Assembly: GCA_030830105.1 (NCBI GenBank)
Contig: JAURNP010000112.1
Span: forward strand, 1 to 59,079
From: Rhodothermales bacterium
Lineage (GTDB): Bacteria; Bacteroidota; Rhodothermia; Rhodothermales; UBA10348
Direction of reading: 5' to 3'
Length of the DNA stretch: 59,079 nucleotides
In this document: piece by piece, positions 1-59,079 of the stretch
How positions within the stretch are numbered: position 1 is the stretch's first letter
How the letters are laid out: every line of letters begins with the position of its first letter
Made by a program: the position numbers and the translations under genes
Notes under the pieces: generated by a model
The model's input: the letters and a program-made list of their open reading frames with translations, nothing else
Told to the model about the DNA's origin: nothing
Database searches by the model: none

Positions 1-2073
1 GCCCGGCCCACGGTCCACGCTCGCAATCTCTTCCATACATCCGTGCTCATGTGGGATGCATGGTCGGCCTACGACGATGAGGCGCAGCCCTACATGTTGG
101 GAAATAGGCTGCACGGGTTTACATGCTCGTTCGAAGGCGTACCGGATCCGGGAAACGTTCAGGCAGCGCGGGAAAAAGCGATCAGCTACGCGTCCTACAG
201 GTTGCTGCGCCATCGTTTTGAGCAATCACCGGGTATGCAAGCTGCTTTTGCCCGTTACGATGTTCTGATGAATGAGCTGGGCTTTGATCGCACCTTCGAA
301 GGTGTCGACTACGCAACGGGTGAACCGGCAGCGCTCGGCAATTATCTCGCTCAATGCATGATCGAATACGGTTCAGCAGACGGAGCCAATGAAGCTGAGC
401 TGTACTCGAACCGATTCTATCGTCCGGTCAATCCGCCACTGGTGCCGCCTATTCCTGGCAACCCGCACATCCTGGACATGAATCGCTGGCAGCCATTGTC
501 TTTTGATGTATTCATCGATCAGGCAGGGCAGGAAATTCCATTGGGGACTCCTGAATTCCTGGGCCCGGAGTGGGGTCAGGTCCATCCATTCTCGCTGACC
601 AACGAAGACCTGACCATCTATGAACGAGGCGGATTCGAATACTGGGTATATCACGACCCGGGTCCGCCGCCGACCATCGATGTGCTGAACGGAGGAGGGC
701 TTTCGGATGAGTACAGGTGGTCCCACTCCCTGGTCGCAGTGTGGTCGTCCATGCTCGATCCGACCGACGGAGTACGTTGGGATATTTCGCCGGCTCGTAT
801 TGGCAATATTCCGTTCAGTCAGCTTCCCCGTGACTGGCAAGGACATCGCGATTTCTATAATCTCTTCGAAGGACTGGACGCGAGCCAGGGGCGTAGTATC
901 AACCCACATACGAGCCAGCCCTACGACGCGCAGATCGTGCCGCGTGCCGATTACGCCCGTGTACTCGCTGAATTTTGGGCCGACGGCCCCGATTCCGAGA
1001 CTCCGCCTGGCCATTGGTTCACGATTCTCAATTATGTATCCGATCATCCAGACCTGGTCAAGCAGTTCCGAGGAAGTGGACCGATTCTGGACGACATGGC
1101 CTGGGATGTGACTGCCTATTTCGTGCTGGGCGGTACGATGCACGACGCTGCCGTCGCCGCCTGGGGAGCAAAAGGGTGGTATGATTATATCCGTCCGATT
1201 TCCGCCATTCGAGGGATGGCAGAATTTGGCCAGAGTACAGACCCATCGAAGCCTCGGTATCACCCAGTCGGTATTCCGCTGATTCCCGGGTATATCGAAT
1301 TGGTGGAGGATGGTGATCCGCTGGTGGGTGCCAACCAAGAGAATCTCTACGAGATCAAGATCTATGGCTGGCGTGGTCCCGCGTTTGTCTTCGATCCGGA
1401 AACAGATGTAGGGGGCGTCGGCTGGATTCTGGCCGATGACTGGTGGCCCTATCAGCGTCCGAGCTTTGTGACGCCACCTTTCGCCGGCTATGTTTCGGGT
1501 CACTCGACGTTCTCACGTGCTGCAGCGGAAGCAATGACGCTGCTGACGGGCGATGAGTATTTCCCGGGCGGCATGGGAGAGTTCTTTGCGCCAAAGAATG
1601 AATTCCTGGTATTCGAGGATGGCCCCAGTGAGGATGTGATCCTGCAATGGGCCACTTACCGGGATGCGTCTGACCAGACGAGCCTGTCCCGTATCTGGGG
1701 CGGTATTCACCCCCCAGCGGATGATATTCCCGGTCGTCTCATGGGTCGGGATATCGGCATTGAGGCTTTTCTGTTTGCCGAACGATTCATCAATGGATTA
1801 GCGACGGACATCGAGAAGCAGGTGTTGCCTGGTACGACGGCTGATCTGGCTGCGTATCCGAACCCGGTGCGCAGCGGCAATCATTTCACCCTCGATGCTC
1901 CTTCTTCCGGTACCTATGTACTCGTAGATATCCTGGGCCGGCAGGTACGTTCTCTGGAACTCACGGGTGGACGGAATGTGGTCCACACCGAAGGTCTTGT
2001 TTCCGGCATGTACTTTATCCGCTCAACAGATCGATCCGACAAGCGCGGGGCGAGCGTGCTTGTGACCCGGTAA
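1..2073 (+). CDS. PAP2 / vanadium-haloperoxidase-like superfamily protein with C-terminal T9SS sorting domain (5' end cut by window edge)
   Basis: Frame 1 is open from nt 1 (ARPTVHARNLFHTSVLMWDAW...), so the listed 43..2073 ORF (GTG start) is probably partial. All three PAP2/haloperoxidase motifs are present: KGWYDYIRP (Kx6RP), YVSGHS, SRIWGGIHPPADD (SRx5Hx3D). The last ~75 aa (AAYPNPVRSGNHFTL...GMYFIRS) resemble a Por/T9SS C-terminal domain. Confidence 0.8.
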   Translation, partial: ARPTVHARNLFHTSVLMWDAWSAYDDEAQPYMLGNRLHGFTCSFEGVPDPGNVQAAREKAISYASYRLLRHRFEQSPGMQAAFARYDVLMNELGFDRTFEGVDYATGEPAALGNYLAQCMIEYGSADGANEAELYSNRFYRPVNPPLVPPIPGNPHILDMNRWQPLSFDVFIDQAGQEIPLGTPEFLGPEWGQVHPFSLTNEDLTIYERGGFEYWVYHDPGPPPTIDVLNGGGLSDEYRWSHSLVAVWSSMLDPTDGVRWDISPARIGNIPFSQLPRDWQGHRDFYNLFEGLDASQGRSINPHTSQPYDAQIVPRADYARVLAEFWADGPDSETPPGHWFTILNYVSDHPDLVKQFRGSGPILDDMAWDVTAYFVLGGTMHDAAVAAWGAKGWYDYIRPISAIRGMAEFGQSTDPSKPRYHPVGIPLIPGYIELVEDGDPLVGANQENLYEIKIYGWRGPAFVFDPETDVGGVGWILADDWWPYQRPSFVTPPFAGYVSGHSTFSRAAAEAMTLLTGDEYFPGGMGEFFAPKNEFLVFEDGPSEDVILQWATYRDASDQTSLSRIWGGIHPPADDIPGRLMGRDIGIEAFLFAERFINGLATDIEKQVLPGTTADLAAYPNPVRSGNHFTLDAPSSGTYVLVDILGRQVRSLELTGGRNVVHTEGLVSGMYFIRSTDRSDKRGASVLVTR

Positions 2074-2081
2074 GGCAACAA

Positions 2082-2468
2082 TCAGTCTTTGTACCTGATT
2101 TCGCGGCCCTTCACGATCACGAAGGCGATCAGAGCGAAAACGAAAAACACCAACAGCATCCAGGCAACACTTTGCAGTGTGCCCGCGATGGCTCGGTAGA
2201 TTTCCATCGTCCATGCTTCAGGGGTGAGTGCAGCGACTACACCATCCTTCGGAGCAATCAGATACTTTTCAAAATCCCAGACGCGAACACCGCCTGATAT
2301 TCCGACGACGTAGATCGCGAAAGTCAGGTATCGTGCCCAGGCATTCGAAACCTCTTCTCCGATGATCCGATCGAGGATCTGTTGAATGGGATTCTGGAAG
2401 AGGCGCGTCAGGATCCAGGAAACCGTGATGGCCAGGAAAAACGTGACAGCAAGGAGAAGAATGAACAT
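2082..2468 (-). CDS. small integral membrane protein, function unknown
   Basis: 128-aa ORF with three hydrophobic helices (MFILLLAVTFFLAITVSWIL, YLTFAIYVVGISGG, VAWMLLVFFVFALIAFVIV). No family recognised by eye. Confidence 0.5.
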   Translation of the reverse strand: MFILLLAVTFFLAITVSWILTRLFQNPIQQILDRIIGEEVSNAWARYLTFAIYVVGISGGVRVWDFEKYLIAPKDGVVAALTPEAWTMEIYRAIAGTLQSVAWMLLVFFVFALIAFVIVKGREIRYKD

Positions 2469-2498
2469 GGGTTACCTCCCAGGTTGATCATTCGAAAA

Positions 2499-2918
2499 TT
2501 AAGACTCCGGTTCGGGCTCGAAATACATGGACATCAACCGTTCGGGAATAGCTGAGGGCCTGCCCGATTCTCGATTCAGACAGACCCAGTTGGTCTGACC
2601 AGATGCCATGAGGGCATCATCCTTGGTACGACGAAACTCGTATTCGCGGGTCGATGTTACGCGTTCCACCGACCCGACCCACGTCGTCAACTGGATCTCA
2701 TCGCCTTCAAACGATGGAATCCGGTATTCGATATTGTGTGAGCGCACCACCCAGGTCAGTCCGGCCGCGGCAGCGCGAACGTCTGCCCCGAGTTGCTGAG
2801 TGTGCCGGATGGCGATTTCCTGCATCCACCGGACGTACTCCACATTGTTGACGTGCCCATTTACATCGATGGATTCGCGGCCAACAGTAAATGTCCAGGT
2901 AAATCGGTTGGGAGTCAT
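2499..2918 (-). CDS. acyl-CoA thioesterase, hotdog fold (4HBT/YbgC-like)
   Basis: VNGHVNNVEYVRWMQEIAIRH and the overall ~140-aa layout are typical of 4HBT thioesterases. The listed ORF runs to 2987, but the ATG at 2918 (MTPNRF...) overlaps the upstream TGA by 1 nt (TGATG) and avoids a 70-nt gene overlap. Confidence 0.75.
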   Translation of the reverse strand: MTPNRFTWTFTVGRESIDVNGHVNNVEYVRWMQEIAIRHTQQLGADVRAAAAGLTWVVRSHNIEYRIPSFEGDEIQLTTWVGSVERVTSTREYEFRRTKDDALMASGQTNWVCLNRESGRPSAIPERLMSMYFEPEPES

Positions 2919-3193
2919 CAGTAGGGAGATTCGGAAGAAGGAGCGTTGCTTGTTTTCCGGTGCCGGAACCACAGCACGATACCCCAAAGACTGATGAGGA
3001 TCCAGAATACCTCGATGATGAACGAGGCCAGATTGAAATTGTAGCGCAAAGACACCAGGATCATGGCTGCACCAATCAGATTGATCACCGAGTAGGACAG
3101 TTGTTCGGAGTGCATCTTACGCATCTGAACAGCGGCGTACGCCAGAACGATCAGGACGACACCTATCGATCCCATTATGTCGAACCATGCCAT
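2918..3193 (-). CDS. small 3-TM membrane protein (resembles the CBU_0592-type family)
   Basis: 91 aa with three hydrophobic segments. The pattern YSVINLIGAAMILVSLRYNFNLASFIIEVFWILISLWGI resembles that family from memory. Tightly packed in an operon. Confidence 0.45.
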   Translation of the reverse strand: MAWFDIMGSIGVVLIVLAYAAVQMRKMHSEQLSYSVINLIGAAMILVSLRYNFNLASFIIEVFWILISLWGIVLWFRHRKTSNAPSSESPY

Positions 3194-3195
3194 GG

Positions 3196-4011
3196 TCAGC
3201 TCGCGTTTAAGGTGCTCAGGATGTCCTTGAGCAAATCTGAATTGGCGGCGGTGACCAGGTTCGGTGCATGCACCAGGTTGTCCGTATTACCCGAGATGTC
3301 GCTCAGTACCCCACCTGCTTCAAGAATACAGGGAATGAGAGCGGCATTGTCCCAAGGGTTCATTTTGGGGTCCACGGCACCATCCAGGAGGCCGCGAGCG
3401 ACCCACGCATGCTGTATGCAATCGCCAACGAAGCGGAATTTTCGTGCGTTGCGAATCAGAACAGACATGGACGGTACCGAATCCTTTCCATTCGGATCGA
3501 TGTCGGTATTGTAGAGTCCAGTTGTTGACAGGTATGCGTCTGCAACGCGATCCGCACCTTCGGATACCTTGACCTGCTCCAGATCGCCCATCCGATTCAA
3601 GTACCAGCATCCGCTCCCAAGCTCCGCATACACGGTTTCCTTGAGACCAGGCATGTTGATCACGCCAAGAATTGGATGCCCATTCCGGAGCAGGGCAATG
3701 AGGGTTCCGAATGTTGGAAGGCCGAGGGCGAATGAGGAGGTCCCGTCAATGGGATCCAGGACCCAGCACCATTCGGCATCGGGATTGAGGTCGTCTTGTT
3801 CTTCACCCAGGATTCCGTGGTCCGGGTAGCGGGCCTGAATAAGCTCCCGCATGACCCGCTCGGCCTCTGTGTCGGCTTCGGTCACGGGTGACCCATCGGC
3901 TTTCGAGCGTACATCAGTCCGTTGAAAACGCGGGATGATTTCCTGTGCTGCGGTGCCGGCCAATTCCAGGGCAAACTGCAGAAACGGGCTCAGTGTGGGT
4001 GTATCACTCAT
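3196..4011 (-). CDS. inositol monophosphatase family protein (IMPase / possibly HisN-type histidinol-phosphatase)
   Basis: Family motifs ILGEEQ, WVLDPIDGTSSF and WDNAA are present; 271 aa. Confidence 0.85.
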   Translation of the reverse strand: MSDTPTLSPFLQFALELAGTAAQEIIPRFQRTDVRSKADGSPVTEADTEAERVMRELIQARYPDHGILGEEQDDLNPDAEWCWVLDPIDGTSSFALGLPTFGTLIALLRNGHPILGVINMPGLKETVYAELGSGCWYLNRMGDLEQVKVSEGADRVADAYLSTTGLYNTDIDPNGKDSVPSMSVLIRNARKFRFVGDCIQHAWVARGLLDGAVDPKMNPWDNAALIPCILEAGGVLSDISGNTDNLVHAPNLVTAANSDLLKDILSTLNAS

Positions 4012-4051
4012 GGGTCAGATATCCCGGAAAATGGGACGACGTCAGGTTGAG

Positions 4052-5239
4052 TCAGTTGACTGAAAATGGAACGCTCCAGCGCGTGGTATCCCACGCCAGA
4101 CTGAGGCGTCCTCCTTCCTCGGTGCCCGTCACTTCTATCACAAAACGCTCTTGAACTTCCGACAACGTCTCCGGCGTCATGTTGACGGCGAACAGATCCT
4201 GCTCGGCATCATGGGCCGTTCCCCATTGATTGGTCTGTTCATTCAGAATGAGGGAGAATGAACCATTCTCGTACATGGACCACAAGGTGTAGGTGCCTGC
4301 TGGAAGCTGATATTCGCCGAAGCTCAAATTGCGACTGGTGGTGAAGTGCGTGGCGGCATTGGCACCGGTTCGCCAGATAGATCCGTTTGGTACCAGGTTA
4401 CCCCAGATGTCCCGATCACGCTTGGAGGGTTGTGAGTAGTTCACTTCGATATCCGCTTCCTCAACCGTGGCCTGGGTCGTGGCAGCGGGACTGGGCACTC
4501 CCATGCCTTCACCGGGGGCATCCATGGCCGCCCATCGATCCGCCAACGATCCTACCAGGAAGGCCTTTACTCGGCGGGTTTCGGACGAATTCGTGGTTCC
4601 GGCTCCAGAAATGGCCAGGAGCTGGCCACTTCCATCCGTCCATGCCTTTCGGGCCTGTCCGAAATAATCCATCGAGACCGTATCGCCGGCTACTACGGTC
4701 GCATTGTTCTCTGCTGCTGCACGACCGCTCGGCCCCATGATCATCGTCGATGTGGCACCATCAAGCAGGCGATTGGCCACTTCTTCGAAGGCGAAGGCAG
4801 AGGCCGCCGTGCGACCAAGCGTCAGGATACTTCCAGATGGCAGAGCAACCCTGCTGGAACCCGGATTCTGGCCGCCGTACCGAACGACCAGCGCAGAATC
4901 TCCCTGCACGGTGACACGGCCTCCTTGAATCTCCGGACCGTCGGGATTGGTGGTTGGTACCTGCGTAGACCAGAGCAGGCTGGTGAAGGAGCCATCCTCG
5001 GCGACATCCACCTGATAATCGGTCATGCGGGTAAATGGCGAACGCTCAATCAGCGTACCCTCGATGGATGCATCGGTGCGCAGGTACACCTCGACAGCGA
5101 CCGTATCCGCACCCAGCGTGGTTACAAAAGCCCGAGGCTCATCGGGATTGGGTGCCCAACCCGAGTCGGGAGCACACGCAGAAAATGACAGGGCCACTCC
5201 AAGGAAGAGGGCCAGAGAACGCAGAATTGTCATGTTCAA
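4052..5239 (-). CDS. lipoprotein with C-terminal DUF2911 domain
   Basis: Lipoprotein signal MNMTILRSLALFLGVALSFSAC. The C-terminal IWGNLVPNGSIWRTGANAATHFTTSRNLSFGEYQLPAGTYTLW matches the DUF2911 pattern. A paralog lies at 24082..24999. Confidence 0.65.
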   Translation of the reverse strand: MNMTILRSLALFLGVALSFSACAPDSGWAPNPDEPRAFVTTLGADTVAVEVYLRTDASIEGTLIERSPFTRMTDYQVDVAEDGSFTSLLWSTQVPTTNPDGPEIQGGRVTVQGDSALVVRYGGQNPGSSRVALPSGSILTLGRTAASAFAFEEVANRLLDGATSTMIMGPSGRAAAENNATVVAGDTVSMDYFGQARKAWTDGSGQLLAISGAGTTNSSETRRVKAFLVGSLADRWAAMDAPGEGMGVPSPAATTQATVEEADIEVNYSQPSKRDRDIWGNLVPNGSIWRTGANAATHFTTSRNLSFGEYQLPAGTYTLWSMYENGSFSLILNEQTNQWGTAHDAEQDLFAVNMTPETLSEVQERFVIEVTGTEEGGRLSLAWDTTRWSVPFSVN

Positions 5240-5343
5240 GCCGAGTTTAGGCGGGGAAGAATCCGTACTACGAACCGTTACCCCATCTGTTCGTCAGCAG
5301 CGGGGTCGAAAACCTGGAGACCAGGACACCAGAAAAGCCCATC

Positions 5344-5727
5344 CTACACCGTCTCTTCCATGATGGTGTTGACGGTGGCTTCTACTTCGTCCGCGATCGA
5401 TCCCAGACGCTTGTCATCGGATAGCATCTTCAGTATATCCGAAGGATTGATCATGCCCACCTTCGTCTCGCCCGCCTGGGAATAGATGGAGACCCTACAA
5501 GGCAGTGCCATGTTGATTTCGAGGTCTATGTCCAACACGTTGGTCGCGTGACCTGGATTACAGATCTCGAAGACGCGGATTTCTTCCGCCCTTTCAAAGC
5601 CCTTGTTCTCCAGCGTTTCCTTGAGATTGTACACGTGTAGAACGCCAAAGCCATTTCGGGAGCACGCTTCTTCAAAGTCGGCAGCCGCCTGATCGACAGA
5701 CTTACTGGAGGTGAGGATGGTTTTCAT
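5344..5727 (-). CDS. DUF302 domain-containing protein
   Basis: 127 aa; FGVLHVYNLKETLENKGFE...RVFEICNP is typical of DUF302. Confidence 0.7.
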   Translation of the reverse strand: MKTILTSSKSVDQAAADFEEACSRNGFGVLHVYNLKETLENKGFERAEEIRVFEICNPGHATNVLDIDLEINMALPCRVSIYSQAGETKVGMINPSDILKMLSDDKRLGSIADEVEATVNTIMEETV

Positions 5728-5846
5728 CAGCAGGTGGAATGAGAATCGAGATTGATATGAGTGAGGTCGTGCGGCAACCTATTGTCGGACCAGCCTCCGA
5801 TCCAGAGGGGAATTCCTTACACCGGACGGATCCACGGGATCCGCTC

Positions 5847-6476
5847 TTATTCGTGTATTGTCGCCTCGATGATGTCCAGAATAGTGGCGACTGTTTCGCG
5901 GCCGCCGTCGGCTTGATACCAGGCAAATTTCGCACGTACGAACTCCCGACTCGTAAGGTCGGCACCATCGGTGGACACCCAGGTCTTGAGACTCTGAGGC
6001 CGTTCGATGAACACACCAACTGGCTCGAACCGCTCGTTCAGAACCAATACCGTCGGTGTGGCAGCGCGCTCATCTTGGGTTCGGTGTGCTTCCATGATGG
6101 GGCGCCCTGATTCTGGAAGCACGATCCGCATGTTGACGTGCTCACTGTATGCGGCGAGATGAGCGAGATACGGTATGGTTGAAACCGAATCGCTGCATCC
6201 GTCAATGGCCACGGCCAGCAGGTACCACGTTCCCGACAAGTTGGCAGCGCGATCGGTCCAGGCTTCATCGGGGGATCCGTCCCCATAATTGTTGATCCAT
6301 CGCTCCCGGCGCGAGTCAGCTTCTTCCAGGAATTGGCCGAAAGCTTTCCCGCTGTGATACAAAGAATCGAGCCATACCGGGTCCATTGTGCGATCCAGGG
6401 ACCCTTCTTCTGATTGTCCCCAAGCCAAAGTCGGGATAAATAGAAGGATGAGCAGGAAGGACAGGATACGCGTCAA
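5847..6476 (-). CDS. secreted thioredoxin-fold protein
   Basis: Signal peptide MTRILSFLLILLFIPTLAWGQ. The DGCSDSVSTIPYL segment sits where thioredoxin-family proteins carry WCGDC (single Cys here). The start overlaps the upstream gene stop by 4 nt (ATGA). Confidence 0.55.
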   Translation of the reverse strand: MTRILSFLLILLFIPTLAWGQSEEGSLDRTMDPVWLDSLYHSGKAFGQFLEEADSRRERWINNYGDGSPDEAWTDRAANLSGTWYLLAVAIDGCSDSVSTIPYLAHLAAYSEHVNMRIVLPESGRPIMEAHRTQDERAATPTVLVLNERFEPVGVFIERPQSLKTWVSTDGADLTSREFVRAKFAWYQADGGRETVATILDIIEATIHE

Positions 6477-7213
6477 GACCCCGACCTCCGGCCGAACACT
6501 CGTTGCAGTAGCTGGGTGGTTCGCGCCAGCGGATCTTCCCGGATACGCTGCTCTTCCGATGCTAGCGTGGAGAACATACCGTTCAGGGTTTGCCCCACGA
6601 CATACGTTTCCAGATCAAATTGCACAGGCCGGACCAGCGGAATGGCATTGTAGCGCGTCACGAGGTCCTCATAAACCCTTACGACGCCAAGTTGCTGCAT
6701 GACGTCGTCCACCACGGGTCCGAATCGGGTTGTCAATGCTTCCTCGGTCCGATCCCTGAAGTAGAGGGTCGCCGCATTTTCCGGACCGTTCAAAATGCCG
6801 AAAGCGTCCTGGATGGTCATTTCCCGGATGGCTCCTGCGAAGACGTCGAGCGCGAGGCCTGCAGCTTGCTCGGCGGCCGTGTTCATCTGGTCCTCGAATT
6901 GATCTACCTGGTCGTTCAGTCCCACCGCGCGTAGCCGATTGGTCATCGTCTCCAGGTTTTCGGGGATAGGAATCCGCAGCAGGTCGTTTGCCCCGAACCC
7001 GCCGTCTGAGGAAAGTGTCTCCACCGCGCGTCCAGTCCCCACGCTCAAGGCTTCCTTGAGGCCGGACGCAACCGTCCCTTCGTCCAAGGGAGCTTCGGCC
7101 GAGAGAATAGTATCGATAGCCGCCATGTCAATGGATGCACAGCCGGGAAGGATCAGCAATGGGACCAGCAACGTAGCTGAAAACACAAAGGGTAAAAGCC
7201 GTCTGGAGGTCAT
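6473..7213 (-). CDS. DUF4197 domain-containing lipoprotein
   Basis: GLKEALSVGTGRAVETLSSDGGF...LLRIPIPENL is the DUF4197 signature. Start trimmed to MTSRRLLPFVFSATLLVPLLILPGC (lipoprotein signal); the listed ORF extends to 7276. Confidence 0.65.
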   Translation of the reverse strand: MTSRRLLPFVFSATLLVPLLILPGCASIDMAAIDTILSAEAPLDEGTVASGLKEALSVGTGRAVETLSSDGGFGANDLLRIPIPENLETMTNRLRAVGLNDQVDQFEDQMNTAAEQAAGLALDVFAGAIREMTIQDAFGILNGPENAATLYFRDRTEEALTTRFGPVVDDVMQQLGVVRVYEDLVTRYNAIPLVRPVQFDLETYVVGQTLNGMFSTLASEEQRIREDPLARTTQLLQRVFGRRSGS

Positions 7214-7431
7214 ACGAACGCTTAGCTGAAGGATTGGGATTAATAATGGCGGACCTGTTCCAGTAATTCGATCCACATCTCACGGTTCCTGTGGGGGGAC
7301 TTCAATCCACTCGCGGCCCCGTTTGTCAGCAGAAGCAAATGCCAGTCTGCTTCCATTTCTGACCATCTGTTTCTCTCGGTCGGCAGGCATTTTGGCGATC
7401 ACTCTGGACGCCTTCGACCGAATCCGTTTCC

Positions 7432-7818
7432 TCAGAGCTCATAGCCTTCTGCCTTGAGAACCTTGAGGGCTCGATCCAACTCCGCGTTCTTGACCAGAAT
7501 GTAGTCGGTGTCAAAGGTGGATATCGCAAAAATACTGATGCGTTCGCGCGCGAGCGTGTCCGATATCCGCGCCAGGATTCCAACCAGCGTAAAGTCCAGG
7601 GGGCCTACCACTTTGAAGCACGCCCAATCCGGTTCTGATTTCTCGCTGGCTACAATGACATTGCTGTCGCAGACAATGGATAATTCGACGTCCGTTTGCG
7701 CCATGAACCAGGGCTGGGAATCGAGGACAGCCGGTGGAATAGCCATCTCCGGAGGCAGCTGATGGACGGTGAATGATCCCGGGAGCAGACGGAGTGTAAG
7801 GTTGGGTGCGGACTGCAT
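7432..7818 (-). CDS. ACT domain-containing protein
   Basis: 128 aa; ...CFKVVGPLDFTLVGILARISDTLARERISIFAISTFDTDYILV... is typical of small ACT-domain proteins. Confidence 0.6.
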   Translation of the reverse strand: MQSAPNLTLRLLPGSFTVHQLPPEMAIPPAVLDSQPWFMAQTDVELSIVCDSNVIVASEKSEPDWACFKVVGPLDFTLVGILARISDTLARERISIFAISTFDTDYILVKNAELDRALKVLKAEGYEL

Positions 7819-7840
7819 GCGACGGGGCGGTCAATGAGGG

Positions 7841-8917
7841 TCATCTGATGGGCGCAATGATACGACCTTTCCATTCTATTCGTCCGCGTGAACGATTGAA
7901 CATCGAGTCCAACCCAAGGAAAATGATGAGCAGAAAAGAAACAGGAGCCATCAGGCTGATCGAGAGCGGCTGCCGCGTAATACGATCCGAGAGGATCTTA
8001 AGAATGAAAAGGGATCCGATCAGAACAGGAGCCAGAATGGGCGCCACTATGAAAACCAGGGTGTACCCTGCCAGCGCGAGAGTCGAGGTGAAGACGGTGC
8101 GACCCAGGATATCGGCCGTGTTTTTTCGAAATCCGCGCCACGCCTCGGGGAAGGTGGCGTACATGTGAACGGTCAGATCATCCGTGACATCGTCCAGCAA
8201 GGGGGTGAGTCCCTGTCTGTGCAGATAGCGGCCAATGCGGATGTCTTCCAGGACTTCACCACGCACCTTTTGATGCGGTTCAAGTCTGCGATAGTCATTG
8301 GAGGTAATCATCCAACACTGACCGTTCACGCCAGACATGGCGGCAGCGGGAACGTGTTTGCCCAGCCACCAAGGGATACAGCTCGTGATCAGCGCGCCGA
8401 CCATGGTAACAATGGTTTTGCCACCCCCTTTCAGGAGTGTCATACCAGTCAGCATGGTGCCTTCGGGGCGTGCCGCAAAGCGCTCGCACATATGCCGCAA
8501 GGCGGCGGGATGCTGGAATTCAGTGTCGGCGTCGATGAACAAGAACACCGACCCTTTCGCATGCTTGGATAGCTGGTAGCAGCCGTTTGTCTTACCCACC
8601 CAACCGTCGGGTAGGTCGCCACCGCGAAGGCCGCGAACACGCTCGTCCCCAGCATTTTGGATGATATCCCACGTCGAATCCGTTGACTGGTCATCGTAAA
8701 TGACCATTTCCGCATCCGGGTGGTCCTGTCGGGAAAAAGAGTCTATCAGGCGGGGCAGATTGTGCTCTTCGTCCCGCGCGGGCACGAGGACGGAGACCGA
8801 TGTTAGTTCGTTTGAACTGCGTGCACGCCTCCTCATGATGAAGGCCGCCATATTGAGCAGCAGGTTGACGATCATCACTCCGTGCAGCCCGATCAGTACG
8901 TAGGTTAATTCTGTCAT
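7841..8917 (-). CDS. glycosyltransferase family 2 with membrane-spanning N- and C-terminal regions
   Basis: VSVLVPARDEEHNLPRLIDSF, DDQSTD and FIDADT are GT2 (GT-A) motifs; the C-terminal region is hydrophobic. Start trimmed to the ATG at 8917 (MTELTYVLIGL...), which overlaps the upstream TAA by 1 nt. Confidence 0.8.
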   Translation of the reverse strand: MTELTYVLIGLHGVMIVNLLLNMAAFIMRRRARSSNELTSVSVLVPARDEEHNLPRLIDSFSRQDHPDAEMVIYDDQSTDSTWDIIQNAGDERVRGLRGGDLPDGWVGKTNGCYQLSKHAKGSVFLFIDADTEFQHPAALRHMCERFAARPEGTMLTGMTLLKGGGKTIVTMVGALITSCIPWWLGKHVPAAAMSGVNGQCWMITSNDYRRLEPHQKVRGEVLEDIRIGRYLHRQGLTPLLDDVTDDLTVHMYATFPEAWRGFRKNTADILGRTVFTSTLALAGYTLVFIVAPILAPVLIGSLFILKILSDRITRQPLSISLMAPVSFLLIIFLGLDSMFNRSRGRIEWKGRIIAPIR

Positions 8918-9573
8918 TAGAAGAGCCGGTGACCGCGCCACGAAGCGTCGGCAGATTCTCCGTACTCCCTCATAAAGCGGCGCAAGGAATGGACGGTTTC
9001 GCGGAAGGCACCGGCGGCCTGCTCGCATGCCACACTGGTTCCTACCTGAACAAACAGGCTGGGCTTCGAATGGGTCAGTGCTTCAACAGAAAGCGCCATG
9101 GGCGTGAAATGCGTGGGAATGCTGGGGTGCGCGAATGATCGGTATCCGTGGTACATGTCCGAGAGATCCGCGTCAACAGCTTCGATGCGCCCCTGCGGAA
9201 AAATCATCACGCAATCTCCGGGGGCCAAGTCATTGCGGACCAGCCCCAGGATATCTCTGCCAGATGCGGTCGTACCGGGTGTGATACCAAAGGCACCTGC
9301 CTTCTTGAATACCGGGTAGCGCTTCAGTTGTTGATTCAGCATGATGGTTACCAAACGCGCCTGCGGAGCTGCCTGGCGCTGAATCATGCGCACTACGAAG
9401 CCATCGAGACGGCTCACATGTTGCGGCATCAGGACATTGATAGCGTCTGGGGACCAATTCAGGTTTCCATCAACATACACCCCGTGCGTGCGCCGTCGCA
9501 CATAGTGCCGCATGTACGGATCGAGCCACATCATACGGCGGCGACTGAACGTGAAGGAGGAGGTTGTGGCCAT
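8917..9573 (-). CDS. lysophospholipid (PlsC-like) acyltransferase family protein
   Basis: HVSRLD matches the HX4D acyltransferase motif, and FPQGRIE sits where FPEGTR is found. 218 aa. Confidence 0.6.
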   Translation of the reverse strand: MATTSSFTFSRRRMMWLDPYMRHYVRRRTHGVYVDGNLNWSPDAINVLMPQHVSRLDGFVVRMIQRQAAPQARLVTIMLNQQLKRYPVFKKAGAFGITPGTTASGRDILGLVRNDLAPGDCVMIFPQGRIEAVDADLSDMYHGYRSFAHPSIPTHFTPMALSVEALTHSKPSLFVQVGTSVACEQAAGAFRETVHSLRRFMREYGESADASWRGHRLF

Positions 9574-9577
9574 GTGA

Positions 9578-10066
9578 TCAGTTCAGGCGTACCTGAATGG
9601 TTACCGAATCACCGACCACTTCAAACACGGCATCTTTCCACTTTGGAGGTCCAAATCGGGCTCGAGCACGCTCCGAGAAGCCGAATGACTCTTTGAACAG
9701 CCCAATCAGGTTGCGATCCAGTTTCCCATTGCGGTTTTCATCCAGATAGATGGCTGCCCCGTAGGTGCCCGCTGGTAAGTCTTCGAAGGTTACCGTAGTC
9801 AGTGTATCGGTGGTGGCAGCCAGAGCACCGAAGACGGGATTGTCGTCGAGCCAGTTTTCTGAAGACGTGTACAGTCCCACACGAACGTCCGCATCAGGCG
9901 TGACAGGGTGGACCACTCCGACGCTCAAGCTCGTACCGTTTTGATCAACCGCCGCGACGTGAGCCAGTTGTGCGAGAACCGGTTGTGCGAGAGCCGGCTG
10001 TGCACCCATCAGGAGCATCCATATGGCTGCAATGCTACTGACTGCTGCGATAATCTGGGCGGGCAT
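9578..10066 (-). CDS. DUF2141 domain-containing secreted protein
   Basis: VGLYTSSENWLDD...AGTYGAAIYLDENRNGKLDRNLIGLFKESFGFS is the DUF2141 pattern. Start trimmed to MPAQIIAAVSS... (signal peptide). The Arg-rich 134-aa extension of the listed ORF overlaps the upstream gene and is rejected. Confidence 0.65.
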   Translation of the reverse strand: MPAQIIAAVSSIAAIWMLLMGAQPALAQPVLAQLAHVAAVDQNGTSLSVGVVHPVTPDADVRVGLYTSSENWLDDNPVFGALAATTDTLTTVTFEDLPAGTYGAAIYLDENRNGKLDRNLIGLFKESFGFSERARARFGPPKWKDAVFEVVGDSVTIQVRLN

Positions 10067-10416
10067 CACGAGCGCAATTTTCTGGCAATCCGCTCCGCTT
10101 CTTCCCGGTTTTCCTCTTCGGGATCGGGGAGGAAGATTTCTGGTTCTGGTTCGGGCAGCGCCTCTGGCATGGATACGTCTGTCAGTTGATCCCAATCGGC
10201 GCTTGTCACAATTGCTTCCAGGTTTTGAATGCGCGTAATCAACGTGGCATTCTGCTGTTCCAACTTCTCGGCTAGCTCCTGGAAAGACGTCTCGAGCGAT
10301 TCCGCGGATGCGCCCAGTGTCGCTTGTTCTTTTTTGAACTTGAGCCATTCGGACCAGGCACCGGCCATGATGCCTGCGATTGGGATGAGAACCCACGCGA
10401 AAGACCAGAAATTCAT
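10066..10416 (-). CDS. membrane-anchored coiled-coil protein, PspB-like
   Basis: N-terminal TM (MNFWSFAWVLIPIAGIMAGAW) followed by a coiled coil. ITRIQNLEAIVTSADWD resembles the E. coli PspB segment RIQALESILDAEHPNW (from memory). Acidic tail. The stop overlaps the next ATG by 1 nt. Confidence 0.4.
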   Translation of the reverse strand: MNFWSFAWVLIPIAGIMAGAWSEWLKFKKEQATLGASAESLETSFQELAEKLEQQNATLITRIQNLEAIVTSADWDQLTDVSMPEALPEPEPEIFLPDPEEENREEAERIARKLRS

Positions 10417-10604
10417 GAGCTATGGGAGAATTGGTACACAAAGCGTAGCGAGATGGGTGTTGGTACACGATTTAAGGAGTCCGGTTGCGAACACGGGTAA
10501 CGATACCGGTAAATGCATCCTACATTCGGGTTGTCCCGGGCAAAAGCACGCTTTCGGCCCATGGTACCTCATCTTGCTTTCCGATTTCAGCCCTGTGTCT
10601 GTAC

Positions 10605-11177
10605 ATGCCTCGATTTCGTTTCACGTCCGTCGCCCTGATTCTAACTCTCGTGGCCATTTCCGCATGGCTGCCCATTTACCCAGCGGAAGCTGACTCCGCT
10701 GATGCCCGAGCTACAAAGACTGTTATTCTGGTTCGCCATGCTGAGAAATGTACAGAGCCTGCGTCCGATCCCGGCCTTACAAGCTTAGGTATTGAACGCG
10801 CGGAATCGTTGCGCAATACGCTCAAAGATGTTTCGGTTGATGCCATTTACTCCACTCCGTTTGAGCGGACGCTCTTGACCGTAAAAGGCCTTTCTGAAGA
10901 TCATGACTTGGAGATCATCGAGACGCCGGTATCTGCCGGTTTTCTGGAGCGACTGGTCCAGACCATCCAGCAATCGGAGGATGCTGTCATCGTCGTATCT
11001 GGCCACAGCAATACGACCGCTCGCGTGGTAAACTTACTGGCAGGGACGGACTACCCCGATCTCGAGGAATCGGAATATGACCGATTGTTTGTGGTCCATA
11101 TTCCTGAATCGGAAAAACCCGTTGTCACGGCTCTTCGCTACGGTCCGTCGTCCGGTCCGTCGTCCTCACCCTGCTGA
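10605..11177 (+). CDS. histidine phosphatase family protein (SixA/phosphoglycerate-mutase-like), secreted
   Basis: VILVRHAEK (RHG-type motif), YSTPFERT and VVSGHSNT. Start trimmed to MPRFRFTSVALILTLVAISA (signal peptide). Confidence 0.75.
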   Translation: MPRFRFTSVALILTLVAISAWLPIYPAEADSADARATKTVILVRHAEKCTEPASDPGLTSLGIERAESLRNTLKDVSVDAIYSTPFERTLLTVKGLSEDHDLEIIETPVSAGFLERLVQTIQQSEDAVIVVSGHSNTTARVVNLLAGTDYPDLEESEYDRLFVVHIPESEKPVVTALRYGPSSGPSSSPC

Positions 11178-11531
11178 GGCTTCTCTTTTGGCGCTTTTCT
11201 GAAGCGCCAGCACCTCCAGAAGGAGCAGGTCCAGGTTCTGTCGCTGGGTCTTCCAGATGCGTAAGCGGACGTCATTGGCGTGTTTGCCCGGGATGATGTC
11301 CAGTAGCTCGTGCTTCTTGGGTGTGATGATCAACCGATCCTTGAAGGGTCGTCTCTGGATGCGGATATCCTGAATGGCACCCGGCTCAATCTTGATCACA
11401 TCGGTATCCTCGTCGACCAAGCCCAACAGCTTGTTGGTGAGGTGAACCACCAGGAACTCGTCGTCCACCAAGACCATGCCTTCGAGTTCTCGCAGGCCAA
11501 CGTCTGGCAATGTGAATGGAATACGATTCAA
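11166..11531 (-). CDS. hypothetical protein, probably co-transcribed with the desaturase
   Basis: 121-aa ORF 24 nt downstream of the desaturase on the same strand. No family recognised. Convergent 12-nt overlap with the phosphatase gene. Confidence 0.45.
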   Translation of the reverse strand: MNRIPFTLPDVGLRELEGMVLVDDEFLVVHLTNKLLGLVDEDTDVIKIEPGAIQDIRIQRRPFKDRLIITPKKHELLDIIPGKHANDVRLRIWKTQRQNLDLLLLEVLALQKSAKREASAG

Positions 11532-11555
11532 GTCTCGGGGAGAGGACAGTGTCGC

Positions 11556-12659
11556 TTACGCCGCAGCGACCACAGGTTTATCGGTTCGTCCCAACATCTT
11601 CAACATCCGATAATGTGAGCCGATGGCCCCGCGCAGCGTTGGGTGATAATTGTACGGGATCTCGTAGCGTGCGGCTACTTCCCGGACGATCCTGGATACT
11701 TCTGGATAGTGGATGCTGCAGACCTGAGGAAAGAGATGATGCTCGATCTGGTAGTTCAGTCCACCGATATATGCCTGCAGCGCCTTGTTGCGATGGGCAA
11801 AGTTGGCCGTTGTCAGCATCTCATGGATAAGCCAGGCATGTTCCATGTTACCGTCGTCGTCGGGGCTGAGGTATTCCGTTCCCTCTACGACATGAGCCAG
11901 CTGGAAAATGACGCCGAGAATCAAGCCCGCCGTCAGGTGCATGGTCAGGAATCCGATCAGGAATTGCCACCACGTTATTTCCAGTAGCATGAGGGGTAGA
12001 ACGATCATGTACAGGACTACCAGGACCTTGGTAACGAACAGGATGACCCACTCCGAAGCAGGGTGTTTTTTGTCCTTGTACGGCCCGATATCGCTCTTCA
12101 TGAATTGCTGGAAGTCCTTGGCGAACAACCAGTTGACAGTGGCAAGACTGTAGGCTGGAAACGCAAAAAACTGCTGAAAGCGATGGAATCCGAATCGGGG
12201 CTCCTCTGGCGACAACCGTACCAGCGGGGAGACTGCCAAATCCTCGTCCACACCGGGGATGTTGGTGTAGGTATGGTGGATCACATTGTGGGTAATCTTC
12301 CACATGTATCCATTGGCACCAAGCATGTCGAATGTGTACCCGAGAAGCTTGTTGACCGTGGCGTTTGATGAATAGGCACCATGCAGCGCATCATGAGCCA
12401 CGCCGAATCCAACGCCAGCGGCTCCAACGCCCATAATGAACGTCAACAGCCACATTTGCATCAGGCTGAATTGGCCGGAGATGATCAGGGCATAGGAGCC
12501 AAATGTCATCAATAGGACGACGATCCCGTTCCGGACCATACGCCAGTTGGCATGCTTCGAGAGGCTGTTGTCCTTGAAGTACTGATTGACTTCAGCCTTC
12601 ACTTCGGGAATGAAACCGCTCAGGTCCCGGTTGGCGAAGCGGATTTTCCGTTGACTCAT
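11556..12659 (-). CDS. membrane fatty acid desaturase
   Basis: Three histidine boxes (HDALHG, HNVIHH, QIEHHLFP) plus hydrophobic helices. 367 aa. Confidence 0.85.
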   Translation of the reverse strand: MSQRKIRFANRDLSGFIPEVKAEVNQYFKDNSLSKHANWRMVRNGIVVLLMTFGSYALIISGQFSLMQMWLLTFIMGVGAAGVGFGVAHDALHGAYSSNATVNKLLGYTFDMLGANGYMWKITHNVIHHTYTNIPGVDEDLAVSPLVRLSPEEPRFGFHRFQQFFAFPAYSLATVNWLFAKDFQQFMKSDIGPYKDKKHPASEWVILFVTKVLVVLYMIVLPLMLLEITWWQFLIGFLTMHLTAGLILGVIFQLAHVVEGTEYLSPDDDGNMEHAWLIHEMLTTANFAHRNKALQAYIGGLNYQIEHHLFPQVCSIHYPEVSRIVREVAARYEIPYNYHPTLRGAIGSHYRMLKMLGRTDKPVVAAA

Positions 12660-12743
12660 GGTAAACGACGTAACATGTTCCGATAGATGTGATGCATCTG
12701 TCGGGAAGATACGGATCGCACGGATCGCGTTGTCCGCACAAAC

Positions 12744-13262
12744 TTAACCGTCAGTCTGTGCTTCCCGAATCTGTGCAACGACGGGACGCAACAATTCGTT
12801 CGGAATGGGTACGGTCAAATTGTACTGCTTCACTTTCCAGATGCCGTCCACCTTGACCAGCACACCTGTACCACGGCACTCACCAAAGCCTTCGTTATCC
12901 AAGCGCTCATCAAACCAAGCGGTGTTTCCTTGGTCGTCAATGAATACGTGCCGTTCCGTCATCGTGTACGTCCAGCCGGTACCGCGATCAAAGGCCGGGC
13001 GGGCGTACTGCTGAAAATCAGCAATCGTCCAACGTTCTTTGGCGTCGGTACCCATGAAAATGGCATCTGGCGTGTACAGGTCGAAATAGCCCTCGAAGTC
13101 TGCCTCTGAGGCCAGGCGATGGACATCGTCCAAAACGGCGGAGACGGCTGCTTCTTCATCTTGTGCTGCGACGGGAAGAACCAGGAAGGCTAGGGCGATG
13201 AACGTCAGGAATCGGGACATGACAGAGAGTGGCTGATCAGAGTCGGACATTATGCGTGGCAT
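12744..13262 (-). CDS. NTF2-like (SnoaL/DUF4440-type) secreted protein
   Basis: Signal-like FLTFIALAFLVLPVAAQ followed by an NTF2-like pattern (AIFMGTDAKERW...TAWFDERL...GVLVKVDGIWKVKQYNLT). The true start may be the ATG at 13220. Confidence 0.6.
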   Translation of the reverse strand: MPRIMSDSDQPLSVMSRFLTFIALAFLVLPVAAQDEEAAVSAVLDDVHRLASEADFEGYFDLYTPDAIFMGTDAKERWTIADFQQYARPAFDRGTGWTYTMTERHVFIDDQGNTAWFDERLDNEGFGECRGTGVLVKVDGIWKVKQYNLTVPIPNELLRPVVAQIREAQTDG

Positions 13263-13302
13263 ATGCTATCATGCCAATGTACCACTAAGATCCCCGATCG
13301 TC

Positions 13303-14568
13303 ATGGCTTCTCGACGCTCGTTCCTGAAAACCGCACTTGTCACTTCCTCCGCGGCAGTCATTTCTCCTGTCGACCTGATGGCCATGATTCCCCGACTGGG
13401 TGGATCGGAAATGACACCTGAATGGGTGCTGAATGCCCGAAAGCAGATTCCAGCTACGAGGGATCGCTTTTTCCAGACGGCCGGTATCGCTCCCAGTCCC
13501 ACTCCGGTGCTGGATGTAGTATCAAAGGTCCTTCACTACCAGAATCAGGGGCCGGTTCATCCGGATATCTATCCGAGCGTCGCAGCCACAGAGCCGGATT
13601 TACGGACCCATTTCGGTGCCCTGTTCGGTGCGCACGCGCATGAAATCGCGCTCACGCATTCCACGTCTGAAGGAATCAATATTGCCTCCTGGTCGAGGAA
13701 TTGGGACAAGGATGATGAGGTGATCATCAGCAACCAGGAGCATCCTGCCAATACCATCCCGTGGTACAACCTAGCTACGCGGTTCGGGGTCACGGTGCGC
13801 CGGGCCGATCTCACGACGGGTACCAACCTGATGGATGCCGTCAGGGCAGTCGCTTCGACGCGCACAAAATTTGTATCCATTCCTCATGTATCGCGAAATA
13901 ATGGTCGTCGTATAACGGATGAGGAATCCGCTACGTTGGCCGCATGGCTTCGGGAAAGGGACATCCGCTTCCATCTCGACGGGGCACAGGGTCCGGGATG
14001 CGTACCTGTGGATTTTCGACTGTTGGGATGCGACTACTACAGTGCATGTGGGCACAAGTGGCTTCTGGGACCGAAAGGGACAGGTGCATTTTTCTGTCAT
14101 GAAGACGTTTTGGACCGCACGGAAATGTCCTGGACAGGCTCCCATTCTACGCTTTCCTACGACCAGGAAGGCGGTTATGAACTCATTCCGGAGGCGCGCC
14201 GATTCGAATTCGGTACGCGCGCGCTGGCTACCTTTGCTGGATTCGATGCCGCATTGAGCTGGATGGAGTCGATCGGTATGGATCGGATTCTGAAGCGTGT
14301 AGACGAATTGGTTACCTATGCGGAAGAATCCTGGCAAGAACGAGGCCACACCATCACCTCACCGATCGGAGAGGCTCGTTCCGGCGTGCTGGTGATTCGG
14401 CTTCCTGAGCCGCTCACCGGGTGGCAGGTCTACGAATCGCTCAGATCAGAAGCGTCATCGTTCACGTCACCGGTCGATGGCCCTCGTGATCTTCGGATCG
14501 CCATTCACTTCATCAACACGCGTTCTGAAATCGATGCCACGTTCAATGCCATTGAGTCGCTCCTTTAG
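13303..14568 (+). CDS. class V aminotransferase-fold PLP enzyme with twin-arginine (Tat) signal
   Basis: MASRRSFLKTALVTSSAAV is a Tat-type signal. SACGHKWLLGPKGTG contains the PLP-lysine context of class V enzymes (cysteine desulfurase / isopenicillin-N-epimerase-like). Confidence 0.8.
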   Translation: MASRRSFLKTALVTSSAAVISPVDLMAMIPRLGGSEMTPEWVLNARKQIPATRDRFFQTAGIAPSPTPVLDVVSKVLHYQNQGPVHPDIYPSVAATEPDLRTHFGALFGAHAHEIALTHSTSEGINIASWSRNWDKDDEVIISNQEHPANTIPWYNLATRFGVTVRRADLTTGTNLMDAVRAVASTRTKFVSIPHVSRNNGRRITDEESATLAAWLRERDIRFHLDGAQGPGCVPVDFRLLGCDYYSACGHKWLLGPKGTGAFFCHEDVLDRTEMSWTGSHSTLSYDQEGGYELIPEARRFEFGTRALATFAGFDAALSWMESIGMDRILKRVDELVTYAEESWQERGHTITSPIGEARSGVLVIRLPEPLTGWQVYESLRSEASSFTSPVDGPRDLRIAIHFINTRSEIDATFNAIESLL

Positions 14569-16291
14569 GTGGCTGCTTCTTCCATTGTTTGCTGCCGCTT
14601 TTCTGACAGTACGTTGCTCCAGTAATTCCCAGGCAGATCTCGTTTTACACAATGGTCAGGTCTACACCGTGGGATGGTCTGATCCCGGGCTGGACGGCAC
14701 GCCGGCCCTGGATGCGCCGGTGCGTGACAGTACGTGGACACCCGATGCCTCTGCTGTGGTCGTGCAGGATGGAAGGATTGTGTTTGTGGGTGATGACGAT
14801 GAGGCGCGTTCATGGACGGGCGCATCTACGCGCGAGGTGGATCTGAATGGAGCGACGGTGCTTCCAGGATTGGTAGAAAGTCACGGCCACCTGCACGAGA
14901 TTGGAGAAAAAGCAGAAGAAATCAGCCTTGTGGGTGTTTTGTCTGAGGAAGAGATCGCGGATCGTTTGACGCAAGCAGCCGGGGGGCGTCCTGCTGGCGA
15001 GTGGATTCTGGGTACGGGATGGGATGAAGGGGAATGGGCCAATCAGCTTCCTGACCGGGCCTTCCTGGATACGCTCTTTCCCGAAAACCCTGTCGTTCTC
15101 AAGGGCCTTCGAGGATTTGGAACGTTGGGTAACGCGCTGGCCCTGGAAGCAGCAGACGTGGGCTCACAGACCCAAGATCCCGTGGGAGGAACCTTGGTTC
15201 GGCGTGATGATGGGTCGCTGAGTGGGGTATTGCTGAATAACGCCACCGATATGCTCAATGACGCGGTGCCCCAGAGGAGTCTGGAACATCGCAAGCGCAT
15301 TCTGCGGCATGGGATGGATGCGCTGCTCATGGCTGGATATGTATCGACCCATCATGCAGGCGTACGAACAGATTATTTGCCGGTCTATCAAGCCATGGCA
15401 CAGGCCGATGAGCTTCCGATGCGGGTTCAGGCCATGCTGTCTGTTGGAGTGGTCGAAGCGCCGGAGGTAGAAGAATGGACGCGCCGCGGGCCCACAAGGG
15501 ATCCTGAAGCGATGCTGCAGATCCGTTCGGTCAAAGCGTACTACGATGGATCCCTCGGGTCCCGCGGCGCGAAACTGATTGAGGATTACGCCGATCAACC
15601 GGGTCATCGCGGGATTGCCGGAGCGGAGTATGGCTTTGACCCCGATGCTGTCGAGGCATTCATGGCAGCCGGATTTCAGGCTGGAATCCACGCCATCGGG
15701 GATGCTGGAAACCGGGATGTGCTCGATTTCTACGAAGGCGTCTTTGAACGGCACCCGCAAACCCAGGCGTTGCGTCACCGCATAGAACACGCCCAAGTCG
15801 TGCATCCGGACGACTTTGCCAGGTTCGGAACGTTGAGCATAGTGGCATCCATGGAACCCGGACATGCCGTCGAAGACAGCCCATGGGCTGGAGAGCGCCT
15901 GGGTCCGGACCGCGTGCGAGGGGCATATGCCTGGCGTCAGCTCCGGAAAGGAGGCGCGCTGCTTCTATTCAACTCCGACTTCACCGGAACCGATTGGTCT
16001 GTGTTCTACGGACTGCACGCCGCGGTGACGCGCACCAAGAAGGACGGGACGCCCGAAGGTGGTTGGCTACCCGAAGAAGTGGTTTCGGTGGAGGAGGCCC
16101 TGCGCGCCTACACCATCTGGCCAGCCCGCTCATCGGGACTGGATTTCCATACCGGTACGCTTGAAGTCGGCAAGTGGGCCGACATCACCGTCATGGATAT
16201 CGACCCATTCAACACCCCGGTCGACCGATTGATGGAAGGTCGGATTCTGATGACCTTGGTTGACGGAAAGGTGCGCTACGAGGCGGAGTAA
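14534..16291 (+). CDS. amidohydrolase family (amidohydrolase_3-like) lipoprotein
   Basis: MPRSMPLSRSFRWLLLPLFAAAFLTVRCS lipoprotein signal. Metal-binding VESHGHLHE and IHAIGD...HRIEHAQV are typical of the metal-dependent amidohydrolase_3 family. The start overlaps the upstream gene by 35 nt (the alternative ATG at 14546 gives 23 nt). Confidence 0.8.
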   Translation: MPRSMPLSRSFRWLLLPLFAAAFLTVRCSSNSQADLVLHNGQVYTVGWSDPGLDGTPALDAPVRDSTWTPDASAVVVQDGRIVFVGDDDEARSWTGASTREVDLNGATVLPGLVESHGHLHEIGEKAEEISLVGVLSEEEIADRLTQAAGGRPAGEWILGTGWDEGEWANQLPDRAFLDTLFPENPVVLKGLRGFGTLGNALALEAADVGSQTQDPVGGTLVRRDDGSLSGVLLNNATDMLNDAVPQRSLEHRKRILRHGMDALLMAGYVSTHHAGVRTDYLPVYQAMAQADELPMRVQAMLSVGVVEAPEVEEWTRRGPTRDPEAMLQIRSVKAYYDGSLGSRGAKLIEDYADQPGHRGIAGAEYGFDPDAVEAFMAAGFQAGIHAIGDAGNRDVLDFYEGVFERHPQTQALRHRIEHAQVVHPDDFARFGTLSIVASMEPGHAVEDSPWAGERLGPDRVRGAYAWRQLRKGGALLLFNSDFTGTDWSVFYGLHAAVTRTKKDGTPEGGWLPEEVVSVEEALRAYTIWPARSSGLDFHTGTLEVGKWADITVMDIDPFNTPVDRLMEGRILMTLVDGKVRYEAE

Positions 16292-16328
16292 TTAGGACTT
16301 TCTGGCTCGCCCAGCGATCCGGTCCCGG

Positions 16329-17246
16329 CTAATCTGTGTCGGGATAATTCGTGATCCAGTCGGATTCGGCTGCGAGGTAACCAAAGGAAGCCCAAGTCCC
16401 TTCTTCAAGGAGCGAACCGAGCAAGTTCTGAGCACGCTCGACGTCGTGGTTTTCGAAATGCCAGTTGGCCACGCCGTAACGGATGGCATCGCCCGCCGAT
16501 CCATCGCCAGTCAGTTCCTCTTCGCTCATCAACCCCTTGTAGAACAGGGTCAGTTGGTGGTATGCATGGTTTTCGATGATGTCCATGTCCGCTGATATCG
16601 GTTCCAGCACGGCCGCTGCTGCCTCCTCATTGCCCATGCGGCGGTGAATCATGTAAAGCCAGTGGGTATTGGACACAACGTTGTCTGCATAAGTGCCGGA
16701 AGCCAGGCTTCGCTCGTAAGCGCGCAGGGCGCTACGCATGTCCTGCTTCAAGTAATAGGCCAAGCCGAGGTGATAGTAGATGTTGCCATGCAGCGTGCTG
16801 ACGGGGATGCCTTGGGCGTTGGGCATCCCATCGGGCTCGACCTCGTTCTCAGTACCCTCGATCAGATCAGAGGCCTTCTCGAAATCGACGATGGCGCGGT
16901 CCAGCTCCCTGATCGCGATATAGCGATGCCCTCGGTGGCGATAGAAGCGCGCGTCATCCGGAAAGCGTTCAATTCCCTCGGTGAAGAGCGCGATCGCCTT
17001 ATCGTAGTCTCCGGCATAGGCTGAAAAGCGTCCGTACCAGATCAGGGCATCAGCGCTGCCGGGATGCGCCTCGTAATCGCGTTTTCGCGCCTCGTATCGG
17101 GCGATCAGGGCGCTGTCTGGTGCGGACGCATACAGGTCACGCCCATCGAGCGAAATCGCGTCTGGTGCATGGTCGGACATCGCCACATCGTCAGAAGGCT
17201 GACAGGCGGCCACGACAAAGGCGAGCAGAATCAGGGTACGTTTCAT
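16329..17246 (-). CDS. tetratricopeptide-repeat lipoprotein
   Basis: MKRTLILLAFVVAAC signal followed by repeated TPR-like A/Y/G patterns (YGRFSAYAGDYDKAIALF, YHLGLAYYLKQDMRSALRAYE). Confidence 0.7.
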   Translation of the reverse strand: MKRTLILLAFVVAACQPSDDVAMSDHAPDAISLDGRDLYASAPDSALIARYEARKRDYEAHPGSADALIWYGRFSAYAGDYDKAIALFTEGIERFPDDARFYRHRGHRYIAIRELDRAIVDFEKASDLIEGTENEVEPDGMPNAQGIPVSTLHGNIYYHLGLAYYLKQDMRSALRAYERSLASGTYADNVVSNTHWLYMIHRRMGNEEAAAAVLEPISADMDIIENHAYHQLTLFYKGLMSEEELTGDGSAGDAIRYGVANWHFENHDVERAQNLLGSLLEEGTWASFGYLAAESDWITNYPDTD

Positions 17247-17297
17247 GGTGATCAGGTCAGTAGGTTGAGCTGCAGATGCCAGTACGGCAGAACCGGT

Positions 17298-17837
17298 TCA
17301 GTCAGAGGAAAGCGTGCGCTCAAAATAGCGGATTTCTGGTCCACCGGTCGAAAGGTGTCTCTGTTCGCCGCCTTCGAGACCCAATTTCCGAAGCACACGC
17401 ACTGATGCTTCATTGGTCACAGCCGTGAATGCGCATACTTTAGGCAGTCTGAAAACGGTACGGGCTACGCCCACCATGGCATGCCCTGCCTCCGTCGCAT
17501 ACCCCCTTCCGTAGAAAGCGGCCAGGTAGGCAAAACCCACGTCAGGAAAGGTCAGCGTTTCGCGCTGCAAGAGCCCGCAGATTCCGATTCGAGTAGACGT
17601 ATCCACGAGTTCCACCGTGTTCATGCCGAAGCCGTGCTTGCGGTAATTGTCCCATCCGGCGGACTGAATGTATCCGAGGGCATCTTCCAGGGTCCGTACC
17701 TCTTTATCCCCGATGTTTTCCAGGAAATCCGGTTCGTTTAGGAGCTCGAGAATGAACGCTGCGTCCTCGGTCTGCATGGGCCGGATCAGGAGCCGGTCAG
17801 TTTCGACGGGCAAGCCTCGGGCGTCATTCAGGCTCAT
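17298..17837 (-). CDS. GNAT family N-acetyltransferase (RimJ/RimL-like)
   Basis: TDRLLIRPMQTEDA..., the GYATEAG acetyl-CoA-binding region and NEASVRVLRKLGL. The ATGA overlaps the upstream stop. Confidence 0.8.
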   Translation of the reverse strand: MSLNDARGLPVETDRLLIRPMQTEDAAFILELLNEPDFLENIGDKEVRTLEDALGYIQSAGWDNYRKHGFGMNTVELVDTSTRIGICGLLQRETLTFPDVGFAYLAAFYGRGYATEAGHAMVGVARTVFRLPKVCAFTAVTNEASVRVLRKLGLEGGEQRHLSTGGPEIRYFERTLSSD

Positions 17838-18253
17838 GGTGATGGGTTTCTGGCGCTGGTGATGCTTCGCAGAATGACCACGCCCACCATGATGTCAAAT
17901 GCGAGGCAGGCCCACACATACCACTCGGGGGCGTGCGTCCACGGGCCGATGGGAGCATGAAAAATAAGATCCCACACTGGGTGGAGTAACCATCCAATGC
18001 CCAGCCACCGGGGGTCGTGGGTTACGGACAGAAGCACAAACACGCCAAAAACCAACACGCCGCATACCTCTACCAGGATGGCCCAGTCAGATGCCCCTCC
18101 CAGAAAGGCAAGGACGACGTATATCAACGCAGCGACAATCAGGGTCAACACGTAGTATTCGCGAGCCCGTTCCGGGCGCGAGCCGACGTGTCGGTTGAAT
18201 GCAAAAGCAGCCAGTACACCTACCAGCAGGCCAATCAAGGCGGAAAGTCCCAT
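17834..18253 (-). CDS. 4-TM membrane protein, function unknown
   Basis: 139 aa, four hydrophobic helices. Start ATG overlaps the upstream TGA by 1 nt (TGATG at 18251..18255). Confidence 0.55.
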   Translation of the reverse strand: MGLSALIGLLVGVLAAFAFNRHVGSRPERAREYYVLTLIVAALIYVVLAFLGGASDWAILVEVCGVLVFGVFVLLSVTHDPRWLGIGWLLHPVWDLIFHAPIGPWTHAPEWYVWACLAFDIMVGVVILRSITSARNPSP

Positions 18254-19158
18254 CAGTACACCCCCAAGTCTTCTGCGTTGACAACACTTCCATCAAACTC
18301 TGATCGCACTTCTTCCAGGAGCGTCTCCAGGGAGGAAGACCACTCCAATTGATGATAGAGCACCAATAATCCCGGTTGCGCGCGCTGTGCGATGCGGCCA
18401 AGCTCCTTAGCCGACGTATGGAACTGGGCGTGATAGCTTTGCCAGAACGGTGTACGACGCTCCCAAGCAGAATCGGAGTACGCTTCGTGCAGCAGCACAT
18501 CGCATTGCTGGCACATCTGCTCGATGATGTCTGATTCTGCCGTATCACCCGAGATGACGATGACCCGATCCGGTGTCGTGAATCGGTAGCCGAACGCATC
18601 CGGCCAGCTTCCATGTGGGACATTGAATGCCTCCACCGTAACCAGTGAATCCTGATACACAACCCCGGCGGTAACATCATGCGCTTCTACACGCCATCCC
18701 GTGTTGTTGGCTGGCTCCAGTCCGTACAGCCGGATCTGGATATCCCGTTCGTAGGCCTTCAGCAGGTGATGCGCCATGTCTGAGGTACCTTCCGGACCGT
18801 ACAATTCCAGCGGATCAGTGCGCTCGAGTACCCAGGGTGAGAGCATCAGATCAGGTAAACCAACCGTGTGATCCGAGTGCAAGTGTGTCAGGAACGCCTT
18901 GCTCAATTTGGTCATGTGCAAGCCTTCGATGCCCTGGTCAACTGCAGCCTGAGCGCGACGAACGATGCCTGGCCCCGCATCCACGATGTAGGGAGTCGTT
19001 CCTACAACGATGGCCACGCTGGGACCACTTCGATCCGGCATGGGATTGGGCGTACCGGTGCCCAGCATCACGACTTTGGTTTCGATGGCCGGAGGCTCCT
19101 GTGCCGATGCGGGCAGCAGCACTAGAAGGGTGATGAACAGGAAGGACAGGGTGCGCAT
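18253..19158 (-). CDS. MBL-fold metallo-hydrolase, secreted
   Basis: HLHSDH metal motif and overall beta-lactamase-fold pattern. Start trimmed to MRTLSFLFITLLVLLPASAQ (signal peptide). Confidence 0.8.
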   Translation of the reverse strand: MRTLSFLFITLLVLLPASAQEPPAIETKVVMLGTGTPNPMPDRSGPSVAIVVGTTPYIVDAGPGIVRRAQAAVDQGIEGLHMTKLSKAFLTHLHSDHTVGLPDLMLSPWVLERTDPLELYGPEGTSDMAHHLLKAYERDIQIRLYGLEPANNTGWRVEAHDVTAGVVYQDSLVTVEAFNVPHGSWPDAFGYRFTTPDRVIVISGDTAESDIIEQMCQQCDVLLHEAYSDSAWERRTPFWQSYHAQFHTSAKELGRIAQRAQPGLLVLYHQLEWSSSLETLLEEVRSEFDGSVVNAEDLGVY

Positions 19159-19286
19159 GTCGGCAGAGTTGGGGTAGCTGGAGGAAGCATGGTACGAGTG
19201 CAGCAGATTCGTGTCCAAATGTGCCGGAGAATTCGGTGGTTCACGGACATTGGGGAATTACCGGTTGCCACTCGTCGGAAATGACA

Positions 19287-19320
19287 CGGGCCGGGCTCGC
19301 CGCATGGCGAGCCCGGCCCG
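19287..19320 (-). terminator. perfect 15-bp GC-rich hairpin downstream of the AbgT gene (no T tract)
   Basis: CGGGCCGGGCTCGCC-gcat-GGCGAGCCCGGCCCG, 25 nt after the AbgT stop codon. Confidence 0.5.
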
Positions 19321-19344
19321 TCTAGTTGATTCGGCCGACACGGC

Positions 19345-20901
19345 TTACATAGCCGGAGGCGGATAGCTGTAGAAGGCCTGCAGACCGAGCGGAATGCCAA
19401 TCGCCCAGAAGACGAGCAGGAAGATCGACCAGACCACCAAGAAGACTACCGTGTATGGAAGCATGATGGAGGTCAGCGTGCCGATGCCCGTCTTCTTGAA
19501 ATACCGCTGGCAGTAAACCACCACCAGCGGGAAGTATGGCATCAGCGGCGTGATGATGTTCGAAGACGAATCTCCCACGCGGTAGGCTGCCTGTGTCAGC
19601 TCCGGGGAAATGCCGACCTGCATGAGCATGGGCACGAAGATCGGAGCCAGCAATGCCCACTTGGCCGAAGCCGAGCCCACGAAAAGGTTCACAAAGGCTG
19701 TCAGGAAGACAATACCAACGATCGTAACACCGCCCGGGAAGGCCAGGGCCTTGAGCAATGCTGCACCTTTGAGGGCGAGTAGCGCGCCAATATTCGACTG
19801 TCCAAAGGCGTACACGAACAGGGCACAGAAGAAGGCCATCACGATGTAGTAGGACATCCCGTTCATGGCCTTGGTCATGGCATCGACCATGTCCTTCGAC
19901 TTGCGGAATTTGCCCGTTACATATCCGAATACCACCCCAGGCAGCAGGAAGAGCAAGAAGATCAGCGGTACAATGGACTGCATGATCGGCGCCTGGAAAC
20001 TGTTGAGTGATCCGGAAGCATCCCGCATCGGAGAGTCCTCCGGAATCAGGATGAAGACCAGCAACACCAATCCTGCAACCAGGGTCAGCGTGGACCAAAG
20101 AAACGCTTTCTTTTCCACGGCTGACACGGTATCCATGTCTTCTGCCTTTTCGGCATCCTCATCGATCGGCGTGGTCCGGTTCAGGCGCGGCTCGATGATC
20201 CAGTCGGTGATGGCCCAGCCGAGTGCCACGATCAGGATGGACGAGATGGCGGTGAAATAGTAATTGCCCAGCGGGTTGACCAGCACCGACGGATCAATGA
20301 TTTGGGCCGCCGGCTGCGTAAAGCCTTGCAGAAGCGGATCGAGGGCACCCGGAAGCGGATTGGCTGAAAACCCACCAGATACACCGGCAAACGCCGCCGC
20401 AATACCTGCAATGGGATGTCTACCAACCGCGTAGAAGATGATGCCTCCCAGCGGAATCACCAGCACATATCCAGCATCGATGGCGCTGTGCGAAACGAGA
20501 CCAACGAGAACGACCATGGGCGTCATAAGCGCCTTGGGCGTCCACGACAAGGTCATCTTGATGCTGGTGTTGAAGTAGCCTGCTTCATCGGCCACTCCCA
20601 CCCCGAGCATGGCTACCAGCACTACCCCGAGTGGGGCAAAGCCGGTAAATATGGTCACCATCTGGGATAGGAAGGTGGCCATCGCATCTCCGGCAAGGAG
20701 ATTGTTGATGACAATGGGTGCGCCGGAGCGTGGATCGATGTCCGCGAAGGACATTCCGGACATCAGCCAGGAAAGAATCCAGACGACGATAAGGGAGATG
20801 AGGAAAAGCATCGCTGGATCGGGCAGTTTGTTGCCGATTACCTCGATGCGGTTAAGTGCCCCTTCTACAAAGCCGGGCTTGGCTTGTGTGGTGGTGTCCA
20901 T
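19345..20901 (-). CDS. AbgT family transporter (p-aminobenzoyl-glutamate transporter family)
   Basis: 518 aa, polytopic. The N-terminus ...GALNRIEVIGNKLPDPAMLFL... and the length are typical of AbgT/MtrF. Confidence 0.85.
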   Translation of the reverse strand: MDTTTQAKPGFVEGALNRIEVIGNKLPDPAMLFLISLIVVWILSWLMSGMSFADIDPRSGAPIVINNLLAGDAMATFLSQMVTIFTGFAPLGVVLVAMLGVGVADEAGYFNTSIKMTLSWTPKALMTPMVVLVGLVSHSAIDAGYVLVIPLGGIIFYAVGRHPIAGIAAAFAGVSGGFSANPLPGALDPLLQGFTQPAAQIIDPSVLVNPLGNYYFTAISSILIVALGWAITDWIIEPRLNRTTPIDEDAEKAEDMDTVSAVEKKAFLWSTLTLVAGLVLLVFILIPEDSPMRDASGSLNSFQAPIMQSIVPLIFLLFLLPGVVFGYVTGKFRKSKDMVDAMTKAMNGMSYYIVMAFFCALFVYAFGQSNIGALLALKGAALLKALAFPGGVTIVGIVFLTAFVNLFVGSASAKWALLAPIFVPMLMQVGISPELTQAAYRVGDSSSNIITPLMPYFPLVVVYCQRYFKKTGIGTLTSIMLPYTVVFLVVWSIFLLVFWAIGIPLGLQAFYSYPPPAM

Positions 20902-21121
20902 GCGGATAACGTCTGATGAACGAATCGCATGAATCTACGCGGCGGCCTGCGGAATCGCGAGATGCAAGGACACCATTTCTTGCGGGTCAGGCAGCAGGCG
21001 AGCGAATTGGAGCACGATTGGGGAATGTCTTCGGCATCTAAATCGTCCGAATTCGAGAAACGCGGTGCATACAGCCGCGTTATGCCGATTCCGAGCTTTT
21101 TTCCACCCAGTCTATATATCT

Positions 21122-23515
21122 ATGAAAAGCACGTTTCTTCATCGTTTGCTTGGCCTGCTGGCGATCGAGCTGATGCTCGCACTCGTCGCACTGCCAGCAA
21201 CCGCCCAATCGCTGGCCGTTTCTGGTTCAACCGGTCTTGGATTCGGCGGCACCCTGTCGATTTCAGGCGATCATATTGTGGTCGGTTCGGCGCCAACGGG
21301 TTGGCCCCGAGGCGATGAGCCAGCTGGTGTTGTCTACGTTTATCAGCGCGGCGAAGATGGAGCGTGGATGGAGGGCACGCGTCTGATGGCGTCCGATGCC
21401 CAGACAGGCGATGACTTCGGCCGCACCGTTTTCATGCGCAACGGCCGCATCGTTGTCGGTGCACCGGGGATGAACGCAGCCTACGTTTTTGACCAGCAGG
21501 ATGATGGCAGCTGGGCAGAGACCGGCAAACTGCAGCCAGCCGACCTCGCTGAGGGTGCTGAGTTCGGCGGGGCGTATGCTCGGGCCGGAAACCGGACCGG
21601 CAACATTGCTTTTGCTAAGGATCAGATCATCGTGACGTCCTACAACGGCGATACCCACGCAGGAGCTGTCCACGTCTTCAAGCCGGGCACCGATGGTTGG
21701 GAGGAAATGACCGTCTTGCAGGCTGCCACGGCGAAGGAAGGTGATGGATTCGGTTTCAGCGTTGCCGCCGATGATGGCAACATCTTTGTGTCCGCTCCCC
21801 GGACCAACGAGCAGGCCGGCGTCATCTATGTCTTCATGGATCACGGCTATTGGATGCAGATGGGTATGCTGCGCCCTTCAGTAGAAGGATCGGCTCAGCT
21901 TGGGTCATCCCTGACGGTTTCCGACGGAAAAGTATACGCAGGTGCCCCGGCAACGAATCGTACGGGTGCCCTGGAGGTGTACGCGCTGCAGCCCAATGGC
22001 ATGTTCGGGCATGAGGCCACCATGGTCCCCGAACTGGAAGAAGGACAGCGCCTGTTCGGCTTCGGTCGCAGCGTCGCCGTTTCGGACGGTCAGGCGATGG
22101 TAACAGCAGGCGGATCGGCCTATGCCGTGAACCTGGAATCAGGCGAGATGACACATATCGCGGCTCCGGATCCCCGCTTTCAGCCCGGGTTCGGTATTGG
22201 TGCTGCCCTCAATGGGTCGGTAGCCGCTATCGGAAGCCCAACGGCAGACTATGAGGCGGGTCTTGCTACCGTCTGGGAAAATCATGACGGCATGTGGCAT
22301 TACACTGGCGTTCTTGCCAGCGACGTCAGCCGGTTCTCTTCGTATTCCGAAGGCAAAGTCGAGTGCGAGGATGGCGAAGCCCAGGGCTTTGCTTGTGATA
22401 ATGTGGACCTGGTTTCATTCCTGAGCATCGGCGACGTCTCCAGTGAGCGCGGAGTGGGTATGACGGATATATGGGGCTGGGAAGACTCGGAAACCGGGAA
22501 AGAATGGGTCATTCTCGGACGTACGGAGGGTGTTTCCTTCGTTGATATCAGCAATCCTTCGAATCCGGTATGGGTCGGCGAAATGCTGAAGACAGCTTCT
22601 TCTCCCGGCAGTGGCTGGCGCGACGTCAAGGTTTTCAAGGACCATGCCTTCGTGGTCGCGGACGGTGCCGAACAGCATGGTCTGCAAATCTTCGATCTGA
22701 CTCAGCTGCGCGATGTGGATCCGGCAGATATGCCTGTCACGTTCGAGGAGACCGCTCGATACGACGGCACGGCCTCCACGCACAACGTGGTCATCAACGA
22801 GGCCTCGGGGTATGCCTACCTCGTGGGTAATCGTTCTGGCGGTGAGACGTGCAGCGGCCAGTTACACATGGTTGACATCAACGACCCGCAGAATCCAGTC
22901 TTTGCCGGATGTCAGTCGTTTTCAGACGCTGGCGGTACGCATGATTCGCAGTGCGTCCTCTATGAAGGCGATGACACCGACTTCCAGGGTCGTGAGATCT
23001 GCTTCAACTCCAGCGGCAACATGTTCGTGATCGCGGATGTGACGGATAAGGCTGACCCGGTCACGCTCGCCGCTACGTCTTATCCGAACCAGGCCTACAC
23101 CCATCAGGGGTGGCTGACAGAGGATCACAACTACTTCTACATGAACGATGAGCTCGACGAGATGGGGGGGCTGACGGAAAACACCCGGACGCTCATCTGG
23201 GACGTGCGCGATCTGGAGGACCCGGTCTTGGTGCGCGAGTTCTTCCTGTCGAACGCGGCCTCGGATCACAACCTCTACATCAAGGGCAACTTCATGTACC
23301 AGTCCAACTATCAGGCTGGTCTGCGCATCCTTGACGTATCCGATCCGGAGAACCCGGTCGAGGTGGGGCATTTCGATACGGTGCCCTTCGGAGAAGACGA
23401 GGCCGGATTCGGTGGCTCCTGGAGCAACTATCCGTACTTCCGCAGCGGCGTGATTGCTGTCTCAAGTCGTGGAGAAGGGCTCTTCCTGCTCCAGAAACGC
23501 GAACTGGATCTTTAA
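21122..23515 (+). CDS. secreted FG-GAP-like repeat / choice-of-anchor B (LVIVD-repeat) family protein
   Basis: Signal MKSTFLHRLLGLLAIELMLALVALPATAQ. The N-terminal half has repeated G..FG.SV...G..IVVGAP units. The C-terminal half (FACDNVDLVSFL...DIWGWEDSETGKEWVILGRTEGVSFVDISNPSNP...) matches the choice-of-anchor B pattern. Confidence 0.7.
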   Translation: MKSTFLHRLLGLLAIELMLALVALPATAQSLAVSGSTGLGFGGTLSISGDHIVVGSAPTGWPRGDEPAGVVYVYQRGEDGAWMEGTRLMASDAQTGDDFGRTVFMRNGRIVVGAPGMNAAYVFDQQDDGSWAETGKLQPADLAEGAEFGGAYARAGNRTGNIAFAKDQIIVTSYNGDTHAGAVHVFKPGTDGWEEMTVLQAATAKEGDGFGFSVAADDGNIFVSAPRTNEQAGVIYVFMDHGYWMQMGMLRPSVEGSAQLGSSLTVSDGKVYAGAPATNRTGALEVYALQPNGMFGHEATMVPELEEGQRLFGFGRSVAVSDGQAMVTAGGSAYAVNLESGEMTHIAAPDPRFQPGFGIGAALNGSVAAIGSPTADYEAGLATVWENHDGMWHYTGVLASDVSRFSSYSEGKVECEDGEAQGFACDNVDLVSFLSIGDVSSERGVGMTDIWGWEDSETGKEWVILGRTEGVSFVDISNPSNPVWVGEMLKTASSPGSGWRDVKVFKDHAFVVADGAEQHGLQIFDLTQLRDVDPADMPVTFEETARYDGTASTHNVVINEASGYAYLVGNRSGGETCSGQLHMVDINDPQNPVFAGCQSFSDAGGTHDSQCVLYEGDDTDFQGREICFNSSGNMFVIADVTDKADPVTLAATSYPNQAYTHQGWLTEDHNYFYMNDELDEMGGLTENTRTLIWDVRDLEDPVLVREFFLSNAASDHNLYIKGNFMYQSNYQAGLRILDVSDPENPVEVGHFDTVPFGEDEAGFGGSWSNYPYFRSGVIAVSSRGEGLFLLQKRELDL

Positions 23516-23525
23516 TCAGGCGATA

Positions 23526-23567
23526 CCGGGCGCTGGGTTTCACCAACTGGTGAAACCCAGCGCCCGG
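23526..23567 (+). terminator. perfect 19-bp hairpin after the choice-of-anchor B gene (no T tract)
   Basis: CCGGGCGCTGGGTTTCACC-aact-GGTGAAACCCAGCGCCCGG, starting 11 nt after the stop. Confidence 0.55.
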
Positions 23568-23585
23568 CAAACCGTCCTATTTTGC

Positions 23586-23999
23586 ATGACGACACATTCC
23601 ACATCAACGCGACGCAATTTTCTCAAGGTGGCTTTCGCTGGTATGGGCTTGAGTGTCCTGCCGGCGCGTGCCTTTGCTCGTTTCGAACATCCGGAACCGC
23701 GTGAGGGGATCGACGCCTCTCTCGTCATCACCGACGAACAGGCTGCCATCTACGGTGAGGATTCGGTTGAAGTCGTGCGGATGATCCGAGAAATACCCCA
23801 GATTGCCGACGGCATCGGGTGTTACTGCGGGTGCCATGTCCGCCCCGGCTACCGCTCTTTGTTGACGTGTTTCTACGAAGATGGCCGCGGAGCAGGTTGT
23901 CCCATCTGTCAGGGCGAGGCCAAACTGGCCTATCGTCGACATGAAGAAGGCCAGTCCCTCGATCGAATCCGACGCGCCATCGATGCGCGATTCGGATGA
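23586..23999 (+). CDS. PCYCGC-motif Cys-rich protein with Tat signal
   Basis: MTTHSTSTRRNFLKVAFAGMGLSVLPARAFA is Tat-type. GCYCGCHVRPGYRSLLTCF...CPICQGEA matches the PCYCGC-motif family. Confidence 0.65.
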   Translation: MTTHSTSTRRNFLKVAFAGMGLSVLPARAFARFEHPEPREGIDASLVITDEQAAIYGEDSVEVVRMIREIPQIADGIGCYCGCHVRPGYRSLLTCFYEDGRGAGCPICQGEAKLAYRRHEEGQSLDRIRRAIDARFG

Positions 24000-24081
24000 C
24001 CCACTACTGATCTACCACTGTTTCAAGGCTGATTTGCCACTGATCCACCGCTGGTTCGCCCAGATACTGCCGCCCAGATCC

Positions 24082-24999
24082 ATGACTCGATTCCTGCCAG
24101 TTCTGACCGTGTCAGGGCTTCTTTTATGCTCCCTGTTCCTGCTGCCGAATGAGGCCGACGCCCAAATTGCGTTGAGTCCTCGCGGATCGGTCTCTCAGAC
24201 CATCGATGGGACCACGATTGACGTCGAATATTCCCGCCCGCGTTTACGCGGACGCACGGGCATGTTCGGCGGTCCTATTTGGTGGGGACACATCTGGACA
24301 CCGGGCGCAGACTGGGCGACGATCATCGAGGTCAATAATGACATCACGCTTTCCGGCACGGAAATACCCGCCGGGAAGTATTCCATCTGGATGGTGGTAA
24401 CAGAGACGGGTGACTGGGAGGTAATCCTGGATCCGGAGTGGAAGCAGTTTCACTTGCCGGAGCCACAAAAGAATGGTGATGAGATCACATTCTGGGTGAC
24501 TCCCAATCGCGAAGCACCCGTTGAGGAAACCCTGACGTGGGAGTTCGTCGACAATACCAATTCGGGCACGAAGCTGCGTCTGCATTTCGAGACGCATGAA
24601 GTGATCCTGCCCATCGAAGTCCCGTCGCGCTTGCAGATGTTCGTCACGCAAGAAGAGGCAGCACCCTACGTCGGTACCTACGCGATGCAGGTGAACGAAT
24701 ATGTTTGGACACCGAGACCCTTCCAATACGAGATGCGAATGTGGTTCGAAAGCGATCAACTGCGTTTCAACATGCAGCTCTCCCCGGACGACCCCAATTT
24801 CATGTTTCAGACCGGCATGCTGCCCTTGCCGCAGGCTCGAGGCATCTACTACGTGGCGTTCCTCGAGGACGGCGAAGTCTTCCAGACCCTGGACGACATG
24901 GTAGAATTTGTCTACGATGACAGCGGCGCCGTCTCTGGATTCGAACTGCGTGCCGAGGACGATACGCTCTGGATGGTTGGGACCCGGGTCTCAGAATAG
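24082..24999 (+). CDS. secreted DUF2911 domain-containing protein
   Basis: Signal MTRFLPVLTVSGLLLCSLFLLPNEADAQ. IDVEYSRPRLRGRTGMFGGPIWWGHIWTPGADWATIIEVNNDITLSGTEIPAGKYSIWMV is the DUF2911 pattern. Confidence 0.65.
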   Translation: MTRFLPVLTVSGLLLCSLFLLPNEADAQIALSPRGSVSQTIDGTTIDVEYSRPRLRGRTGMFGGPIWWGHIWTPGADWATIIEVNNDITLSGTEIPAGKYSIWMVVTETGDWEVILDPEWKQFHLPEPQKNGDEITFWVTPNREAPVEETLTWEFVDNTNSGTKLRLHFETHEVILPIEVPSRLQMFVTQEEAAPYVGTYAMQVNEYVWTPRPFQYEMRMWFESDQLRFNMQLSPDDPNFMFQTGMLPLPQARGIYYVAFLEDGEVFQTLDDMVEFVYDDSGAVSGFELRAEDDTLWMVGTRVSE

Positions 25000-25070
25000 C
25001 CCTTTCTGGCATGCCGACCCCTTTCAGGGATCTCGTTACGCCTCCTTAGCGGGCATACCCCGAGTCATGG

Positions 25071-26099
25071 TCAAGCTCCAGGCCAGGTGTCGCCGACCCG
25101 GTACCCCTGAGGCCAAGGATCCTCCGGATCCAGCATGAGCTGCCTCGTTCCCACGATCCAGGCTCGGCCGGACACGGTCGGGATAATCGCCTCACGGCCA
25201 CCCACTCGAGCCGTTGCTTCGATGCGGCCGGTAAACTCGGAGTCGATGATGGACCGCGCGAGGTAGGTCATGTTGGAATCCATGCGGCCTTTCGCGTGCA
25301 GGACGGCCATACGGGCAGATACACCCGTGCCCGTCGGACATCGATCCAGTTTCCCCGGTCGGATGGCGACGGTATTGCGGCCGCTGAGTACTCCGTCGTT
25401 TTCTTCAAGAGGCTCCGTGAATTGGCAAAACGAAATGTGATCCCAATCCGGATTTTCGGGATGAGTAAAGCCCAATTGCTGGTTGGCGGCTTCCACAATC
25501 CGGACGCCTACCTCGGCCAGTTCGCGGGCGTTCGACGGGTCGAGTCGAACGCCTGCTTCCGCGGCATCCACAATCACGAAGCTGTCGCCGCCGTACGCAG
25601 TATCGACGGTCAGAGGACCGATGCCCGGTACATCCAGCTGTGCATCGAGCTGGTCGGCAAACGAGGGGACATTGGTGATTTGAACCCGCTCGGCTTTCCC
25701 GTTCCGGCATGTCGCGCGGACGCGCACCAGGCCTCCAGGTGCTTCCAAGGTCAGCAAGGTCTCGGGCTCGGTCATGGGCACCATTCCGGTATCGAGAAGA
25801 GCCGTGGCCACGCACATCGAATTGGAACCTGACATGGGCGGCGTGTCAGCGGGTTCCATGATGATGAAGCCCATGTCCGCATCGGGATGTTTCGCAGGAA
25901 CAAGCAGGTTCACGTGTCGGAAAACTCCACCTCGAGGCTCATTCAGTACGAAATTTCGCAGGGTTTCATCGTTCGCGATGAAGGAACGCTGTTCCCAGAT
26001 CGTGTCTCCAGGTGGCGCCGGAACGCCTCCCACGATTACATCACCGACTTCACCTTCAGCGTGTACACTGACGATATGTACTAATTTTTCAGTTCTCAT
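25071..26099 (-). CDS. proline racemase superfamily protein with non-canonical Ser/Thr at the two catalytic positions
   Basis: [14 protein letters not shown]; PMSGSNS where MCGH(N/G)(S/T) is expected; [17 protein letters not shown] where DRSPCGTGTSA is expected. 342 aa. Confidence 0.85.
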
Positions 26100-26172
26100 G
26101 CTGAAAATATGTTATCGAGTTTCATTTCGATTCAACCCGCCGAACAGGTCTTCCACCCTTGTTTTTTCCCGC

Positions 26173-27987
26173 TCAGTGGGTGCCCATCTCTCCTTCGAGT
26201 GCCTCCCGGCCACCAACGATTGGAATCTCGATGGAAGTGGCACCCAGATCCACCTCAAGTTCTGAGCCCGGAGCCGGCCAGAGCGTGAATTCGCGATCCG
26301 ATGACATGATCATCAATCCAATTTTCTGTCCGGCCGGAATGACCTGATCATCCGGCTGGAGGTCGAATTCGAATTCGACGAAGTCGCCCGGAGTCAGTGG
26401 CGTACTCTCGGTCATGGACTCGGCATTCTGCGGATCGAACCAGCCACGCGTAATAATGCCACCTTGGGCCCGTCGGCCGTCGGTCCACGGCAAGGATATG
26501 AGCCATACCGAGAAGTTGACCGCTGGCTTGTTGGCGGCCAGTCGGACCTTCATGGTGGCCGTTCCTGAGATATGTACGTCCTGCGTCAGCTCCGGTGTGA
26601 CGTAGAGCAGTCGGTGGTTCGTGTACTCGGCTTGGGCCAGAGACTTACCACTGAAGGAGACGTTGTCGACAATTGTTTCGACGCCCTGCTCAGACGGTGC
26701 TTCCAGGGATAGTTCTGCCGTGTATTGTCCACCTTGTGTTGGATAGAGGCGGACTCCTTCAGATTCCGGATTCGGGTAGTCCGCGTAGGGGGTCGGCTCG
26801 AGACGCTCGTCGCCCTCGCGCGTGATCCATGCCTTCGGATCGTTTTCCACGCCGTTCTCTACGTCATACAGGTAGCGAGTGAACCATTTGTTCATCATGT
26901 CGAGCGGCGGAGGACCACCGTGTCCCCCCTGATGAAAGTACATCTGAACCGGTACCTGCCCTTTCAACGCGTCGATGATGCGAACGCTATGCTCGGGCAT
27001 CACATTCCAGTCATTGAACGCGTGTGCCATGAGCATGGCAGCCTTCACGTTGTCCACGACGTTCAGGTAGTCCCGGCCCGCCCAGAAATCATTATAGTCA
27101 CCGGTTACACGATCCCGACCCTCTACGTATTCTCCATCGCGAATGGTGGCATTGCAGTAGTCTCGGCGATCGCTCTGCCGGCTGTGGATGAAGTCATAAA
27201 GCACGTCAATATCTTCACCCAAGTAGCCACCAGGATGGCGAATCAGGCCATAAGACCGATAGTAGTGCCAGTATGATGTGTTCGGCGCCACTGGAATGAT
27301 TGCTTTGAGACCATCCACTCCTGTCGTGGCTGCAGCCAGCGGGAGCGTGCCGTTGTACGAGGTGCCTGTCATGCCCACATTCCCTGTGGACCAGTCAGCT
27401 ACCATTTCTTCACCGCCAACAGGAGCGGTGTAGCCTTTGGCTCGGCCGTTCAACCAGTCAACCACAGCCTTTGGGGCCAGGGATTCATTGATGCCACCCA
27501 CCGTTGGGCAGCCTTGTGACAGGCCCGTTCCTGGCGATTCAGAATGAACGACCGCAAATCCACGGGGAAGCCAGTCCTGCACAAAACCGCTGGAAATGCC
27601 CGGCCGGGTTCGGGCAGAGAATCCCTCGTATTTCTCCTTCGCTGGTGGGACAGCGCCCACTTCATGTTGGACATGCCAGAAAAGGTCGACAAGGCCGGCC
27701 GTACCGGAGTAGTACGGACTCGATCCATAGACAGTCGGGACTTTAAGCCCCTCAGACTCCGTCTGTGCCTGTCGCACGACTGACACGTGAACACGGTCAA
27801 GTGTACCATCCCCGTCTGAATCGAATTCCGTTTCAACCCAAAGCTGCTCGCGAATCCACTCGGCGTCATCGTTGAAGGCTTCCACTACCTGGGCCATTCC
27901 GTTTTCAAAAACGGGTCCGGTCTGGGCCAGCAGGGGAGAGGTGGCGAAAAGCAGAGAGAAAAGAAAGACAACAAGAACACGTTTCAT
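26173..27987 (-). CDS. Xaa-Pro dipeptidyl-peptidase (S15, PepX/CocE-NonD family), secreted
   Basis: Signal MKRVLVVFLFSLLFATSPLLAQ. Nucleophile motif GTSYNG. Length and C-terminal beta-sandwich region are typical of S15. Confidence 0.8.
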   Translation of the reverse strand: MKRVLVVFLFSLLFATSPLLAQTGPVFENGMAQVVEAFNDDAEWIREQLWVETEFDSDGDGTLDRVHVSVVRQAQTESEGLKVPTVYGSSPYYSGTAGLVDLFWHVQHEVGAVPPAKEKYEGFSARTRPGISSGFVQDWLPRGFAVVHSESPGTGLSQGCPTVGGINESLAPKAVVDWLNGRAKGYTAPVGGEEMVADWSTGNVGMTGTSYNGTLPLAAATTGVDGLKAIIPVAPNTSYWHYYRSYGLIRHPGGYLGEDIDVLYDFIHSRQSDRRDYCNATIRDGEYVEGRDRVTGDYNDFWAGRDYLNVVDNVKAAMLMAHAFNDWNVMPEHSVRIIDALKGQVPVQMYFHQGGHGGPPPLDMMNKWFTRYLYDVENGVENDPKAWITREGDERLEPTPYADYPNPESEGVRLYPTQGGQYTAELSLEAPSEQGVETIVDNVSFSGKSLAQAEYTNHRLLYVTPELTQDVHISGTATMKVRLAANKPAVNFSVWLISLPWTDGRRAQGGIITRGWFDPQNAESMTESTPLTPGDFVEFEFDLQPDDQVIPAGQKIGLMIMSSDREFTLWPAPGSELEVDLGATSIEIPIVGGREALEGEMGTH

Positions 27988-28075
27988 AACAGAACCAGGG
28001 AAAGTGAACCGGGAGACAGGAAGTAGGCCGGAAAGTGCAAGCTAGACAGATGCGGAGCCGAAAGTACAGCGTGCC

Positions 28076-29218
28076 TTACTGCTTGGTTGACGGGGTAAGC
28101 CGTACAATGCCGGCCTCATCCTCGTCGCCGTCCAAGCCAACATAAAGGGCGCCATCCGGGCCTTGGCGGATATCGCGCACCCGACCCTGTCCTTCAAATA
28201 TGGTTTCTTCGCTTACGACAGACGTACCATCCATAGTCAATCGAGCAATCTGTTGACCTCGAAGTCCTCCCACGAAGAGATTGCCTTTCCAGTTGGGAAA
28301 GAGATTGCCAGAATAAGCGACCATCCCAGACGTGGCGATGGATGGGACCCAGTAATGAACAGGCTGCACCATACCCTCCTGATGGGTGCTGTCATGCAGC
28401 GGGTCGCCGCCGTAGTTCACGCCGTATCCGATCACGGGCCAGCCATAGTTCAGGCCGGGCTCGACGAGGTTGACCTCGTCGCCACCCTGGGGTCCATGCT
28501 CATTTGTCCAGAGTAGGCCGGTACCAGCGTCGAACACCATCCCCTGCGTATTCCGGTGTCCGTAGCTCCAGATGGATGCTTCGATGCCTTCCTGTCCAAC
28601 GAACGGGTTGTCGTCCGGAATGCTACCGTCGTCATGAAGTCGGTTGATCGTTCCATGATGATTACTGCGGTCCTGGGCCGGATGATTGGCCTGGTCTTCA
28701 TTCGGATTGGCTTGCCGATCGCCAACACTCACAAACAGATATCCCTGGTCGTCAAAAGCCAGGCGGGAGCCGTAATGACCACGTCCACGGCTGTCCGCCA
28801 GCCAGATCTCCTCGACGTCTAGGAGGCTCATGCCCTCCAGCCTGCCGCGAGCCACTGCCGTGGTCGAATTTCCGTCATGTGCTTTGGCGTAAGTCAGGTA
28901 AACCCAGTCGTTCTCTTCGAAATCTGGATGCAGGGCCACGTCCAGCAGACCGCCTTGTCCTCGCGCGTATACGTCCGGTACGCCACTGATCGAGCCCTCC
29001 GCGAGAACGCCATTCTGAATGATGCGAAGTCTGCCGTCCCGCTCCGTGACCAGGATGTCACCATTTGGAAGGAAGGTGAAACCCCACACGGAGGACAGAC
29101 CTTGGGTCACGACTTCAATCTGGACTGCTTCGAATTCAGTGTCGAAGGAGGACGACTGTGACCAGGCGACCAGCGAAGTCACTCCCGCAAGAACGAGGAC
29201 ACAAAGAGAACGGATCAT
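28076..29218 (-). CDS. PQQ-dependent sugar dehydrogenase (soluble glucose/sorbosone dehydrogenase, YliI-like)
   Basis: HYGSRLAFDDQGYLFVSVGDR, NHHGTINRLHDDGSIPDDNPF, GHRNTQGMVFD and NEHGPQGGDEVN are hallmarks of the six-bladed sGDH family. Confidence 0.85.
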   Translation of the reverse strand: MIRSLCVLVLAGVTSLVAWSQSSSFDTEFEAVQIEVVTQGLSSVWGFTFLPNGDILVTERDGRLRIIQNGVLAEGSISGVPDVYARGQGGLLDVALHPDFEENDWVYLTYAKAHDGNSTTAVARGRLEGMSLLDVEEIWLADSRGRGHYGSRLAFDDQGYLFVSVGDRQANPNEDQANHPAQDRSNHHGTINRLHDDGSIPDDNPFVGQEGIEASIWSYGHRNTQGMVFDAGTGLLWTNEHGPQGGDEVNLVEPGLNYGWPVIGYGVNYGGDPLHDSTHQEGMVQPVHYWVPSIATSGMVAYSGNLFPNWKGNLFVGGLRGQQIARLTMDGTSVVSEETIFEGQGRVRDIRQGPDGALYVGLDGDEDEAGIVRLTPSTKQ

Positions 29219-29258
29219 GATGCTGAAAGGACTTGAAATGGGTGGGATACGGACGTGC

Positions 29259-30272
29259 TTACTCAGGCAGATCGGTGTTCGTTTCCGGGGCTGACGGCTG
29301 CTCTACCTCCTGCATGAATGTGGTCACCATGCGGGCAACAACGTCGGGACGTTCTGCGAGGGAGGCATGTCCAGCACCCTCTACCACTTCAACACGTGCA
29401 TCAGGCATGACATCCGCGAACTCCCTCATGGTCACAGGACGTGCCTCATCGAACTCACCGGAAATGATCAGGACCGGAACGTCGATCTCATCCAGACGAT
29501 CTCGGCGATCGTAATCCAATAGCGTGCCGGTGGCCGTGAACTCCGTTGGACCCCACATGGTGTTGTAAACGGTGCTATTGCTCGAGACCCCTTCGCATTC
29601 CGGTATCGGACCATATCCCCAGGGATCCATGAAGCGGGCATAGAATGAGTCGGTTGCCGCGACGTAATCCGGATGATCGTATGTGCCGGCTTCCTCATGC
29701 GTCTGAATGGTTGCCTGCAAGTCTTCGGGCATGGTGGCGAGAAGGGCTTTGGCATCTTCGATCCAGACCGGAGTACTCAACAGTGGACCCGCCAAGATGG
29801 CGCTCAGGACACCTTCCTGGGCTCCTTCCAGCACGTATTCAGCCGCGACGGCCCCGCCCCAGCTCCAGCCTAGAAGATGGACTTCTTCCCAACCGAAATG
29901 GCTGCGGATGGCATCCAGCTCGGATACGGAGTGACCAATATTCCATTGCTCCCGCAGGCTCGGGCGGTCGGATTTTCCTGTTTCCAGCTGATCGTAACGG
30001 AGAACGGGTCGGTCCATCAGCTCATCGTCGAGCAAACCGAACCCACAGCTGGTTCCGCCGGGACCACCATGGATGAGGATAAGCGGTGCGCCCGTTGCCT
30101 CGGGATTGGATATCTCATAGAAGACGTTACCGCCTGATACAGGAAGAAATCCAGTACGTACCACCTGGCCGGTTTCGGGGTCAATCCGCTCTGCCGGAGG
30201 GTCCGAAGACAAGCAGCCTGCCGCTAAGAGAAGAAGGCCGGTAACAAGGATGGACAGGTTGGAGCGCTTCAT
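29259..30272 (-). CDS. proline iminopeptidase-family alpha/beta hydrolase, lipoprotein
   Basis: Signal ...LLLLAAGC; LILIHGGPGG; nucleophile elbow GWSWGG; C-terminal ...GHASLAERPD. Confidence 0.75.
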   Translation of the reverse strand: MKRSNLSILVTGLLLLAAGCLSSDPPAERIDPETGQVVRTGFLPVSGGNVFYEISNPEATGAPLILIHGGPGGTSCGFGLLDDELMDRPVLRYDQLETGKSDRPSLREQWNIGHSVSELDAIRSHFGWEEVHLLGWSWGGAVAAEYVLEGAQEGVLSAILAGPLLSTPVWIEDAKALLATMPEDLQATIQTHEEAGTYDHPDYVAATDSFYARFMDPWGYGPIPECEGVSSNSTVYNTMWGPTEFTATGTLLDYDRRDRLDEIDVPVLIISGEFDEARPVTMREFADVMPDARVEVVEGAGHASLAERPDVVARMVTTFMQEVEQPSAPETNTDLPE

Positions 30273-32338
30273 CGGCGGTATTCGATTCGGGTTAGTTGGG
30301 CATCTTCATTGCGAGTATTCCATGCCTCGCCATATTCGAGGACGTACAGTGCACCATCTGGACCGAATGTCATGTCCATCGGGCGTGTCCAGTCCTGGGA
30401 AGGCAGGAATTCTTCCATATAGTCATACCGTCCGTCATCGTCCATAGTGACGATGAACGTCTTGTGGCGCATCCATTCGTACATGATCAGCTTTCCTTCG
30501 AAGTAGGGAGGGAACGATTCATCTCCCATTTCTGCCTGGCGGAAAACCGGACCCGCCATCGCGCTCCGACCTCCATCGCCCAGTAGCGGATGATCGGTCG
30601 TGGTTCCGTAGGGGTAGTACAGGAAGGCAGGTTGGGCTGGGGGTAGGACAACCGATCCCGCATTGTTCGGTGAGTCGTTGATCGGAGCTGCGGCATCAAA
30701 CCATTCCTTACCGGTGTCGGCCTGAAAATCCCAGTCACGATAGGCCCGGTTGTCTGCAATGAAGTAGGGCCATCCAAAGAAGCCAGCCGATCGAGCTTGA
30801 TTGATTTCGTCGTAGCCCTGCGGTCCGCGATCTGCTGAGGGTTCAGAAGCATCCGGGCCGATCTCGCCCCAATACAACCAGCCCGTCTCAGAATCGATGG
30901 AAATGCGGAACGGGTTGCGGTTACCCATCACGTAGATTTCAGGTCGACCTTCCGAAGTATCCTCAAATAGATTGCCTTCGGGAATGGAGTAGCTCCCATC
31001 CGCTTCGGGTCGGATACGCAGGATTTTACCGCGTAAGTCTTGGGTGTTGGAAGCCGTGCTTTGCGCGTCATACGGGTGTCGTCCGGAGCGTTCATCAATC
31101 GGTGCTGATCCATTTGCCTCAAATGGATTCGTATTGTCTCCTACGGACAGATAGAGCAGCCCGTCGGGTCCAAATTCCAGCGATCCTCCAGCATGGCAGC
31201 ACGTCTCGCGTTGTGTGGTCACATCCAGGATTGCCACCTCGGAGGCCAGGTCTAACCCGGTTCCGTCAAATGTGAAGCGCGAAATCCTGTTAAGCGACAT
31301 ATCCAGAGGCGAGTGATAGAGGTAAACCCAATTATTTTCTTCGAAGGATGGATCGAGCGCCAGGCCGAGTAACCCGTCCTCGAGGCCATAAGCCACGGGC
31401 AACTCATTGATGATAGAGTCGATACCTGTCTCAGGATCGAAGATGTGAACAGCTCCCGGTCGCTCGATAAACATGATGCGTCCGTCAGGCAGAACGTCCA
31501 GTTCCATGGGCTCATTCAGATTCGTGGTCAGCACATCTGTCTTGAATTCCCACTCGTACGGGGTCTTTTCTGCCGTCTTGGGTTCTGATTTGGACATGGC
31601 GACCCACTCCATGGCTGAACGGACCAATTCCACGAAGGCAGGCTCGCTCCAAGACTCGTCCGTGTGTCCAGGTTGGATGTAGTAGGACCGCCCGCCGTCA
31701 AAATGATGGTACCAGACTATTGGGTGACTGTCGCCTTCGGAGGTGTCATTGCCCACGTCGTAGGTTGTTTCGTCGATACTGATGAGCGGGATCACGTCGG
31801 GGTTCACGAAGCGGAAATTGTACCACTCGTCGAAGCGAGTCCACCGCTGTGGAAGATGTGCGACGGTAGGATGCGATGTGTCGAGAATGTCGAGCGCCGC
31901 TTCTTGAGGAGCCGGGTGACCGGTGAAATAGCCACCTACAAGTTGCCCATACCAGGGCCAGTCATACTCGGTGTCACTGGCCGAGTGGATACCCAGATAT
32001 CCACCACCGTTCTGGACGAAACGTCGGAAAGCAACTTGTTGCGGGCGATCGAAAACGTTGCCTGTGGTGCTCAAGAATATGACGGCGTCGTATTGGGCCA
32101 GGTTCTCCTCGTTGAAGTCCGCTGGGTTCTCGGTGGTATCGATGACTATTTCCATACCCTGACCCAGCTCCTGAATAACCTCGCTTGCCAGAGGAATGTG
32201 TTGATGCCGGAACCCTTCGGTGTAGGAGAAGACCAGAAGGCGCGACGGCTGGTACGACGGCTTCTGCGAGCACCCCGACCAAGAAACTCCCAAAAGGAGC
32301 AAGGCGACGAGCCAGAAACCGGAAAAACGGGACAACAT
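30269..32338 (-). CDS. ThuA domain fused to a PQQ-dependent sugar dehydrogenase beta-propeller, lipoprotein
   Basis: N-terminus LLVFSYTEGFRHQHIP...YDAVIFLSTTG...GGGYLGIHSA is ThuA-like. The C-terminus has sGDH-like blades (GLLGLALDPSF..., CCHAGGSLEFGPDGLLYLSVGDN, RNPFRISID). Start trimmed to MLSRFSGFWLVALLLLGVSWSGC. Stop/start ATGA overlap with the downstream gene. Confidence 0.8.
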   Translation of the reverse strand: MLSRFSGFWLVALLLLGVSWSGCSQKPSYQPSRLLVFSYTEGFRHQHIPLASEVIQELGQGMEIVIDTTENPADFNEENLAQYDAVIFLSTTGNVFDRPQQVAFRRFVQNGGGYLGIHSASDTEYDWPWYGQLVGGYFTGHPAPQEAALDILDTSHPTVAHLPQRWTRFDEWYNFRFVNPDVIPLISIDETTYDVGNDTSEGDSHPIVWYHHFDGGRSYYIQPGHTDESWSEPAFVELVRSAMEWVAMSKSEPKTAEKTPYEWEFKTDVLTTNLNEPMELDVLPDGRIMFIERPGAVHIFDPETGIDSIINELPVAYGLEDGLLGLALDPSFEENNWVYLYHSPLDMSLNRISRFTFDGTGLDLASEVAILDVTTQRETCCHAGGSLEFGPDGLLYLSVGDNTNPFEANGSAPIDERSGRHPYDAQSTASNTQDLRGKILRIRPEADGSYSIPEGNLFEDTSEGRPEIYVMGNRNPFRISIDSETGWLYWGEIGPDASEPSADRGPQGYDEINQARSAGFFGWPYFIADNRAYRDWDFQADTGKEWFDAAAPINDSPNNAGSVVLPPAQPAFLYYPYGTTTDHPLLGDGGRSAMAGPVFRQAEMGDESFPPYFEGKLIMYEWMRHKTFIVTMDDDGRYDYMEEFLPSQDWTRPMDMTFGPDGALYVLEYGEAWNTRNEDAQLTRIEYRR

Positions 32339-32468
32339 GGGTATGCTGGGATTGGAGTAACAGAGCAGGACTGCCCAAGCTACCGGGTCCGGCGTGGATG
32401 GGCAACTTCCCAATCAAGAGCTGCTCACATACAACAACACAGATGTTTTACGAGGAAGCTTCTCAATT

Positions 32469-32500
32469 GAGTGACATACCTGTCGAGTGACATACCTGTG
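32469..32500. repeat. tandem 16-bp direct repeat in a divergent promoter region
   Basis: GAGTGACATACCTGTC GAGTGACATACCTGTG. Each unit contains the small palindrome GACA-tacc-TGTC. Confidence 0.9.
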
Positions 32501-32561
32501 TCATCTTTTTGGGCGATCTTTGATTGGTTCGGCTCGCATGTATTCAACCCGCTTTCCGGTT

Positions 32562-33149
32562 ATGCCCCCTTCCGATGAGATCACCCGCTGCTCGTGGTGC
32601 GGTACGGATCCGCTATACGTTGCCTATCACGATCACGAGTGGGGAAGACCCGTCCACGACGACCAGCACTTATTTGAGATGCTGACCCTCGAGGGAGCGC
32701 AGGCCGGGCTTTCCTGGATCACGGTATTGCGCAAGCGCGAAGGCTACCGCGATGCCTTCTGTCACTTCGACATCGAGGCGGTCGCCGCCATGACACCAGG
32801 GGACGAAGAGCGGCTTCGGGGATTCGAGGGAATCGTGCGCAATCGCTTGAAGATTTCGTCGACCGTCAGCAATGCCAAGGCCTTTCTGAAACTGCAGGAG
32901 GAGATGGGGTCCTTCAGCGAATGGTACTGGGCTCACACGGACGGACAGGTCATTCAGAACCAGCCTCAGTCCCTGGGTGACCTTCCGGCGTCAACGGCGC
33001 TATCCGAGCAGATTTCGAAGGAGCTAAAGAGGCTGGGCTTTCGATTTGTGGGGCCGACCATCATCTATGCCTTCATGCAGGCAACCGGCATGGTCAATGA
33101 TCACGTCCTGTCCTGCTTCGTTCGTCAGGAAATGCCCAAAACGACCTGA
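32562..33149 (+). CDS. tag: DNA-3-methyladenine glycosylase I
   Basis: CSWCGTDPLYVAYHDHEWGRPVHDDQHLFEMLTLEGAQAGLSWITVLRKREGYRDAF is a near-textbook Tag sequence. The alternative ATG at 32538 cannot be excluded. Confidence 0.9.
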   Translation: MPPSDEITRCSWCGTDPLYVAYHDHEWGRPVHDDQHLFEMLTLEGAQAGLSWITVLRKREGYRDAFCHFDIEAVAAMTPGDEERLRGFEGIVRNRLKISSTVSNAKAFLKLQEEMGSFSEWYWAHTDGQVIQNQPQSLGDLPASTALSEQISKELKRLGFRFVGPTIIYAFMQATGMVNDHVLSCFVRQEMPKTT

Positions 33150-33401
33150 TAAGCGTGTAGGGGATGGTCGGGTCACACTTGTTAATGAAGTGTGGAAAAG
33201 GTTGGAAATCGCCTTTTTTCGCGTGTTACGCCATTATTACGAAAAGTACTAATTTTGCAAGTATCTGTTTATCTACGACTTGCAGAAACAAAATGCGGAA
33301 CAGGCGCGCGGAACGTCGGGAAATGGAGAATCCTGGGCATCTCCACATCAAAGTGGATAAGCTGTGGAAAACGATGAAAAACCTGAAAACGTTCGATTTG
33401 C

Positions 33402-34565
<1,164 letters not shown>

Positions 34566-34593
34566 CTAATGTGACAATTCAACAGCGCAACTC

Positions 34594-35475
34594 ATGTCTT
34601 CCCGGACACCTGCATCCCGACGTCTCGTTCGCCTCTCCTCGGCCGTGGTTCTAGCGCTTATTGTCGCATTCGTAGCCGTAGGCTTCGTCAAACCATCTGT
34701 AACCGTAGAGACCGCTTCGCGGACCGACCGGAGCGCTTACGTGGCCTTTGATGCTCTGACGAATTCGGAACTGGTGGGCGAATGGATGGAAGGCTTTGTC
34801 TCGATTGAAAGTGTGTTGGAGCGCGATGAAGCAGTGGGCAATCAATCTGTATTGTCCATGGTCACTGGCGGTGATACCCTCGAATTGCGACAGGAGATCA
34901 CCACTTGGGAGCCGGGCGAACAATTTGGGTTGACCTTCGAGAGCAAGATGACGGCAGGCCATATTTCCGTGCAGCTCACTCCGCTGGACAACGGTACGGA
35001 ATTGTTCGTTCGATCCACATTTGAAGGAGAAACCTGGTGGTGGCGCTCCCTTTTCCCGTTTTTCTCGGTTGGACTTCGGGCCACTCAGCAGGCAGATTAC
35101 GATCGACTGGCGGCTTTGGTCGACGGTATTGAACCTCCACTTACGGGGAATTGGGCTGGTATTGACGCCGTGGGCAACGAACAGATGTTCCAGTTCAAGC
35201 CGAATGGCGCGCTGGAGTGGCGTGCCGCTTCAGGAGGAGAGTGGTTCGAGCTCCACGGGCTGCAGTATGAGGTAGATCGATCTGCGGAACCCATCGCGCT
35301 CGACCTTTCTGGATTCGACTCGCCGCCACTAGAGGGTCAGGTGCTCTACGGCATCATTACGTTTGCCTCAGACGATTCTTTGCGTCTGGATCTGGAAGCA
35401 GGCCCGCCCGGCAATGCATCGGTACGCCCCGAGTCTTTCAGGGAATCAGCCATCGGTCTCCGCCGAGTACGCTGA
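34594..35475 (+). CDS. SRPBCC-fold protein with C-terminal lipocalin-like (TIGR03067-like) domain
   Basis: N-terminal TM/signal followed by a START/SRPBCC-like region. The C-terminus ...PIALDLSGFDSPPLEGQVLYGIITFASDDSLRLDL...VRPESF resembles the TIGR03067 pattern (from memory). Confidence 0.5.
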   Translation: MSSRTPASRRLVRLSSAVVLALIVAFVAVGFVKPSVTVETASRTDRSAYVAFDALTNSELVGEWMEGFVSIESVLERDEAVGNQSVLSMVTGGDTLELRQEITTWEPGEQFGLTFESKMTAGHISVQLTPLDNGTELFVRSTFEGETWWWRSLFPFFSVGLRATQQADYDRLAALVDGIEPPLTGNWAGIDAVGNEQMFQFKPNGALEWRAASGGEWFELHGLQYEVDRSAEPIALDLSGFDSPPLEGQVLYGIITFASDDSLRLDLEAGPPGNASVRPESFRESAIGLRRVR

Positions 35476-35477
35476 TC

Positions 35478-35878
35478 TTACTCGGGCTGGAACAGTGCCA
35501 GAACGGCTCCTGCAGGATCCTGGACAACACAATAAGATCCATGCCCTTCTGCAATTTTGACGGGGTGATCAGCGCGCCGCCAAGCTTTTCCACAGCTGCC
35601 GTTGAGGCCTCGATGTCCTCTACGTTGACATACATCAGCCATTGGGCCGGTAGCCCTGCATTTGCGCCCCGGGCGTGACAGACGCCTGAGACGGGGGTTC
35701 CGTCGGCTGACGCCATGACATAGTCGTTGTAATCCCCCATGCTCAGCGGGGAGGCAGCCCAACCGACTACTTCCCGGTAGAAATCACGGACACCGTCAGC
35801 ATCCTCGACGGTGAGGTCGAACCAGCCAACAGTTCCGGTGACAGGTTTGTCGCTCATATCAAATACAAGATGCGTCAT
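35478..35878 (-). pseudogene. VOC (glyoxalase/bleomycin-resistance) family gene with a 1-nt frameshift in a C4/G4 homopolymer
   Basis: The N-terminal frame (35878 downward) gives VGWFDLTVEDADGVRDFYREVVGW...KLGGALITP. The family-typical C-terminus VKIAEGHGSYCVVQDPAGAVLALFQPE* is in the adjacent frame and ends at 35478. The frames meet at the G4 run 35562..35565. Confidence 0.6.
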
Positions 35879-35905
35879 CAGGCCGGGTATTCCCCGGCCG
35901 TGGAC

Positions 35906-37459
35906 TCAAGAGTGCATGACCCGGTTTTTTAGGAGCTGCTCGATGTGTCCGAGCTCTTCCACAAATCGGGGATCGGTGTCAATGCGAGCCTGGATGGCCT
36001 TGCAGGCATGGATTACCGTGGAGTGATCACGCCCACCGAAGCGACGACCGATCGCTTCCAGCGAGTGCTGGGTCATCCGCTTACAGAAATGCATGGCGAC
36101 TTGACGCGCGTCCACGATAGGGCGCTTGCGACTTTTCCCAATCAGCAGATCCGTATCCATGTTGTAGTACTCCGCGACGATATCCCGAATCTGGGAGGCA
36201 GAGATACTCTTGCGTGCGCGGTTGTCGATCAAATCCGACAGTGCATCCTGCACGAAGGTCATATCGATCGGTTGACGCGTCACACTGTGCAGAGCCAGAA
36301 GCTTGTTGAAGGCGCCTTCCAGAAGACGGATGTTATCCTTCACGTTGTATGCGATGTAGTCGATGACTTCGCTGGACAACTCCAGACCGGCCTCTGATGC
36401 ATGGCGTTGAAGAATGGCCGTACGCGTTTCCAGATCGGGTGGCTGTACGTCTGCCGACAGGCCCCAGCGGAAACGGGAAAGCAGGCGCTCTTCGATGCCG
36501 GCGATTTCGGCCGGACTGCGGTCGGCGCACAGAATAATCTGTTTGCCGCTCTGGTGCAGTTCGTTGAACAAGTGGAAGAACTGCTCCTGCGTCTTCTCTT
36601 TTCCGCCGAAAAACTGGATATCATCCACGATCAGGACATCGATCTGGCGGAAGGCCTGCGTAAACTCACCCAGCGTGTTGTTCTGGATGGCATAGACAAA
36701 ATAGTTCGTGAAGGCCTCTGACGTAAGGTACAGAACCTGGGCACGCGGCTCGCTCTGCAGGATCTCGTTTCCGATCGCATGTGCCAGGTGGGTTTTGCCA
36801 AGCCCAACCTTTCCGTAGATCAGGAATGGATTGAAGCTGGTCGCACCCGATCGCTTGGCAACGGCGACACCGGCGGAGCGCGCCAAGCGGTTACAATCCG
36901 CCTCGATGAACGTCTCTAGCGTGTATTTCGGATTGAGCGTTCGCGGAAGGGACCCGGGAACGGTCTCCGGTCGGAAAGAGAACGGACTGGACGGGGGTTG
37001 CTGGGTCGGCGTAGCGGCGCGTCTACCTTGTCGTGGTACATCGGTTGTTGCGCGAGCCCGAGACGACGATCCGGTGCGAGAAGACGTTGAGGCGCGGGAC
37101 TGGGTATTGGAATCGCCTGGCAGGGAGGAATCTCCGGCGGCAGCTCGGGCTTCGTGCCCGGCTGAAGCCGCAACACTCTCGAATTCAGCTTCAGCAATCG
37201 CTGATACCATGAGAGTGAAAGAAATCTTGCCTTCGTAGCAATGCTCGATCGCCTGCTGAATCACTTTACTGAATTCACGATCGATCCATTCTCGGTGGAA
37301 ATCAGACGGTACGCCGAGGGTGAGGTGGGTACCATTTCCGGTTGTGGAGCTGGAGATGAATGAGAGGGGACGAATCCAGGTCTCAAACTGCTGGGTCGGG
37401 AGATCCTGCGCCAACTTTTCTTTGCTTCTCTGCCACAGCATTTCAGATGGGTAGGCCAT
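35906..37459 (-). CDS. dnaA: chromosomal replication initiator protein DnaA
   Basis: N-terminus LWQRSKEKLAQDLPTQQFETWIRPL; Walker A GKVGLGKTHLAHAIGNE; LIVDDIQFFGGKEKTQEQFFH; C-terminal DNA-binding RRFGGRDHSTVIHACKAI. Start trimmed to the ATG at 37459 (MAYPSEM...). Confidence 0.95.
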   Translation of the reverse strand: MAYPSEMLWQRSKEKLAQDLPTQQFETWIRPLSFISSSTTGNGTHLTLGVPSDFHREWIDREFSKVIQQAIEHCYEGKISFTLMVSAIAEAEFESVAASAGHEARAAAGDSSLPGDSNTQSRASTSSRTGSSSRARATTDVPRQGRRAATPTQQPPSSPFSFRPETVPGSLPRTLNPKYTLETFIEADCNRLARSAGVAVAKRSGATSFNPFLIYGKVGLGKTHLAHAIGNEILQSEPRAQVLYLTSEAFTNYFVYAIQNNTLGEFTQAFRQIDVLIVDDIQFFGGKEKTQEQFFHLFNELHQSGKQIILCADRSPAEIAGIEERLLSRFRWGLSADVQPPDLETRTAILQRHASEAGLELSSEVIDYIAYNVKDNIRLLEGAFNKLLALHSVTRQPIDMTFVQDALSDLIDNRARKSISASQIRDIVAEYYNMDTDLLIGKSRKRPIVDARQVAMHFCKRMTQHSLEAIGRRFGGRDHSTVIHACKAIQARIDTDPRFVEELGHIEQLLKNRVMHS

Positions 37460-37555
37460 CAAACAGGTGGGTTCAAAAGGGGGTGAGTGGGATGATTTCT
37501 GGAGTCCCATTGTAGGCAGCGCAGACGCCCGCGGGCAAGCCTATATCATCCGTAT

Positions 37556-37584
37556 TTATCCACCTGTCCCACTTCTTATCAACA
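37556..37584 (+). promoter_or_regulatory. two DnaA-box-like 9-mers upstream of dnaA
   Basis: TTATCCACC (37556..37564) and TTATCAACA (37576..37584). Each has one mismatch to TTATCCACA, both are in the same orientation and they lie 20 nt apart. An AT-rich stretch with an A8 run (37597..37604) follows. Confidence 0.45.
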
Positions 37585-37644
37585 CTCCAAATGTTGAAAA
37601 AAAAGTAGCGCAAATCTCTTGCTTTTCCGGCGTCGCTCCTGAGC

Positions 37645-37682
37645 GTGCCCTGGGGATGGGTTGTGGTCCATCCCCAGGGCAC
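37645..37682 (-). terminator. perfect 15-bp hairpin downstream of bcp (no adjacent T tract)
   Basis: GTGCCCTGGGGATGG-gttgtggt-CCATCCCCAGGGCAC, 15 nt after the bcp stop. Confidence 0.5.
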
Positions 37683-37696
37683 TCAGGACACCTGTA

Positions 37697-38179
37697 TCAG
37701 TCGGCTAGGCCGAACCAGCGAAGTACCTCGGCCGCGTGGTCTCCCGTCTTTGGGCGCTTGATAACTTTTACGATCGATCCTTCCTCATCAATCAGGAAGG
37801 TGGTACGCTTCGTTCCATTTATGAGCTTGCCATACATGTTTTTCGGCCCGTACGTCCCGTATGCGCCCATTACTGCTCTTTCCGTATCTGCGATGAGGGG
37901 AAAAGGCAGTTCGTATTTCTGCGCGAATCCTGCATGCTTCTTGACCGGGTCGTCGGAGACCCCGACAACGGCAATGCCGTTTGCCTGCAGGTCGGACCAG
38001 TGATCGCGCAAGTTGCAGGCCTGCTTCGTACAACCAGGCGTGTTATCGCGTGGATAGAAATAGATGACCAGTTTCTGTCCGGCAAAATCGCTCTTTGAAA
38101 TGGTTGAGCCATCCTGGGTTATCCCCGAAAAATCTGGCGCTATGGTGCCTTCTTCAGGCATCTCGACAGTACTACTCAT
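37697..38179 (-). CDS. bcp: thioredoxin-dependent thiol peroxidase (peroxiredoxin Bcp)
   Basis: FYPRDNTPGCTKQAC active-site motif. 160 aa. Confidence 0.9.
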   Translation of the reverse strand: MSSTVEMPEEGTIAPDFSGITQDGSTISKSDFAGQKLVIYFYPRDNTPGCTKQACNLRDHWSDLQANGIAVVGVSDDPVKKHAGFAQKYELPFPLIADTERAVMGAYGTYGPKNMYGKLINGTKRTTFLIDEEGSIVKVIKRPKTGDHAAEVLRWFGLAD

Positions 38180-38209
38180 GATGGGTATTCATTCGCGGTT
38201 AAATGGTGT

Positions 38210-38911
38210 CTAGAATGGTACGTCCACCGCAGCGCTCAAGAAGCGCATGAGCGGCATTCCTTTCCCCCATTCCGAAGCCAGGAAAGGAAGGATGTCGGGT
38301 CGGTGAGCCTCTTGTTCGGGCAACCGAGCGACCCCGATGAAGTCTTTACGTCGTAGATCTTCGATATCCGGATGATCGGGATTGAAGCCCTTGGGCGCTC
38401 TGACCAAGGAGTCACCCTCCCAGGAATACGTGGAAGTGAAGTCAGGATCTTCCTTGACATCACGCCACTCATCTGGATCCCGATCGATGCACTCACGGAT
38501 GGCACGCAGGTCGGGCGACGCCGGGTGCCACATCCCCATCGCAAAGAAGACATTGCCCGGCTCCAGGTGCAAATAATATCCTGGCGCGTGCACATCCTTG
38601 CCCAGTCGATGGCGGAAGTGCACGCCGGCGACCGTCTTGTACGGATCTTTGTTCTTCGAGAAGCGAACATCTCTGTAAATCCGAAAGAGCGACCCTCCAG
38701 AAGCTTTCGGAATCGCTAGATAGTGAGGGCTCAGCTCCGAGAGCATGGGTGCAAAATCTGCGATCAAATCCAGGAGCGGTTCCTTCACCGCTTGCTCGTA
38801 ACGCGTCTTGTTCTCGGCAAACCACTCCCGCGTGTTGTTCACTTTCAGCTGGCGCAGGAAAGCAAAGAGATCAGGAGTGATGTACGGATTTGCCATGGCG
38901 TTATTTGGCAA
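38210..38911 (-). CDS. DUF2461 (TIGR02453) family protein
   Basis: FLRQLKVNNTREWFAENKTRYE and FRIYRDVRFSKNKDPYK are family signatures. The start may be the ATG at 38896. Confidence 0.75.
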   Translation of the reverse strand: MPNNAMANPYITPDLFAFLRQLKVNNTREWFAENKTRYEQAVKEPLLDLIADFAPMLSELSPHYLAIPKASGGSLFRIYRDVRFSKNKDPYKTVAGVHFRHRLGKDVHAPGYYLHLEPGNVFFAMGMWHPASPDLRAIRECIDRDPDEWRDVKEDPDFTSTYSWEGDSLVRAPKGFNPDHPDIEDLRRKDFIGVARLPEQEAHRPDILPFLASEWGKGMPLMRFLSAAVDVPF

Positions 38912-38938
38912 GGAAAGTTTTCAGGGGCTGAAAGACAC

Positions 38939-41443
38939 TCAGTTGATACCGATATCTCCCATACCCTCGCCCTGGTCACCACGGTTCGGACGCTGGGCGC
39001 GACGGATCTGCTCTCCAAAGTTGTATTGGAAAGTTAGCCCAATCGATTGAGACTCCCAGTTGCGGGTCCCCAACTGGTAGAATGAAGCCTGATCAACTTC
39101 GAACTCGAAGCCCATCATATTCAACGGATCGCTCACACGCAGTGTGACGGATCCTTTGTTGTTCAGGATGCGCTGACGAATGGACAGATTGGCCACAGAG
39201 AAGGAAGAGATACGTCCCTGGGCAACATCGATGGGAGCCCGGTAGAAGTAAAACATTTGGAAGTCCGTGCCGTCCTGGATCTTGTACGACAGGCTGGCAC
39301 GCGAGGACCAGGAAATGGCATCATTGGCCAGATCGGCATCTACATTGGTCCCTTCGGTCACAATGCGATAAGCATTGAAGCTGGAAAAGCCACTCAGCTT
39401 CTTTCCGATTCGAAGAGAACCGATCACCTCAGCGCCATAGGACTCACTCTGGTCAAAGTTGCGGTAGGTCAGGGTGGAGATACCGTTGGTCGGATTTACC
39501 GTTTTGAAGCGTTCGATCTTGTTGACCGTACGACGATAGTACGGTGAAATGCTCAAAGAGCTTTTGCGAGAGAACTGCTGATAGGCCAGCTCCACCGCGT
39601 GGATGTATTCCGGTTGCAGTTCCGGGTTACCAACATTCAAGTTCAGCGGATCGGTGAACGTAGTAAAGGGATTCAGCTGTCCGGTTCGCGGACGGTTGAC
39701 GCGCTTGGAGTAGCTGACCTTGACCTGCTTCATCTGAGAGAGGTTATAGTTCAGGAACGCGCTGGGGAAGAGGCTTGCGTAATTGTTATCGAATGATTCG
39801 TCCGTCGTTTGCAGATTGAACGTTGTGCGGGCCTGCTCGACACGGAGGCCTGCCTGCGCTTCGAATGAACCAAATGCCTTGCTCACGATGCCATATCCAG
39901 CGAACACATCTTCGTCGAATATGAATTGGTTGGTCCGGGCTGCATCGCTTTCAAACTCCTGGACGTTCAGGTCGAGCGACTGAACATCGAATCGGTTGTC
40001 CATCTGACGCAGTGCAGCCTTGGCTCCAGCCTCCACTTTCCAGCCGCCGAACGGGCGGATCCAATCCGTCTGCGCGTTCCACTGGGCGTCGTGATTATCG
40101 AGCTCATTGATCGTTTGCTCCAACAGTAAATCGGCGCTGCCTCCGTCCAGATCCATGAGGCGCTCGGTCAGATCATCGAGATCCCCCCCGTCGGACTCGT
40201 TGTAGCGGACTTCGCCCGTCAATTCCCGCTTCGAGGCCTCTACAATCCGACGTCCGGAAATGGAAAAGTCCATCGATGAACCGTCTGTGGCCCGCATGCT
40301 CTGCCGCACAGACCGATCTGTCAGCGAGCGATTCGGATCCAGCTGGTTGTACGTGTTCTCGGATGCGTTGTCGCCATCGCGGATGCTTGCCAGAGCCGAA
40401 AACGAAAGTTCTGAGATGTCACTCAGTTTGAGATCCAGCGATGAGTTGATGAGGTGGGAAGTTGACGTTCGAACGCCGTCGTTGTCCTGCTCAAGAAAGG
40501 TGAGAGGATCCAGGTACCGGTTCTCGCGAAAGTTGTAGCCGTCGCTGTTCCGGTCTTCGGACCTGAAGCCGTAGTTGGTGAACAAGGTCAGGCGGCCTTG
40601 CTGGGCCGTAAAGGAGCCACCCATGTTGTAATCACCCCGTGTGGACCCTCCAGACGTGATGCTGCCGCTCTTGCCGAGTTCCGTGTCTTTTTTCAATATG
40701 ATATTCAGGGCCCCGGCCTGACCGTCCGGATCGTATTTGGCAGAGGGATTGGGTATGACCTCGACGCGATCTACCGAACTGGCAGGAATCTGCTGCAAGA
40801 AGGCCGAGAGAAACTCGCCACGAAGGGGTGAAGGCTTACCGTTGATCAGAATGTTGATGTTCTGATTACCCCGGAGCGACACGTTCCCGTCCACGTCGAC
40901 TTCAACTGAGGGGATATTCTGAAGGACGTCCGTCGCATTTCCACCCGTGCTCGCGATCTGGTCTCGGGTGTTGTATACGGTCCGGTCAATCTCGAACGCT
41001 ACCTCTGCCCGCTCGGCCGTAACCTGAACACCGTCCATTTCCGCAGCATCCGTACGCAGGGTAACGGAGCCCAGCTCAATCCGGGTGTTGCCTGGCGAGA
41101 TTTCGAAAATGTCGGTGCGGACAGGCTTGAATCCGACGAAGCTGATCTCTGCGAAATAGCGCCCAGGGCGCAGGCGATCAATGACGAAACGCCCGGCCGC
41201 ATCCGTGACTGCACCAGTAACAAGGCTGGAATCAGCAACTGCACGGACTCCGATGGTGGCCGTGACCAGTGGTTCTCCGCTCCGTTCGAAAACCTCTCCG
41301 GTCACCGTTCCGATGGTGGCTGGCACATCAGAGGTCGGGCCCGAAAACGTTTGGGCCACGGCGGCACTCGGCAGGGCGCCGGCAAGAAACGTCAGAATGA
41401 GTAGAGGCCCCAGATAGCGAGCTGGAAAAGTAGAACGAGACAT
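38939..41443 (-). CDS. TonB-dependent outer-membrane receptor with carboxypeptidase-regulatory-like N-domain
   Basis: Signal peptide, a CarbopepD_reg-like segment (VTGEVFERSGEPLVTATIGV...GRYFAEISFVGF), a plug region (VLQNIPSVEVD...VSLRG) and a long beta-barrel with alternating pattern. 834 aa. Confidence 0.85.
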   Translation of the reverse strand: MSRSTFPARYLGPLLILTFLAGALPSAAVAQTFSGPTSDVPATIGTVTGEVFERSGEPLVTATIGVRAVADSSLVTGAVTDAAGRFVIDRLRPGRYFAEISFVGFKPVRTDIFEISPGNTRIELGSVTLRTDAAEMDGVQVTAERAEVAFEIDRTVYNTRDQIASTGGNATDVLQNIPSVEVDVDGNVSLRGNQNINILINGKPSPLRGEFLSAFLQQIPASSVDRVEVIPNPSAKYDPDGQAGALNIILKKDTELGKSGSITSGGSTRGDYNMGGSFTAQQGRLTLFTNYGFRSEDRNSDGYNFRENRYLDPLTFLEQDNDGVRTSTSHLINSSLDLKLSDISELSFSALASIRDGDNASENTYNQLDPNRSLTDRSVRQSMRATDGSSMDFSISGRRIVEASKRELTGEVRYNESDGGDLDDLTERLMDLDGGSADLLLEQTINELDNHDAQWNAQTDWIRPFGGWKVEAGAKAALRQMDNRFDVQSLDLNVQEFESDAARTNQFIFDEDVFAGYGIVSKAFGSFEAQAGLRVEQARTTFNLQTTDESFDNNYASLFPSAFLNYNLSQMKQVKVSYSKRVNRPRTGQLNPFTTFTDPLNLNVGNPELQPEYIHAVELAYQQFSRKSSLSISPYYRRTVNKIERFKTVNPTNGISTLTYRNFDQSESYGAEVIGSLRIGKKLSGFSSFNAYRIVTEGTNVDADLANDAISWSSRASLSYKIQDGTDFQMFYFYRAPIDVAQGRISSFSVANLSIRQRILNNKGSVTLRVSDPLNMMGFEFEVDQASFYQLGTRNWESQSIGLTFQYNFGEQIRRAQRPNRGDQGEGMGDIGIN

Positions 41444-41591
41444 GATCGGGCTTGGAAAAGATTGACGTAGGCGTCGAGTGCCCCTTCGTCACAGACCACA
41501 GCCCTTTAGTTACGCGACCCGCTCATGAATTCCGCGTCAATCGAATTACCACAACCATATGTGAGACAATGGTTAGCGGGTAAAAAAACGA

Positions 41592-43457
41592 TCACTGATC
41601 GTTTTTGGCATTCTCGTCTCTGTCTGCATCGAAATACTCCCGCACCAAGCGAGCTGCATAGGGCCCGACTTCTTCCGAAAGCAGATTTTCAGAGGCCTCC
41701 CGGACTCGCTTCAAGGATCCGAATGCTCGCAAGAGTTTGCGCGAGGTTGCTGGCCCGATTCCTTCAATTTCCTCGAGCTCCGTATGCAGCGTATTTTTCT
41801 TGCGCTGTTTTCGCTGGAACGTGACAGCGAATCGATGGGCCTCGTTGCGCGCACGCTGAAGGAGTTGCAGGGATGCGCTATCCTTCGAAATGAAGACGGA
41901 GTCGGTATCCCCGGGGAAGAAGACTTCCTCCAGGCGCTTTGCCAATCCCACAACTGGAAACTTCCCGTAAGCCTCCACATCGACCAATGCCTGGACAGAG
42001 CTGGATAGCTGGCCCTTGCCACCGTCGATAACTACCAGGTCCGGCCAAGGGCCATTCTCTTCCACCACCCTCCCGTACCGTCGGCCTACAACTTCTTTCA
42101 TCGACTGGAAATCGTCCGATCGACCATCGCCAACGGTCCGCATCTTATAGGTGCGGTATTCGCTTTTGCGAGGCTGCCCATCAATGAACACCACACAGGA
42201 GGCCACGACATCCGTTCCACTGAGATGGGAAATGTCGAAGCACTCTATGCGCCTCGGAAGCCGGGGCAGGGAGAGGTCTTTCTCAAGCTTTTCGACTGCG
42301 TGGGGTACCCGTCCTTCGGTGTGCTTCTGTTTCTGGATTAGGTGCTCGGAGAGCATGAGGTCAGCGTTTTTCTCTACTATTCGGACCAATCCGGCCTTGT
42401 CACCCCGCTGCGGGATGTGCAGAGTCACCTTATGGCCGCTCTTCTCATGCAACAGGTCCTCGATCAATTCAGGGTTGGAGCACTCCACCGACATGAGCAA
42501 TTCCCGGGGAAAGAACGTGGACTCGGTGTAGTAGCGTTCCAGGACTGCCTGCATGAGTTCAGCATCTGGCGTCTCTTCTATCCGACTTAGGTAGATATGG
42601 CGTCTGCCCACAATCTTGCCGTCGCGCATCTGGAAGACGGCTCCGCAAGCGGCATTTGATTCTCGATCCACGGACAACGCGAACAAATCCCGGTCCGCAA
42701 GATCGCCGCTGACGACCTTCTGGCGCTCGGCGTACTTTTCCAGCGCGGCAATCTGATCCCGAAGTTTGGCCGCTTCCTCAAAATCCATGGCCTCTGCCAC
42801 ACGCATCATTTCGTCTTTCAGAAGCGCAATAAGACCACCTGTTTTGCCATTGAGCAGTTGCTCGACCTGCTTGATGGTATTGTCGTAATCCTCGCTGGTC
42901 TGGAGACCAACACACGGGGCGTCACACTTCTTGATGTGATACTGGAGACAGACTTCGTACTTGCCAGCTGCAATAGGCTCAGGAGCAAGATTCAGAGAGC
43001 ATGTCCGGAGCCGGAAAATGGAGCGGATCGTATCCAGCATGAGGTTCATGCTGCGCACATCGGTGTACGGTCCGAAGTACCTCGACCCATCCTTGCGCGG
43101 ACGTCGGGTCGAAAAGACCCGGGGGAAGGGCTCGCTCTTTACACAAATAAACGGATACGTTTTGTCATCCCGCAGGAGGATATTGTAGCGCGGCTTGAGG
43201 CTTTTGATGAGATTATTCTCAAGCAGGAGAGCCTCCACTTCGGTATCCGTAACAATGACTTCTATGTCATGCACTTTGGACACCATAATGCGCAGGCGAC
43301 CATCCAGATTGCGGCTGGCATGGAAGTACGAACTTACCCGGGCCTTCAGATTCTTGGCCTTGCCGACATAAAGCACTTTACCCGCCTCGTCCTTATGCTG
43401 ATACACGCCAGGACGGGTTGGAATGCGGGACAATCTTTCGGCTAGTTCAGGGCGCAT
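41592..43457 (-). CDS. uvrC: excinuclease ABC subunit C
   Basis: GIY-YIG motif PGVYQHKDEAGKVLYVGKAKNLKARV, a UVR domain (FEEAAKLRDQIAALE) and a C-terminal HhH (IEGIGPATSRKLLRAFGSL). Start trimmed to the ATG at 43457 (MRPELAERL...); the ORF stays open to 43580. Confidence 0.9.
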   Translation of the reverse strand: MRPELAERLSRIPTRPGVYQHKDEAGKVLYVGKAKNLKARVSSYFHASRNLDGRLRIMVSKVHDIEVIVTDTEVEALLLENNLIKSLKPRYNILLRDDKTYPFICVKSEPFPRVFSTRRPRKDGSRYFGPYTDVRSMNLMLDTIRSIFRLRTCSLNLAPEPIAAGKYEVCLQYHIKKCDAPCVGLQTSEDYDNTIKQVEQLLNGKTGGLIALLKDEMMRVAEAMDFEEAAKLRDQIAALEKYAERQKVVSGDLADRDLFALSVDRESNAACGAVFQMRDGKIVGRRHIYLSRIEETPDAELMQAVLERYYTESTFFPRELLMSVECSNPELIEDLLHEKSGHKVTLHIPQRGDKAGLVRIVEKNADLMLSEHLIQKQKHTEGRVPHAVEKLEKDLSLPRLPRRIECFDISHLSGTDVVASCVVFIDGQPRKSEYRTYKMRTVGDGRSDDFQSMKEVVGRRYGRVVEENGPWPDLVVIDGGKGQLSSSVQALVDVEAYGKFPVVGLAKRLEEVFFPGDTDSVFISKDSASLQLLQRARNEAHRFAVTFQRKQRKKNTLHTELEEIEGIGPATSRKLLRAFGSLKRVREASENLLSEEVGPYAARLVREYFDADRDENAKNDQ

Positions 43458-43600
43458 GAGGCGGTTCAGTGGGCAGTCAGGGAGCCGGGGTCTATCTGGG
43501 GGTGAGATGTCTGGCGGCCGAAATCCCATGAACCGATCCTCGTTACTTAGGTTCAGGGAGACCAGTCTCCATTTTTTCAACGTTCCGCTCGTGCACCTTC

Positions 43601-44245
43601 ATGACCGATCCTGAATCCGAGCGCATCTCGGCCATTCTCGAGGAACTCCATCGACTCTATCCTGACGCCGACTGCGCCCTGGATCATCGTAATGCACACG
43701 AGTTGTTGTTTGCGACCATCATGTCGGCGCAGACCACCGATGTGAATGTAAACCGGGTCACATCGACGCTCTTCGAGAAGTACCGGACGGTAAAGGAGTT
43801 TGCTGACGCCGATCTGGAATCCTTTCAGGACGAAATCCGCTCGACGGGCTTTTTTCGCAACAAGGCGAAGAACGTGGTAGCTACCGCCAACATGATCGAG
43901 GACGAATACGCAGGGCAGGTCCCCAGTACCATGGAAGACCTGGTGGCCTTGCCTGGTGTGGCTCGCAAAACGGCGAATGTAGTTCTGGGTACCTGGTTCG
44001 GGATCTCCACGGGCTTCGTGGTGGATACCCACGTCAAACGCTTGGCCTTTCGATTGGGACTGACGGAGCACACCGACCCGGTCAAGGTCGAGAAGGACCT
44101 GATGGCGGTGATTCCGCAAAAAGAGTGGATCTTCTCAGGTCACGCCATCATCCTTCACGGGCGCGCTGTTTGCGATGCGAAGAAGCCCCAGTGCGCTGGG
44201 TGTACCCTGCGTCCTTCCTGTCCGCAGCTCGGAGTAGCCAGCTGA
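43601..44245 (+). CDS. nth: endonuclease III
   Basis: HhH-GPD motif LVALPGVARKTANVVLG and the 4Fe-4S cluster loop CDAKKPQCAGCTLRPSC. Confidence 0.9.
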   Translation: MTDPESERISAILEELHRLYPDADCALDHRNAHELLFATIMSAQTTDVNVNRVTSTLFEKYRTVKEFADADLESFQDEIRSTGFFRNKAKNVVATANMIEDEYAGQVPSTMEDLVALPGVARKTANVVLGTWFGISTGFVVDTHVKRLAFRLGLTEHTDPVKVEKDLMAVIPQKEWIFSGHAIILHGRAVCDAKKPQCAGCTLRPSCPQLGVAS

Positions 44246-44276
44246 TTCCAGCGAAGTCGGGTGCGACGCGTTGGTG

Positions 44277-45941
44277 CTAGTAGGCGTCCTCGTGGACTCC
44301 CTTGACCGCGCGACCGGAAGGATCTGCCTGATTGGCGAAGGCTGCATCCCAGGCGAGCGCCTCGGGCGTGCTACAGGCTACTGATTTGCCTCCTGGTACG
44401 CAGCGGGCTGCGCTTTCCGAGGGAAACAGCTCCTCAAAGATGCTACGGTAGAAATAACCTTCTTTGGTGTCCGGCGTGTTGATAGGGAAGCGGAATTCCG
44501 CCCGAGCCATATCCTGATCGCTGACGCGCTCCTCGGCGTGTGCCTTGAGGTAGTCGATCCATCCGTACCCTACGCCATCGGAAAATTGCTCCTTCTGGCG
44601 TTTTGCGATGGCTTCCGGAAGCAGATCGGCGAACGCGTCCCGCAGGATCTGCTTCTCGAGTCGGCCATCCTTGATCATCTTGGCTTCCGGATTCAGGCGC
44701 ATGGCTTGATCCAGGAATTCCAGGTCCAGGAACGGAACGCGGGCTTCGACACCCCAGGCGGCCATGCTCTTGTTGGCGCGCAGGCAGTCGAACAGATGAA
44801 GGCGATCGATCTTACGGACGGTTTCCTCATGGAATTCCCGAGCGTCAGGTGCCTTGTGGAAGTAGAGGTAGCCCCCGAAAATTTCGTCTGCTCCTTCTCC
44901 GGAAAGGACCATCTTGATGCCCATGGCCTTGATTCGACGGGCCAGGAGAAACATCGGCGTTGAGGCCCGGATGGTGGTCACATCGTAGGTCTCGATGTGA
45001 TGGATCACATCGCGCAGGGCATCGATACCCTCCTGGATCGTGAAGTTGAAACCATGATGTACGCTGCCAATATGGTCGGCGACGGCCTGGGCCGCTGCGA
45101 GATCGGGGCTGCCCTCAAGGCCAATGGCAAACGAGTGGATGCGTGGCCACCACGCCTCGGATTGGTCGTCTGCGTCAACACGGGAAGCAGCGTACTGGCA
45201 GGCCAGCGCTGCGATCACCGACGAATCCAGTCCTCCGGATAGGAGCACTCCGTAGGGGACGTCTCCCATGAGCTGCCGGTGCACCGCATCCGAAAGAGAC
45301 TTCCGGACGATAGCCGGGTCGGATGAACCCTCTTTGACATCGTCAAAGGCTTCCCAACCCCACTCATGCCACTCACGTGGCTCGCGGTCTGAATCACTGT
45401 CCAGTACATGCCCGGGGAGGAATTCCTCGAACCGGTTACAGACGGACTCGAGAGCCTTCATTTCAGAGGCTACGATCAAATGACCTGCTGCGTCGTGACC
45501 GAAGTAGAGTGGGATGACTCCGACCGGGTCCCGCGCCACCAGGAATCGGTTGTTGAGGCTGTCCCACAGTACGAACGCGTAAATGCCGTTCAAGCGCTTC
45601 AAGCCGTCAATGCCGTCGCGCTCCAGGAGGGGAATGATGACTTCGCAATCAGAGTCCGTCTGAAATGTGTAGTCCGGAAATTCCTTGCGCAGATCGCGAT
45701 GGTTGTAGATCTCGCCGTTGACGGCCAGCACAAAACGCTGGTCCGGGCTATAGAGCGGTTGTGCACCGTGCAGCAGGTCCACAATGGCCAGACGCTCGTG
45801 TGCCAGGATGGCATGATCGTCGGCGTGGATCCCGGACCAGTCCGGTCCTCGGTGACGCTGACGACGACTCATGGTCAGCGCCTGTTCGCGCAATTGATCA
45901 GTGATGTTGGGAATATCGAGGATGGCCAGGATCGAGCACAT
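44277..45941 (-). CDS. asnB: asparagine synthase (glutamine-hydrolysing)
   Basis: N-terminal nucleophile MCSI..., PP-loop LLSGGLDSS. 554 aa. Confidence 0.9.
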   Translation of the reverse strand: MCSILAILDIPNITDQLREQALTMSRRQRHRGPDWSGIHADDHAILAHERLAIVDLLHGAQPLYSPDQRFVLAVNGEIYNHRDLRKEFPDYTFQTDSDCEVIIPLLERDGIDGLKRLNGIYAFVLWDSLNNRFLVARDPVGVIPLYFGHDAAGHLIVASEMKALESVCNRFEEFLPGHVLDSDSDREPREWHEWGWEAFDDVKEGSSDPAIVRKSLSDAVHRQLMGDVPYGVLLSGGLDSSVIAALACQYAASRVDADDQSEAWWPRIHSFAIGLEGSPDLAAAQAVADHIGSVHHGFNFTIQEGIDALRDVIHHIETYDVTTIRASTPMFLLARRIKAMGIKMVLSGEGADEIFGGYLYFHKAPDAREFHEETVRKIDRLHLFDCLRANKSMAAWGVEARVPFLDLEFLDQAMRLNPEAKMIKDGRLEKQILRDAFADLLPEAIAKRQKEQFSDGVGYGWIDYLKAHAEERVSDQDMARAEFRFPINTPDTKEGYFYRSIFEELFPSESAARCVPGGKSVACSTPEALAWDAAFANQADPSGRAVKGVHEDAY

Positions 45942-46075
45942 GCGTTAGGCGATAAGGCGATACATGGATGGAGAGGTGGTGCTACACCTCAATCGACTAC
46001 AAGACCCGATAGACCGCTTCAAAAAATTGAATCAGGCCACGGGGGAGCTCACCGATAAGAGTCGCAGCCAGGATT

Positions 46076-47347
46076 CTAGCCGGCAGAGGCCAAGGCCTGA
46101 TCGAACAGTTCCGCAAATCGGCGGACATCCTCGAATGAGTTGTAGAGCGGGGCTGGGGAGATTCGGATGCAATTCGGATTGCGCCAGTCGCATATCACGC
46201 CGCGTTCCTTGATATAGTAGAACACGGCACGACCGTCGTCACCGTGCACGCGCAGTGAAAGCTGGGCCCCACGCTGTTCCGGATCGGAAGGCGTCATGAT
46301 GTCGAATCCGTCTTCGATTTCCTGAAGCAGGTCCCACAGGTAACCGGTCAGCTTCATGCTCTTGGTTCGCAGGGCGCTGATCCCGACCTCGTCGAACAAG
46401 GCAAGGGACCCTTTCAGAGGTGCGGTGGACAAAATGGGAGTATTGGTCATTTGCCATCCCACAGCACCCGGTTCCGGATCGAATTCATCCACCCACTGGA
46501 ATCGGGTGGAGCGGTTGTGGCCCCACCAGCCGGCAAGACGTGGCAGATCTTTGGCGTTGGCAAAACGCTCGTGCACAAAGGCACCTCCGGGTGCGGCGGG
46601 CCCCGCGTTCAAGTATTTGTAGTGGCACCAGGCCGCGAAGTCGACATCCCAATCATGGAGCGAGAGGGGCACATTGCCCGCAGCGTGGGCCAAGTCCCAG
46701 CCTACCATACATCCCTGATCATGGCCGGCCGTCGTGATCGTCGGAATGTCAAAGAACTGGCCCGTGTAGTAGTTGACACCACTGAGCATGACCAGTGCGA
46801 TTCGATGACCTTCCGTTTTGATGGTGTCCAGGATGTCCTCCGTGCGGAGGTGATCCTCACCGTCCCGTGCCTTCTGCACGATCAAGCATTCGTTTGGATC
46901 GAATCCGTGAAAGCGGATCTGCTCCCGGAAAGCGTACTGGTCGGAGGGGAAGGTGTGCTCCTCGATCAGTATGCAGGGTCGCTGAGAGGTGGGCCGGTAA
47001 AAGGAAAGCATCAACAGGTTGATGTTGACCGTGAGGGAGTTCATCACGGCTACTTCGATCGGTTTGCACCCCACGATGCGGGCTTCTGAATCACGAAGCT
47101 CCGTACCATAATCCGCCCATGGGTTGTCACCGGTGAAGTAGCCTTCTATGCCCTTCTCAGCCCAGTCCTTCATTACGGCATCCAGCGCCTGGCCACCTTG
47201 TCTAGGCTGGAGTCCCAAGGAATTGCCGCACAGGTACAGGGTCTCCGATCCATCAGGCATACGAGGAATCGAAAACGATGCTCGATACCCAGCCAACGGG
47301 TCGCCTGCATCCAATTTTTGGGCAATCTGAGCTGGAAAACGAGACAT
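46076..47347 (-). CDS. kynU: kynureninase
   Basis: YLCGNSLGLQP, DLAHAAGNVPL and the PLP-lysine context CHYKYLNAGPAAPGGAF. Start trimmed to MSRFPAQIAQKLD... (423 aa, typical length). Confidence 0.85.
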   Translation of the reverse strand: MSRFPAQIAQKLDAGDPLAGYRASFSIPRMPDGSETLYLCGNSLGLQPRQGGQALDAVMKDWAEKGIEGYFTGDNPWADYGTELRDSEARIVGCKPIEVAVMNSLTVNINLLMLSFYRPTSQRPCILIEEHTFPSDQYAFREQIRFHGFDPNECLIVQKARDGEDHLRTEDILDTIKTEGHRIALVMLSGVNYYTGQFFDIPTITTAGHDQGCMVGWDLAHAAGNVPLSLHDWDVDFAAWCHYKYLNAGPAAPGGAFVHERFANAKDLPRLAGWWGHNRSTRFQWVDEFDPEPGAVGWQMTNTPILSTAPLKGSLALFDEVGISALRTKSMKLTGYLWDLLQEIEDGFDIMTPSDPEQRGAQLSLRVHGDDGRAVFYYIKERGVICDWRNPNCIRISPAPLYNSFEDVRRFAELFDQALASAG

Positions 47348-47618
47348 GGACAAAAAAATTTTGTGTAACGAATAGCGCCCTCGCGCTGGAGCAAAGGCCT
47401 CTTCAAGATACGTGTTTAAACTGAACGGGGGCTGCTTAACACTGTCAAATTTCGGCCCAGGAAGGGCAGAAAAGCCGTTTTCTGGTAGCGCTTCCAAATT
47501 CTTCACAGGACAGATGGTTGAATAGGAGGAACGGAGCCCCCTACCATTGTCGGTAAATCCGAGTCAGAAACGGGGTCGACGCAAGGTCGCCCTCGCGAGG
47601 ATTTTCAGAACCAACAGC

Positions 47619-47795
47619 ATGCATCGAACGATGTCCCAGCACTTCGCTTTTTCGCTAGTCGCTTCCCGGATCGGGAATGGCGTGGCCGTGGCTGCTGCTG
47701 ATGTACTGTCTCCTTCGATTGCAGTGGTTGACCGACTTGTGGCAGGCCTTGTGGTCCTGCTGTCCCTTCTAATCAGTGTGCTAATTCTCACCTGA
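47619..47795 (+). promoter_or_regulatory. candidate ILV-rich leader ORF upstream of the ilv-leu operon
   Basis: ATG-started part of the listed ORF 47547..47795. The C-terminus is ...DRLVAGLVVLLSLLISVLILT*, so 14 of the last 19 codons are Leu/Val/Ile. The stop lies 79 nt before the ilvD ATG. Confidence 0.4.
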
Positions 47796-47801
47796 TAATC
47801 C

Positions 47802-47849
47802 GGTCAACCCCACCGCATCGCGGAATCATTTGAATGCCAGGGGTTGACC
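47802..47849 (+). promoter_or_regulatory. 10-bp hairpin between the leader ORF and ilvD, with a competing upstream partner
   Basis: GGTCAACCCC (47802..47811) pairs with GGGGTTGACC (47840..47849). GGTTGACCG at 47726..47734 can instead pair with CGGTCAACC at 47801..47809. Confidence 0.4.
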
Positions 47850-47874
47850 AATCCCCAAACAACGATTCCTCCCG

Positions 47875-49593
47875 ATGTCGCGACGAAGCCATACCATTAC
47901 GAAAGGGTACCAGCGTGCTCCCCACCGGAGCCTGCTACGTGCAACGGGCGTGGTCCGCAGTGACGACGATTTCGACCGGCCCTTCATTGGGATCTGCAAT
48001 TCCTACATCGATCTGATCCCGGGTCATGTGCACCTGCAAGAATTTGGAGCCCTGGTCAAGGAAGCGGTTCGCGAGGCCGGCGGACTCCCGTTCGAATTCA
48101 ATACCATCGGCGTGGATGACGGAATTGCGATGGGGCATTTGGGCATGCGCTACTCCTTGCCCAGCCGGGAAATCATTGCTGACTCTGTAGAGACAGTCGT
48201 TCAAGCGCACTGTCTAGATGCGATTATATGCCTGCCCAACTGCGACAAGATTGTTCCAGGCATGCTGATGGGAGCGTTACGCTGCAATATTCCGGTCATT
48301 TTTGTTTCGGGTGGGCCGATGAAGGCCGGGCGCCTCCCAGACGGTCGGAAGGTCGATCTGGTGTCTGTTTTCGAAGGCGTTGGGCAGTTTTCCAACGGCG
48401 AAATCAATGAAGTGGAATTGGAGGCGTTGGAGCATCTGGCTTGCCCGACTTGTGGGTCCTGTGCCGGGATGTTCACCGCCAATTCCATGAATTGCATCAT
48501 GGAAGTGTTGGGCCTGGCGTTGCCGGGCAATGGCACCATACTGGCCATCGACCCGAAGCGCGGCGATCTTGCACGATCAGCGGCGAAGCGCATTGTGGAC
48601 ATGGTCGATGAAGGACTCAAGCCGCGGGATATCGTAACCGAAGAGGCGTTTGACGATGCTTTTGCCCTGGATATGGCCATGGGCGGGTCCACGAACACGA
48701 TCCTGCACTTGCTGGCTGCAGCTCACGAAGCCGGTGTGGACTATGATCTCGCACGCATCAACGTTATGTCCGATGGCGTACCCTACCTCTGTAAAGTAGC
48801 TCCGGCAACCCCCGACGTGCACATGGAAGATGTGGACGAGGCGGGCGGCATCCAGGCCGTTCTGGCCGAGCTGCACCTGGCTGGACTGCTGAACAGCCAC
48901 CGAGTGACGGTCACGGGCCATCCGTTGGGCCACGGCCTGGATGCCGCCCACACAAGCCGTCCAGATATCATTAAGCCGGCTTCCGATCCGTTCCGTGCGA
49001 CCGGCGGTCTTCGGGTTCTATTTGGTACCCTGGCACCGGAGGGATGCGTCGTCAAGACGGGAGCCGTAGCCGAGGATATGCACGTGTTCGAGGGAACGGC
49101 CGTCATTTTCGAAAGCCAGGATCAAGCAGTCGAAGGCATCCTGAGTGGAAGCATCGAGCCGGGTACTGTGGTTATCATTCGCTATGAAGGCCCACGCGGC
49201 GGACCGGGAATGCCTGAAATGTTGCAGCCTACATCGGCGTTGGCTGGCATGCGACTCGATCGCAGTGTGGCCATGATCACCGATGGTCGTTTCTCCGGAG
49301 GGACCCGTGGCCTGAGCATTGGACATTGTTCGCCGGAGGCAGCAGCGGGTGGTCCTATCGCGCTCGTTCAAGAGGGTGATCGCATTACGATCAACCTGCA
49401 CGACGCTTCCGTGCACTGGCATGTGGATGAGGCCGAAGCGGCACGTCGCCGCTCGGAGCTGCCGCCTTTTGAATCACGCATCCAAAGTGGCTATCTGGCC
49501 CGATACAGCCATCTCGTAACCAGTGCTTCGACCGGCGCCATCCTGCGAGTACCTGAATGGCAGCCCTCGCCCAACGAATTGTCTCCGGCCTGA
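47875..49593 (+). CDS. ilvD: dihydroxy-acid dehydratase
   Basis: [25 protein letters not shown]. 572 aa. Confidence 0.95.
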
Positions 49594-49664
49594 TCCCAGT
49601 ATCACATGGCCCTGTCCGCTCTCTCAATACAAGCCATCCATCAATCGCTTACTGCGAATATCTG

Positions 49665-51440
49665 ATGTCCCAACAAGCACACACCGCCCAGACAGCAACG
49701 GCACCTTCAGCCGACATGACCGCAACCGATCGTCCGCTCGCAACAGGTGCGGAAATCCTCATTCGTTCGTTGGAAGCCGAAGGCGTGGAGTACGTGTTTG
49801 GTCATCCGGGCGGGGCTGTAATTGCCATTTATGACGAAATGCATCGTCTTCAGCCTTCCTTCGAGCATATTCTGGTTCGGCATGAGCAGGGGGGGACACA
49901 CGCAGCAGAGGGGTATGCCAAGGCAACCGGCAAGGTTGGAACGGTCCTCGTCACCTCGGGTCCAGGCGCCACAAACTGCGTCACGGGTATCGCCGATGCA
50001 TACATGGATTCCATTCCTCTGGTCGTGTTCACCGGCCAGGTCCCCACGCACCTGATTGGCAATGATGCTTTCCAAGAATGTGACACGATAGGAGTTACTC
50101 GCAGTATCACGAAGCACAGTTTTCTGGTTCGGGACGTCACGGAGTTGGCAGCGACGGTCAAGAAGGCGTATCACCTCGCACGCACGGGTCGTCCGGGCCC
50201 GGTGGTCGTGGATCTTCCCAAGGACGTCATTGCTGCGCGCGCGCCATTCCACTATCCCGAAAATGTCCAGATTCGGGGTTACTCTGTCATAGGACGTGGA
50301 AATGTGGATCAGGTGCGCAAAGCGGCCGACATGATAGCCGCTTCGAAAAAGCCGCTGTTCTATGTAGGAGGAGGGACGATCATTTCCGGTGGTGCCGAAA
50401 AGCTAACGGCGCTGGCCCACAAAACGTCCATCCCGGTCACCACTACGCTGCATGGTCTGGGCTCTTTCCCTGAGACGGATCCGCTGTCCGTGGGCATGCT
50501 CGGGATGCACGGTACGTGGTACGCCAATATGGCGGTCCAGAACACGGATCTTCTGATCGCAGTAGGTGCACGCTTCGATGACCGCGTGACGGGCAAGATC
50601 GAAGCCTGGGCTCCGCATGCACGCATCATTCATATCGATATCGATCCGGCCTGTATCTCCAAAAACATACCGGTAGACTGCCCCATTCTGGGGGATGTCT
50701 CCATGGTGCTTGATCAATTGGAAGAACTGGTTCAGCCTGCGGATCGGAGCGACTGGCTAGGACAGATCGCTGCCTGGAGAGAGGAATGCCCGCTTATATT
50801 CGAGCGCGACGGAGCATTGCGTCCCCAACAGGTGGTGCAGGCGCTTCGAGGGAAGACAAATGGAGAGGCGGTAGTCGTAACCGACGTCGGTCAGAATCAG
50901 ATGTGGGGGGCGCAGTTCTTTTCGTACGTCCATCCTCGCAGTCACATCACGTCCGGCGGCCTCGGTACGATGGGCTTCAGTCTCCCTGCAGCCATGGGAG
51001 CTGCCTTCGGCATGCGCACGATTGGCCGGGATGTCATCTCCATCAACGGGGATGGTGGTGTCCTTATGAATATCCAGGAGCTGGGTGTTGCCGCCGCACA
51101 CAAACTGCCGCTGAAGGTGGTCATCCTCAACAACAATTTCCTGGGCATGGTGCGTCAGTGGCAGGAACTCTTCCATGAGGAGCGCTACAGCCATACCAAT
51201 CTCGAGCCAACCAATCCGGACTTCGTGAAACTGGCCGAGGCCTTCGGATGTGTCGGACTCCAGTGCACGGATCCGGCTGACGTCGATTCGACTCTCGATG
51301 CGGCGTGGGAAATCACCGACCGACCCGTCGTGATGGATTTCCGTGTCATCACCGAAGAGAAGGTTTTCCCCATGGTTCCGGCAGGTGCCGCAACCGACAA
51401 CATGATCACCGCCCAGTTCAGCCCGGAAGACTGCGCGTGA
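49665..51440 (+). CDS. ilvB: acetolactate synthase (acetohydroxy-acid synthase) large subunit
   Basis: GAEILIRSLEAEGVEYVFGHPGG, TPP motif GLGTMGFSLPAAMGA...INGDGGVLMNIQEL. Start trimmed to the ATG at 49665. Confidence 0.93.
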   Translation: MSQQAHTAQTATAPSADMTATDRPLATGAEILIRSLEAEGVEYVFGHPGGAVIAIYDEMHRLQPSFEHILVRHEQGGTHAAEGYAKATGKVGTVLVTSGPGATNCVTGIADAYMDSIPLVVFTGQVPTHLIGNDAFQECDTIGVTRSITKHSFLVRDVTELAATVKKAYHLARTGRPGPVVVDLPKDVIAARAPFHYPENVQIRGYSVIGRGNVDQVRKAADMIAASKKPLFYVGGGTIISGGAEKLTALAHKTSIPVTTTLHGLGSFPETDPLSVGMLGMHGTWYANMAVQNTDLLIAVGARFDDRVTGKIEAWAPHARIIHIDIDPACISKNIPVDCPILGDVSMVLDQLEELVQPADRSDWLGQIAAWREECPLIFERDGALRPQQVVQALRGKTNGEAVVVTDVGQNQMWGAQFFSYVHPRSHITSGGLGTMGFSLPAAMGAAFGMRTIGRDVISINGDGGVLMNIQELGVAAAHKLPLKVVILNNNFLGMVRQWQELFHEERYSHTNLEPTNPDFVKLAEAFGCVGLQCTDPADVDSTLDAAWEITDRPVVMDFRVITEEKVFPMVPAGAATDNMITAQFSPEDCA

Positions 51441-51498
51441 GCGCCGTCATCCGGAATTACCACCATTTCGAGGGCTTCGGCCCTGACCCGACCAAGCC

Positions 51499-52095
51499 AT
51501 GACAACCGACACCGCCCAGCAGGAAAGCATCGAGCTGACGCCGCAACAGCTGTTCCGGAAACAGGCCGCGGGCGAAGCTATCCTCCCCAACGAGGAAGAT
51601 TCTGTCCATCGCCATGTTATCACCGTACTGATCGATGACACGATCGGCGCCCTGAATCGGGTTACCAATCTGTTCTCGCAGCGAGGCTTCAACCTCGAAA
51701 GCGTCACGGTCGGTGAATCCAAAGATCCGACACAGCGCCGCCTGACCCTTGTCACAACCGGAAATGACCGGATCATCGCCCAGGTGCTGCGTCAGTTGAA
51801 TAGTCTCGTCGATACGACCGAGGTAGAAGACCTGACCCGCGAGGATCATGTCGAACGCGAGCTGTGCCTGGTGAAAGTCCGTAGCTCTGCGACCGAGCGA
51901 ACTGCTCTGCTGTCCGTCGTTGAGGTATTCCGCGCCAACGTGGTGAACATCACCCCTGACAGTCTCACGTTCGAGGTCACCGGGCCGACGGCGAAGATCA
52001 ACGCCTTCATCGGCGTCATGAAAGACTACGACGTACGTGAAGTGGCTCGCAGTGGCCGGGTGGCCATGCGTCGCCGGCTCGCCTTCGAACACTGA
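51499..52095 (+). CDS. ilvN: acetolactate synthase small (regulatory) subunit
   Basis: ACT domain HVITVLIDDTIGALNRVTNLFSQRGFNLESVTVG. Position directly after ilvB. Confidence 0.9.
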   Translation: MTTDTAQQESIELTPQQLFRKQAAGEAILPNEEDSVHRHVITVLIDDTIGALNRVTNLFSQRGFNLESVTVGESKDPTQRRLTLVTTGNDRIIAQVLRQLNSLVDTTEVEDLTREDHVERELCLVKVRSSATERTALLSVVEVFRANVVNITPDSLTFEVTGPTAKINAFIGVMKDYDVREVARSGRVAMRRRLAFEH

Positions 52096-52134
52096 TCCAA
52101 CCCATTTAATCTCCAACCCGACTTCTTCAGCATC

Positions 52135-53139
52135 ATGAACATGCATTACGACGCCGATCTCGGCATTATCCTGAACCGCCGCGTAGCCGTGATTGGATTC
52201 GGTAGCCAGGGCCATGCCCACGCTTTAAACCTTCACGAGAGTGGTGTGAACGTGGTAGTCGGTCTCCGTGAGGGATCGTCATCCAAGGCCGAGGTCGAAA
52301 GCCACGGTGTGGCCGTCAAATCCATCGCAGATGCAGCAGCGTGGGCCGAAGTGGTCATGATCCTGATTCCGGATCAGCACCAGAAACGGGTCTACGAGGC
52401 CGAGATCAAAGAGCACATGACGCCGGGCAAGGCCCTGGGCTTCGGGCACGGATTCAATGTGCATTACGAACAGATCGCACCGCCCGAAGGCGTGGATGTC
52501 TTCATGGTCGCCCCTAAATCACCGGGTCATCTCGTACGTCGCACCTATACCGAAGGCCGCGGTGTCCCCTGTCTGGTAGCTGTCGCTCAGGATGCGTCGG
52601 GATCGACCATGGATCTGGCTCTGAGCTGGGCCAAAGGCATTGGCGGTACGCGTGCCGGCGTGATTGAGACCAACTTCAAGGACGAAACCGAAACCGACCT
52701 GTTCGGTGAGCAGGCTGTGTTGTGCGGGGGAAGCGAAGCGCTGATCAAGGCTGGCTTCGAAACGCTGGTTGAAGCGGGCTACTCCCCGGAGCTCGCATAT
52801 TTCGAGTGTCTCCATGAGCTGAAATTGATCGTGGACCTCTATTACGAGGGAGGTCTCGAGGCCATGAATCGCTCTGTTTCGGACACCGCCGACTACGGTG
52901 GGTACTCGCGCGGTTCACGGGTTATTACAGATACTGTAAAACAGGAAATGAAGAAGATCCTCTCCGAAGTTCAGAGCGGAAAGTTTGCCAAGGAGTGGAT
53001 CGAGGAGTGCGACGCAGGATGGCCGAACATGTCTCAACTGAGAAATGCCTCGATCAATCACCCCATGGAGAAAGTGGGAGCGAAACTGCGTAGTATGATG
53101 TCCTGGCTTCGCCGCGACGAACCCGTTTCCACGTCCTGA
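52135..53139 (+). CDS. ilvC: ketol-acid reductoisomerase (class I)
   Basis: [18 protein letters not shown]-binding motif. 334 aa. Confidence 0.95.
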
Positions 53140-53162
53140 TCACGGCCTGAACGGCAGAGTGA

Positions 53163-54257
53163 ATGCCGCCCGACATGTCAGACTCGATTCATATTGTTGT
53201 CTTACCTGGAGATGGAATTGGTCCCGAAGTGACCGATTCTGCCAGGCAGGTGATGGAAGCGGCAGGTCGGCGATACGATGTAACATTTGACTGGGATGAG
53301 CACGTTTTTGGCGGTGTCGCCATAGATCACAGCGGCCATCCTTTTCCCGAAGAGACGCGGAAGGCCTGCTTGTCCGCCCACGCCATCTTGCTCGGAGCTA
53401 TCGGAGGGCCCAAGTGGGATGCTGTCGATGCAGAAATGCGTCCGGAGGCTGGTCTGCTGGCCCTGCGCAGCGTGCTCGATGCATATGCCAACCTGCGGCC
53501 GGTAAAGGTCTCGAATACTCTGGCACACCTGTCCGTGTTACCACCGGATCGCGTCGCCGGTACCGACCTCCTGGTGGTGCGCGAGCTTACCGGTGGTATT
53601 TATTTCGGGGAGCCTCGTAGGTACACGAAGGATGAAGCCTTCGACACGATGCGCTATTCAACTGGCGAGATTGACCGTATTGCTCGGATCGCCTTCGAAC
53701 AAGCGCGTGCCCGCCGCGGTCGTGTCACGTCTGTGGACAAAGCCAATGTCTTGGCTTCATCCCGGCTGTGGCGCGAATGTGTGAGTGCCGTTCATGCTGA
53801 GTCCTACTCCGATGTGGAATTGGACCACATGTACGTCGACAATGCCGCTATGCAGGTTGTTCGTGATCCACGGGCATTCGATGTTGTGCTTACGGCCAAT
53901 CTGTTTGGGGATATCCTGTCAGATCTCGCCTCTACACTGGCCGGGTCCCTCGGAGTCCTGCCATCGGCTTCCCTCGGTGGGGTTACCCCGCTGTTCGAAC
54001 CAGTCCATGGAAGCGCACCAGATCTGTCTGGCCGCGGAGAAGCCAATCCCGTGGCCGCCATTCTCAGTGGTGCCATGCTCTTGGAAGATGTCGGTCACGC
54101 CGATTCGGCCGACCTTATCCGCCGGGCTGTGGACGACACCTTGTCGGCGGGAAGTATGACCTGCGACCTCTCTGAGCAAGGGGTGTCGACGTCTGAATTC
54201 ACTGACCACGTGTGCGACGTCATTGCGCACATCCCTATTTCGCCAACCATTATCTGA
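53163..54257 (+). CDS. leuB: 3-isopropylmalate dehydrogenase
   Basis: VLPGDGIGPEV, NLFGDILSD. The start may be the ATG at 53175. Confidence 0.93.
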   Translation: MPPDMSDSIHIVVLPGDGIGPEVTDSARQVMEAAGRRYDVTFDWDEHVFGGVAIDHSGHPFPEETRKACLSAHAILLGAIGGPKWDAVDAEMRPEAGLLALRSVLDAYANLRPVKVSNTLAHLSVLPPDRVAGTDLLVVRELTGGIYFGEPRRYTKDEAFDTMRYSTGEIDRIARIAFEQARARRGRVTSVDKANVLASSRLWRECVSAVHAESYSDVELDHMYVDNAAMQVVRDPRAFDVVLTANLFGDILSDLASTLAGSLGVLPSASLGGVTPLFEPVHGSAPDLSGRGEANPVAAILSGAMLLEDVGHADSADLIRRAVDDTLSAGSMTCDLSEQGVSTSEFTDHVCDVIAHIPISPTII

Positions 54258-54264
54258 GTCCACC

Positions 54265-55878
54265 ATGTCTTCAGATCGCGTCATCATTTTCGATACTTCG
54301 CTCCGTGACGGAGAACAGGCCCCGGGAGCGGCCATGACAGTGCCGGAGAAGCTACAGCTAGCGCACCAGTTGGCGCAGTTGGGGGTTGATGTGATCGAGG
54401 CTGGGTTTCCCATTTCTTCGCCAGGGCAGTTTGAAGCGGTCCAGCGAATTGTCGCCGAGGTGGAAGGACCTACGATTTGCGCGCTGGCCCGCGCCAAGAA
54501 GGCAGATATCGACGCAGCTGGTTCGGCGCTTGAAGGGGGCAGTAATACGCGTATCCACACATTCATCGCCACGAGCGACATTCACCTGGAGAGCAAGTTT
54601 GCCGATCCCCGATATGGCAGTACGCTGGAAGAGAAGCGGGAGACCGTTTTGAGCATGGCCATTGAAGCTGTCAAGCACGCTCGCACCTACACGGACGACG
54701 TGGAATTCAGCGCCGAGGATGCCGGGCGTACAGATACCGATTATCTGTGTCGCATTGTGCAGGCGGTGATTGATGTCGGCGCAACGACCATCAATATTCC
54801 GGATACGACAGGCTACTGTATCACGGACGAATATGCGGATCTGATCCGGACGGTCATTGAGGGTGTGAATGCGTCGGATGACGTCATCTTCTCAACTCAT
54901 TGTCACGATGATCTGGGACTGGCCGTTGCCAACTCCCTGTCCGGCTTGCAGGCGGGCGCCCGACAAATAGAATGCACCATCAATGGCATCGGCGAGCGTG
55001 CTGGAAACGCCTCGCTCGAGGAAGTCGTGATGGCCCTCAATGTGCGAGCTCCACATTTTGGACTGCATACAGGTGTCAATCCGCGATTGCTCTTTCCGAC
55101 ATCGAAGATGGTTTCCACTTTTACCGGGTTCAAGGTTCAACCGAACAAGGCCATCATCGGGAAGAATGCCTTCGCCCACGAGGCCGGCATTCACCAGGAT
55201 GGGGTCCTCAAGAACCGGGAGACGTACGAAATCATGCGCGCCGAGGATGTGGGCCAAGACCCCGAATCTATTCGATTGGGAAGGCATTCGGGTCGCCATG
55301 GCCTATTTTCCCGTTTGGAACGGCTGGGCATCCGCATTGAAGAGAAAGACAAGGCGGAGGTGTACGCGAAATTCGTCGATCTGGCCGATCGGAAGAAAGA
55401 AATCAACGATTCAGACCTTATCAACCTATTCCACCACGAAGAGCATACGATGGATACCCCCCACTACTCGCTCGAGAAATTTCATGTGACCGTTGGATCC
55501 GGTCAGGAGCCCGAAGCGACTGTTGTGGTTCGCGACCTGCAGAGCGAATCGGTTACAGAGCAGAAAGCAACCGGAGATGGTCCCATCGATGCGCTGTATC
55601 GGGCCATCGATCATGCCGTCGACGAGGGGCACGACCTGGTCAATTACTCAATCCGTTCCGTGTCCGAGGGATCTGACTCGTTTGGAGAGGTAAGCGTCCT
55701 GATTGGTATGGGAGGACCACTGTTTGCCGGAAAGGCCAGCAGCACCGATGTGATCGAAGCCTCTGCACAAGCCTACATGAATGCCCTGAATTCTTTGGCC
55801 GCGTTCCGCCTGGACAAGGAGTCCATAGAGTTTGTCAGCTCCGGCATCATGCAGGCCTTCGAAAGCCCGAAAGACTAG
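54265..55878 (+). CDS. leuA: 2-isopropylmalate synthase
   Basis: IFDTSLRDGEQ, HCHDDLGLAVANSL and a C-terminal LeuA dimerisation/regulatory domain. Start trimmed to the ATG at 54265. Confidence 0.93.
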   Translation: MSSDRVIIFDTSLRDGEQAPGAAMTVPEKLQLAHQLAQLGVDVIEAGFPISSPGQFEAVQRIVAEVEGPTICALARAKKADIDAAGSALEGGSNTRIHTFIATSDIHLESKFADPRYGSTLEEKRETVLSMAIEAVKHARTYTDDVEFSAEDAGRTDTDYLCRIVQAVIDVGATTINIPDTTGYCITDEYADLIRTVIEGVNASDDVIFSTHCHDDLGLAVANSLSGLQAGARQIECTINGIGERAGNASLEEVVMALNVRAPHFGLHTGVNPRLLFPTSKMVSTFTGFKVQPNKAIIGKNAFAHEAGIHQDGVLKNRETYEIMRAEDVGQDPESIRLGRHSGRHGLFSRLERLGIRIEEKDKAEVYAKFVDLADRKKEINDSDLINLFHHEEHTMDTPHYSLEKFHVTVGSGQEPEATVVVRDLQSESVTEQKATGDGPIDALYRAIDHAVDEGHDLVNYSIRSVSEGSDSFGEVSVLIGMGGPLFAGKASSTDVIEASAQAYMNALNSLAAFRLDKESIEFVSSGIMQAFESPKD

Positions 55879-55956
55879 CAACCGAGGACCACGATTCGGG
55901 TGCATGCAGTCCTGAAGTAGGGGATGCAGGGAGCCGGATCGGTTTTACGTACAGGT

Positions 55957-57255
55957 ATGGGACAGACCATTACCCAGAAGATTCTTGCCCAGCATGCCGG
56001 GCGCGACAGAGTCGCGCCCGGAGACAACATCTGGGTCGATGTCGACACCTTGATGACGCACGATGTGTGCGGTCCACCGACCATCGGCATTTTTCAGCGC
56101 GAGTTTGGGGAAGATGCCAACGTGTGGGATCCGGACAAGCTGGTCATCCTGCCCGACCACTACATTTTCACCGAGGACCCTCACGCTCGTCGCAATATCG
56201 AGATCTTGCGAGATTTTGCCGCGAAGCACAAGCTGAAGCACTATTTCGATGTCGGAACGGCCCGCTACAAGGGGGTCTGTCACGTTGCCCTGGCCGAAGA
56301 GGGATTCAATCGTCCCGGGACCGTGCTATTCGGCACGGATAGCCACTCGTGCACATCAGGCGCCTTCGGCATGTTCTCAACCGGTGTGGGCAACACCGAT
56401 GCGGCCCTGATCATGGGGACTGGCAAGATCTGGGTGAAGGTACCGGAGACCATGCGTTTTGTGTTCGAAGGCAAGTTGCCGCCCTGGCTTATGGCCAAGG
56501 ACCTGATCCTGAGCGTGATCGGGGACATCGGGTTCGAAGGTGGGACTTACCGCGCGCTCGAGTTCGATGGTGAAGCCGTATTCGACCTGTCCATGGAAGA
56601 GCGCATGACGCTCACCAACATGGCCATCGAAGCCGGTGGAAAGAATGGCATTATCGCGGCGGACCAGAAGACGGTCGACTATGTCGAAGCACGAACGGAT
56701 GCTCCGTACGAAATGGTTTCCTCCGACTCTGACGCCCGCTACTTGTTCGAGAAAGTCTACGATGTGAGCACCATGGAGCCGGTCGTAGCCAAGCCGCATA
56801 GACCGGACAACCGGGCTGCGGTCTCGGAAGTAGCCGGTACCAAACTGGATCGTGCCTACATCGGTAGTTGCACGGGCGGCAAGTACGAGGACTTCCTTGC
56901 GGCAGCACAGATTCTGGAGGGCAACAGGGTACAGGTGGATACTTTCGTGGTGCCCGCCAGTACCGAGGTGTCAAAGCAATTACGGGAGCAGACCCTGGGC
57001 GGCAAGACGCTCTGGCAGGTCTTTCTGGATGCGGGATGCAAGATGGGCCATGCCTCTTGCGGTGCATGCCTGGGAGGTCCGGTGGATACTTTCGGTCGTA
57101 CCCATGGCACGGAGGTCGTCATTTCCACCACCAATAGGAATTTCCCCGGCAGAATGGGGTCGAAGCAATCGGCCGTGTACCTGGCGTCGCCTCTGACCGT
57201 GGCTGCGTCGGCCTTGCACGGTGAAATAACTGATCCGCGAACTGTTCTGGTGTAG
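55957..57255 (+). CDS. leuC: 3-isopropylmalate dehydratase large subunit (short, ~430-aa type)
   Basis: MGQTITQKILAQHAG, GTDSHSCTSGAFG, GSCTGG and CGACLGG Fe-S ligand regions. Confidence 0.9.
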   Translation: MGQTITQKILAQHAGRDRVAPGDNIWVDVDTLMTHDVCGPPTIGIFQREFGEDANVWDPDKLVILPDHYIFTEDPHARRNIEILRDFAAKHKLKHYFDVGTARYKGVCHVALAEEGFNRPGTVLFGTDSHSCTSGAFGMFSTGVGNTDAALIMGTGKIWVKVPETMRFVFEGKLPPWLMAKDLILSVIGDIGFEGGTYRALEFDGEAVFDLSMEERMTLTNMAIEAGGKNGIIAADQKTVDYVEARTDAPYEMVSSDSDARYLFEKVYDVSTMEPVVAKPHRPDNRAAVSEVAGTKLDRAYIGSCTGGKYEDFLAAAQILEGNRVQVDTFVVPASTEVSKQLREQTLGGKTLWQVFLDAGCKMGHASCGACLGGPVDTFGRTHGTEVVISTTNRNFPGRMGSKQSAVYLASPLTVAASALHGEITDPRTVLV

Positions 57256-57318
57256 CCGTGAATGTGCGAGCTTTCAGGACGCGCCCATTGCACTGAAATC
57301 CTGCACCCTTTTTCTGGC

Positions 57319-57384
57319 AGCATGAAAGCCTTTCTTCATCAGCATGAAAGCCTTCTTCCAATAGCATGAAAAACCGTATTGAAG
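57319..57384 (+). repeat. three tandem 22-nt units, each beginning AGCATGAAA; the third carries the leuD start
   Basis: agcatgaaagcctttcttcatc / agcatgaaagccttcttccaat / agcatgaaaaaccgtattgaag. The ATGs at 57322, 57344 and 57366 lie in three different frames. Confidence 0.9.
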
Positions 57385-57926
57385 GAAAAGCCTACGTACT
57401 CGGGGACTCGATCGACACGGATCAGATCATCCCGGCCGCGCACCTGGTCTACAGCATGACGGAGCCGGACGAACGTCGCATGTACGGGCGATATGCCTGC
57501 ACCGGGGTGCCCAATGAGCAGGCCGGTCTACCTGATGGAGGAATGCCTCTGACCGATCCCGAGGCCTGGACCAGCGAATTCAAGGTGGTCATCGCTGGAT
57601 CCAACTTCGGATGTGGCTCCTCCCGCGAGCACGCCCCTTTTGCCCTTCAGGAGGCAGGCATCGAGGCGGTGGTAGCCACTTCTTACGCCCGGATTTTCTA
57701 CCGCAATTCCGTGGATGGAGGCTTCCTGGTCCCATTTGAATCACGCGAACGCCTGGTTGAGCAAATTCGGACGGGGGATGACATTGTAATCGACGTTCCA
57801 GCAGGCACGCTGACCCAAATGCCATCGGGCGACGTATTCCTTCTCAACCCACTTGGAGACGTAGCGGATATCCTGCGTGCTGGCAACGTGTTCGAGTATG
57901 CCCGGCAGGCGGGCTTCATCAGCTGA
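57366..57926 (+). CDS. leuD: 3-isopropylmalate dehydratase small subunit
   Basis: GSNFGCGSSREHA motif. 186 aa. Follows leuC. Confidence 0.9.
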   Translation: MKNRIEGKAYVLGDSIDTDQIIPAAHLVYSMTEPDERRMYGRYACTGVPNEQAGLPDGGMPLTDPEAWTSEFKVVIAGSNFGCGSSREHAPFALQEAGIEAVVATSYARIFYRNSVDGGFLVPFESRERLVEQIRTGDDIVIDVPAGTLTQMPSGDVFLLNPLGDVADILRAGNVFEYARQAGFIS

Positions 57927-57974
57927 CTGGATGTGTTCAATCTTGCGGCCGTTGCGATCGTTTCCCTCTGAATC

Positions 57975-58328
57975 ATGCCTGTTCCAAAGCCGATAGTCTT
58001 GACCCGCGCTGACGAGATGTTGCTCGTATGCATTTTCGTGCTGGATGGTGATGCCTTCAGCACAACCATCCGTCAGGAAATGATATCCCGGGCCCGCAAG
58101 AAGATTTCCGTCGGGAGCCTGTGGGTCGCTCTGGACCAGTTGGCTGAGCGGGGTCTGTTAGAGAAGGAAAGCCGTAAGAATCCAGAGCGAAAGGGAGGGC
58201 GACCGCGAGTCTACTATTCGGTGACCTCCCTGGGGCGCAAGTCATTGAAGAAGACACGGGAGCTCGATGCCCGTCTCTGGCGCCGAGTTCAAGATCCGAT
58301 GGAAAACACCAAAAACATCAAGGAATGA
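57975..58328 (+). CDS. PadR family transcriptional regulator
   Basis: Winged-helix pattern ...SVGSLWVALDQLAERGLLEKE...GRPRVYYSVTSLGRKSL. 117 aa. Confidence 0.8.
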   Translation: MPVPKPIVLTRADEMLLVCIFVLDGDAFSTTIRQEMISRARKKISVGSLWVALDQLAERGLLEKESRKNPERKGGRPRVYYSVTSLGRKSLKKTRELDARLWRRVQDPMENTKNIKE

Positions 58329-58375
58329 CCCTTTTGGGTTGACCCGTTTCGAGAAGAGCCGTATGTTCGCCGCCC

Positions 58376-58477
58376 ATGTTATCAATCAAGACCACATCGC
58401 TAACACTGCGTCGCCGCGTCCGACGAGGCCGAACGGGGATTCGATCCGGGTACGGTGCACGTACGTCTGCCATGTAA
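58376..58477 (+). promoter_or_regulatory. candidate Arg-rich leader ORF upstream of argG
   Basis: ATG...TAA encodes MLSIKTTSLTLRRRVRRGRTGIRSGYGARTSAM. Codons 58409..58432 are cgt cgc cgc gtc cga cga ggc cga (6 Arg of 8). Confidence 0.4.
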
Positions 58478-58509
58478 CGTCGTCTTTTCAAGCGACTGAT
58501 TGAATGCCA

Positions 58510-58541
58510 GCGTCGACCCGTACGGGATCGGCGCTTTTTTT
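58510..58541 (+). terminator. intrinsic terminator (hairpin plus T7)
   Basis: GCGTCGACCC-gtac-GGGaTCGGCGC (10 bp including one G-U pair, one bulged A) followed by TTTTTTT at 58535..58541. Confidence 0.7.
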
Positions 58542-58618
58542 ATGGCCCAAGCTTTTACAAAATGAACGATTCGCGGCCGACAAAGACTTCGGCCCAAGTC
58601 ATCAACCTCCAACCCATC

Positions 58619-59079
58619 ATGTCCATCATCGTCGCCTTCAGTGGCGGACTCGATACATCCTTTTGTGTACCGTTCCTTCGGGAAACACATGGGTGCGATA
58701 TCCACACAGTAACCGTAGATACAGGCGGGATCAGCAAGCAGGAAGCCCGTGACATAGCCGCCCGTGCAGAGGAGCTCGGTGCAGCCAGTCATCACATGGT
58801 CGACGCCCGATCCGATATGTTTGAGCGATCGCTACAGTTCCTGATCAAGGGAAATGTGCTCCGCGGTGATCTGTATCCTCTGTGTGTTGGTCCTGATCGC
58901 GTCGTGCAAGCGGCATCCCTGGTGGATAAGGCTCGTGAGCTGGGAGTTACGACCGTGGCGCATGGCTCCACGGGCGCGGGTAACGACCAGATCCGGTTCG
59001 ATATTGCACTTTCGGTCCTGGGAGGAGACCTCGAGATTCTCACGCCCATCCGGGAAGGTAATTTGAGTCGTAAGTTCAC
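58619..59079 (+). CDS. argG: argininosuccinate synthase (3' end cut by window edge)
   Basis: Own translation, not in the ORF track: MSIIVAFSGGLDTSFCVPFL...VTTVAHGSTGAGNDQIRFDIALSVL... contains the AFSGGLDTS PP-loop and the AHG.TG.GNDQ.RF motif. An in-frame ATG also exists at 58562. This replaces the minus-strand ORFs 58400..58795 and 58792..59079. Confidence 0.9.
   Translation, partial: MSIIVAFSGGLDTSFCVPFLRETHGCDIHTVTVDTGGISKQEARDIAARAEELGAASHHMVDARSDMFERSLQFLIKGNVLRGDLYPLCVGPDRVVQAASLVDKARELGVTTVAHGSTGAGNDQIRFDIALSVLGGDLEILTPIREGNLSRKF

Follow-up and report, generated by a model that had tools for sequence, protein, structure and literature searches.

The window analysed here, which is the whole stretch of 59,079 nucleotides from a Rhodothermales bacterium, carries an operon of ilv and leu genes preceded by a short open reading frame (ORF) rich in Leu, Val and Ile codons (Table 1). 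The frame of this ORF is open from a TTG at 47547 through 47795 and contains ATG codons at 47619 and 47631; a check against the sequence places the stop codon at 47793-47795 and the ilvD ATG at 47875. The start codon of the leader is putative, and the ATG at 47619 would be the first AUG of the transcript if transcription begins near 47555. The tail of the predicted peptide, LVAGLVVLLSLLISVLILT, has Leu, Val or Ile at 14 of its 19 residues. A sequence-only reading of this DNA had described the ORF, its ATG codons and tail, three complementary segments, the stop codon and the ilvD start, with coordinates that all proved correct, and had proposed that a ribosome translating an Ile/Leu/Val leader peptide controls the ilv-leu operon. 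Here, we describe comparative evidence that strongly supports this proposal, folding analyses that revise its mechanism, and two elements beyond it, a fourth segment at 47853-47856 and a stop-codon hairpin at 47772-47796.

Table 1. Features of the leader region and of the operon downstream of it
Feature	Position	Strand	Basis or remark
Candidate promoter region	47484..47547	+	Box, -35-like and -10-like elements
Leader ORF, 58 codons from first ATG	47619..47795	+	Open frame in relatives
Segment 1 (GGTTGACCG)	47726..47734	+	Inside the ORF, just 5' of the Ile/Leu/Val run; complementary to segment 2
Regulatory codon run, Leu/Val/Ile at 14/19 codons	47737..47792	+	Abuts the stop codon directly
Stop-codon hairpin H0 (ATCAG.GTG ... 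CAC CTGAT)	47772..47796	+	3' arm holds TGA 47793-47795; in minimum-energy fold
Segment 2 (CGGTCAACCCC)	47801..47811	+	Alternative partners, segment 1 or segment 3
Small hairpin P (CCGC-AUC-GCGG, 47813-47823)	47813..47827	+	Shares positions with the AUG-pairing helix (5' arm)
Segment 3 (GGGGTTGACC)	47840..47849	+	Pairs with segment 2 (predicted ON) or, via its G run, with segment 4 (predicted OFF)
Segment 4 (CCCC)	47853..47856	+	Closes a short 3:4 hairpin with TTGACC in the loop
AUG-pairing helix, 3' arm (GAUUCC 47864-47869, CGAUGU 47873-47878)	47864..47878	+	Includes the ilvD start, 47875-47877
Regulated operon ilvD-ilvB-ilvN-ilvC-leuB-leuA-leuC-leuD	47875..57926	+	Pfam and NCBIfam assignments

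Sequence of 100 nt or more 5' of ilvD is available for 23 relatives, and every one of them carries an ORF with an Ile/Leu/Val-rich tail that ends 73-108 nt 5' of ilvD. The best 18-codon window of these ORFs holds 11-16 of the three residues, versus 6-10 for the best window on the reverse strand. A covariance model of the element, R1, matched 80 of 285 genomes of the order, drawn from 47 of its 105 genera, with a single site in 79 of the matching genomes and two sites in one. Every match with enough downstream DNA (79/79) lies directly 5' of ilvD, ilvB or leuB-leuA, and all 81 matches carry an ORF whose stop codon falls within the H0 hairpin. Most of the 81 have 10-16 Ile, Leu or Val among the last 20 residues; the lowest counts belong to some ilvB-type leaders and to ORFs truncated by the end of a contig. 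In 75 relatives the median open length of the leader frame is 74 codons, as opposed to 17 in control frames, and the longest ATG-to-stop stretch is typically of 50-65 codons with a median of 58. The N-terminal sequence is variable: a protein search of 41 relatives with the whole ORF matched only genome G001, at 57% identity, so protein homology is the wrong handle for this leader. Pfam and NCBIfam scans of the leader peptide returned noise only and no family.

Among 79 distinct leaders, the last 22 codons encode 32.6% Leu, 15.7% Val and 12.8% Ile, together 61%, and 0.6% Phe, 0.1% Met, 0.2% Trp and 0.1% Tyr, together about 1%. T occupies the second position in 61.7% of the tail codons, with three-base periodicity, and Leu is encoded preferentially by the non-major codons CTT, CTC and CTA rather than CTG. 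The hydrophobic tail, of about 20 residues, often has Asp just before it. This composition bears on a caveat of the sequence-only reading, namely that the tail could be a transmembrane helix of a small membrane protein. On that view the ORF would encode a genuine protein, anchored by a transmembrane helix at its C-terminus, that senses nothing and lies next to ilvD fortuitously. The hydrophobic, Asp-preceded tail and an ORF length held at about 58 codons would suit such a protein. Typical transmembrane helices are, however, far richer in Phe, Met, Trp and Tyr than this tail, which makes a plain membrane helix unlikely. Moreover, the N-terminal two-thirds are not conserved even within the genus, no protein family is recognized, and the element tracks branched-chain operons whichever of three different genes comes first. 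RNA pairing explains two further traits of the ORF, since its recurrent Val-Asp or Ile-Asp motif falls on segment 1 (GTTGAC) and its Ser codons fall on the H0 arm. The sequence-only reading had counted against itself an ORF that is unconserved, or that is conserved along its whole length as a membrane protein and found away from ilv genes. Instead, the tail is conserved, the N-terminus is not, and every match with enough downstream DNA lies before a branched-chain gene; we give the membrane-protein explanation almost no credence.

The arrangement of the segments exceeds chance. The region from 47700 to 47880 folds with a z score of -3.35, and all 200 shuffles of it fold less well. The 59-kb window holds seven copies of GGTTGACC and its complement where shuffles predict 2.2, and three of the seven fall within 124 nt at the leader. 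Free RNA of the window sequence folds as helix 1:2, with 9/9 pairs present in the minimum-energy fold, together with a distal structure in which the ilvD AUG region is paired. In 57.5% of relatives, a complement of segment 2 with at least 7 contiguous pairs lies 63-99 nt 5' of the stop codon, compared with 19% when the upstream sequence is codon-shuffled and 11% when segment 2 is reversed. Additionally, three leaders (L139, L143 and L179) show matching changes across segments 1, 2 and 3. The distance from the stop codon to segment 2 is 4-7 nt in all 80 leaders measured (6 nt in the window), and a terminating ribosome would therefore cover segment 2.

A comparison with related genomes, which had been suggested as a check on the leader peptide, thus finds the Ile/Leu/Val-rich ORF end retained in 23/23 relatives and, furthermore, covarying pairs in H0 and 2:3. 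RNAalifold selects helix 2:3 from a structure-blind MAFFT alignment, in which 88.9% of its cells are paired; none of 500 shuffles reaches the observed values. The corresponding figure in the 81-sequence alignment is 96.6%, and 6 of the 10 pairs show changes in both partners; since this alignment was fitted to H0 and 2:3, its pair counts are biased towards those helices. In the same model-fitted alignment, the H0 pair that includes the second base of the stop codon follows the codon used: C-G occurs with TGA (35 sequences) and U-A with TAA (22 sequences).

The sequence-only reading had been unable to derive a clean four-segment model of the trp type. Segment 4 supplies what was missing: it covaries with segment 3, so that a four-segment model exists in which 2:3 would be the ON helix. 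Since MAFFT misaligns segment 4, helix 3:4 was tested with a sequence-anchored regular expression. The hairpin has four G-C pairs and a loop of 6-9 nt. Its outermost pair, in 61 distinct hairpins, is G:C in 27, C:G in 7, T:A in 4 and G:T in 6, and the next outer position does not pair above chance in these hairpins, which limits the stem to 4 bp. In 44 of 60 sequences, one base of segment 3 is complementary both to its segment 2 partner and to its segment 4 partner, as in G/C/G and A/T/A. Between segments 2 and 3, the 5' arm of the AUG-pairing helix comprises GCAUCG at 47815-47820 and GGAAUC at 47822-47827; hairpins resembling P, with altered stems, were seen by eye in L008, L009 and L011. The helices 1:2, 2:3 and 3:4 thus overlap, exclude one another and are placed such that the position of a ribosome could choose among them.

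Conserved nucleotides are nearly all helical, and the spacers vary in both length and sequence. This pattern is unlike a ligand pocket and weighs against the possibility that the element is a riboswitch, or a binding site for a protein or tRNA, with an incidental reading frame. The RNA segments are highly conserved, as such a site would be, and the palindrome-containing box upstream means that a protein regulator may also act at the locus; the actinobacterial LEU element likewise includes a leader ORF despite doubts about classical attenuation (PMC1262725). Against a purely RNA-based site stand the open frame itself (74 versus 17 codons), the periodicity of T at codon position 2, an enrichment specific to Leu, Val and Ile, and a stop codon fixed 4-7 nt before segment 2. 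A cmscan of positions 47000-48200 against all 4227 families of Rfam 15 gave no match up to E = 10. We consider the riboswitch or binding-site explanation very unlikely, and regard the motif as a known kind of amino-acid sensor that is absent from Rfam and may have been predicted in earlier published work.

The consequence of the switch for the ilvD start codon was examined by constrained folding of the window sequence. Seven of the 10 nt around the ilvD AUG are paired in the free RNA and also when a ribosome is placed at the leader stop codon, and only one of the 10 is paired when segment 1 is masked, under which condition 2:3 forms; for this sequence, the folds agree with the proposed switch. 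The sequence-only reading had instead taken 2:3 as a terminator, to be prevented when a ribosome on the distal Ile/Leu/Val codons or at the stop codon masks segment 2. That scheme agrees with 2:3 being the best-conserved helix, with 96.6% of its cells paired, and with segment 2 being close enough to the stop codon for a ribosome there to reach it. It would, however, give read-through in both supply states, because the ribosome reaches the stop codon when amino acids are plentiful. Moreover, no U tract follows segment 3, segment 3 has a covarying downstream partner of its own, the free RNA forms 1:2 by default rather than 2:3, and forced 2:3 opens the AUG region instead of closing it. A terminating role for 2:3 is in our judgement highly improbable.

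In 77 of 78 leaders of the family, the first AUG follows segment 3 at a distance of 7-29 nt. The unpaired probability of the AUG region is predicted to be 0.38 in the OFF fold, 0.65 when 2:3 is forced (p = 2e-11) and 0.48 when the 5' part is shuffled, and 38% of leaders, versus 11% of shuffles, have a clear stretch complementary to the AUG region over 6 bp or more. In unforced equilibrium folds of 66 leaders, masking shifts the unpaired probability of the AUG only slightly (0.35-0.36 versus 0.40), and 2:3 exceeds P = 0.5 upon masking of segment 1 in 20 of the 66. Equilibrium folding across the family thus supports the switch weakly, and a switch, if real, must be kinetic, with its outcome decided during transcription. 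In leaders of the ilvB type, the AUG that is occluded begins a separate short ORF located 130-250 nt 5' of ilvB, so that not every leader would occlude the start of the first enzyme directly.

Classical attenuators terminate transcription at a G+C-rich stem with a U tract behind it, and the element has no such terminator. A terminator scan of the + strand from 46800 to 48400 found nothing, and of the copies examined in the order none has a U tract after the distal hairpin or segment 4, so that the lack of a U tract noted earlier in the window holds for every one of these copies. An arg leader in the same window has a hairpin followed by T7, indicating that the organism is able to build a proper terminator. 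Canonical hairpin-plus-U terminators are not enriched in the window (15 versus 15.8 expected), and atypical termination may therefore be common here. A C-rich stretch 3' of segment 3 was considered as a Rho loading site and dropped: loading in the 2:3 state would switch the operon off when Ile, Leu and Val are scarce, the wrong polarity for a biosynthetic operon.

These observations bear on an alternative that keeps the leader-peptide sensor and makes start-codon occlusion irrelevant, with the output being premature termination of transcription. Termination would take place at 3:4 and its flanking helix, which would form an atypical terminator lacking a U tract, or else be brought about by Rho on the leader RNA. 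Transcription is indeed the target of most ilv, leu and trp leaders described so far (PMC10272879; PMC1262725), atypical terminators are perhaps common in this genomic window, the 130-250 nt between the switch and ilvB in ilvB-type leaders suit a transcriptional or Rho-type output, and the evidence for AUG occlusion across the family is moderate. On the other side, the distal hairpin lacks a U tract throughout, its stem is of 4 bp with a loop of 6-9 nt, the arg leader shows what a proper hairpin with T7 looks like in this DNA, and a pure terminator would have no need of an AUG kept 7-29 nt beyond segment 3 in 77/78 leaders. We regard transcription termination as an unlikely output, and intrinsic termination in particular is probably not the output. 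The lack of a U tract, together with an AUG 7-29 nt past segment 3 that is predicted to be occluded in the OFF state, favours translational control.

From the conservation, covariation, geometry and linkage to branched-chain operons described above, we infer where the ribosome would stand, which helix would represent the ON state and that the output would be translational. The four segments would form the exclusive helices 1:2, which encloses the Ile/Leu/Val run and H0, 2:3, and 3:4 with the flanking AUG-region helix. When charged Ile, Leu and Val tRNAs are abundant, the ribosome would reach the stop codon and cover segment 2; 3:4 would then fold, the flanking helix would shut the ilvD start, and 1:2 would lock this OFF state upon ribosome release. 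When these tRNAs are scarce, the ribosome would stall in the Ile/Leu/Val run and hold segment 1 or keep it apart, leaving segment 2 to pair with newly made segment 3. Helix 2:3 would thus act as an anti-sequestor, with the region from segment 4 to the AUG single-stranded and ilvD translated. We are confident that an Ile/Leu/Val leader-peptide sensor precedes the branched-chain operon. That its output is control of translation initiation, possibly with Rho-dependent polarity on the untranslated operon, is an even call when taken separately. The statement as a whole, a ribosome-mediated leader-peptide attenuator of ilvD-ilvBN-ilvC-leuBACD that works as a four-segment switch with a probably translational output, is the one that we favour on balance.

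The closest relatives of this arrangement in design are the leader-peptide attenuators of the enterobacterial ilvGMEDA (ilvL), ilvBN (ivbL) and leu (leuL) operons and the four-segment trp model. As in these systems, an upstream ORF rich in codons for the operon's own amino acids lies directly 5' of the cognate operon, the helices 1:2, 2:3 and 3:4 overlap, and segment 2 lies just past the stop codon, where a terminating ribosome masks it. The multivalent set of Leu, Val and Ile codons resembles that of the ilvL/ivbL/leuL group and fits a combined ilv-leu operon, and the preference of Rhodothermales leaders for non-major Leu codons recalls the rare CUA codons of leuL. Enterobacterial leaders have 14-32 codons. 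At about 58 codons the ORF is long for a leader, as the sequence-only reading had cautioned, and this counts against an attenuator; its regulatory run of about 19-22 codons extends to the very C-terminus. The element differs from the enterobacterial leaders also in having its stop codon in a conserved hairpin and an AUG held just downstream, in a 3:4 helix that is a 4-bp hairpin without a U tract rather than an intrinsic terminator, and in the absence of sequence or Rfam similarity. Sequestration of a start site that is released by a stalled ribosome is known from the erm and cat leaders as translational attenuation.

Outside the enterobacteria, the ilvB-II motif of Corynebacterium, ilvB-OMG and the ilvB motif of Leptospira are upstream-ORF motifs (Narunsky et al. 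2023, PMC10272879). Like these, the Rhodothermales element occurs once per genome, 5' of a branched-chain biosynthesis gene, and contains an in-frame upstream ORF that is rich in branched-chain codons and varies in length and sequence (PMC10272879). In ilvB-II, a P2 stem is followed by a U stretch, forming an intrinsic terminator, and the upstream ORF has 15-17 codons (PMC10272879); the element described here has no U tract, a far longer upstream ORF and other conserved sequences. Actinobacterial leader peptides without obvious terminators have been described together with the LEU element 5' of leuA (Seliverstov et al. 2005, PMC1262725). With these the Rhodothermales element shares a leader ORF with a run of cognate codons and a structure whose base stem involves the initiation region of the first gene, with no terminator (PMC1262725), a combination that points to control of translation. 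In the LEU element, the Leu codons themselves pair with the Shine-Dalgarno box within a pseudoknot, and a protein factor was the explanation preferred by the authors (PMC1262725). Here, in contrast, the codon run lies in the 1:2 loop of a trp-like four-segment relay in which no Shine-Dalgarno sequence is involved. In Staphylococcus aureus, the ilvD leader encodes an attenuator peptide rich in Leu (Kaiser et al. 2018, PMC5794164). The two leaders are alike in lying directly 5' of ilvD, the first gene of an ilv-leu operon, and, as predicted for the Rhodothermales one, in sensing branched-chain supply (PMC5794164). This likeness is one of peptide and position, and S. aureus belongs to a different phylum.

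A second covariance model, R2, extended the search beyond the order. It matches ilvD-upstream regions labelled as Ignavibacteria, Calditrichota and Caldithrix abyssi, at loci that were fetched via ilvD; a class-wide search with R2 gave no match outside the order, a result that is limited by filters or sampling. These matches raise the possibility, which we hold tentatively, of an old RNA family across FCB lineages (Rhodothermales, Ignavibacteria and Calditrichota), in which a leader of about 50-65 codons with an Ile/Leu/Val tail would relay ribosome stalling through a trp-like four-segment switch to expose the start of the first gene or of a coupling upstream ORF with no terminator involved.

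To our knowledge, work on leader-peptide attenuation has dealt almost exclusively with Proteobacteria, Firmicutes and Actinobacteria, and the output described is nearly always an intrinsic terminator. Bacteria of the group to which Rhodothermales belong make little use of Shine-Dalgarno sequences. The element described here is a well-supported, unannotated RNA motif before a whole branched-chain operon in at least 47 Rhodothermales genera; it could join RNA family libraries and serve the annotation of these genomes. If its output is translational, it would be a naturally occurring leader-peptide attenuator that senses amino acids and targets translation initiation alone, in which classical four-segment logic has been adapted to bacteria with little Shine-Dalgarno use, and a simple natural system for control of start-codon accessibility. 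Its long leader, the stop codon within a hairpin and the fixed spacing from stop codon to segment 2 are testable design features.

Upstream of the leader, the conserved box GGTAGCGCTTCCAAATTCTTCAC at 47484-47506 marks a candidate promoter or operator, followed by a -35-like TTGAAT at 47518-47523 and a -10-like TACCAT at 47542-47547. The TTGACC of segment 3 was considered as a -35 promoter box and rejected; it has no -10 element downstream and the segment covaries as RNA. In 11 family members the box, with GTTGAC following after 10-12 nt, lies 288-335 nt 5' of the leader stop codon, and a variant of it recurs in three leuB-type leaders. The conserved box contains a palindrome.

The complete operon ilvD-ilvB-ilvN-ilvC-leuB-leuA-leuC-leuD, which ends at 57926, is preceded by an ORF that very probably acts as a leader-peptide sensor of branched-chain supply. 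The coordinates proposed in the sequence-only reading for this ORF, its tail, three RNA segments capable of alternative pairing and the ilvD ATG all match the window sequence. The peptide ends in DRLVAGLVVLLSLLISVLILT, with Leu, Val or Ile at 14 of its last 19 codons, and the region 47700-47880 folds better than 200 of 200 shuffles (z = -3.35). Seven copies of the octamer GGTTGACC and its complement are present in the window versus 2.2 expected, and three of them lie within 124 nt at the leader. At 72% and 71% identity, the nearest named relatives of ilvD come from metagenome-assembled genomes labelled Bacteroidetes and Rhodothermales, respectively, and the host is accordingly taken to belong to Rhodothermales.

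Positions of the leader features, the ilvD start and the upstream elements
Feature	Position	Strand	Remarks
Conserved box GGTAGCGCTTCCnnATTCTTCAC	47484-47506	+	recurs in leader family
TTGAC-like hexamer	47518-47523	+	3' of box; recurs in family
TACCAT	47542-47547	+	after TTGAC-like hexamer
Leader ORF	47547-47795	+	TTG start; in-frame ATGs at 47619 and 47631
Segment 1 GGTTGACCG	47726-47734	+	
Segment 2 CGGTCAACCCC	47801-47811	+	
Segment 3 GGGGTTGACC	47840-47849	+	
ilvD ATG	47875	+	

The leader frame is open for a median of 74 codons, versus 17 in control frames, and the longest ATG-to-stop lengths form a tight cluster of 50-65 codons (median 58). It had been cautioned that the tail could simply be the transmembrane helix of a small membrane protein. 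A membrane helix is expected to be far richer in aromatic residues and Met than these tails, in which the last 22 codons of 79 distinct leaders encode Leu (32.6%), Val (15.7%) and Ile (12.8%) but hardly any Phe (0.6%), Met (0.1%), Trp (0.2%) or Tyr (0.1%); T occupies the second position in 62% of the tail codons. As a protein, the ORF has, among 41 relatives, a match only in the nearest genome (57% identity, residues 24-82), and no family in Pfam and NCBIfam scans fits the peptide. The near absence of these four residues and the single protein match argue against a membrane helix; judged by its codons, the tail is specific to the three amino acids made by the operon. Other recurrent residues are explained by RNA pairing: a Val-Asp or Ile-Asp motif falls on segment 1 (GTT GAC), and Ser codons (AGC, AGT) fall on the 5' arm of H0, the stop-codon hairpin. 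In the last 22 codons of leaders L131-L211, CTT, CTC and CTA make up 502 of 566 Leu codons and ATT 169 of 222 Ile codons, whereas the operon genes use mainly CTG and ATC, a comparison of leaders pooled from many genomes with genes from the window. Selection for tRNA isoacceptors with a strong response to starvation could account for this bias, as could constraints of RNA structure.

The leader is conserved among relatives. All 23 relatives of the same family and order whose ilvD (68-94% identity) has 100 nt or more of sequence before it carry an ILV-tailed ORF ending 73-108 nt before ilvD; their best 18-codon windows hold 11-16 Ile, Leu or Val codons, versus 6-10 on the reverse strand. The leaders compared share the order segment 1, ILV run, H0, segment 2, a small hairpin (P), segment 3, segment 4 and start codon. 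Segment 1 is GTTGACC-like and lies within the ORF, the ILV run spans about 19-22 codons, the 3' arm of H0 holds the stop codon with segment 2 a few bases 3' of it, and segment 4 is a run of C followed by the start codon. A covariance model built on H0 plus the 2:3 helix (R1) found matches in 80 of the 285 genomes searched in the order, in 47 of 105 genera, at one site per genome except for one genome with two. All 81 matches carry an ORF with its stop in H0, mostly with 10-16 Ile, Leu or Val among the last 20 residues; the lowest values belong to ORFs cut at a contig end and to some ilvB-type leaders. The 79 matches with enough downstream DNA all directly precede ilvD (most), ilvB or leuB-leuA. 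Thus neither an occurrence away from branched-chain genes nor whole-length conservation as a protein, which the sequence-only reading had named as grounds for abandoning the proposal, was found. In the two-copy genome, G086 (L158 and L163), one copy precedes an ilvD-like stretch and then ilvB, and the other is close to a contig end, where no downstream gene is recognisable.

The 2:3 pairing was recovered as a consensus helix by RNAalifold on a structure-blind MAFFT alignment, in which 88.9% of cells pair and the observed values were reached by 0 of 500 shuffles. An alignment of 81 sequences, fitted to the model, has 96.6% of its cells paired, and both sides vary in 6 of the 10 pairs (for example, U-A 54, U-G 15 and C-G 11; A-U 48, G-U 21 and G-C 12). 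One H0 pair involves the middle base of the stop codon; 35 sequences with TGA have C-G there, and 22 with TAA have U-A. Segment 2 begins 4-7 nt after the stop in 80 of 80 leaders measured, and 57.5% of leaders have, 63-99 nt before the stop, a stretch complementary to it over at least 7 contiguous pairs, versus 19% with codon-shuffled upstream sequence and 11% with reversed segment 2. Matching changes across segments 1, 2 and 3 are found, for example, in L139 (GATC variants), L143 and L179. For the 3:4 stem, which is 4 bp long, the outermost pair, between the first base of segment 3 and the base following the segment 4 CCC, forms in 46 of 61 distinct hairpins (counts include G:C 27, C:G 7, T:A 4 and G:T 6); the next outer position does not pair above chance. 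That first base is complementary to both its segment 2 and segment 4 partners in 44 of 60 cases, as mutually exclusive pairings predict.

Constrained folds of the window sequence bear on the logic of the proposed switch. In free RNA, all 9 of the 1:2 pairs and none of the 10 2:3 pairs form, and 7 of 10 nt around the ilvD AUG are paired; the distal pairing joins GCAUCG/GGAAUC (47815-47827) to GAUUCC/CGAUGU (47864-47878). With 47731-47758 masked, as by a ribosome stalled early in the ILV run, 1:2 is lost (0/9), 2:3 forms completely (10/10) and only 1 of 10 AUG nt is paired. Masking 47778-47806, as by a ribosome at the stop codon, abolishes both helices (0/9 and 0/10) and leaves 7 of 10 AUG nt paired. 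Where the sequence-only reading could derive no clean trp-type model, the switch in these folds follows a trp-type scheme in which 2:3 is the ON helix. The earlier assignment of 2:3 as a terminator was rejected because it predicts read-through in both supply states. The 11-mer TTGAATGCCAG, common to the ilv and arg leaders (47830-47840 and 58500-58510), forms the inner part of the AUG-pairing structure in the window; in ilv leaders it is conserved within the genus only, relatives having ATATCGAGA-like sequence there.

The lack of a U tract after the distal hairpin, already noted for the window, extends to every copy examined within the order; the arg leader, 10 kb downstream in the window, ends in a hairpin plus T7. 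In 77 of 78 leaders the first AUG comes 7-29 nt after segment 3. The probability that the AUG region is unpaired rises from 0.38 in the OFF fold to 0.65 when 2:3 is forced (p = 2e-11), and shuffling the 5' part gives 0.48. These observations favor regulation at translation initiation, with Rho polarity possibly following. Support for this is moderate and not decisive, and we give a translational output about an even chance. A clear complement of the AUG region is present in only 38% of leaders versus 11% in shuffles; unforced equilibrium folds show a small shift family-wide, 2:3 exceeding a probability of 0.5 in only 20 of 66 leaders with segment 1 masked. In the ilvB-type leaders (L151, L161, L171, L173, L181, L183, L186, L193, L196, L200, L203-L205, L208, L210 and L211), the AUG, just after segment 4 and often within CGAUGC, opens a separate short ORF 130-250 nt before ilvB; in L151, the only one followed manually, it has about 68 codons. 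The start of its product seems conserved (MLHIDAQS in L151 and L171, two genomes of one family), and the ORF may represent a coupling uORF or the degenerate remains of a gene.

Upstream of the leader, 11 family members have the conserved box at a distance of 288-335 nt from the leader stop, and three leuB-type leaders have a variant, GGAAGGGCTTCCGATTTTCAC. Written as GGTAGCGCTTCCAAATTCTTCAC, the box holds the near-palindrome GGTAGC/GCTTCC. Together with TACCAT, the box and the hexamer would put the transcription start near 47555, which would make the ATG at 47619 the first AUG of the transcript, and 47484-47547 may combine a promoter with the operator of a protein regulator that would act in addition to the attenuator. 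GGTTGACC is also found 5' of the arg leader (58337-58367), as the -35 part of that region's best sigma-70-like match (TTGACC-17-TATGTT), and TTGAC-type -35 boxes may therefore be used in this organism. On the minus strand, across 47348-47506, the kynureninase ORF could start at GTG 47506 or ATG 47347; the shorter version, preferred in the sequence-only reading, is favored because the box falls inside the longer one.

ilv attenuators based on uORFs have been described in several phyla (PMC10272879; PMC1262725; PMC5794164). Although the kind of mechanism is classical, the Rhodothermales motif departs from classical leader-peptide attenuators in four ways: a long leader (about 58 codons), a codon run that reaches the stop codon, a stop codon within a hairpin and a platform that lacks the terminator of the classical family. 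No Rfam model matches the leader region (47000-48200) at E values up to 10. A rebuilt covariance model, R2, run over 401 genomes sampled across the class, gave no match beyond the order; it does match ilvD-upstream regions of records that carry the labels Ignavibacteria, Melioribacter, Calditrichota and Caldithrix abyssi. Among 76 loci from many phyla (L051-L130), most of which lack an R2 match, Ile, Leu and Val counts per 18-codon window are bimodal (4-11 versus 12-15). An ILV-rich window (at least 12 of 18 codons) precedes ilvD in 36 of these loci, at 50-244 nt and mostly 100-170 nt; labels among the loci include Anaerolineae (with Bellilinea caldifistulae, L106), Gemmatimonadetes, Marinimicrobia, Acidobacteriota, KSB1 and Deferribacteres. 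ILV leaders are thus widespread before operons of this type, and those without an R2 match probably carry other RNA architectures.

Follow-up and report, generated by a model that had tools for sequence, protein, structure and literature searches.

A candidate arginine-codon leader-peptide attenuator ahead of argG in Rhodothermales and other Bacteroidota

Arginine biosynthesis is the usual textbook case of control by a repressor (ArgR) rather than by attenuation, and no leader-peptide attenuator for arginine is known to us. A full-text literature search for leader attenuators of arginine biosynthesis found none, although a mention beyond the literature searched is possible. A candidate lies in the spacer between a padR-like gene and argG at the end of a 59,079-nt stretch of Rhodothermales DNA (the window). 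This spacer contains a short ORF rich in Arg codons followed by a hairpin and a T tract. A sequence-only reading of the window had proposed an attenuator for argG that is sensitive to the charging of Arg-tRNA, and this proposal is supported by the conservation of the unit next to argG. The unit is probably (at roughly 80%) a ribosome-mediated, or leader-peptide, transcription attenuator for arginine.

Anatomy of the argG leader

The features of the locus are collected in Table 1. Every coordinate of the sequence-only reading proved correct on re-inspection of the sequence, including the 33-codon ORF, which contains eight Arg residues in total, six of them clustered in eight codons. Two further elements expected of an attenuator are likewise found in the window: the ORF has its own start and lies between a promoter-like site and argG, and an intrinsic terminator follows the Arg-codon cluster.

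Table 1. Positions of the features at the padR-argG boundary of the window
Feature	Position	Strand	Sequence and remarks
padR-like ORF	57975-58328	+	PadR domain found
Promoter-like site	58339-58367	+	TTGACC (58339-58344), 17-nt spacer, TATGTT (58362-58367); sigma-70-like match
Leader ORF	58376-58477	+	MLSIKTTSLTLRRRVRRGRTGIRSGYGARTSAM, then stop; 33 codons, ATG-started
Putative regulatory Arg run	58409-58432	+	CGT CGC CGC gtc CGA CGA ggc CGA; 6 Arg in 8 codons, all Arg codons CGH
Segment 2, proposed 5' strand of the antiterminator	58446-58459	+	CCGGGUACGGUGCA; can pair with 58510-58521, or with the Arg-run region if no ribosome occupies it
Small hairpin	58480-58498	+	GUCGUCuuuucaaGCGAC; directly after the leader stop; in the predicted MFE structure
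Intrinsic terminator	58510-58534 (stem-loop), 58535-58541 (T7)	+	GCGUCGACCCguacGGGaUCGGCGC + T7; 10 pairs, one bulged A, loop GUAC
argG (argininosuccinate synthase), putative controlled gene	58619-59079	+	N-terminal 153 codons, runs off the window; by homology

Among the 896 short ORFs of the window (10-60 codons, six frames), at least six Arg in eight codons are reached by two, the leader ORF and its antisense mirror. Eight-codon stretches with six Arg occur five times in any frame of the whole window, and 17 of its short ORFs reach five Arg in eight codons. Taken alone, the leader ORF is unusual, not decisive. It is regarded as more than a product of chance because of its position and its conservation. 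A test for stop-free frames is uninformative, as at this GC content few stops interrupt the remaining frames or the antisense strand either, and the fold of the whole leader has no extra stability over shuffled sequences (z = -0.54).

The promoter-like site is the single sigma-70-like match within 57000-59079, and no such site was found in the region between the terminator and argG (58542-58618). Its second hexamer ends 8 nt ahead of the leader ATG. The TAT..T box and a distance of 8-9 nt to the start codon are kept in five relatives (L081, L001, L082, L083 and L084), with T34, A35, T36 and T39 invariant; the start codon in L001 is GTG. From this pattern we infer that the site is used as a promoter. 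The spacing of 8-9 nt suggests that the leader mRNA may be leaderless or nearly so.

The terminator stem-loop begins 32 nt past the leader stop and has a predicted free energy of -15.5 kcal/mol. It had been described as the only hairpin of the window with a T7 tract, and this description holds, since a scan of both strands found no other T7 run on the + strand. On both strands together, the element at 58510-58541 is the sole hairpin of -10 kcal/mol or lower that leads into a continuous T tract. The remaining hairpin matches have interrupted T tails and lie mostly inside genes. The stem is kept in relatives with both one-sided and compensatory changes, alignment columns 141/159 and 142/158 varying on both sides. 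At the place of the small hairpin after the leader stop, a hairpin of different sequence is present in L081, L001 and L082.

The argG of the window is 81-89% identical to that of L001 and L081, and the full-length homologues contain both Arginosuc_synth domains. The ATGs at 58562 and 58619 share a reading frame, as had been noted, and homologues begin at the second. A 353-aa ORF and argC come after argG in relatives.

The unit in relatives and other Bacteroidota

A search of genome and metagenome collections with the argG fragment yielded 160 loci, with the best matches among Bacteroidetes and Rhodothermales MAGs. A protein search with the same fragment returned mostly incomplete entries. Eight contigs of related proteins were added, which contributed six new leaders; of the other two, L161 duplicates L082 and L167 has no leader. 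The leader-by-leader statistics below refer to a set of 20 leaders, composed of the window and 19 other loci.

The order of promoter-like site (TTGAC..17 nt..TAT..T), Arg-run ORF, terminator and argG was found in 17 of 19 distinct Rhodothermales-type close loci. The alignment of orthologous spacers suggested by the sequence-only reading thus shows the Arg-run ORF and the terminator to be conserved. Two close relatives, L007 and L167, keep the padR-argG arrangement and have no leader. The leader ORFs have 23-36 codons and the terminator stem begins 23-44 nt past the stop in all 20 leaders. All leader homologues contain runs of 3-7 Arg, located before argG or before GNAT-argG-argC. Examples from close loci are LRRRFRRVR, RLRRRVRRL, LRRRIRRVRRL, RVRRPRRRL, VRRPRRPR, TRRVVRRRRM and SRRRRRG. 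Conservation of the peptide is confined to the Arg run, and the flanks vary in sequence and length even between close relatives.

The association with argG was also recovered by a blind scan of both strands of 168 loci (L001-L168) for a strong terminator together with a short ORF in which four or more of seven codons encode Arg. Of the 21 matches, 18 directly precede argG or GNAT-argG in the same orientation, and three are marginal hairpins on the minus strand. The gene upstream of the unit is padR in one group, lies on the opposite strand in L164 and L168, and is unrelated in L165 and L166. Between 0 and 107 nt separate the T tract and the next start codon. In L004 and L162 the gap is only 0-2 nt, too short to accommodate another promoter, so that argG at these loci would be transcribed only by read-through.

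Arg leaders are also located ahead of GNAT-argG-argC operons in more distant members of the phylum, namely a Balneolaceae MAG, 'Bacterium HR20', a Bacteroidales MAG and Saprospiraceae. The leader of the Balneolaceae MAG (L053), MMISRSSYHLRTSNRRRRFRRRF..., contains the run NRRRRFRRRF, with the codons CGC CGT CGC CGC ttt CGC CGT CGT. The leader of HR20 (L019), MTSMLRRRSLRRRP, has six CGA codons and is followed by GNAT, argG, argC and OTCase (carbamoyltransferase). The Bacteroidales MAG (L017), with a GC content of 42%, encodes two leaders in tandem (...YRRRRK... and ...NIRRRRFYQ), and in each unit a GGCGG(G) right past the stop matches the CCCGCC arm of the terminator. In the Saprospiraceae (L034 and L036), the last part of the ORF and the terminator overlap. 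Nucleotides differ in these distant lineages (e.g., L053 and L019), and the in-frame coding of Arg, the start codon and the placement of the stop are kept. It had been cautioned that off-frame ORFs of GC-rich DNA are often Arg-rich by chance. Such ORFs do occur in the window, but Arg-run leaders are also present in low-GC genomes, where GC content cannot account for the runs.

No argR-like gene was detected by tblastn in the 59-kb window or beside any of the 23 leader-bearing loci. An argR gene lies right upstream of GNAT-argG in 32 of 146 other loci versus 0 of the 23 with a leader (Fisher p = 0.008, a value that overstates independence because the homologues are phylogenetically related). 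The E. coli-type ARG box (18-bp palindrome TNTGAATWWWWATTCANW) has no match at three or fewer mismatches in the whole window, although the Bacteroidota consensus may differ. The absence of ARG boxes and ArgR, raised as a check in the sequence-only reading, is borne out for E. coli-type boxes in the window and for argR in the window and beside the leaders; argR could be encoded elsewhere in the leader-bearing genomes.

Rfam covariance models at permissive thresholds gave no family match, T-box included, for the window and the leaders of six other loci. The best score in the window, 17 bits for malK-III, is far below the gathering threshold of 50. Separately, the sequence GGGGATTCGATCC at 58436 resembles the T arm of a tRNA. 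A tRNA or tmRNA fragment was rejected, as ARAGORN found no tRNA or tmRNA in the window and Rfam found nothing.

Codon choice and alternative pairing

The codons of the Arg run are strongly biased. The runs of the 20 leaders contain CGA 55 times, CGC 32 times, CGT 22 times, CGG three times and AGA once, so that 109 of the 113 are CGA, CGC or CGT. In the genes that follow at these loci, CGG and AGR account for 33% of Arg codons, and CGA for 7%. According to PMC3711424, the inosine-containing tRNA-Arg(ICG) reads CGU, CGC and CGA, and CGG requires another tRNA. The run therefore looks tuned to a single tRNA species, as CGA, CGC and CGT are the set of tRNA-Arg(ICG). A charging sensor predicts such tuning, which is not expected of a function at the level of the peptide or of GC drift. 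The strong preference for CGA is limited to the Rhodothermales and HR20. Decoding by I:A wobble is slow and would sharpen a stalling sensor; the leu leader of E. coli, with its rare CUA codons, offers a parallel for the use of a poorly decoded codon.

The effect of the codon bias is large, though kinship of the sequences inflates formal p-values. All six of the closest leaders share the block CGACGAGnCCGA without change, third positions included. This invariant CGACGAG block could stem from a constraint at the RNA level, beside or instead of codon choice.

Across the leader family, a pairing alternative to the terminator has a defined position and exceeds chance in strength. In 19 of the 20, complementarity between the leader and the 5' arm of the terminator (with its loop) is stronger than after dinucleotide shuffling; the mean z is -1.6, with the most extreme values in HR20 (z -4.8) and a Rhodothermus MAG (z -4.1). 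The complementary segment starts at a median of 13 nt past the last Arg codon, within 5-28 nt in 19 of the 20. This places the segment just past the front edge of a ribosome stalled in the run. In co-transcriptional snapshots, upstream pairing of the 5' arm is higher with the ribosome in the run than at the stop in 16 of 20 leaders (Wilcoxon p = 0.001, the leaders again being related). A full switch is predicted for L053, where the equilibrium probability of the terminator is at most 0.14 with a stalled ribosome versus 0.78 with the ribosome at the stop.

In the window, segment 2 also begins 13 nt past the last Arg codon, as in relatives. If a ribosome is placed on the last Arg codon before the 3' arm has been transcribed, the predicted MFE structure pairs the 5' arm with segment 2. 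The duplex formed with 58510-58521 (RNAduplex, -15.8 kcal/mol) is no better than in shuffled controls (z = -0.46). The folding check with a masked ribosome footprint, which the sequence-only reading had suggested, went against a switch at equilibrium, as the terminator remains in every state (P at least 0.88), and no thermodynamic switch is therefore claimed for the window sequence. The antiterminator of the trp attenuator is no more stable than its terminator, and this is likewise so in the arg leader. The motif UACGG is kept in five of the six closest leaders, with a different reading frame in L084. Covariation of the helix between segment 2 and the 5' arm in the six-sequence alignment (kept in four of six, one compensatory change) is too thin as proof.

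The repeats listed in the sequence-only reading are all present (CGATCC at 58442-58447 with GGATCG at 58525-58530, CGTACG at 58460-58465 with 58519-58524, and GTACGG at 58450 and 58520). As to the proposed mutually exclusive folds, the alternative pairing is above chance family-wide but not in the window itself; the best-supported partner is the 5' arm of the terminator and not mainly the 3' arm to which these pairings were assigned. Pairings with the 3' arm exist, but with a mean z of -0.67 versus -1.6 for the 5' arm they were rejected as the main antiterminator. In the 20 leaders, the Arg run and segment 2 pair ('1:2') no better than by chance (mean z -0.33). A '1:2' hairpin was drawn by RNAalifold for the six closest leaders, and was set aside as it is not stronger than shuffles across the 20.

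Proposed mechanism, rival readings and known systems

Based on this anatomy, we infer a course of events that follows classical attenuation. Transcription would start just after padR, at about the leader ATG, and a ribosome would translate the 33-codon leader while RNA polymerase heads for the terminator. If Arg-tRNA(ICG) is well charged, the ribosome would clear the run CGT CGC CGC. CGA CGA. CGA, and segment 2 would be covered by the passing ribosome or re-paired with the Arg-run region. With segment 2 unavailable, the hairpin and T7 would form and transcription would terminate before argG. If charged Arg-tRNA is scarce, the ribosome would stall in the run with its front edge just short of 58446. 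Segment 2 would then be free to pair with the emerging 5' arm of the terminator, and sequestration of this arm would permit read-through into argG and whatever follows, which is the 353-aa ORF and argC in relatives.

A first rival reading shares the anatomy of the attenuator in full, and differs in the signal. The leader would be translated and would control the terminator, with arrest by a poly-arginine peptide or sensing of free arginine in the exit tunnel as the cue. Nascent-peptide sensors of this kind exist, such as the fungal AAP (arginine) and SpeFL (ornithine), and the run of basic residues is the sole conserved feature of the peptide here. However, arrest peptides of the AAP, SpeFL and TnaC type have a conserved specific sequence, whereas only the Arg run is constant in these leaders. 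The near-exclusive use of CGA, CGC and CGT over CGG and AGR fits the sensing of one tRNA and not a peptide signal. Arrest at high arginine would also let transcription continue, contrary to what is expected of a biosynthetic gene. This reading is considered improbable.

A second rival holds that the element is a structured RNA, either a leader that binds a protein or ligand or an sRNA ending at the terminator, in which repeats of the CGACG type are RNA motifs and the ORF is incidental. The nucleotide invariance of CGACGAGnCCGA in six leaders and the retention of UACGG in L084 despite the different reading frame are in its favour, and a terminated leader would be a discrete RNA of ~165 nt. An sRNA derived from an attenuator is compatible with attenuation and is not a competitor. 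The lack of an Rfam match in the window and six other loci and the unexceptional fold of the whole leader argue against this rival, as do the distant lineages, which change the nucleotides yet keep the in-frame coding of Arg. It is accordingly judged very unlikely.

The least credible reading, also raised as a caveat in the sequence-only reading, is that the hairpin and T7 merely end the ilv-leu-padR transcript, that argG has its own promoter and that the Arg-rich ORF is an off-frame by-product of GC-rich DNA; it would suit the position of the terminator downstream of leuCD-padR on the same strand in the window and closest relatives, and the frequency of Arg-rich and stop-free frames, but it is contradicted by the persistence of the unit beside argG with opposite-strand or unrelated upstream genes and in low-GC genomes, by the T tracts that touch the argG ATG in L004 and L162, by the lack of a promoter-like site in 58542-58618 and by the fixed distance of the start codon from the TAT..T box.

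The attenuator reading can be compared with systems already described. The enterobacterial trp, his, leu, thr, ilv and pheA attenuators similarly have a short leader ORF with clustered codons of the end product and an intrinsic terminator before the first structural gene. Their segment that pairs with the 5' arm of the terminator, just beyond the reach of the stalled ribosome, has a putative counterpart in segment 2. They differ in the amino acids sensed and have no sequence or Rfam kinship with the arg leader, whose hosts belong to the Rhodothermales and Bacteroidota. The arg leader, unlike the enterobacterial ones, has no Shine-Dalgarno-type leader, and its start codon is 8-9 nt from a -10-like box. 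The layout appears to be that of a classical trp/his/leu-type attenuator feature by feature, save for the regulated response, which is predicted; the amino acid sensed would be arginine.

Within the same phylum-level group, a trp leader RNA has been reported in Flavobacteria, along with leaders of ilvE (eight Ile) and hisG (HHHH) in Flavobacterium psychrophilum (PMC9723704). The supplement of the same paper also predicts leaders with aromatic residues, and none for arginine. These are likewise short ORFs rich in cognate codons within structured 5' regions before amino-acid operons, but they cover Trp, Ile and His and are unrelated to the arg leader in sequence.

The sole leader ORF found to sense Arg codons is orf34 of the Salmonella speF leader, where low arginine causes the ribosome to pause at consecutive Arg codons and the mRNA structure to switch (PMC6386406). 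As proposed here, pausing at Arg codons of an upstream ORF selects between alternative structures. In contrast to the arg leader, orf34 has two Arg codons in a conserved 34-codon peptide, precedes a polyamine gene, and acts through Rho-dependent termination, access to the RBS and RNase G stability, not through an intrinsic terminator before an arginine biosynthetic operon.

ArgR/AhrC, acting at ARG boxes, also targets arginine biosynthesis genes, and in both cases ample arginine is expected to shut them off. The place of the leader upstream of GNAT-argG is taken by argR in many Bacteroidota. The difference is that ArgR/AhrC is a DNA-binding protein that senses free arginine. T-box leaders resemble the arg leader in sensing the charging of tRNA and in the choice between terminator and antiterminator. 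They bind the uncharged tRNA directly and translation is not needed.

A broader reading, held with somewhat better than even confidence, is that these leaders form an undescribed and widespread class of arginine-sensing leader-peptide attenuators in the Rhodothermales and other Bacteroidota. The class would replace operon-linked ArgR and read the charging of tRNA-Arg(ICG) via runs of CGA, CGC and CGT. In the Rhodothermales clade it would favour CGA, with its weak I:A wobble, and be leaderless or nearly so; it would include the tandem form of L017 and the form of the Saprospiraceae with the terminator fused to the end of the ORF.

The combination of a short CGH-run ORF and a terminator upstream of argG or GNAT-argG offers a rule for annotation of an element that is missed by current pipelines and Rfam. 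The leaders are also a natural system in which to ask if the choice of codon within the set of one tRNA (CGA versus CGC and CGT) tunes a stalling sensor. A conserved Arg-codon attenuator, if true, would make arginine one of the few amino acids known to be sensed by translation of a leader, and would account for the regulation of arginine genes in Bacteroidota lineages without an operon-linked argR.

Forms of the Arg leader

The Arg leader, a short ORF with a run of Arg codons upstream of argG, takes several forms among the related loci retrieved for comparison. The Bacteroidales locus L017 carries two units in tandem, with the leader peptides MAHTRTYRRRRKLFKQQ and MISMKQNIRRRRFYQ, each ending at a stop codon. 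Immediately 3′ of each stop codon there is a GGCGG(G) segment, which matches the terminator arm in both units.

A different arrangement is found in the Saprospiraceae loci L034 and L036, where the leader terminates within the terminator hairpin. The final Arg codon lies in the 5′ arm and the stop codon in or beside the loop. A ribosome stalled on such a leader would itself block hairpin formation directly, and a separate antiterminator would be unnecessary. A further variant is tentatively assigned in L155, where the short ORF ends in SSPRRFRRSPNRQ before its stop codon and its Arg codons are AGA/AGG rather than CGA, CGC or CGT. This ORF is accompanied only by a weak terminator-like hairpin.

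The small hairpin predicted at the leader stop codon of the window has counterparts at the equivalent place in L081, L001 and L082, all among the closest relatives of the window leader. The structure is kept across these loci, while the sequence is not.

Coordinates of leader variants and associated features (each locus in its own numbering)
Feature	Locus and position	Strand	Setting
Small predicted hairpin	window 58480-58498		directly after or overlapping leader stop codon
Tandem Arg-leader/terminator units (two)	L017 841-1097		ahead of GNAT-argG; 42%-GC Bacteroidales MAG
Saprospiraceae leader variant	L034 2189-2323; L036 about 2053-2155
Tentative AGA/AGG leader	L155 1644-1810		upstream of GNAT-like gene and argG; 35%-GC contig
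Arg-rich antisense ORF (…RPRRTRRR…)	window 58318-58491	-
Leu/Val/Ile-rich ORF	window 47547-47795	+	upstream of ilvD (47875)
Small PadR-family gene	window 57975-58328		immediately 5′ of argG
argG split into two calls (134 aa + 177 aa)	L161 2001-3049		metagenome contig
Conserved 353-aa ORF	L083 3709-4770; L161 3236-4297		between argG and argC

Other leader-like reading frames in the window

The Arg-rich ORF on the minus strand is an artefact, since CGN repeats mirror into NCG repeats on the antisense of the leader, and it is a caution for scans based on Arg runs. The orientation of both promoter and terminator favours the plus strand as that of the leader.

The Leu/Val/Ile-rich ORF ends in DRLVAGLVVLLSLLISVLILT followed by a stop codon, has a very high content of these three residues and lies shortly 5′ of the ilvD-ilvC-leuB-leuA-leuCD cluster. 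No clear hairpin with a T-tract was seen downstream of it. Its product may be a leader peptide of the ILV type; a small membrane protein is the alternative reading.

Genes around argG

The position of padR directly before argG is a feature of the window's subgroup. padR also adjoins argG in the related loci L007 and L167, both of which lack any Arg leader.

The leader of L161 is identical to that of L082 despite the split argG, which is probably due to a frameshift or an assembly error. An NCBIfam search with the 353-aa ORF returned no match, and a DUF1611 P-loop match was sub-threshold only. This ORF is a member of the arginine operon and would also follow argG of the window.
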